Shown: in pieces, positions 1 to 28,555 of the stretch | How the letters are laid out: every line of letters starts with the position of its first letter | How positions within the stretch are numbered: position 1 is the first letter of the stretch | Assembly: GCA_035366675.1 (NCBI GenBank) | Contig: DAOSIN010000001.1 | Coordinates: forward strand, 1 to 28,555 | Origin: Salinivirgaceae bacterium | GTDB lineage: Bacteria > Bacteroidota > Bacteroidia > Bacteroidales > Salinivirgaceae | Reading direction: 5' to 3' | Length of the DNA stretch: 28,555 nt | Translations under genes and position numbers: made by a program | The notes under the pieces: generated by a model | Databases searched by the model: none | The model's input: only the letters and a program-made list of their open reading frames with translations | What the model was told of the DNA's origin: nothing

Positions 1-2
1 GG

Positions 3-857
3 ATTAATATTTTAGAAGTCATAAATAAAAACAGTTTAGACTTTGATTATACTATCATAAAATTCAATGGACATACCGAAAAAATTGTTTCGGAGCAAAT
101 AAAAAATGGACATAGAAACTTTATAGTTGTCGGAGGAGACGGAACTCTCAACGAAGTAATAAATGCCGTTTGCAAGCAAAATGAAGTTAGTACTAAAGAC
201 ATCAGTATTGGCATTATTCAAATGGGTAAGGATAACGATTGGGCTAAATATTATGGTTTTGATAGAGATTATCAAAAGGCGATAGATAGAATTAAACGAA
301 AATACACGAAATTTCAAGATGTCGGTTTAGTTAGATACAAGGATGAAGAGAAAATCAAGGAAGCATATTTTTTAAATGTAGCGGGTATGTGCTTAGACGG
401 TGCCGTTGTAAAAGCTACAAATGAAATGAAAGTAAGAGGGAAGAGGTCCTGGTTTCATTTTATGTTTAATTTGATTAAAAGAATTATTAATTATAAGCCG
501 TGGTATTTAAAAATCCAGATAAATGATGAAGTTATCGAGGGGAAAATTTTGTCTATAAATATTGGTAATGGAAAATATTCAGGTGGAGGAATGCTACAAA
601 CTCCTGATGCAATAATAGATGATGGTTTGTTAGATGTTACTATTTATGAAAATATGTCAAAATTTAAAATGGCAGTTAACATCAAAAAGTTGTATGATGG
701 AACCTTAGGCAAGGTTAAAGGAGTAAAAATGTATAAAACCAAGAAATTTTCTATTGAGTCGGAGCAAGAAATTGTTGGCGAAACAGATGGCGAGACTATA
801 AGTTCTACAACTTATGATATAAACATTATTCCAAGTGCTGTAAAGGTTTTTGTGTAA
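3..857 (+). CDS. Diacylglycerol kinase family (YegS/DgkB/BmrU) lipid kinase, copy 1, 5'-truncated by the window edge
   Basis: Frame is open from base 3 (INILEVINK...) through the listed ATG at 222 to TAA 857. It has GGDGTLNEV, GNGKYSGGG, DDGLLDV and ETDGE motifs. The GTGND motif reads GKDND. Confidence 0.9.
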   Translation: MNILEVINKNSLDFDYTIIKFNGHTEKIVSEQIKNGHRNFIVVGGDGTLNEVINAVCKQNEVSTKDISIGIIQMGKDNDWAKYYGFDRDYQKAIDRIKRKYTKFQDVGLVRYKDEEKIKEAYFLNVAGMCLDGAVVKATNEMKVRGKRSWFHFMFNLIKRIINYKPWYLKIQINDEVIEGKILSINIGNGKYSGGGMLQTPDAIIDDGLLDVTIYENMSKFKMAVNIKKLYDGTLGKVKGVKMYKTKKFSIESEQEIVGETDGETISSTTYDINIIPSAVKVFV

Positions 858-960
858 ATATTACAAACATTAAAAAGCTATAAGCCTTATTTTTATTAAG
901 AATAACTATTTCTTCTTTTCAACTAAAAATCAAATCCAAATAGTAAAAAAAATAGATATT

Positions 961-1893
961 TTGAATAATACTTACGAAAACAAATATTTCTTTATAGTAA
1001 ATCCCAATGCTGGCAACTCGGAAGCGGAACACGAATGGATTAATATTTTAGAAGTCATAAATAAAAACAATTTAGACTTTGATTTTAGTGTCACTAAATT
1101 CAATGGGCATGCCGAACAAATTATTTCGGAGCAAATAAAAGCCGGACATAGAAACTTTATAATTGTCGGAGGTGACGGAACCCTCAACGAAGTAACAAAT
1201 GCCGTTTGCAAACAAAAAGAGGTTAGTTCTAAAGATATTAGCCTAGGTATCATTCAAATGGGTACTGGAAACGATTGGGCTAAATATTATGGGTTTGACA
1301 AAGATTATCAAAAAGCAATAGACAGATTTAAACAAAAAAATACAAAATTTCAAGACGTAGGTTTAATTAGATATAATGATGGTTCTGAAAACAAAGAAGC
1401 ATATTTTATAAATATTGCAGGTTTATGCTTCGACTCTCTTGTGGTAAAAACAACAAATCAAATGAAAGCAAGAGGTAAGAGAACAAGTTTGTCTTACATG
1501 TTTAATTTGCTAAAAAACCTTATTAATTATAAACCCTGGCATTTAAAAATCCACATTAATGACGAAATCCTCGAAGGAAAGTTTTTGTCTATAAGTATCG
1601 GTAATGGGAAATATTCTGGTGGGGGAATGCTCCAAACTCCTAATGCAGTAATTGATGATGGTTTGCTAGATGTTACTATTTATGAAAATATGCCAAAATT
1701 TAAAATTGCAGCAAACGTTAGGAGATTATATAACGGAACCGTAGGCAAAGTAAAGGGAGTAAGAATGTTTAAAACCAAGGAACTCCTTATTGAGTCAGAG
1801 CAAGATATTTTTGCCGAAACTGATGGTGAAATAATAGGTTCTGCTCCTTATGATATAAGCATTATCCCAGGTGCAATAAAAGTTTTTGTGTAA
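961..1893 (+). CDS. Diacylglycerol kinase family (YegS/DgkB/BmrU) lipid kinase, copy 2
   Basis: IVNPNAG, GGDGTLNEV, GTGND, GNGKYSGGG, DDGLLDV and TDGE motifs. TTG start. Confidence 0.92.
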   Translation: MNNTYENKYFFIVNPNAGNSEAEHEWINILEVINKNNLDFDFSVTKFNGHAEQIISEQIKAGHRNFIIVGGDGTLNEVTNAVCKQKEVSSKDISLGIIQMGTGNDWAKYYGFDKDYQKAIDRFKQKNTKFQDVGLIRYNDGSENKEAYFINIAGLCFDSLVVKTTNQMKARGKRTSLSYMFNLLKNLINYKPWHLKIHINDEILEGKFLSISIGNGKYSGGGMLQTPNAVIDDGLLDVTIYENMPKFKIAANVRRLYNGTVGKVKGVRMFKTKELLIESEQDIFAETDGEIIGSAPYDISIIPGAIKVFV

Positions 1894-1941
1894 AAACTAT
1901 ATACATTTTGGAAAAGCTCTAAATCGTATTTTTATTTGATA

Positions 1942-2412
1942 TCAATATTTTTTTGTTTCAACGGAAAAGGAGACATCATAATCATCTGGTATTTTTGGGA
2001 CTAAAACCCAATTCATACTTTCACAGAGAACATCACATAAACCACATTGATGTACAGTTATTTTATATAAATATTTTTTTTGAGAATCATCTTTAGTCAC
2101 ATTTCGTTCGAATGTTGCCCTGCATGCCTCTGATGCATATTTCCCCAGAAGCGTATATTGATTAAAGTCAATGCTATCATATGTGTTGCCGTTATCAAAA
2201 CTTACTTTTAAGCTAAAAACATTCTGCGAGTCAGTTCTTATAACGTGTTCATAGTTACTCATTGCCCATGTAGTTAATGGGCGTGATACCAAAGCGTTTG
2301 AAACAATTTCACCCGTACCAATAATTTGTTTTGGTAGTTTATCTCTACAATTCGTTTCTTTATTGCATGCTACTAAAGAGAATATTGCAAATAATAGAAT
2401 TAAATTTTTCAT
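1942..2412 (-). CDS. Hypothetical Cys-containing lipoprotein
   Basis: Signal peptide II MKNLILLFAIFSLVA-C16, 156 aa, several further Cys residues. Confidence 0.75.
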   Translation of the reverse strand: MKNLILLFAIFSLVACNKETNCRDKLPKQIIGTGEIVSNALVSRPLTTWAMSNYEHVIRTDSQNVFSLKVSFDNGNTYDSIDFNQYTLLGKYASEACRATFERNVTKDDSQKKYLYKITVHQCGLCDVLCESMNWVLVPKIPDDYDVSFSVETKKY

Positions 2413-2586
2413 ACGTTTATATTTTTTTCAGTTTAAGGTCGTATGGAACTCACATGCTTTATAATCATGCTTTTGGGTGTCACGTTTAGTTTGGCATGTT
2501 CGTTTCATTTTATGATTATTTTTTGTTTCAACAAATCTTCGTTTATTTTGTAAATTGCGAGTTGAATTAATGAAGATAAAAATTTT

Positions 2587-3795
2587 ATGGCAAACAACAA
2601 AACATCACGTAATCTAAAGCCACATATAGGGATATTTGGTCGCAGAAATGTCGGCAAATCAGCTTTTATCAATATATTGACAGGGCAAGATGTTGCCATT
2701 GTCTCCGATATTCCGGGCACAACAACCGACCCTGTAAAGCGTTCGGTCGAGATTTTGGATTTCTCGCCGGTAGTAATTATCGATACCGCTGGAATAGACG
2801 ATTTTGGCGCACTCGGAGAAAAACGTATCCAGCGAACACGACAAGTTTTGTCGCAAATAGATTTGGCTTTTCTGTTAGTTACAGATAATCAGTTCGGCGA
2901 AATAGAAGATAATCTTATTAAAGATTTCGATAAGCGTAAACTACCTTATGTTTTAGTCTATTCAAAAACAGATATTTCCACTCCCGACAAACAGCTAATT
3001 AAATCGATAAAAGATAAGTACAATAAGGAGGTTTTTCCTGTCAATACTGCAAATCCCGAAGGGTTAAAAGCAATTGTTGACGAGATCAAACGCCTGATAC
3101 CCGAAACAGCTTATACAATGTCTTCGATTTTAGGCGATATTATTGAAAAAGAAGATATTGTATTGCTTATTGTTTCAATAGATGTTGCAGCTCCCGCAGG
3201 GAGATTGATATTACCACAAGTTCAAGTAATTCGTGATATATTAGATAATCGTGCTGTATCTATCGTTCTGCAATTCAGTGAGGTAGCGCAATTTTTGAAA
3301 ACAACCGGCATTAAGCCTAAATTGGCAATTGCAGATTCTCAACTTTTTTATCGGAAAGAAGAGATTGTGCCCGATGATATTATGCTGACAGGATTTAGCA
3401 TAGTTTTGGCTCGTCATAAAGGCAATTTTCAGGAGTATATAAAAGGAACTCCAAAAATCGGCAGTCTGAAAGATGGAGATAGAGTTCTGATTCTCGAATC
3501 GTGTTCACATCACGTTAGTTGCGATGATATAGGGCGAGTGAAAATACCACGCTGGATGAGAGATTTTTCCCAAAAGCAACTTGAGTTCGATGTTGTGGCA
3601 GGATTGTCAGTAATTAATCGTCCTATAACTGATTATGCTTTAGTTGTTCAATGCGGCGGTTGCATGGTAACCAGAAAGCAGCTACATCAACGTTTGCAAG
3701 TTGCTATTGATGCGGGAGTGCCTATAACAAATTATGGAATGGCAATAGCCTTTATGCATGGATATTACTATCGGGTAATGGAACCGTTTCTTTAA
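2587..3795 (+). CDS. hydF: [FeFe]-hydrogenase H-cluster maturation GTPase HydF
   Basis: P-loop GRRNVGKS, GTTTDPV, DTAG, GRLILPQVQ, ESCSHH...QCGGCM and PITNYG motifs. Confidence 0.95.
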   Translation: MANNKTSRNLKPHIGIFGRRNVGKSAFINILTGQDVAIVSDIPGTTTDPVKRSVEILDFSPVVIIDTAGIDDFGALGEKRIQRTRQVLSQIDLAFLLVTDNQFGEIEDNLIKDFDKRKLPYVLVYSKTDISTPDKQLIKSIKDKYNKEVFPVNTANPEGLKAIVDEIKRLIPETAYTMSSILGDIIEKEDIVLLIVSIDVAAPAGRLILPQVQVIRDILDNRAVSIVLQFSEVAQFLKTTGIKPKLAIADSQLFYRKEEIVPDDIMLTGFSIVLARHKGNFQEYIKGTPKIGSLKDGDRVLILESCSHHVSCDDIGRVKIPRWMRDFSQKQLEFDVVAGLSVINRPITDYALVVQCGGCMVTRKQLHQRLQVAIDAGVPITNYGMAIAFMHGYYYRVMEPFL

Positions 3796-3830
3796 GCAAT
3801 TAGCAATGTGCAATTAGCAATTAACAATTG
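3796..3830 (+). repeat. 7-bp-period array (CAATTAG/CAATGTG/CAATTAA) directly after the hydF stop
   Basis: gcaattagcaatgtgcaattagcaattaacaattg. Confidence 0.75.
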
Positions 3831-3909
3831 GAACACAGATAACACGGATTAAACTGATTTGCACGGTAAAAATCTGTGTGAATCTGTTACATCTGTGTCA
3901 TCTGCGTTC
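3831..3909. repeat. Imperfect palindromic intergenic element (GAACACAGAT...ATCTGCGTTC)
   Basis: Left arm gaacacagataacacggat pairs with right arm atctgtgtcatctgcgttc. A related half-copy lies at 15068-15100. Confidence 0.7.
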
Positions 3910-3965
3910 TACTAACTTTTAACTTCTAATTTATAAAAAAAGTAGTGCATAACGTACAATTTTTA

Positions 3966-3973
3966 TATTTTTG
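3966..3973 (+). promoter_or_regulatory. Candidate Bacteroidota primary-sigma -7 element
   Basis: TATTTTTG matches TAnnTTTG, about 160 nt upstream of the serine hydrolase ATG. Confidence 0.4.
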
Positions 3974-4132
3974 TGGTATTATACCGATTGGACATACACT
4001 ATAGTCCAAACCTCGCTATCGCTCTTTTGGACTATGTGTTTGTAACATCGATATTTACAATTGTAAAATTTTAAAAAGATTGAACTATTTTAAAATTACA
4101 ATTGGTATTATAAGATTTTATCGTTAACTGAA

Positions 4133-5335
4133 ATGAGAAAAGGAAGAACTGAATTTTTGTTTTTATTATTCACGTTAGTACTTTTTTTTATTCTGGGAAA
4201 AATTTTCTCAACAAACTTTTCAGCCTGTAATAAAACTGAAACATTAAATGAACCCGACACTTCATTTTATCCTATTTTAAGGGCAGAAGTAGAGAAACTG
4301 TACAATGATAAGATAATGGGCGGTTTTTCAGGGGCTATGATAGTTTCATGCGGTAAAGACATTGTTTTTGAGCGGTATAAATCTTTCAAAAACAGAAGGG
4401 TAAATGCTAATATAAATCAAAACTCTCGTTTTCAATTAGCCTCTATTACCAAGCAATTTACTGCGGTGGCAATTTTACAACTATATGAAAATGGTTTGCT
4501 AAATATCTATGACACAGTACAAAAATTTATTCCAGAATTTCCATATCACGATATTACAATTCATCAACTGTTATGTCATAGATCAGGGCTACCAAATTAT
4601 GTTTATTTTTTAGATGATTACACAGATTCTCGTTATAGTTCTGTTTCCGGCGACTCTTTGTTAGGACTATTAGTAAAAAATCCCCCGGCAATCTATTCAA
4701 AACCCGGAAGTAGATTCAGATACTCTAATACAGGTTATGTTGTATTATCGCTTATAGTTGAACGAATTACAGGAGAGTCATTTCACAATTATCTCAGAAA
4801 CAATCTATTTGAACCTGCTGGAATGTTGCAAACCGAACTTTTGGTGCCAAATGTCAATGATAACTTCCCTAACATGCTAACAGGCTATAGCAAATTTGGG
4901 CGTGATAGCCGGGAAGATTATCTCAACGGCTGTTATGGCGATAAAGGTATATGGTCAACAGCAAGAGATCTTGTATCGTGGGATCAAGCTCTATACGATT
5001 CTGTAATTATAAAAAACGAAACACTTGAATTAGCATTAACTCCACATGGAAGACCAATCTCGTCAAAAAATAATTATGGATATGGCTGGAGAATAGCCAA
5101 TTACAATCAAGCAGCTGTATATTACCATACAGGATGGTGGCAAGGCTTTAAAACATTGATAATGCGTTTTCCTGAACAAAAAATAACTGTAGTTGTTTTG
5201 AAAAACACATTATCAGGTCCTATGATTTATCAGGAAGAGATGGTGAAGATTGTTGGTCGTAGCCTTTCTTTACCTCAATTTCTTGATGATAAGATTGAGA
5301 TTGATAGCACCAACCTGATATACTTTGAGAGTTAA
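4133..5335 (+). CDS. Serine hydrolase, beta-lactamase class C / PBP4 family, N-terminally anchored
   Basis: SxxK (ASITK), LLCHRSGL, YxN (YSN), YGYGW and HTGWWQGF motifs, with a hydrophobic N-terminus. Confidence 0.92.
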   Translation: MRKGRTEFLFLLFTLVLFFILGKIFSTNFSACNKTETLNEPDTSFYPILRAEVEKLYNDKIMGGFSGAMIVSCGKDIVFERYKSFKNRRVNANINQNSRFQLASITKQFTAVAILQLYENGLLNIYDTVQKFIPEFPYHDITIHQLLCHRSGLPNYVYFLDDYTDSRYSSVSGDSLLGLLVKNPPAIYSKPGSRFRYSNTGYVVLSLIVERITGESFHNYLRNNLFEPAGMLQTELLVPNVNDNFPNMLTGYSKFGRDSREDYLNGCYGDKGIWSTARDLVSWDQALYDSVIIKNETLELALTPHGRPISSKNNYGYGWRIANYNQAAVYYHTGWWQGFKTLIMRFPEQKITVVVLKNTLSGPMIYQEEMVKIVGRSLSLPQFLDDKIEIDSTNLIYFES

Positions 5336-5432
5336 TATAAAAACGACCTTTGTGTGGTTTTAAAAGCAACTCTAATTAAAATTTTGTATTTTACAGCTTT
5401 AAATGTTAAACATTAATAAAAAACCCATTTAT

Positions 5433-8400
5433 ATGAAAAAATTATTATTTCTGTTTGTTGCGGTAACTTTTTGTGCAACAAAGTCGTGGGCTTATGATGA
5501 TGCCCGAATGATGCGTTTCCCCGACATCAATGGCGAACGCATAGTATTTGTTTATGCAGGCGACATTTGGACAGTCGATTCAAATGGAGGTGTAGCACGT
5601 AAACTGACGTCACATCGTGGAATTGAGCTTTTTCCAAAAATTTCGCCAGACGGAAAATGGATTGCTTTCTCTGGCGAGTACAGCGGAAGTCGACAAGTTT
5701 ATGTAATGCCCGCAAATGGAGGTACTCCTAAACAATTAACTTTTTATAATGATGTTACAAATTTGCCACCGCGCGGAGGCTTCGATAACGTGGTCTTAGG
5801 CTGGACAGCCGACAGTAAAAAGGTGTTTTTCCGTAGCAACCGAACTGAATACGGCGATCGAATGGGAAAATACTTTACAGTCAGCATAGAGGGAGGTTTA
5901 GAGGAAGAATATCCGATACCGCACGGAGGTTTTGGAACACTTTCGCCCGATAACAAAAAAGTTGCTTTCTCGTATATCGACCGTGAATTTAGAACATGGA
6001 AAAGATATAAAGGTGGTCGCGCGTCAAATATCTGGATTTATGATTTAGAAAAAAATCTTTCTGAAGAGATTACCGACTTTAAGGGTACAGATCAAGTGCC
6101 CGTTTGGTACGGTGATAAAATTTACTATGCTTCAGACAGAGACCTATGGCTAAATATATTCAGCTACGATGTTAATACCAAAGAGACTACAAAAGTTACA
6201 AACCACGATACATTTGATGTTATGTGGCCCAGTGGCTCAAACGGTCAAATTGTTTACGAACATGGTGGACATATTTATAAGCTAAATCTGGCAAACGGAA
6301 ATACCGAAAGAGTAAAAATCAGTATCAATTACGATAATCCATATACACTTCCATATTTCAAAAATGTAAAAGAAGATATCAGTGGTGTTGATATCTCTCC
6401 AAATGGAAACCGCGTGTTAATTGATGCTCGCGGAGATATCTTTTCTGTTCCCGCTGGAGAGGGTACAATAACCAATCTTACAAACAGTCAAGGAGTCAGA
6501 GATTTATCATCAGCTTGGTCGCCCGATGGAAAATATATAGCATTCTATAATGACTCTACCGATGAATATGAATTGTATTTGATTGAAAATAAAGAGGGTG
6601 CAAAGCCGACACAAATTACTAAAAACTCAAAAGGTTGGAAATATCAAGCCAAATGGTCGCCAAACAGTAAATATTTGGTTTTCTTTGACAGAAGCATGCA
6701 ACTCCAGTTTGTTGACGTAACTACCAAAAAAGTCACAGTTATCGACACGCCAACAAGCAACGAAATACGTTCGTATGCGTTTTCTCCCGATTCTCGTTGG
6801 GTTGCATACACAAAAAATAATCCTAACAATCAGTCTGCAATTTGGGTTTACAATATCGAAAAATCTGAAAAAACTCAACTAACTGATGCAACTTTCAGCG
6901 ATAGAAGTCCCGTGTTTTCTAAATGCGGCAACTACATATTTTTTCTATCTAACCGCGATTTTAATTTAGCATTCTCTGATTTTGAGTTCAACTATCTTTA
7001 CAATAAAGCAACACGCATTTACGCTGTTGCACTTAGAAAAGATAGCCCACGACTGTTAGATATTAAGGAAACCCTTGAAACACCGAGCGACGACTCTCAA
7101 AAGAGCACAGAACCGAAAAAAGATAATGCTAAAAAAGATGATAAATCAGAAAAAGATTTAAACGTTACAATCGATTTTGACGGAATAAATCAGCGTATTG
7201 TGGCATTCCCGTTACCATCAGGCTCTTATTGGAATCTTGATGCAATAAAAAATGGAATTGTTTTTTGTAATGATGAAGGATTTCAACGATTTGATATTAA
7301 AGAGCAAAAACAAGAGACCATAATGGCAGGTATTTCATTTGCCGTTGTTTCAGCTAACGAAAACAAATTCCTTTACAACCAAGGCTCAGATTACGGAGTT
7401 GCCACCTTAGCGCCAAATCAAAAAGCAGGAGAAGGCAAGCTAAATCTCGATAAATTAGATATGCGTATCGAGCCAATTGAGGAGTGGAAGCAAGTATTTG
7501 CCGATGGTTGGCGTATTTATCGCGACTATTTCTATGTCTCTAATATACACGGAGTTGACTGGGATGGTTTCCGTAAAAAATATAGCGAGTTGTTACCTTT
7601 TGTTAGTCACAGATTTGACTTAGACTACATTTTTGGAGAGATGATAGGAGAGACCAACGCTGGACACGCATACTCAAATTACGGCGATTTTGAAAAGGTA
7701 AAACGTTTAGAAACAGGACTTTTAGGGGCTAAATTTGCAGCCGACTTAAAAAATCAGCGATATAAATTCACAAAAATTTATCAAGGCGAGAACTGGAACC
7801 CAAGTCGGCGCGCACCACTTACCGAACAAGGTATTAATGTTAGAGAGGGCGACTATTTGATAGCAATAGACGGGATAGATGTTACAACTAACGAAAATCC
7901 TTACAAGTTTCTTGAAAACAAAGTCAATGTGCCCGTGAAAATTACCGTTAACTCCAAACCATCCGCCGATGGCGCAACAACCTACACAGTTAAGCCAATT
8001 GCGAGCGAACATGAACTGATGTATCTTGACTGGGTAAACGTGCGTAGAGAAATGGTTGACAAACTTTCAGACGGGAAAATAGGTTATATGCACATACCAA
8101 ACACATCGTATGACGGTAACCGTGAGTTACATCGTGGAATGTACGCCTACAACGATAAAGAGGCTTTAATTATTGACGACAGATTTAACGGCGGTGGATT
8201 TATCCCCGACAGAATGATTGAAATCGTTAGTCGCGAAACCCTCGCAAAATGGAATGTAAATGGACTTGATCCAATGCGCACCCCTGGTATCGCTCACGAT
8301 GGTCCAAAAGTTATGCTTATCAACCAATATTCGTCATCGGGTGGAGATGCGTTCCCGTATTTCTTTAAACAAAAGAAATTGGGAACCGTTATCGGAGCAC

Positions 8401-8699
8401 GCACTTGGGGAGGACTTGTTGGAATTTCCTCAAATCCCGGATTTGTTGACGGAGGTTCGTTTAATGTTCCTCGATTTGGTATTTATAATAAAGATGGAGA
8501 GTGGATTATTGAGGGAGTAGGAGTATATCCTGATATTGAGGTGATTGACTCTCCGCATTTGGTTGCACAAGGGAAAGATCCATCTCTCGAAAAAGCTGTA
8601 GAGGTGTTGTTAAAAGAGTTGAAAGAAAATCCACCTAAAAAATGGAAAACACCAGAAGAGCCAGACCGTTCTAAATGGATAGAGATTGAAATAAAATAA
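5433..8699 (+). CDS. Tricorn protease-like S41 peptidase (beta-propellers, PDZ, S41 catalytic domain)
   Basis: Signal peptide MKKLLFLFVAV (ATG 5433 preferred over 5403), PD40-type repeats (PKISPDGKWIAF, AWSPDGK), NAGHAY, IDDRFNGGG, SSSGGDAFP and RTWGGLVG. Confidence 0.95.
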   Translation: MKKLLFLFVAVTFCATKSWAYDDARMMRFPDINGERIVFVYAGDIWTVDSNGGVARKLTSHRGIELFPKISPDGKWIAFSGEYSGSRQVYVMPANGGTPKQLTFYNDVTNLPPRGGFDNVVLGWTADSKKVFFRSNRTEYGDRMGKYFTVSIEGGLEEEYPIPHGGFGTLSPDNKKVAFSYIDREFRTWKRYKGGRASNIWIYDLEKNLSEEITDFKGTDQVPVWYGDKIYYASDRDLWLNIFSYDVNTKETTKVTNHDTFDVMWPSGSNGQIVYEHGGHIYKLNLANGNTERVKISINYDNPYTLPYFKNVKEDISGVDISPNGNRVLIDARGDIFSVPAGEGTITNLTNSQGVRDLSSAWSPDGKYIAFYNDSTDEYELYLIENKEGAKPTQITKNSKGWKYQAKWSPNSKYLVFFDRSMQLQFVDVTTKKVTVIDTPTSNEIRSYAFSPDSRWVAYTKNNPNNQSAIWVYNIEKSEKTQLTDATFSDRSPVFSKCGNYIFFLSNRDFNLAFSDFEFNYLYNKATRIYAVALRKDSPRLLDIKETLETPSDDSQKSTEPKKDNAKKDDKSEKDLNVTIDFDGINQRIVAFPLPSGSYWNLDAIKNGIVFCNDEGFQRFDIKEQKQETIMAGISFAVVSANENKFLYNQGSDYGVATLAPNQKAGEGKLNLDKLDMRIEPIEEWKQVFADGWRIYRDYFYVSNIHGVDWDGFRKKYSELLPFVSHRFDLDYIFGEMIGETNAGHAYSNYGDFEKVKRLETGLLGAKFAADLKNQRYKFTKIYQGENWNPSRRAPLTEQGINVREGDYLIAIDGIDVTTNENPYKFLENKVNVPVKITVNSKPSADGATTYTVKPIASEHELMYLDWVNVRREMVDKLSDGKIGYMHIPNTSYDGNRELHRGMYAYNDKEALIIDDRFNGGGFIPDRMIEIVSRETLAKWNVNGLDPMRTPGIAHDGPKVMLINQYSSSGGDAFPYFFKQKKLGTVIGARTWGGLVGISSNPGFVDGGSFNVPRFGIYNKDGEWIIEGVGVYPDIEVIDSPHLVAQGKDPSLEKAVEVLLKELKENPPKKWKTPEEPDRSKWIEIEIK

Positions 8700-8712
8700 C
8701 ACAGATTTTGTA

Positions 8713-8740
8713 GTAGAGACGGTGCATGCACCGTCTCTAC
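8713..8740. repeat. GTAG REP-like palindrome, copy 1
   Basis: gtagagacggtgcatgcaccgtctctac is a perfect 28-bp palindrome. Confidence 0.9.
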
Positions 8741-8756
8741 GTTATCTTATGTCAAC

Positions 8757-9308
8757 ATGAGGACATTCATAGCAATAGATATGCCTGTAAGCGAGGAACT
8801 TAAAGCAGCTTTGATAGACATTAAACAAAGTTTATCGACATCGAAAATCAATTGGGTCGATTTTTCAACTCTTCATCTAACGATTGCGTTTCTGGGAGAT
8901 ACTCCAAACAATGTAATTCAGAGACTTCAAACCGATTTCAAAAATAAAATTAATGATTTTGGAACCTTTCAATTGAAAGTTGCTAATGTCGGTTTTTTTG
9001 GTCCCAAAGCAAGCCCAACAGTAGTTTGGGTAGGAGTAGAGTCATGCGAAAAGCTTGTAAAACTACACAAGATTATCAATGATATTGTTTTACAACATAA
9101 AACTCAACACGACTTTCGTCCTTTCAAGCCCCACGTAACAATTGGGAGAATTAAGCAATCAGCTGATACTGATATAGTTAACAGCTTATCTCGTAAATAC
9201 AAAAACAAGAAATTTCAAACAGTCCAATGTGACAAAGTAATTATGTATCAAAGTATCTTGACTCCTAAGGGTGCGATATACAAGCCCTTATTCGAGCAAA
9301 ACCTATAA
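8757..9308 (+). CDS. thpR: RNA 2',3'-cyclic phosphodiesterase (2H phosphoesterase, LigT/ThpR)
   Basis: MRTFIAI start and two HxT motifs (LHLTIAFLG, PHVTIGR). Confidence 0.92.
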   Translation: MRTFIAIDMPVSEELKAALIDIKQSLSTSKINWVDFSTLHLTIAFLGDTPNNVIQRLQTDFKNKINDFGTFQLKVANVGFFGPKASPTVVWVGVESCEKLVKLHKIINDIVLQHKTQHDFRPFKPHVTIGRIKQSADTDIVNSLSRKYKNKKFQTVQCDKVIMYQSILTPKGAIYKPLFEQNL

Positions 9309-9327
9309 TGTTATTGTCGAGGAAAGA

Positions 9328-9909
9328 CTATTCTTGCTCTTCTGAATCTGGATCGTAGTCTGGATTTATTTTTGAAACACCACCACTAACGATAAATTTC
9401 ATTATTTCGGCAGGATGTCCTTTAACAGGTTCAACATTTTCTGCCGGCACAATATACATATCTCCCAGAATACCGTAAGAGCATGGGATATATACAGAAA
9501 TAAACCCTTCGGGCACATCGATAAAAGACAGGTCGGTTTGCGTAATAAAACCTAACTGTTTGATTTTATTTACATTGTCCATTGTAACCAAAACGGGTTT
9601 ATCAAACTTTTTCTCTTTCCCTACGAAAGCAGAGAATAAGTCTTTTATTGATGTGTATATAACTTTAAGTAACGGAGCTTTCCTAAACATGCGCTTCAAT
9701 ACACCCATTGAACGAGTGGTAACCAATTTTTGAAACAAAAATCCAAGAATGGTTATACTTGTCAGAATTACCAATATTCCCAATCCAGGGATTTTAAAAG
9801 GAATAATATTGTCCACCCACATAAAGACAATATATATAAGATAAAAAGTTATGGCTAATGGTAGTACAAACACAAGCCCTTGAACAAAATATTTGGGAAT
9901 TTTTTTCAT
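9328..9909 (-). CDS. DUF502 family membrane protein
   Basis: FVQGLVFVLPLAIT, IYTSIKDL, GFIT, VYIPCSY and KFIVSGGV fit the DUF502 pattern. Confidence 0.88.
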   Translation of the reverse strand: MKKIPKYFVQGLVFVLPLAITFYLIYIVFMWVDNIIPFKIPGLGILVILTSITILGFLFQKLVTTRSMGVLKRMFRKAPLLKVIYTSIKDLFSAFVGKEKKFDKPVLVTMDNVNKIKQLGFITQTDLSFIDVPEGFISVYIPCSYGILGDMYIVPAENVEPVKGHPAEIMKFIVSGGVSKINPDYDPDSEEQE

Positions 9910-9953
9910 GATTTCTATTTTAGTTAAAAGTTAAAAGTTTATAAAGTTAAATG

Positions 9954-10011
9954 CGTTGCATTGAGCGCAGCGTTGTACTGAGCGGAGCCGAAGTGTCGAA
10001 ATGTCGAAGTG
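9954..10011. repeat. Nested copies of a ~25-bp TGAGCG(G/C)AGYCGAA element
   Basis: cgttgcattgagcgcag [cgttgtactgagcggagccgaagtg] tcgaaatg tcgaagtg. Confidence 0.7.
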
Positions 10012-10052
10012 TGATCACAACATTTTGGCATGCTCAATAACCACCAAAGGAT

Positions 10053-10203
10053 GAGTCCACTCCGAAAAGTCAGATATCTATAAAAATCATTGATTTGTAT
10101 TTTTGAAAACTTTAAATTTATGCTGTAAATCAGCATGTTACCAATATGATAATTTTGCATTTTTACGACTTTGTGTGAAATTTATAGTTTTCGGAGTGGA
10201 CTC
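10053..10203. mobile_element. 151-bp MITE with 16-bp perfect terminal inverted repeats and a 6-bp target-site duplication
   Basis: GAGTCCACTCCGAAAA at 10053-10068 and TTTTCGGAGTGGACTC at 10188-10203, flanked by AAGGAT at 10047-10052 and 10204-10209. No coding capacity. Confidence 0.88.
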
Positions 10204-10219
10204 AAGGATTAAAAGTATT

Positions 10220-10237
10220 GACGGCGCATGCGCCGTC
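10220..10237. repeat. Degenerate REP-like palindrome, copy 2
   Basis: gacggcgcatgcgccgtc is a perfect 18-bp palindrome with the same core architecture as the 8713 copy. The GTAGA ends have decayed. Confidence 0.7.
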
Positions 10238-10241
10238 TAAT

Positions 10242-10281
10242 AATTGTTCATTGTTCATTGTTCATTGCACATTGTTAATTG
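10242..10281. repeat. 7-bp tandem array overlapping the purQ stop
   Basis: aattgttcattgttcattgttcattgcacattgttaattg. Confidence 0.8.
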
Positions 10282-10964
10282 CTTATCCATTTAATAAACG
10301 ACTCGAGAATAAACAGTCCATCGGTATTTCCTAATTCGTGGTCAGCTGCGCGTTCGGGGTGTGGCATCATTCCGTAAACATTTTTGTTTTTGTTGCAAAC
10401 GCCAGCAATATGGTTTACGCTTCCGTTTGGATTTGCTTCGTCTGTAATTTTTCCGTTTTTATCGCAGTAGCGAAAAAGCACTTGACCATTATCTTCTAGT
10501 TCTTCCAACATCTCATCGGGCGCATAGTAATGACCCTCGCTGTGGGCAATTGGTATATTTAATGGCTTTGAACCTGCATGTGCAGTAAATGCTGTTTTAG
10601 GATTATCAGCTACGATATACTGGTTACTACAGATAAATCTCTGGTTTGTATTTTGCAGTAGCACTCCGGGTAACAATCCCGATTCGCACAAAATTTGAAA
10701 TCCGTTGCATATTCCAAAAACTGGGCGGTTTTGATTAGCAAATTTGATTACTTCTGCCATGATTGGGCTGTGTTTTGCAATGGCACCACAGCGTAAATAA
10801 TCTCCATAAGTGAAACCTCCGGGAAGTGCAATAGCATCTACTTTTGGTATAGAACCATCTTTGTGCCATAGATGAACAATTTCATGCCCCATGATAGTTT
10901 CCAATGTATAAATCATGTCGTGATCGCAGTTAGATCCGGGAAATGTTACTACTCCAAACTTCAT
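10275..10964 (-). CDS. purQ: Phosphoribosylformylglycinamidine synthase subunit PurQ (glutaminase)
   Basis: MKFGVVTFPGSNCD (start 10964 preferred), LPGGFTYGDYLR, GICNGFQIL, PIAHSEG and MMPHPER. Confidence 0.97.
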   Translation of the reverse strand: MKFGVVTFPGSNCDHDMIYTLETIMGHEIVHLWHKDGSIPKVDAIALPGGFTYGDYLRCGAIAKHSPIMAEVIKFANQNRPVFGICNGFQILCESGLLPGVLLQNTNQRFICSNQYIVADNPKTAFTAHAGSKPLNIPIAHSEGHYYAPDEMLEELEDNGQVLFRYCDKNGKITDEANPNGSVNHIAGVCNKNKNVYGMMPHPERAADHELGNTDGLFILESFIKWISN

Positions 10965-10973
10965 ACCTTTATC

Positions 10974-11079
10974 AATTAACAATTAGCAATGTACAATTAA
11001 CAATTAAAGGTGAAAGTTAAAAGTTTGTAAAGTGCTCCGTTCTTCACTTTTACCTTGCACCTTTCACCTTTTACCTTTA
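10974..11079. repeat. 7-bp-period arrays forming an imperfect inverted repeat in the purQ leader
   Basis: caattaacaattagcaatgtacaattaacaatt, followed by the arm taaaggtgaaagttaaaagtttgtaaagtg (11005-11034) facing cacttttaccttgcacctttcaccttttaccttta (11045-11079). Confidence 0.75.
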
Positions 11080-11094
11080 TTGTTTTATTTCAGG

Positions 11095-11102
11095 CAAAGA
11101 TA
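11095..11102 (-). promoter_or_regulatory. Candidate -7 promoter element for purQ
   Basis: Minus-strand TATCTTTG(C) matches TAnnTTTG. Confidence 0.55.
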
Positions 11103-11327
11103 ACTATTTTACATCATGAAATATTTTACTTTTACAAAATAAACCATAAACAATTAATTGTTTTTTTGATAACAGTGTTTACAGTAAATTTATACACAAT
11201 ATAAATTGTTTGTTTTATAGCTTAAAAATTGAGGTTTGTGTGAACTTTTATCCATCAATTTGTGTTAACTGTATAAAGAGGGTACCATTGAAAGTAGATT
11301 GTATTCAACCCATAAATTATTAATCAA

Positions 11328-12374
11328 ATGAAGCCCGATTGTATTATAGATGTTCTTGACAAACTTGGGTCAATCATCAGTGATTTTCTTAGTCTCTCTG
11401 AAGAGGAGAAGGTTGCTAAATATCCCGAGCTTAGTACCGCTGTTTTGGATTGTCACGAGCAGAACAGTTGGTTTGTTAAGCCATTTGTAATCAATTCATT
11501 AAAGGGGATTAGTCAGTGGCTGAATAAAGATACACTTTTGAGTTTTTATAACGAAAACAGAATAACATTTGCGAAAACCCCCAAAACGATAGGATTAATA
11601 ATGGCGGGTAATATCCCTTTAGTTGGATTTCATGATTTTTTAGTGGTGCTTTTGACAGGACATAAAGCTATTGTTAAACTTTCGTCTAAAGACATAATTT
11701 TATTACCCACGCTTGTATCTTATTTAGAAAAAGATTGTCCCGAGATTGCCAAACATATCTCTTTTGTGTCAGAAATGACAGACAATTTAGACGCTCTGAT
11801 TGCTACCGGCACCAATAATACCATGAGTTACTTTAGCTATAAATATGGGCAGATTCCCTCAATTTTAAGAGGTAGCCGAAGTAGTGTGGCTGTAATTACT
11901 GGAAATGAGACAGCAGAAGAGATTGAAGAGTTAACCAAAGATATTTGCTTATATTTTGGAATGGGCTGTCGTTCAGTCTCTAAAATTTATCTGCCCGATG
12001 AAAAGAGTATCAAACAAATTCAAGACTCTCTTTCCGCATACTCTTGGATGACTAATCATAAAGATTGGTCTGACAATCTAAGGTTTCAAAAGGCAATGAT
12101 GTTGACTAAAGGAGAAATTTTTTACGATTGCGGTCCGGTTATTATGATTCGGGAATCGAAATTAAACTCGCCAATGTCAGTCGTTCATTTTGAAATATAT
12201 AAGTCGATAGAGGAGGTTAAAAAATCTTTAAAAGCTTTAGACTCAATGGTTCAATGCGTGGTTGGGGATACTGAAATTGACAACTCATGGGTACCGTTCG
12301 GAAAATCGCAATATCCTGATATTAACGACTTTGCCGATAGAATTAATACTTGCGATTTTATAATGCAGTTGTAA
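11328..12374 (+). CDS. Acyl-CoA reductase (LuxC-like, Bacteroidota type)
   Basis: NSWF, IMAGNIPLVGFHD, KLSSKD, IATGTNN and YFGMGCRSVSK (catalytic Cys region). Confidence 0.88.
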   Translation: MKPDCIIDVLDKLGSIISDFLSLSEEEKVAKYPELSTAVLDCHEQNSWFVKPFVINSLKGISQWLNKDTLLSFYNENRITFAKTPKTIGLIMAGNIPLVGFHDFLVVLLTGHKAIVKLSSKDIILLPTLVSYLEKDCPEIAKHISFVSEMTDNLDALIATGTNNTMSYFSYKYGQIPSILRGSRSSVAVITGNETAEEIEELTKDICLYFGMGCRSVSKIYLPDEKSIKQIQDSLSAYSWMTNHKDWSDNLRFQKAMMLTKGEIFYDCGPVIMIRESKLNSPMSVVHFEIYKSIEEVKKSLKALDSMVQCVVGDTEIDNSWVPFGKSQYPDINDFADRINTCDFIMQL

Positions 12375-12425
12375 ACAGCTTGATTTTGGCCCATGTAATG
12401 CAAAGCTATTTTGGAAATAGTTAAA

Positions 12426-12977
12426 TTAATTCTCCTTTATGTATCTCTTTAGTTGGTTAATTAATTTCTCTGGTTTCGATGGTTTAGTTGCATTTCTATC
12501 GACAATAGCACCATTTTTGTTAACTATAGCAAAGCGTGGCAGTGATAATTTTCCTTTCATTATTTTTTCAACGATACCTGTAGAAAAGTCACTTCTTAAT
12601 TGAACATAGTAATTGTATCCCGACAAATTGTACTTAAAAACATTTTCTCGCCATTTTTCAATACTTTTCTGTTGTGAAGCCTCATCTTTTTCACGTTTTT
12701 CCAATGCAATATATAATCTAACTACGTCATTTTCTTTCATAAAGTTGTCAAGCTGTTCGTTGTGTTTTAGCTCCTCTATACACGATACGCACCATGATGC
12801 CCAGAAATCGACATAAACAACTTTGCCTTTGAATTTTGCAAATAACTCATTGAGTGAATTTACTTGATTTACAAAAACTATTGAGTCAGATTCACTTTTT
12901 GTTTTTCCTTGTGAAAATGCAAACATAGGGATTGTTATAAATCCGAGTAGCAGTAGTTTTAGTAATTGTTTTTTCAT
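12426..12977 (-). CDS. TlpA-family thioredoxin-like disulfide oxidoreductase, exported
   Basis: Signal peptide, FKGKVVYVDFWASWCVSC (CxxC) and cis-Pro region LPRFAIVNKNG. Confidence 0.9.
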   Translation of the reverse strand: MKKQLLKLLLLGFITIPMFAFSQGKTKSESDSIVFVNQVNSLNELFAKFKGKVVYVDFWASWCVSCIEELKHNEQLDNFMKENDVVRLYIALEKREKDEASQQKSIEKWRENVFKYNLSGYNYYVQLRSDFSTGIVEKIMKGKLSLPRFAIVNKNGAIVDRNATKPSKPEKLINQLKRYIKEN

Positions 12978-13103
12978 GTTTTTTTGTTTTAATAATGTTA
13001 GTTATGCGTTCGTATTTTTTTTTCATTCAGCCATTTTAGTCAATCATTAGCAACTTTATTTCAATTAAAAAATGTCATAGTTGGGTTTGCAGTGTGTTGA
13101 GTT

Positions 13104-13697
13104 TTATTTATTCTTACCTAATTTATTTAATTCATCCATAGCCTTTAATAATCCAGTTTTCCAATCCTTTACATAATTGTCTTTTACATAATCTTGGTTT
13201 ATGTTTGTTAGGTCTATGAAATAATTTATTAATCCATCCCAATTATTTAGCTGTCCTTTATCATGCAGTTTCCAGCCAATTTCTTCAATTGTCCAATTTG
13301 ACTTTGCTGAATTATGAATCATTGAAGTCGTTATCCAGTTGTCCTCGCTATCCTGTCCGCCTCTTGCAATTGGAATCAAATGATCAATAGTTGGAAATAA
13401 CTCCCAATAAATCATGTGAGTTTCAGACATTTTCCAATTTCTGTGGTATTTAAAAATATCAGGAAACTCAATTGTCAATATTTTAATAAGTCCGGGAAAT
13501 ATTAATTTGTCTCCAGAGTACCTGTCAATAAATCCATCATTAAGAAAGACCTTACACATTTGATATTTCGAATACTGTCTTTTTTGTGGCAAATTCTCAA
13601 TAAACGGATATTTCTTATTAGCAAAGTCAATACAATCTTGCTTTTTGCCATCCTTTAACAATCTACATATATTCTTAATCAGCAGTGCTTTATCCAT
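13104..13697 (-). CDS. HNH endonuclease-family protein, stand-alone
   Basis: PTIDHLIPIARGGQDSEDNWITTSMIHNSAKSN fits DH-x2-P-x3-GG...N...N-x2-K. No CxxC zinc knuckles. Confidence 0.85.
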   Translation of the reverse strand: MDKALLIKNICRLLKDGKKQDCIDFANKKYPFIENLPQKRQYSKYQMCKVFLNDGFIDRYSGDKLIFPGLIKILTIEFPDIFKYHRNWKMSETHMIYWELFPTIDHLIPIARGGQDSEDNWITTSMIHNSAKSNWTIEEIGWKLHDKGQLNNWDGLINYFIDLTNINQDYVKDNYVKDWKTGLLKAMDELNKLGKNK

Positions 13698-13759
13698 TGG
13701 TGGAGACGATCTAACATAGCATATAATAAATAATTCACGAAACTAAGATACAATATTTG

Positions 13760-13767
13760 CAAACATA
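13760..13767 (-). promoter_or_regulatory. Candidate -7 promoter element for the HNH gene
   Basis: Minus-strand TATGTTTG(CA), 63 nt upstream of ATG 13697. Confidence 0.5.
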
Positions 13768-13974
13768 AAACTTGTAAAATTCATATTGTTTCCCCCTTTG
13801 ATATAGTCTTTTCTTGCTATATTTAAGTCAATCAATTAAATATTAATGAAGATTTATAATTGAAATTACCGTAATTTGTTAATTTTTACAGCAGTTTGTT
13901 ACTACTAATTCAAAAGAAACATACTTTTGTAAACGAAATAACGTTCTTTATCTTTACAGAAATAATTATATAGT

Positions 13975-15060
13975 ATGATTCGCAAGATCACAATATCAGT
14001 TTCGTTTTTTCTAATGATTTTTTCCGTTAACTCTTTATCGGCGCAGGTAGTAAGGAAATATAGTAATGAGTTTTTAAGTATCGGCATTGGAGCAAGGGCA
14101 ATGGGCATGGGCAATTCGGTTGCAGCTTCAACAACTGACATCTATTCAACCTATTACAATCCGTCGGGGCTATTGTCAATGGAAAACGATATCCAGGTTG
14201 GATATATGCATTCCGAATATTTTGCAGGTATAGCAAAGTACGATTATGGTGCAGTTGCTTACCGCATAAACGAAAGTCAGGTGGCAGGAATCTCGTTTAT
14301 TAGATTTGGAGTCGATAATATTCCCAATACACTGAATTTGTATAAAGACGGAGTTTTAAATTACGACCGTGTAACATCGTTTTCAGTTGCCGACATGGCT
14401 TTTATTGGCACTTTTGCTCAAAAAATACCTGTCGAAAACCTTTCAGTGGGCGGAAATGTAAAAATTATAAGACGTAAGGCTGGTGATTTTGCAAAATCGT
14501 GGGGTTTTGGCTTCGATGTTGGTGCCAGATATGTGCTAGATGATTGGGTTTTTGCAGCAATAGCCCGCGATGTTACAGGAACTTTTAACGCATGGAGCTA
14601 TAATACAAGCGATTTACGAGAAGTATTTGAGGAGACAGGAAACGAGATACCTACCAATTCTTTAGAAATAACCACCCCGCGAATTATCGGAGCTGTCTCT
14701 TATTCATACACAATACGTGAAAGTTTTAAGATTTTAGGTGAGTTTAACCTCGATATCACCACAGATAAAAAAAGGAATACCCTTATACGCACTAACTTTG
14801 TAAGCATGGATCCCCAACTCGGCTTAGAGCTTAGCTATGACAATATTGTTTACGCCCGATTTGGAGTACGCAATCTTCAGCAAGAGATTGGCGATGAATC
14901 TAAAAAACACTATACAATTATGCCGGGTATTGGTGTGGGCTTGCAAATAAACCGATTTGGATTAGATTATGCCTATACCGATATCGGAAATGTTTCGGGA
15001 GCACTCTATTCGCACGTAATATCTCTAAATTATCGGTTTGATCCAAGAAGCAAAAACTGA
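13975..15060 (+). CDS. PorV/PorQ-family outer-membrane beta-barrel (PorV2-like, T9SS-associated)
   Basis: Signal peptide, RKYSNEFLSIGIGARAMGMG, YYNPSGL, alternating beta-strand pattern and C-terminal DYAY...SHVISLNYRF. Confidence 0.8.
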   Translation: MIRKITISVSFFLMIFSVNSLSAQVVRKYSNEFLSIGIGARAMGMGNSVAASTTDIYSTYYNPSGLLSMENDIQVGYMHSEYFAGIAKYDYGAVAYRINESQVAGISFIRFGVDNIPNTLNLYKDGVLNYDRVTSFSVADMAFIGTFAQKIPVENLSVGGNVKIIRRKAGDFAKSWGFGFDVGARYVLDDWVFAAIARDVTGTFNAWSYNTSDLREVFEETGNEIPTNSLEITTPRIIGAVSYSYTIRESFKILGEFNLDITTDKKRNTLIRTNFVSMDPQLGLELSYDNIVYARFGVRNLQQEIGDESKKHYTIMPGIGVGLQINRFGLDYAYTDIGNVSGALYSHVISLNYRFDPRSKN

Positions 15061-15127
15061 ACTATATCAATTAGCAATTGGAATACAGATAACATAGATT
15101 TAACATATAATCACAGATTATTGAGTT

Positions 15128-15158
15128 GTAGAGACGTCATACCATGGCGTCTTTTTTT
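15128..15158 (+). terminator. REP-like copy 3 whose right end has become a U-tract: candidate intrinsic terminator of the PorV-family gene
   Basis: gtagagacgtcat-acc-atggcgtc-ttttttt. Confidence 0.6.
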
Positions 15159-15429
15159 ATCATATCATGACATCTCCTTTGTTATAACGCTTCTTCTATG
15201 TTGTATCTCAAATATTTAAAGAATTATTTCATAATTACAAAAGCCTGACATTCAGCTGTGCAAGACCTAATATTTCAACAATCAGACAAGTTTTTAAAGC
15301 CAAACGTGTGATTTTTTCGACACTTTTGCAATTAATATAATAAAAGTAAAACCATATTATTGCAAACTTCTCCCGTATTATTATGGCAATTGATAAGTAA
15401 AGTGGAGATAAAATTAAAATTTCACAACC

Positions 15430-15783
15430 ATGAAAAAACAAGGCATTATTGAATTGACAATAGCTATTGCAGGTATAATTATTCTGCTCGTTTTCCAAAA
15501 CGAATGGAGCTATATCCCATTAATTATTTTTGGCGTTTTATCTGTCGCATTGATTAGGAAGAAAGACTTAGCATGGACAGATGAAGAAAAGAGATGCATG
15601 AAAAAACGCAATCTTTTATCTGTCATAGCAATACCCTTTTTCGCTATTATTTGTTATTTTAGTGCAAATGATGCACTTATGAATAATTTTTTATGGATAT
15701 TGTTGACCGTGTATCTCTTTTTAGCCGCGCATGGTATATTGTTTATGGCACCACTTAATACATTTGGGAACGAAAAACAGTAA
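15430..15783 (+). CDS. Hypothetical membrane protein (about 4 TM helices)
   Basis: 117 aa with four hydrophobic stretches. Confidence 0.7.
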   Translation: MKKQGIIELTIAIAGIIILLVFQNEWSYIPLIIFGVLSVALIRKKDLAWTDEEKRCMKKRNLLSVIAIPFFAIICYFSANDALMNNFLWILLTVYLFLAAHGILFMAPLNTFGNEKQ

Positions 15784-15857
15784 TTCAATAAATCTAACAG
15801 TGGTAGGCTAAGATTGTCTTGCTCAATGTTTTAACTTGCACTTGTAAAACAGACATA

Positions 15858-16346
15858 ATGAAAGCAGAATTTGAAAAAATGATTTCTGAAAACAGGTCTC
15901 TAATTCTGCGGATATGCAGGTTTTACAACGCATGGAATGAAAAAGAAGCCATAGAAGATTTGTATCAGGAAATTGTCCTGAATCTCTGGAAAGGTTATCT
16001 TAAATTCATTAATAATCAGCGATGTAAGCCGTCAACTTGGCTTTATAGAGTGGCACTTAATACGGCTCTTTTACAAAAAAGAAACGAACGCAAAATAACC
16101 TATGTCCCCTTAAATAATCAAACATTAAGTGAGACACGTGGCGATGGCAACGACCTACAAATCAATGTTTTATATAAACTTATTGAGAAGCTTAACAGTG
16201 AGGATAAAACCATTATTTATCTCTATTTAGATGATTTGTCGCATAAAGAAATTGCCGAAATTCTTGGCATATCGGAAACCAATGTTGGCACAAAAATCCA
16301 TCGAATTAAATCTAAATTAAAAAAACTGAACAAAACAGATGAGTAG
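15858..16346 (+). CDS. ECF-type RNA polymerase sigma-70 factor
   Basis: Region 2 (EDLYQEIVLNLWK, KPSTWLYRVALNTA) and region 4 (LSHKEIAEILGISETNVGTKIHRIK). ATG 15858 preferred over TTG 15819. Confidence 0.93.
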   Translation: MKAEFEKMISENRSLILRICRFYNAWNEKEAIEDLYQEIVLNLWKGYLKFINNQRCKPSTWLYRVALNTALLQKRNERKITYVPLNNQTLSETRGDGNDLQINVLYKLIEKLNSEDKTIIYLYLDDLSHKEIAEILGISETNVGTKIHRIKSKLKKLNKTDE

Positions 16347-16348
16347 TT

Positions 16349-16933
16349 ATGGAAATAGACGAACTGAAATCGGCATGGCAAAAAAAGAACGAAACATTAG
16401 ATAGTAAAGACAATGATTATTGCGTTATTGTATTTGAACACAAATCGTGGTTTGTTAGAAACAGAATAGCAATAGAGGGGCTTCTTTGTATAATTGTTTT
16501 CCTGTTTTTAATTGTTATGCTTGCTATTCAGAATTTTAATTTTGTAAACAAAAGCACCATATTCATATATATATCTTGGTTTATTATCGCAATTTACACG
16601 TTAGTTAAAGGAGTATTTACACTTCTCTTTTTTATAAAATCTTGTAAGTTAGATATGGCAACCTCTAAATTTCTACAAATAAATTTAAAAAACCAGTTAT
16701 ATTTCGTTTACGAAAAGATGATTTGGTTGTGGTTTATTCTGCCATTAATAATAGTTGTATTCCCTTTTTTAGCTGTTAAATTTGTTGAAATTCAAAATGA
16801 TACAATTTTAATTTACAGCATCGCAATAGGCATATTGTATTTAATTGCACTGCTTGTTTTTAGCAAATCTCTTTGGCAAAAAAGAAGAAAAATATTGTCA
16901 GAAATCAGAGAAATACAATTGGAACACAGTTAA
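16349..16933 (+). CDS. Membrane protein, putative anti-sigma factor
   Basis: MEIDELKSAWQ N-terminus typical of ECF-linked partners in Bacteroidota, about 4 TM helices, 2 nt after the sigma stop. Confidence 0.7.
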   Translation: MEIDELKSAWQKKNETLDSKDNDYCVIVFEHKSWFVRNRIAIEGLLCIIVFLFLIVMLAIQNFNFVNKSTIFIYISWFIIAIYTLVKGVFTLLFFIKSCKLDMATSKFLQINLKNQLYFVYEKMIWLWFILPLIIVVFPFLAVKFVEIQNDTILIYSIAIGILYLIALLVFSKSLWQKRRKILSEIREIQLEHS

Positions 16934-16959
16934 CGTGGATATTCACAGGTTATTGATTT

Positions 16960-16988
16960 GTAGAGACGTCATATTATGGCGTCTCTAC
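16960..16988. repeat. GTAG REP-like palindrome, copy 4
   Basis: gtagagacgtcat-att-atggcgtctctac: 13-bp stem with one G-T pair. Confidence 0.88.
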
Positions 16989-17074
16989 CGCTGAGATACT
17001 ATTGAAGCCAACAACGTATTCATACTGTCATCAAAAAATATCCGAAATAATAAACCCATGAACTTGTTTTCATG

Positions 17075-17082
17075 TATCTTTG
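17075..17082 (+). promoter_or_regulatory. Candidate -7 promoter element for gltX
   Basis: TATCTTTG(C) about 21 nt upstream of ATG 17104. It overlaps the TTG at 17080, which argues against that start. Confidence 0.6.
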
Positions 17083-17103
17083 CGTCATAATTTGAAAAAG
17101 AAA

Positions 17104-18624
17104 ATGACAGTAAGAGTACGATTTGCACCCAGTCCCACAGGACCACTTCATATTGGAGGTGTAAGAACAGCCCTATACAACTATCTTTTTGCGCGTAAAA
17201 ACGGAGGTCAATTTATACTCCGTATCGAAGATACCGACCAAACGCGATATGTTCCCGGAGCTGAGGAGTACATAATCGAGTCGTTTCGTTGGCTTGGACT
17301 GAAAATAGACGAAGGACACACTGTTGGAGGTCCTTACGCATCTTATCGACAGTCTGAGCGTTCTGAAATATATGTTAAATACGCCAACGAGCTGATTGAC
17401 AAAGGTTGGGGATATTTTGCCTTCGATACACCAGAGGAGTTAGATGCTATAAGAAAATCGTATGAGACTCAAGGTAAGGTGTTTACTTATGATACAACTA
17501 CCCGTATGCAGATGAAGAACTCTCTGACACTCTCTTTAGAAGAGTCGAAGAGAAAAATCGAAAATGATGAGCCTTATGTCATAAGATTTAAAATACCCGA
17601 GAACCGCGAGGTCGTTATGAACGACATCATAAGAGGCACAATAAAAGTTGATACACAAACACTTGACGATAAAGTGCTTTTCAAATCAGACGGACTGCCA
17701 ACTTATCATTTGGCAAACGTTGTTGATGACCACTTAATGGAGATAACTCACGTAATTCGTGGCGAAGAGTGGTTGCCGTCACTTCCGTTGCATGTGCTTT
17801 TGTATGAGGCTTTTGGCTGGGAAGACACAATGCCAAATTTTGCACATCTTCCGTTGATTTTAAAGCCAGAAGGCAAAGGAAAATTGAGTAAACGCGATGG
17901 AGATAAATTGGGATTTCCTGTCTTCCCTTTGTTATGGGAATCGCCCGAAGGAGAAGTTAGCCGCGGATACCGCGAAGATGGTTATCTGCCCGAAGCTGTA
18001 ATTAATTTACTTGCGCTTTTAGGTTGGAACCCCGGCACCGAGCAGGAGATTTTTAGCCTCGAGCAATTAATAGAAGCATTTGATTTAGAGCGCGTAAGCA
18101 AATCAGGAGCGCGTTTCGACCCCGACAAAGCACGTTGGTTTAACCATCAACATATTTTGTTGAAAAGTGACGATTTCTTGGCAATGGAGTTTGTTAACAT
18201 CCTAAAAAACAAAGGAATAACAGCTCATTATTCATACGTTTTAAAAATCGTTCAGCTTATCAAAGAGCGACTGAACTTTACGCACGAACTGTGGGATCAT
18301 GGCTGGTTTTTCTTTATCAATCCAACTGAGTTCGATCAAAGCGTTGTAAAGAAACGTTGGAAACCCGATATTATTCCTCACGTAATTAATGTGAGAAAAA
18401 TCATTTCTGAAACAACGCCGTATGAGGCAGCAGTTATCAAAGAGAATGTTTCGAAATATATCGAACAAAACGGATTAGGCTTTGGCTCCGTTGCTAACGC
18501 TCTTAGATTGGCATTAGTAGGAGGTTCAGTTGGACCCGACTTGTTTGCAATATGCGAAACTATTGGTGCTGAGGCTTGTGTAAATAGAATTGAATTTGCA
18601 ATTAACAATATATCAATACAATAG
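17104..18624 (+). CDS. gltX: Glutamate--tRNA ligase
   Basis: RVRFAPSPTGPLHIGG (HIGH), LRIEDTD, HVIRGEEW and KLSKR (KMSKS) motifs. Confidence 0.98.
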   Translation: MTVRVRFAPSPTGPLHIGGVRTALYNYLFARKNGGQFILRIEDTDQTRYVPGAEEYIIESFRWLGLKIDEGHTVGGPYASYRQSERSEIYVKYANELIDKGWGYFAFDTPEELDAIRKSYETQGKVFTYDTTTRMQMKNSLTLSLEESKRKIENDEPYVIRFKIPENREVVMNDIIRGTIKVDTQTLDDKVLFKSDGLPTYHLANVVDDHLMEITHVIRGEEWLPSLPLHVLLYEAFGWEDTMPNFAHLPLILKPEGKGKLSKRDGDKLGFPVFPLLWESPEGEVSRGYREDGYLPEAVINLLALLGWNPGTEQEIFSLEQLIEAFDLERVSKSGARFDPDKARWFNHQHILLKSDDFLAMEFVNILKNKGITAHYSYVLKIVQLIKERLNFTHELWDHGWFFFINPTEFDQSVVKKRWKPDIIPHVINVRKIISETTPYEAAVIKENVSKYIEQNGLGFGSVANALRLALVGGSVGPDLFAICETIGAEACVNRIEFAINNISIQ

Positions 18625-18636
18625 ATAACGTGTGAT

Positions 18637-18888
18637 ATGGAGTGTCATGATAATTGCGCAGCTTGTTGTATCTATTTATCCATATCATCTCCAAGTCCGT
18701 TGCATCCCAACGGGAAAAAGGCGGGCGAACGTTGCCTTTACCTGTCTGACGATTTAAAATGTTTAATTTATAACCATCCTGATAGACCGAAAGTGTGTGC
18801 GGATTTCAAACCAGACCCGCTTATATGTGGGAGAAGCACTGATGAGGCAAAGGATATAATGTCAAAATTAGAATGTCTGAATATTTAG
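18637..18888 (+). CDS. YkgJ family cysteine-cluster (Zn/Fe-chelating) protein
   Basis: CxxxCxxCC...SISSP...GKKAGERC..L...C.IY..PDRPKVC..F....CG. Confidence 0.85.
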   Translation: MECHDNCAACCIYLSISSPSPLHPNGKKAGERCLYLSDDLKCLIYNHPDRPKVCADFKPDPLICGRSTDEAKDIMSKLECLNI

Positions 18889-19670
18889 ATCTTTTTAGCG
18901 AAATTGAAAGCGATTTTTTAAACTACGTTGATTGCTTCGTAGATGACGACGAAGAACCAGAGTTTCTAAAACTCATTGACTTAAAAAAAGAGCACTCTTT
19001 AAAAGTCTCTGAACTTTCCGGCAAGATTGCAGAGTCGGAGAATTTCGATGATAAAATAATTCTGTTATGCAAAGTCGGTGGGATAATGCACGATATAGGT
19101 CGTTTTGAGCAACTTAATTTTTACAGAACTTTAGACGACTTAAAATCAGTCGATCATGGTGATTTGGGACACAATGTGCTCTCAAATACAGGGTTTCTTG
19201 AACATTTTAGTACGTCCGAACAGTTAGCTCTTTTGTATGCAGTTAAAAATCATAACAAGAGATATGTAACCGACTATCCCGACGAAATTTCTGAAATTAT
19301 AACCAAAGTTATAAGAGACGCTGATAAACTCGATGTTTACCGAGTAATGCAAGCAAGTTTAGAAAAAGAGTCTGATGAAAATAAAAGTGCTGTTTTGTTA
19401 GATTTAGAAAAGAATGGCAAAATTTCCGATGAAGTATATCAACAGTTTAAAAATCACAAGGTTGTAAATAAACAACAGTTAAAATCAGCAGCTGATTTTT
19501 TAGTTATGCAACTTAGCTGGATTTTTGACGTTAATTATAACTCAACTTTTAATTTAATTACAAATTCAGAGGGATATCAATATTTGACTAATATTTTGAA
19601 AAACAACGAATTATTTGACGACATAAAAGAAAATATCACACAATATATTAAACAAAAATCAACAAAATAA
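18873..19670 (+). CDS. HD-domain metal-dependent phosphohydrolase
   Basis: KEHS..V, MHDIGRFEQ, DHG, NHN and RDADKLD. Overlaps the YkgJ gene by 16 nt. Confidence 0.9.
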   Translation: MSEYLDLFSEIESDFLNYVDCFVDDDEEPEFLKLIDLKKEHSLKVSELSGKIAESENFDDKIILLCKVGGIMHDIGRFEQLNFYRTLDDLKSVDHGDLGHNVLSNTGFLEHFSTSEQLALLYAVKNHNKRYVTDYPDEISEIITKVIRDADKLDVYRVMQASLEKESDENKSAVLLDLEKNGKISDEVYQQFKNHKVVNKQQLKSAADFLVMQLSWIFDVNYNSTFNLITNSEGYQYLTNILKNNELFDDIKENITQYIKQKSTK

Positions 19671-19672
19671 TT

Positions 19673-19700
19673 GTAGAGACGGAGCATGCTCCGTCTCTAC
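19673..19700. repeat. GTAG REP-like palindrome, copy 5
   Basis: gtagagacggagcatgctccgtctctac, perfect 28-bp palindrome. Confidence 0.9.
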
Positions 19701-19751
19701 TACTTTACAAACTTTTAACTTATAAAATAAACCCATAAAAACAATAACAAA

Positions 19752-20627
19752 ATGAAACGATTAGCTTTTTTAGCAATAGCTCTTTTTGGAGTAGTTGCAT
19801 GTAACACACATCAAGCTGAGCTTGAACAACTTAGAGAAGAAAATTTGAAATTAAAAAATCAGCAAGGGCAAAACGAGGAGGCTCTTTTTAACTTTGCTGA
19901 AACTTTTAATGCTATACAGTCAAATCTCGACAGTATTGCAGCAAAAGAGGGAATAATTAACAAACTTGCCGTGTCAGGCGAAAAATCTAAACCTGCACAT
20001 GAACAAGTAAACGAGCAAATCAACGCAATTTACGACATGTTGTTGCAAAACCGCAAGAAATTGAACCAGATGTCGCATAACGTAAAATCTTTATCGACCA
20101 AAAACAAAGACTTGGAGTCGATTGTCGAACGTATGACAAAACAAATGGAAGAGAAAATAATTGAGATAGAGATGCTTCGCAGCCAACTTGAGAAAATGGA
20201 ATATCAAATCACAGGTCTAAACGTAAAAGTTGACAGCCTGAGTATTGTAGCACGGGAACGTCATCAAGTAATTGAAGAACAAAAAGTTGAGATAGCAGAC
20301 CAAAAAGAGAGACTTAACACAGTTTACTACGCTATAGGAACTGAAAAAGAGTTGATTGCAAACAAAGTAATTGACAAGTCAGGTGGATTTATAGGCATGG
20401 GCAAAACCCGTACAGTCTCTGACGATTTAAATATTGAGTATTTTGAATCTGCCGATAAATACGTAAAAAAATCGTTTGTTTTAGGTTCAAAAAAAGTAAA
20501 ACTTATTACTTCACATCCAACAGAAAGTTATACGCTGCATGGTGACAAAATCGTTGACAGCCTTACAATCGATAACCCCGACCTGTTTTGGCAACAGTCT
20601 AAATATTTGGTAATAAGCGTAAAATAA
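19752..20627 (+). CDS. Conserved Bacteroidota coiled-coil lipoprotein (possibly Cbp1-like adhesin family)
   Basis: Lipobox VVA-C17, long heptad coiled coil, C-terminal VYYAIGTEKEL...TSHPTESY...FWQQSKYLVI domain. The family name is from memory only. Confidence 0.7.
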   Translation: MKRLAFLAIALFGVVACNTHQAELEQLREENLKLKNQQGQNEEALFNFAETFNAIQSNLDSIAAKEGIINKLAVSGEKSKPAHEQVNEQINAIYDMLLQNRKKLNQMSHNVKSLSTKNKDLESIVERMTKQMEEKIIEIEMLRSQLEKMEYQITGLNVKVDSLSIVARERHQVIEEQKVEIADQKERLNTVYYAIGTEKELIANKVIDKSGGFIGMGKTRTVSDDLNIEYFESADKYVKKSFVLGSKKVKLITSHPTESYTLHGDKIVDSLTIDNPDLFWQQSKYLVISVK

Positions 20628-20648
20628 GGAGAATATAGTTCAAAATAG

Positions 20649-20690
20649 AAAAACCGATAAATTCTTAGTAAAGAGATTATCGGTTTTTTT
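20649..20690. terminator. Bidirectional intrinsic terminator between convergent genes
   Basis: aaaaaccgataa ... ttatcggttttttt stem with A and T tracts on the two sides. Confidence 0.7.
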
Positions 20691-20703
20691 ATTTCTCTAA
20701 CCG

Positions 20704-22500
20704 CTAATTGTTAATTACAACTTTATGTTCTGCAATGCCGTTTGTGGTGAGAAGTTTAATAAAATAGATACCATATGTAAGCGAAGATACGTCTATAATA
20801 TTCTCTGTATCAAGCATTTCGGTTTGGCATTTTACCAATCTGCCAAGAACATCATAAAACTCAAAGCTACAAATAGGCGTGTCGCTTTTTATGTTAAGAA
20901 AGTCACTTGCAGGATTGGGATAGATTATAACAGAAACTTGCGGAGTATCCTCTATACTTGTAAACATATTTGGTAGAAAGTCTTTCCACTGCCATGCGTT
21001 TTGATACTGATGTAAACTGGATTCGGGCACGTATAGTGTGCAAGCATTAGCGTTTGTGCCTTTGGGAACACCAAAAAACACCTCATCTCCTAATGTTACT
21101 GAGCGGGGGTCTGTTATAAGAGAAGTTATAGAGGTTAATCCTGTACAATGGATAAAAGCCTCATCTCCAATTGATTTTACCGTTGTAGGTATTGTAATTG
21201 ATATTAAACTACTACAACTATTGAAAGCGGCATCTCCAATTGACGTTAAGGAATCATGGAGAGTAACTGACTCTAATGCAGCGCATTTGGCAAAGGCATA
21301 ACGACTAATTGACATTATCTGTTCAGGAACAGTTATTGACGTTAGATGTACACTACCCTCAAAAGCAGCAATCCCCATTGAAGTAACAGATAAGGGAATA
21401 TCATATGAAGCCCCCGCCTTGCCCGCAGGATAAGTTATTAACGTAGTTTTGTAGTAGTTAAACAACACTCCGTTTTCGCTGATATACTCCGTGTTTTCGG
21501 TCTCAACGTCTATAGCAGTAAGCGAAGTACATCGCCTGAAAGCTCCATTGCCAATAAATGTAACAGATTTTGGAATAGTAACTGACGTTAAGCCAATACA
21601 ACCATCAAAAGCTCCTTTACCTATTGAAGTAACAGATGCAGGAATAGTAAGCTCTGTTAAACTCTCGCAGGATAAAAAAGCTCCCAGCCCAATCTCAGTT
21701 ACTATTTTAGGAATAGTAATTGACGTTAAATTTGTACATTGAAAAAAAGTACCTATCTCTATTGAAGTTATGAGTTCAGGAATATTAACTGATGTTAAAT
21801 TGGAGCAATAGCCAAAAGCAAACTCTCCGATAGATGTTACGGAGTTAGGAATAGTAGCCGATGTTAAATTAGAACAGTAAGCAAAAGCATACTCTTCAAT
21901 TGATGTCAGCGAATCGGGAAAAGTAACAGATGTTAAGCTTGTACATTTGAAAAAAGTATGGTTATTAATTGAAGTTAATAATTTAGGGATGTTAACAGAT
22001 GTTAGACCTGAGCATTCAAAAAATGCATAACTACCAATTGACGTTACTGAATCAGGAATATTAACTGATGTTATTCCCGAGCAATAGCTGAAAGCACAAT
22101 CTGCAATTGATCTCAAAGAGTCAGGAATATTAATTGATGTTAAACGGTTGCAGAATATAAAAGAGCGAGCACCAAATGATTTCACGGAGTTAGGAATAAC
22201 AACAGATATTAAGTTATCGCAACCATAGAAAGCACCTTTTCCAATAGAAGTAACTTTGAATAAAATGTTTTTATAGAATACTGTGTCTGGTATAACTAAA
22301 TTGCCATAAGGTTTTATTTGATTCCAATACGGAGGTCCAGCAAAGTCTGGCACAACTTCAACAGTTGGGGGTTCAAGGCTTGTTATTTTGTAAATATGAT
22401 AATCGTCTATCTTGATCTTTTCGCCTATTGTTTGTGTCAAGGCAACTGTGCTTATTGTCAGGGCAAATAGCGTAACTATTATGTTTTTTATTTTAAACAT
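20704..22500 (-). CDS. BspA-type leucine-rich-repeat (LRR_5) surface protein with T9SS type A sorting domain
   Basis: Many 23-aa TSVTIPxSVTSIGxxAFxxCxxL repeats and a C-terminal IYPNPASDFLNI...YDVLGRLV...GIYFIKL domain. Confidence 0.93.
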   Translation of the reverse strand: MFKIKNIIVTLFALTISTVALTQTIGEKIKIDDYHIYKITSLEPPTVEVVPDFAGPPYWNQIKPYGNLVIPDTVFYKNILFKVTSIGKGAFYGCDNLISVVIPNSVKSFGARSFIFCNRLTSINIPDSLRSIADCAFSYCSGITSVNIPDSVTSIGSYAFFECSGLTSVNIPKLLTSINNHTFFKCTSLTSVTFPDSLTSIEEYAFAYCSNLTSATIPNSVTSIGEFAFGYCSNLTSVNIPELITSIEIGTFFQCTNLTSITIPKIVTEIGLGAFLSCESLTELTIPASVTSIGKGAFDGCIGLTSVTIPKSVTFIGNGAFRRCTSLTAIDVETENTEYISENGVLFNYYKTTLITYPAGKAGASYDIPLSVTSMGIAAFEGSVHLTSITVPEQIMSISRYAFAKCAALESVTLHDSLTSIGDAAFNSCSSLISITIPTTVKSIGDEAFIHCTGLTSITSLITDPRSVTLGDEVFFGVPKGTNANACTLYVPESSLHQYQNAWQWKDFLPNMFTSIEDTPQVSVIIYPNPASDFLNIKSDTPICSFEFYDVLGRLVKCQTEMLDTENIIDVSSLTYGIYFIKLLTTNGIAEHKVVINN

Positions 22501-22513
22501 AGTTTTTAATACT

Positions 22514-24047
22514 TTACTTTTTTATAATTTTAATTGCTTGGCAGATTTCTCCATTTACTTTAAGGCAGGCAATTAAAACAGAGGGCTTTTCCGGTACCAA
22601 ACCATTAGCAAGCCCATGCCATTGTATTGAATGATCTCCTCCTTCCTTGATTTGTTGGGTTAAACATTGTATAAGCTTGCCTTGCAAGTCGTAAACGCTT
22701 AGCTCTACCATAGCTGTTTTTTCTATATTATATTCAAAGTTTATAAATTCAGTAAAAGGGTTTGGGTAACAGCGAAGCATCGCTTTTTCTCTTTTTGAGG
22801 AAAATTCACTAATGCCCACAGGATTATCTACAAAATTGCCATTGCCATCATTAAATAACAACATAAGGTTGTTCTCTAAGTAAGAGTAACGCAATTGAGC
22901 GATTATAAAATCGTTATACCCGTTGCCATCAAGATCAGTCGCGTAAAATATTCCTCCTTCACCACCTAGATGAACCAAAGGTATAGGTTGAGGCTCTGAG
23001 AGTTGAAAGTTCCCAAGATTGTAAAGTATTTCTATACCTACAATAGTGTCCATAAACCCTGCAAAGGGGGGGAGTTCCCAAGTTGTAAGCTATATCGGGC
23101 AAACCATCATTATTGTAATCTATAACAAAAGGGTTTCCCCCCGGTGTTGAAACATACTTGTCTAATTTAAGGAAATTTTCATTCCCTATATTTTGGTAGA
23201 AATTTATCCACTTCACGGTCGCTGAACCACCCATAGATACAATATCTACTAATCCGTCCAAATTGAAATCAATAATGGCAATTCGACTACTATGTGACAG
23301 AGGGTCAAGCACCTTTTTTTCAAGACTAAAAGTTCTTGAATAGTAAATTTCTAATGCTGTTCCAGAAGCAACAACAACATCATCTCTACCATCGCCATTC
23401 AAATCTCCGCACTGTATGCCCAGTGGAAGATGATCAGTATTATAGTATTCTGGTGGCGAAAGTAAACCATATCCAAGATTATATAGCACCATCCAGTTTT
23501 GTATCCAATTCGACGATACAAGTATATCTATAAGTCCGTCACCGTTTACATCTCCGTAAGTAATATCACGAACAATATAATTAAGGCCCGCTAATGTACG
23601 ATATAGCAAAAAATCTTTATAAGTATTAAAACTTCCATTTTCGTTGTACCAAACACGAATATATCTTTCAAAAAAACCATCACGATCACAAAATTCTCCG
23701 TATAAAGTTACCAAATCGGGATAATCATCTTCGTCAATTTTACATGCAAAAATATTTTCTTGAGTACCGCAAAAAAAATTTGATGTATCGGCTATTGTAA
23801 AATTCCCTTTGCCGTCATTTTTTAATATTGTAAATGACGGATTTGCTTCTTGCAGCATTGTTTTATGACCAACAATTATATCCATATCACCATCTAAATC
23901 TATATCAGCAGAACTAACAGACTGGATTGCTCTTGGAACTGTGTAAGTACTTTTTGGTGTGTCAGAAGTAAACGCAAATGTAAATAGCAAGAGTGCTATA
24001 AGTGTGTATTTAACTTTCTTTAGGATAGAAATAGTAATACCTCTCAT
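22514..24047 (-). pseudogene. FG-GAP/VCBS-repeat protein with T9SS C-terminal domain, split by a single-base frameshift
   Basis: Two overlapping ORFs share DxDxDGxxD repeats, and the distal one ends in YPNPF...YDLQGK. The span is 1534 nt (3n+1). A C7 run (G7 at 23066-23072 on +) lies in the switch interval. Confidence 0.85.
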
Positions 24048-24213
24048 ACCTTTTTATTTTAAAAAAGTTATTAAAAATCTTCTATTTCCAAAACTATGAG
24101 GTTATCGTATTTTACTTTTTTAGATTGTATCCTCCTTTCTAAGTATGAGTGTTGAAAAGTAAAAAACAACACTGTCATCCTGTTAACGACTCTCTTCGAA
24201 TTTTGAACAATAG

Positions 24214-24221
24214 CAAATGTA
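24214..24221 (-). promoter_or_regulatory. Candidate -7 promoter element for the FG-GAP/BspA genes
   Basis: Minus-strand TACATTTG(C). Confidence 0.5.
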
Positions 24222-24386
24222 TATGAAAATGTTTACAAATTGATAAAATTATGACTAAAAAACTGAAGTTTTTTTGTTTGCCTTGCTTTGTGTTTGATAT
24301 TTAATAAATTGACAATGGTTAAATATAATCACTTGTACACATCGAAGTTTATTGATCTTATCGAAATACTACGCCCAGTGCACCAC

Positions 24387-24480
24387 CTTGCATCTCGCTT
24401 CTTGTACCTTTTAACTCACTTGCATATTGCCGTAACTCGTAATTCGTAACTCGTAACTCATAACTCATAATTACCAATTA
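24387..24480. repeat. 7-bp-period array starting at the lnt stop
   Basis: ...tgccgta actcgta attcgta actcgta actcata actcata attacca atta. Confidence 0.8.
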
Positions 24481-26085
24481 TCGTCGTTTTTTTAAAGAAA
24501 CTCTCCAACCCCGTAAAACAAGCGTAACCCCATAAACCATTAACAAAAGAGAGAATATCCCCGCAGCCCTCCCAAGCCAATCGCCATATTTAGTATAGAA
24601 TGTGGTTTCGGTGTTCAAATGAACTTTGTCGGATATAACATCGGGTGTCCACCACTCCGTTGGCTGTAAAATTTCGCCACGTTGGTTAACAAAGCAACTT
24701 ATGCCTGTGTTGGCAGAACGGGCAATAGCTCGGCGGGTCTCAATGGCTCGCAAACTTGCAAATGAGAGGTGTTGCTTGTAACCAGGAGTATTGCCCCACC
24801 AACCGTCGTTGGTAATTATAGATAACATATTTGCCCCTCCGTGTACGTACTCGGTAACATACTCGCCATAAACCGACTCGTAGCAAATAACAGGCGCAGC
24901 CATAATATTACCGAACTCGAATACCGAAGGAATCTCTTGTGTGCCAAGACTTCCAACAGTTCCCCCGAGATCGACACTAATACTCTCCAAAAATTTCAAA
25001 TATTCTGGATAGGGCATCATTTCAACTCCAACCACCAATTTTGACTTGTGATGTATCTGTATTTTAGCCGAATCGTACATTAAACCAGTATTATACCTGT
25101 CGTAATAAATTGCTGTATCGCTGAAAGTTCTCGCTGTTGGAGATGGGGTTTCATCATATCGGTATATCCTTCTTGTGCTGGCACCAATTAGCATAGAAAG
25201 ATTTTCCCAATTGCTCAGAAAGTCGTGTATCACCATTGACGACATAGCGTTCTCCATATTGTTTTCCCACATATACTCCGTAATTGCAGTCTCGGGAGCC
25301 ACAACCATACGTGTCTCGGGAGTGATTTTTTTTGCCGCCAAGTCTAATATTTTATCCAACTGTTCGCGGTCAGAAAGTCCATCAAATTTTTCGTGATATG
25401 GGTCTATATTAGGTTGAACAACAACAACTTCAACCGCTTCGCCTTTCTCCTCGTAGTTACTATAAACAAACCAACTGTATGTAAATAAGAAAGCAGGAAT
25501 AAGTATAGTTGCAATAGTTTGATATACAGTGTGTTTATTGTTTTTACTCTCTTTAAATGCTATTAAGATTTTAGATAGCGATATATTGACAAACAATATC
25601 AAAAGTGTCCCTCCGAGAGTCCCAGTATATTCGTACCACTGTATAAGCGAAGGCATAGTGCTAAAAGTATTTCCAAAATAAAGCCAAGGAAAAGATATTT
25701 CGGTACGCAGATATGCAAACTCAAAAGCTAACCACCAGATAATCAGTGTATAATTACTAATTCTAAAATTGCTTTTTCTTCTCAACCAAAAGTATAGATA
25801 GAACGTAAAAAGCATAAGAAAGCTATTGCCTAAAACGGCGAAAATAGCACCAAAAAGCGTGGCTTTATATATCCACCATATTGTTAATGAGTTCCATATA
25901 AGAAATGTGATAGAGGCATACAGAGTCATTTTCTTTTTTGCATCTTTCAAACCCTCAACACTCTTTTCTACAAGCAACAAAGGAACAATTGCTACCAATA
26001 TCAATAAAGCAAAAGGTTTAATATACCATGATGCAGCAAGCAATAGCCCTGATAAAACAGATAATAGCAAATTTTTTTTTGTCAT
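24478..26085 (-). CDS. lnt: Apolipoprotein N-acyltransferase
   Basis: N-terminal TM bundle with SFPW, VVQPNI and nitrilase-fold triad motifs PETA, HKSKLV and ICYES, plus NDGWW and RSANTGIS. Confidence 0.95.
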   Translation of the reverse strand: MTKKNLLLSVLSGLLLAASWYIKPFALLILVAIVPLLLVEKSVEGLKDAKKKMTLYASITFLIWNSLTIWWIYKATLFGAIFAVLGNSFLMLFTFYLYFWLRRKSNFRISNYTLIIWWLAFEFAYLRTEISFPWLYFGNTFSTMPSLIQWYEYTGTLGGTLLILFVNISLSKILIAFKESKNNKHTVYQTIATILIPAFLFTYSWFVYSNYEEKGEAVEVVVVQPNIDPYHEKFDGLSDREQLDKILDLAAKKITPETRMVVAPETAITEYMWENNMENAMSSMVIHDFLSNWENLSMLIGASTRRIYRYDETPSPTARTFSDTAIYYDRYNTGLMYDSAKIQIHHKSKLVVGVEMMPYPEYLKFLESISVDLGGTVGSLGTQEIPSVFEFGNIMAAPVICYESVYGEYVTEYVHGGANMLSIITNDGWWGNTPGYKQHLSFASLRAIETRRAIARSANTGISCFVNQRGEILQPTEWWTPDVISDKVHLNTETTFYTKYGDWLGRAAGIFSLLLMVYGVTLVLRGWRVSLKKRR

Positions 26086-26188
26086 TTCTAAGACCTTGTA
26101 ACGTGATTTAACCTCTTTAACGAAGAATTTTATATGTAAATTTCTCTATAACTCAATAGTAATATCAACATATGTCTAATAAAGAAGC

Positions 26189-26196
26189 CAAAATTA
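26189..26196 (-). promoter_or_regulatory. Candidate -7 promoter element for lnt
   Basis: Minus-strand TAATTTTG about 104 nt upstream of ATG 26085. Confidence 0.4.
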
Positions 26197-26252
26197 GCTA
26201 TTATTTCACTATTTCATCATCAATTTAAGATTACATTTTTGTTAAGTCAACT

Positions 26253-26430
26253 TAATCCACAATTCAAAAGTTGTTGGCTATGTGCATTATTAGTAGGGCG
26301 TGTTTTAAGTAGAGACGGAGCATGCTCCGTCTCTACGTTAAAAACGTTGTCCGCGTGAACCGCATTACTTGGGCTAAAGCCCAAAAAGCCCGTGCGTTAA
26401 TCTAATCCACGACTTGAAAGTCGTAGCTAT
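26253..26430. repeat. Two related TAATCCAC-hairpin-GCTAT elements plus a GGGCTAAAGCCC hairpin, enclosing REP copy 6
   Basis: taatccacaattcaaaagttgttggctat (26253-26281), taatccacgacttgaaagtcgtagctat (26403-26430) and ttgggctaaagcccaa (26369-26384). Confidence 0.6.
26309..26336. repeat. GTAG REP-like palindrome, copy 6
   Basis: gtagagacggagcatgctccgtctctac, identical to the 19673 copy. Confidence 0.9.
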
Positions 26431-26574
26431 TGATACAACAATTGCCTTATTAATAGCCCACAGCCTTCCGTCTTTTTTAACTACCGTGTAAACATTTTTT
26501 AAAACATATTGTTTATATTCAAAAAAGCGTTATTGATAAAAAATCAGTATTAACTTATGTTTTTGAAACAATGT

Positions 26575-26590
26575 CGGCACGCAGTTTGCT
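26575..26590 (+). promoter_or_regulatory. Sigma-54 (RpoN) -24/-12 promoter upstream of the STAS-cheY-cheA operon
   Basis: CGGCACGCAGTTTGCT against consensus TGGCACGNNNNTTGCW. GG at 26576-77 and GC at 26588-89 are separated by exactly 10 nt. Confidence 0.75.
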
Positions 26591-26757
26591 CAAATAATTC
26601 GCATGAGAGATAAAACAGCATGTTAGTTTAGTGCAAAATGGTATTAGTAAAGTTGTTTCTTTGTTAAATAGGGTTGGTGAAAATAGATTTATAAGCAAAC
26701 AAAAATTTGGATTTATAATAGAAAGTGAGTCGGATATAGAATTAAATACACAAAAAT

Positions 26758-27066
26758 ATGTTAACACTGCGTAAAAACGTCAAAAAAACAGAAAAGGAAG
26801 TTAATATCAAACTTTCAGGAGATATTAATATTACAAATAGTAATGAATTAAAAAACATACTGAAAGAGTTTTTAACAGATAATCGTAAAATAAGAGTTAT
26901 CTTTGAAAAAGTTGAAACATTTGACTTGTCAGCTGTGCAATTGCTTTATGCCTTTAAGCGCGAAAGAGAAGCTAAAAAACTTAAAGTACAATACGATGCC
27001 GATTTAAGTCAGTCAGTATCAGTTTTATTACAACATGCCAACATCACAATATTTGATAAAGAATAA
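26758..27066 (+). CDS. STAS-domain protein (chemotaxis-cluster associated)
   Basis: IKLSGDINI...LK......IRVIFEKVETFDLSAVQLL STAS pattern, first gene of the che cluster. Confidence 0.85.
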   Translation: MLTLRKNVKKTEKEVNIKLSGDINITNSNELKNILKEFLTDNRKIRVIFEKVETFDLSAVQLLYAFKREREAKKLKVQYDADLSQSVSVLLQHANITIFDKE

Positions 27067-27072
27067 ATTCCT

Positions 27073-27438
27073 ATGGAGAAAAAAATATTAATCGTTGATG
27101 ATTCAGAAAGTATTCGCGAATTAGTTAGTTTTACTTTAGAAAACGCAGGTCATGAAGTGACCAAAGCTGTTGATGGAGATGATGCTCTTAAATATCTTGA
27201 TGGACGAAAGTACGATTTGATTATCACCGACTTGCATATGCCTAACCTTAACGGCATAGAACTGATAAAGAAAGTTAGGGCTATAGAAGAGTATAAATTT
27301 ATTCCAATATTGTTTTTGACTACCGAGTCGCAAACAGCAAAAAAAATGGAAGCCAGAGATGCCGGTGCTACCGGTTGGATTGTCAAACCATTTGTTCCCG
27401 AGAAGCTACTCGAGGCAATTAAAAAAGTTGTAAGATAA
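27073..27438 (+). CDS. cheY: Chemotaxis response regulator CheY
   Basis: Single receiver domain with D9/D10, phospho-acceptor D53, T83 (LTTES) and K105 (GATGWIVKPF), adjacent to cheA. Confidence 0.9.
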   Translation: MEKKILIVDDSESIRELVSFTLENAGHEVTKAVDGDDALKYLDGRKYDLIITDLHMPNLNGIELIKKVRAIEEYKFIPILFLTTESQTAKKMEARDAGATGWIVKPFVPEKLLEAIKKVVR

Positions 27439-28555
27439 TGGAAGCATTTAAAGAGAAATTTAAAGAAGAAGCCAAAGAACTTATTGCCGAACTTGAACAC
27501 ATGGTACTTAAGTTGGAAGGCAATAGAACCGATAAGTCCATTGTCGAAGAAGTTTTTCGCGTAATGCACTCACTTAAAGGGGGTAGTGCAATGTTCGGAT
27601 TTACATTGATTGATAAATTCACACATTTGCTAGAAAATATTTACGACAAAATAAGGGCAGGAGAGTACCAAGTTACAGACGATATTCTTGATATAACTCT
27701 TAACGCAGTTGACCATTTGCGTAACTTGATAGAAGAAACACCAAAAACAGTTGCACAATTAGAGAAAGATAACAATAAATTTATCGAACAGATTGAGAAT
27801 ATTCTTAGTTCGGGAGTTTTAAAATCAGGCGAATTGAAAACAATGCCCAATGACGATAATATAGAGGAAAGCAAGCACGTAAAAACATATTTTGTCCGTT
27901 TCGAGCCCTCTACCGATTTCTTTCAAGATGGTTCTAATCCACTGTTTTTAATTGACGATATATGTCAGCTTGGAGAAACACTGATTGTCCCGATTTACTC
28001 TAAAATACCAAAATTCGAAAAAATCAATCCAATCGATTGTTACGTCTCTTGGAATATGTTGGTCGCAACAGAAGATGACGTAAATGCGATTATGGATGTT
28101 TTTATTTTTACCAATAAACGTTCAAAAGTTGAAGTCGAAAAACTTTCCGACAACAACTTGTTAGTCGAAAAAACACATAGGAAAATATTGTATGAAACTT
28201 TGTCGAAGAATGAAGATAATTTGTTTGACAAGTTGAGTACTAATGTGTTAAACTTTGAAAAAGCACAAAACGAAAGTGAACCAAATTTTCAAAGACAAAG
28301 AGTGCAGTCTTCACATTCTGGAGAACAGACAATTGCCTCAATACGAGTATCAAGTGAAAAGCTCGACAATTTAATAAACTGGGTTAGCGAACTTGTTACA
28401 ATACAAGCACAACTGTCACTATATACCCAACAAAATCAGTACATTGGATTAGCTCCAATATCGGAAGAGATTGAAAAAATAACTCGCCGTTTACGCGACG
28501 ACGTTTTTAGTATAAGGTTAATACCAGTCTCCAACATGCTTACACGCTTTCAGCG
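27438..28555 (+). CDS. cheA: Chemotaxis histidine kinase CheA, 3'-truncated by the window edge (absent from the ORF track)
   Basis: ATG overlaps the cheY stop (TAATG) and the frame stays open to the end. P1/Hpt FRVMH44SLKGGSAMFG, P2-like YFVRFEP...GSNPLFLIDDICQLG and dimerisation SIRVSSEKLDNLINWVSELV...IRLIPV. Confidence 0.95.
   Translation, partial: MEAFKEKFKEEAKELIAELEHMVLKLEGNRTDKSIVEEVFRVMHSLKGGSAMFGFTLIDKFTHLLENIYDKIRAGEYQVTDDILDITLNAVDHLRNLIEETPKTVAQLEKDNNKFIEQIENILSSGVLKSGELKTMPNDDNIEESKHVKTYFVRFEPSTDFFQDGSNPLFLIDDICQLGETLIVPIYSKIPKFEKINPIDCYVSWNMLVATEDDVNAIMDVFIFTNKRSKVEVEKLSDNNLLVEKTHRKILYETLSKNEDNLFDKLSTNVLNFEKAQNESEPNFQRQRVQSSHSGEQTIASIRVSSEKLDNLINWVSELVTIQAQLSLYTQQNQYIGLAPISEEIEKITRRLRDDVFSIRLIPVSNMLTRFQ

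Follow-up and report, generated by a model that had tools for sequence, protein, structure and literature searches.

The start of a chemosensory operon in a Salinivirgaceae genome, probably vertically inherited and with a non-flagellar output

The window (the whole stretch of DNA analysed, 28,555 nucleotides) ends in the first three genes of what is, with a probability of about 0.8, a vertically inherited chemosensory operon that is typical of environmental Bacteroidales and has a non-flagellar output. The window spans contig C1 from end to end; the assembly is a Salinivirgaceae MAG that is 77% complete in 479 contigs. The features that matter for the argument are the following.

26758-27066, + strand: STAS gene, 102 aa; a small single-domain STAS protein, read as a CheS-like CheA accessory
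27073-27438, + strand: cheY, 121 aa; a CheY-type single-domain response regulator
27438-28555 (contig end), + strand: 5' part of cheA, 372 N-terminal aa with an open 3' end; it encodes P1/Hpt (H44), then at the place of P2 a conserved ferredoxin-like domain (about residues 145-240) and, after a linker, the first part of the P3 dimerisation domain
26575-26590, + strand: weak candidate for a sigma-54 -24/-12 element, CGGCAC-N5-TTGCT, about 170 nt before the STAS start
26230-26475, no strand assigned: copy of a GC-rich hairpin repeat of about 190 bp in the lnt-STAS intergenic region, outside the operon proper

A sequence-only reading of the same DNA had described the three genes as tightly coupled, and the sequence bears this out: STAS and cheY are separated by a gap of 6 nt (27067-27072), and the stop of cheY overlaps the start of cheA in a TAATG at 27436-27440. 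Translation and Pfam show three intact open reading frames in which all catalytic residues are kept. In CheY these are D9 and D10 of the acidic pocket, the phospho-Asp D53, T83 and K105, and in CheA the H44 of the motif RVMHSLKGG; D53, T83, K105 and H44 had been named in that reading as well. CheY matches Response_reg at 101 bits (E 4.7e-29); for CheA, Hpt (53.6 bits) and H-kinase_dim (36.2 bits) both exceed the curated cut-offs. These matches and the full operon found in relatives mark the stretch as the genuine start of a che operon. Since the window is the whole contig, the remaining operon genes truly lie beyond it, as had been stated. A run of seven A residues lies just after the start codon of cheY, at about 27079-27085, and in the assembly of the closest relative the poly-A run at the cheY start has a -1 shift.

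Operon content and descent

In relatives, the full operon runs STAS-cheY-cheA-cheW-cheR-REC-(kinase look-alike without the H-box histidine)-cheD-cheB, an order common to the 22 loci that were mapped. REC and the kinase look-alike have a fixed place between cheR and cheD, and in several lineages among the mapped loci there is no separate REC gene. The look-alike has intact ATP-binding boxes, and the histidine of its H-box is replaced by Asn in 13 of 13 orthologues. The closest complete relative, G006, has a CheA that is 89% identical and carries the whole operon next to the same divergent lnt neighbour. In a full-length CheA orthologue of 686 aa (89% identical), the part seen in the window is followed by HATPase_c and a CheW-like P5 domain; H44 is invariant in 17 orthologues.

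The downstream che genes that the sequence-only reading expected are thus intact in relatives but unassembled in this MAG. A profile search for the CheW domain found no match in the 77%-complete MAG, and tblastn of the MAG with the CheW, CheR, REC, kinase look-alike, CheD and CheB of a relative returned no orthologues. Because the remaining operon is not assembled here, the completeness of this copy is deduced from synteny. The same absence could be taken to mean that this copy is a decaying remnant, a truncated or broken operon with only its 5' genes left. Decay would also fit the loss, in this subclade, of two upstream genes that relatives keep, the insertion of a repeat in the promoter region and the shifted poly-A run in the closest relative. 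It is nevertheless highly improbable, since none of the three genes in the window has a broken frame or has lost a catalytic residue, and gaps are to be expected in a MAG that is 77% complete in so many contigs. The far flank of the operon, an M28 T9SS peptidase, was located by tblastn at the very start of contig C116, as expected of an assembly break and not of a deletion. The genome also still has at least four MCP genes, with MCPsignal matches over the cut-off on four contigs; its chemoreceptor genes lie outside the operon.

The hairpin repeat in the intergenic region does not occur in the aligned lnt-STAS intergenic regions of the two closest relatives. At least nine further copies, 86-90% identical, are found on other contigs of the same genome, and the core of the repeat occurs at dozens of sites in the genome. 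Rfam gave no match on the whole window. The sigma-54 candidate is present in the window and in the two closest relatives, in which the -12 part reads TTGT, and rpoN is present in the genome. In 19 other loci the 3.2 kb that precede cheY lack the motif, and it was therefore rejected as a feature of the family.

The operon is widespread among related genomes. All 12 other Salinivirgaceae genomes that were searched have it, with CheA orthologues in 6/6 and 6/6 genomes of the two genera of the family. Across the order (GTDB Bacteroidales), a CheA match is present in 109 of 301 sampled genomes, about a third, and in 86 of 208 sampled genera. The earlier statement that che clusters are uncommon therefore fails for the order and holds for the rest of the class Bacteroidia as sampled, where che genes are rare in the other orders searched; the phylum-wide CheW sample behind this is dominated by other, mostly che-positive classes and informs only on the sampled Bacteroidia orders.

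Such a distribution bears on the suggestion, made from the sequence, that the operon was horizontally acquired. Under this explanation a foreign F7/F8 island from Proteobacteria would have landed recently beside lnt. The gene order and the STAS gene do resemble proteobacterial clusters, the solved structure most similar to CheY is that of a Vibrio CheY, and the scarcity of che genes in the other Bacteroidia orders sampled points the same way. However, the same operon adjoins lnt in close relatives, and the contig is not chimeric at the lnt/che junction. In the CheA tree, all 26 Bacteroidota CheAs, Cytophagales included, form one clade (100/99) whose inner branching follows taxonomy. The GC content of the operon is 34.3% compared to 35.1% for the window, and GC3 is like that of the neighbouring genes. 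With the operon in every other family genome searched, a recent transfer is very unlikely, and vertical inheritance within the order is the reading that we prefer; an ancient transfer between phyla could still lie further back.

The STAS protein, CheY and CheA

The STAS protein scores just under both Pfam cut-offs (STAS_2, 27.2 bits against 29.2; STAS, 21.2 against 22.6), and its membership of the family is instead argued from its orthologues and from an alignment, free of gaps, with STAS proteins annotated in other che clusters. In 10 Bacteroidales loci an orthologue precedes cheY; D56 and Q61 never vary among them, and L57, S58, L62 and A65 hardly do. The core of the protein aligns without gaps to annotated che-cluster STAS proteins of alpha- and gamma-proteobacteria, and with the alphaproteobacterial ones sampled it shares only about 21-22% identity. 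A single STAS domain of about 100 aa placed directly upstream of cheY-cheA is what a CheS-like accessory looks like. In PMC12654446, which summarises Dogra et al. 2012, S. meliloti CheS is described as a STAS protein that is encoded before cheY1-cheA and binds CheA.

A predicted complex places the STAS protein on CheA residues 162-205, with a score of 0.85 compared to 0.01 for the best control. In the calibration of the complex models, the mark was reached by 58 of 80 solved complexes and by 2 of 110 mismatched pairs. Three runs of the model share at least 96% of contacts, with a partner pLDDT of at least 86, and the modelled interface is made of the invariant STAS residues and the conserved middle domain of CheA. 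The model suggests that STAS binds the P2-position domain of CheA, as has been reported for rhizobial CheS. The window thereby offers a concrete predicted STAS-CheA interface that is open to test.

The middle domain of CheA is modelled at a pLDDT of 92 with a beta-alpha-beta-beta-alpha-beta fold. Superposed on the P2 domain of T. maritima CheA (VIA-align), the model gives a Z of 7.1 and an rmsd of 3.0 over 77 residues, a match that is tied with many unrelated ferredoxin-like folds and is compatible with P2 without discriminating for it. Foldseek with the same domain gave generic ferredoxin-like matches only, with E above 0.001.

The best solved relatives of CheY are 4HNR and 4H60, both V. cholerae CheY4, at 122 bits; CheY3 (85 bits) and E. 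coli CheY (about 75-83 bits) are weaker. V. cholerae CheY4 (4HNR/4H60) is phosphorylated and does not bind FliM. Across the Bacteroidales loci, CheY is 69-93% identical, whereas CheA is only 40-89% identical.

Output and proposed working of the pathway

FlhA (FHIPEP) was found in 0 of 13 family genomes and in 1 of 301 genomes of the order, the single match being a contaminated MAG. With no FlhA in the family, the output cannot be a flagellum, so the non-flagellar output proposed from the sequence stands and the idea of a genome that encodes a flagellum falls away. PilB/PilT-type ATPases (T2SSE) gave no match over the cut-off in 5 family genomes, with the control positive in 13 of 14 named genomes. 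GldM is present in the family, and GldJ exceeds its cut-off in each of the 4 good family genomes. A literature search on che systems in Salinivirga, Marinilabiliales and gliding Bacteroidetes found no dedicated study.

The gliding/T9SS machinery is one candidate for the output. Phosphorylated CheY would bind a conserved component of the motor or track and bias its direction or reversal, so that the cells perform chemotaxis by gliding. This would suit genomes in which gldJ and gldM are present and genes for a flagellum or type IV pilus were not found. It would also suit the conservation of CheY, which exceeds that of CheA by far, as expected of a protein that has to fit a conserved machine. GldJ occurs in 87 of 98 CheA-positive genomes of the order (89%), but it also occurs in 71% of the CheA-negative ones and in 77% of the order irrespective of CheA. 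The link is therefore weak, and the co-occurrence, which is phylogenetically confounded, was rejected as an argument for gliding. Moreover, none of the 22 loci has a gld or spr gene within the operon or next to it, the literature examined puts the control of T9SS rotation at the outer membrane via GldJ with no Che link, and VcCheY4, the closest CheY with data, is without a known motor target. All told, gliding is a possible output that leans towards unlikely.

A regulatory output has to be weighed against it. Here CheA would feed the second REC and the histidine-less kinase, or the STAS protein would act as a partner-switch antagonist, and the result would be altered gene expression, adhesion or secretion and not movement. 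The fixed position of REC and of the Asn-for-His look-alike between cheR and cheD favours such a branch. So may S58 of the STAS protein, which is near-invariant here and replaced by Ala in the che-cluster STAS proteins of Aeromonas and Pseudomonas; it is a candidate match to the phospho-Ser of partner-switch STAS proteins. Ancestral F7 clusters with STAS proteins have been tied to a stress response (PMC7184735), and the F8 system of P. syringae affects biofilm and virulence traits and not chemotaxis proper (PMC11253619). On the other hand, the operon encodes no response regulator that binds DNA, and it has no gene for a sigma factor, an anti-sigma factor, a PP2C phosphatase or a GGDEF protein. 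The full adaptation machinery (CheR, CheB, CheD) has been retained together with several 34H receptors, as suits the fast sensing of gradients, and the absence of REC as a separate gene in several lineages also weakens the case. A regulatory output is thus plausible and falls somewhat short of probable.

For the operon as a whole, the 34H receptors together with CheW would control the autophosphorylation of CheA at H44, from which the phosphoryl group would pass to D53 of CheY and to CheB. Adaptation of the receptors would be the task of CheR, CheB and CheD. The STAS protein, like rhizobial CheS, would sit on the P2-position domain of CheA with a face formed by D56-L57-S58, Q61-L62 and A65. 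There it may tune which response regulator CheA serves, and it is not read as an anti-sigma antagonist. The non-flagellar output would then be either the gliding/T9SS apparatus, reached via the unusually conserved CheY, or a regulatory branch, reached via the second REC protein and the histidine-less kinase. One could even imagine that the pathway is the missing chemotaxis input of T9SS gliding, with the phosphorylated CheY4-like protein biasing the motor or track and the STAS protein and histidine-less kinase setting the lifetime of the signal, an idea that is speculative and unlikely.

The window itself adds little, being one more copy of which only the first three genes are seen. The wider interest comes from the order, in which about a third of the sampled genomes carry CheA without flagella and, in Salinivirgaceae, without type IV pili. 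Should gliding be steered, the T9SS motor would have its first known chemosensory control. If expression or secretion is steered, a large and ecologically important group, the polymer degraders of sediments and digesters, would join the Che systems with an "alternative function."

Chemosensory class and known systems

The receptors of the genome give an indication of its chemosensory class. Its own MCPs, on contigs C26 and C356, are one heptad shorter per arm (-7/-7 residues) than Tar of E. coli (36H), with 119-120 residues following the hairpin tip, which makes them of the 34-heptad (34H) type. The same difference from Tar is seen in the cluster MCPs of Chondrinema, Sphingomonas, Methylosinus, Aeromonas, and Pseudomonas. 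34H receptors are a minor class assigned to F8 (PMC11253619). In the CheA tree, the Bacteroidota clade joins Sphingomonas/Methylosinus and Aeromonas/Pseudomonas at 98/95, apart from the F7 sequences of E. coli and Vibrio; the references are an opportunistic set of only 11 non-Bacteroidota CheAs with one outgroup, mostly from plasmid-borne clusters. Because the receptors are 34H and the CheA clade lies beside clusters with 34H receptors, we infer from receptor length and the reference tree that the system is F8-like, in or next to the F8 class, and not of the E. coli type of F7. Against F8, the gene order fits "stage 1" F7 equally well and the CheY is closest to an F7 CheY. The bit scores of CheA against the PDB did not separate the E. 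coli type from the T. maritima type. There is no Bacteroidales row among the ACF entries of the CheA class table of Berry 2023, and neither STAS nor 34H is covered in Tran 2008.

The Aeromonas and Pseudomonas HR96 plasmid clusters, which we take to be F8 themselves, share two traits with the operon here: the STAS gene is a neighbour of cheY/cheA, and cheD precedes cheB. The F8-like clusters compared have the order Y-STAS-A, whereas the Bacteroidales order is STAS-Y-A. The Bacteroidales operon further differs from F8 clusters in that it has no internal MCP gene (22 loci mapped), has the inserted REC and histidine-less kinase look-alike, and belongs to hosts without flagella. F8 systems such as cluster II of P. 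syringae pv. tomato use 34H receptors as well (PMC11253619), and the function of F8 is poorly defined even in model organisms.

The resemblance to proteobacterial F7/F8 clusters that was seen in the STAS-cheY-cheA order is confirmed by the ancestral "stage 1" F7 order, anti-sigma antagonist (STAS)-cheY-cheA-cheW...cheR-cheD-cheB (Ortega et al. 2020, PMC7184735). This order, found in gamma-proteobacteria and exemplified by V. cholerae cluster III (PMC7184735), matches the operon of the relatives. VcCheY4, to which the CheY here is most similar, is the CheY of cluster III, and cheZ is absent from both cluster III and the Bacteroidales operon. Nevertheless, "stage 1" F7 has an Aer2-like 36H receptor in the cluster, whereas here there is none in the operon and the receptors of the genome are 34H. 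The Pfam scan of genes at the G006 and G007 loci revealed neither a second STAS protein nor a serine phosphatase (PP2C), which are also "stage 1" F7 traits, and in the CheA tree the branch of E. coli and Vibrio chromosome 2 is separate from the Bacteroidota clade.

The third comparison is with rhizobial CheS. Unlike in that system, CheT was not identified here, and the host is without a flagellar motor that the equivalent of CheY2 could target. The likeness lies in placement and in sequence. As described in PMC12654446, CheS of Sinorhizobium meliloti and Agrobacterium fabrum is a STAS-only protein of about 100 aa encoded directly before cheY1-cheA, the same placement as here, and its operon has a second CheY-like protein and cheD, as does the Bacteroidales operon. 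The motif D-(L/S)-(S/T/A)-x-x-Q-L-L is common to the STAS protein here and the alphaproteobacterial che-cluster STAS proteins.

The che genes at the edge of the contig

Among non-flagellated Bacteroidales, an F8-like che operon is widespread and vertically inherited; the window holds one further copy of it, truncated by the contig end. The three genes present are co-directional and lie at the 3' end, downstream of the divergent gene lnt (apolipoprotein N-acyltransferase, by Pfam).

Features of the 3' end of the window
26230-26475; lnt-STAS intergenic region; GC-rich repeat of about 190 bp that contains a perfect palindromic hairpin; the two closest relatives lack it
26575-26590; upstream of STAS; candidate sigma-54-like element; conserved in the window and the two closest relatives
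26758-27066; + strand; STAS ORF, 102 aa (ORF listing and raw sequence; Pfam STAS_2 and STAS slightly below cut-offs)
27073-27438; + strand; CheY ORF, 121 aa (Pfam Response_reg, 101 bits)
27438 to the final base of the window; + strand; CheA, frame open at the 3' end (Pfam Hpt and H-kinase_dim, both above cut-offs)

The sequence-only reading was correct in what it observed: the ORFs, raw sequence, and translations bear out its gene positions, the 6 nt between STAS and cheY, the TAATG overlap of cheY and cheA, and residues D53, T83, and K105 of CheY and H44 of CheA. CheY also carries D9 and D10. Its interpretation stood in part, since the non-flagellar setting and the likeness to F7/F8 systems held up, whereas recent horizontal acquisition did not.

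In this genus, cheY starts with ATG-GAG (or GGA) followed by a run of A7-A8, which lies at 27079-27085 in the window. The assembly of the closest relative has an A6 run (L017:15800-15830), leading to a stop after six codons of cheY; the difference reflects either an assembly error in the homopolymer or on/off variation of cheY by strand slippage. At locus L022, cheY has a short deletion close to its 5' end.

The region between lnt and STAS differs among relatives. The sigma-54-like element is a candidate only; its -12 part reads TTGT in the two closest relatives, it was not found upstream in 19 other loci, and rpoN is present in the window's genome. The intergenic repeat has at least nine further copies on other contigs (86-90% identity), and dozens of sites carry its 28-40-bp hairpin core, among them two in the window (near 8712-8744 and 19673-19701). 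It resembles a REP- or MITE-like element active in this genome.

The remainder of the operon and its descent

The window is the complete contig C1 of a 2.34-Mb MAG (479 contigs, 77% complete, 36.5% GC), and neither a domain search for CheW nor tblastn for orthologues of the downstream che genes gave a match in that MAG. The complete set is found in the closest complete relative, whose CheA is 89% identical to the window's and whose lnt is likewise divergent beside STAS. There, cheY is followed by CheA (686 aa, with Hpt, dimerisation, HATPase_c, and CheW-like domains), CheW, CheR, a single-domain REC protein, a 307-aa HATPase_c protein, CheD, and CheB, and then by a convergent M28 peptidase with a T9SS sorting domain. 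The orthologue of this peptidase in the window's genome lies on contig C116 (10-2385, - strand), 10 bases from the contig start. Thus, the assembly breaks at the end of C1 and the start of C116 bracket the che operon, with a stretch of about 6 kb left unassembled between them. Relatives have the same lnt/che junction, so the contig is not chimeric at this point.

The order CheY-CheA-CheW-CheR-(REC)-kinase look-alike-CheD-CheB is kept in 22 loci, the most divergent being from a sheep-rumen MAG (CheA identity 40%), and STAS orthologues stand upstream of cheY in at least 10 of them. In the genus Salinivirga, a gene for a DcaP/porin-like outer-membrane protein (420 aa; L018:10751-12013, - strand) sits between cheW and cheR, a slot that holds a receptor gene in proteobacterial clusters. 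A Mutator-family transposase gene directly adjoins cheB in the closed Salinivirga genome (L018:5301-6467, + strand).

The kinase look-alike between REC and cheD (L017:10623-11546, - strand, with orthologues in 12 other loci) has intact ATP-binding boxes. Its H-box reads SHFLSN(V/I)(T/A)NE in 13 of 13 orthologues, as against ...SHE in canonical kinases, so the phospho-accepting His is replaced by Asn. A conserved His is found seven residues upstream of this Asn. Most relatives also carry two extra genes between lnt and STAS, a divergent REC gene and the gene listed below; both are missing there in the window and in its two closest relatives (the closest complete one and that of locus L020).

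Coiled-coil protein of relatives
L018:15411-17156 and L019:13823-15571; - strand; conserved coiled-coil protein of about 581 aa, just upstream of STAS

This protein matched no Pfam family. It has a conserved ...YHDIIRQK(I/M)EHIQ... motif and an acidic ...(V/L)ELF C-terminus, and we take its D-x3-Q spacing and C-terminal peptide to be reminiscent of CheZ. A CheZ-like phosphatase role would be a guess.

The pathway had been proposed to be horizontally acquired. A maximum-likelihood tree was computed from the P3-P5 core of 37 CheAs, and in it all 26 from Bacteroidota form one clade (support 100/99). These are from Salinivirgaceae, other Bacteroidales, their paralogues, and two plasmid copies of Chondrinema (Cytophagales). 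The Salinivirgaceae CheAs nest genus within family within order. In addition, the che stretch has a GC content of 34.3% against 35.1% for the window, and its GC3 resembles that of adjacent genes. Nothing points to a recent acquisition of the operon, although a very old exchange of che genes between phyla may have occurred. Two plasmids of the seaweed isolate Chondrinema litorale (L067 and L072; 121 kb and 231 kb) each bear a che cluster of this clade, in the order (hypothetical STAS-like)-Y-A-W-MCP-R-(B), showing that plasmids, too, can spread the clade.

Distribution and motility apparatus

A CheA orthologue is present in six of six genomes of the same genus and six of six of a second genus of Salinivirgaceae. 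Of 301 genomes sampled evenly across the order Bacteroidales, 109 (from 86 of the 208 genera) show a CheA match at E <= 1e-20, and 98 of these 109 reach E <= 1e-80; many genomes contain two to four paralogues. In a phylum-wide sample, CheW domains are common in other classes but near-absent from other orders of Bacteroidia (the largest family sampled, for instance, had 0 of 87). The che genes are thus rare in much of Bacteroidia and common in this order, so the view that they are uncommon in Bacteroidota is right for the other Bacteroidia orders sampled and wrong for Bacteroidales.

The flagellar export gate FlhA (PF00771) is absent from all 13 family genomes, including a closed one of 4.8 Mb. 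Across the order sample it is above cut-off in only 1 of 301, a genome that is 9% contaminated and has its matches on 1-kb contig ends. The PilB/PilT/GspE ATPase family gave nothing above cut-off in five family genomes, with the control positive in 13 of 14 named genomes. GldJ exceeds its cut-off in each of the four good family genomes; GldM is also present. Across the order, GldJ is found in 87 of 98 CheA-positive genomes versus 144 of 203 others, a co-occurrence that is only suggestive.

The STAS protein and the chemosensory class

CheS of S. meliloti and A. fabrum, whose gene precedes cheY1-cheA, consists of a STAS domain only; it binds CheA and alters the way CheA serves the two CheYs. The window's STAS aligns, with a gap-free core, with STAS proteins of alpha- and gammaproteobacterial clusters and an unnamed 105-aa Chondrinema protein, all sharing the motif D-(L/S)-(S/T/A)-x-x-Q-L-L-x-A. 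D56 and Q61 do not vary across ten Bacteroidales orthologues, and L57, S58, L62, and A65 are almost fully conserved.

The segment of CheA between P1 and P3 forms a conserved domain without a Pfam match; its invariant residues include F155, P157, G165, N167, P168, G179, W205, V221, F222, and F224. Modelled by itself, the domain gives a confident ferredoxin-like fold (pLDDT 92). Its match to T. maritima P2 (Z 7.1) is level with that to many other folds, so the domain is compatible with P2 without matching it specifically. A complex prediction for CheA 1-295 and STAS gave a score of 0.85, whereas the best of three controls reached 0.01. When the tool was calibrated, 58 of 80 solved complexes and 2 of 110 mismatched pairs attained the mark. 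The three runs had 96% or more of their contacts in common, and the partner's pLDDT was 86 or higher. The predicted interface joins CheA 162-205 to STAS 25-39, 56-69, and 89-96, the conserved faces of both proteins. As a prediction, the model supports binding of STAS to CheA; we know of no solved CheS-CheA complex.

Among solved structures, the closest to the window's CheY are 4HNR/4H60 (122 bits; next CheY 85, E. coli CheY about 75-83 bits). These are of V. cholerae CheY4 from cluster III, which is phosphorylatable and does not bind FliM. The MCPs of the window's genome have one heptad less per arm than E. coli Tar (36H) and are thus 34H, a minor receptor class assigned to F8 systems. MCPs encoded within the che clusters of Chondrinema, Sphingomonas, Methylosinus, Aeromonas, and Pseudomonas HR96 are also 34H, and the Bacteroidota CheA clade groups with exactly those clusters (98/95), while E. 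coli CheA and a Vibrio chromosome-2 CheA branch separately. The ancestral "stage 1" F7 cluster (Ortega et al.) comprises an anti-sigma antagonist, cheY, cheA, two cheW, aer2, cheR, cheD, cheB, mcpA, a second antagonist, and a serine phosphatase, and its backbone gene order is the same as in the Bacteroidales operon. Judged by receptor length, CheA tree, and gene order, the system is read as F8-like with a layout like that of stage 1 F7, in keeping with the suspected resemblance to proteobacterial F7/F8-type clusters.
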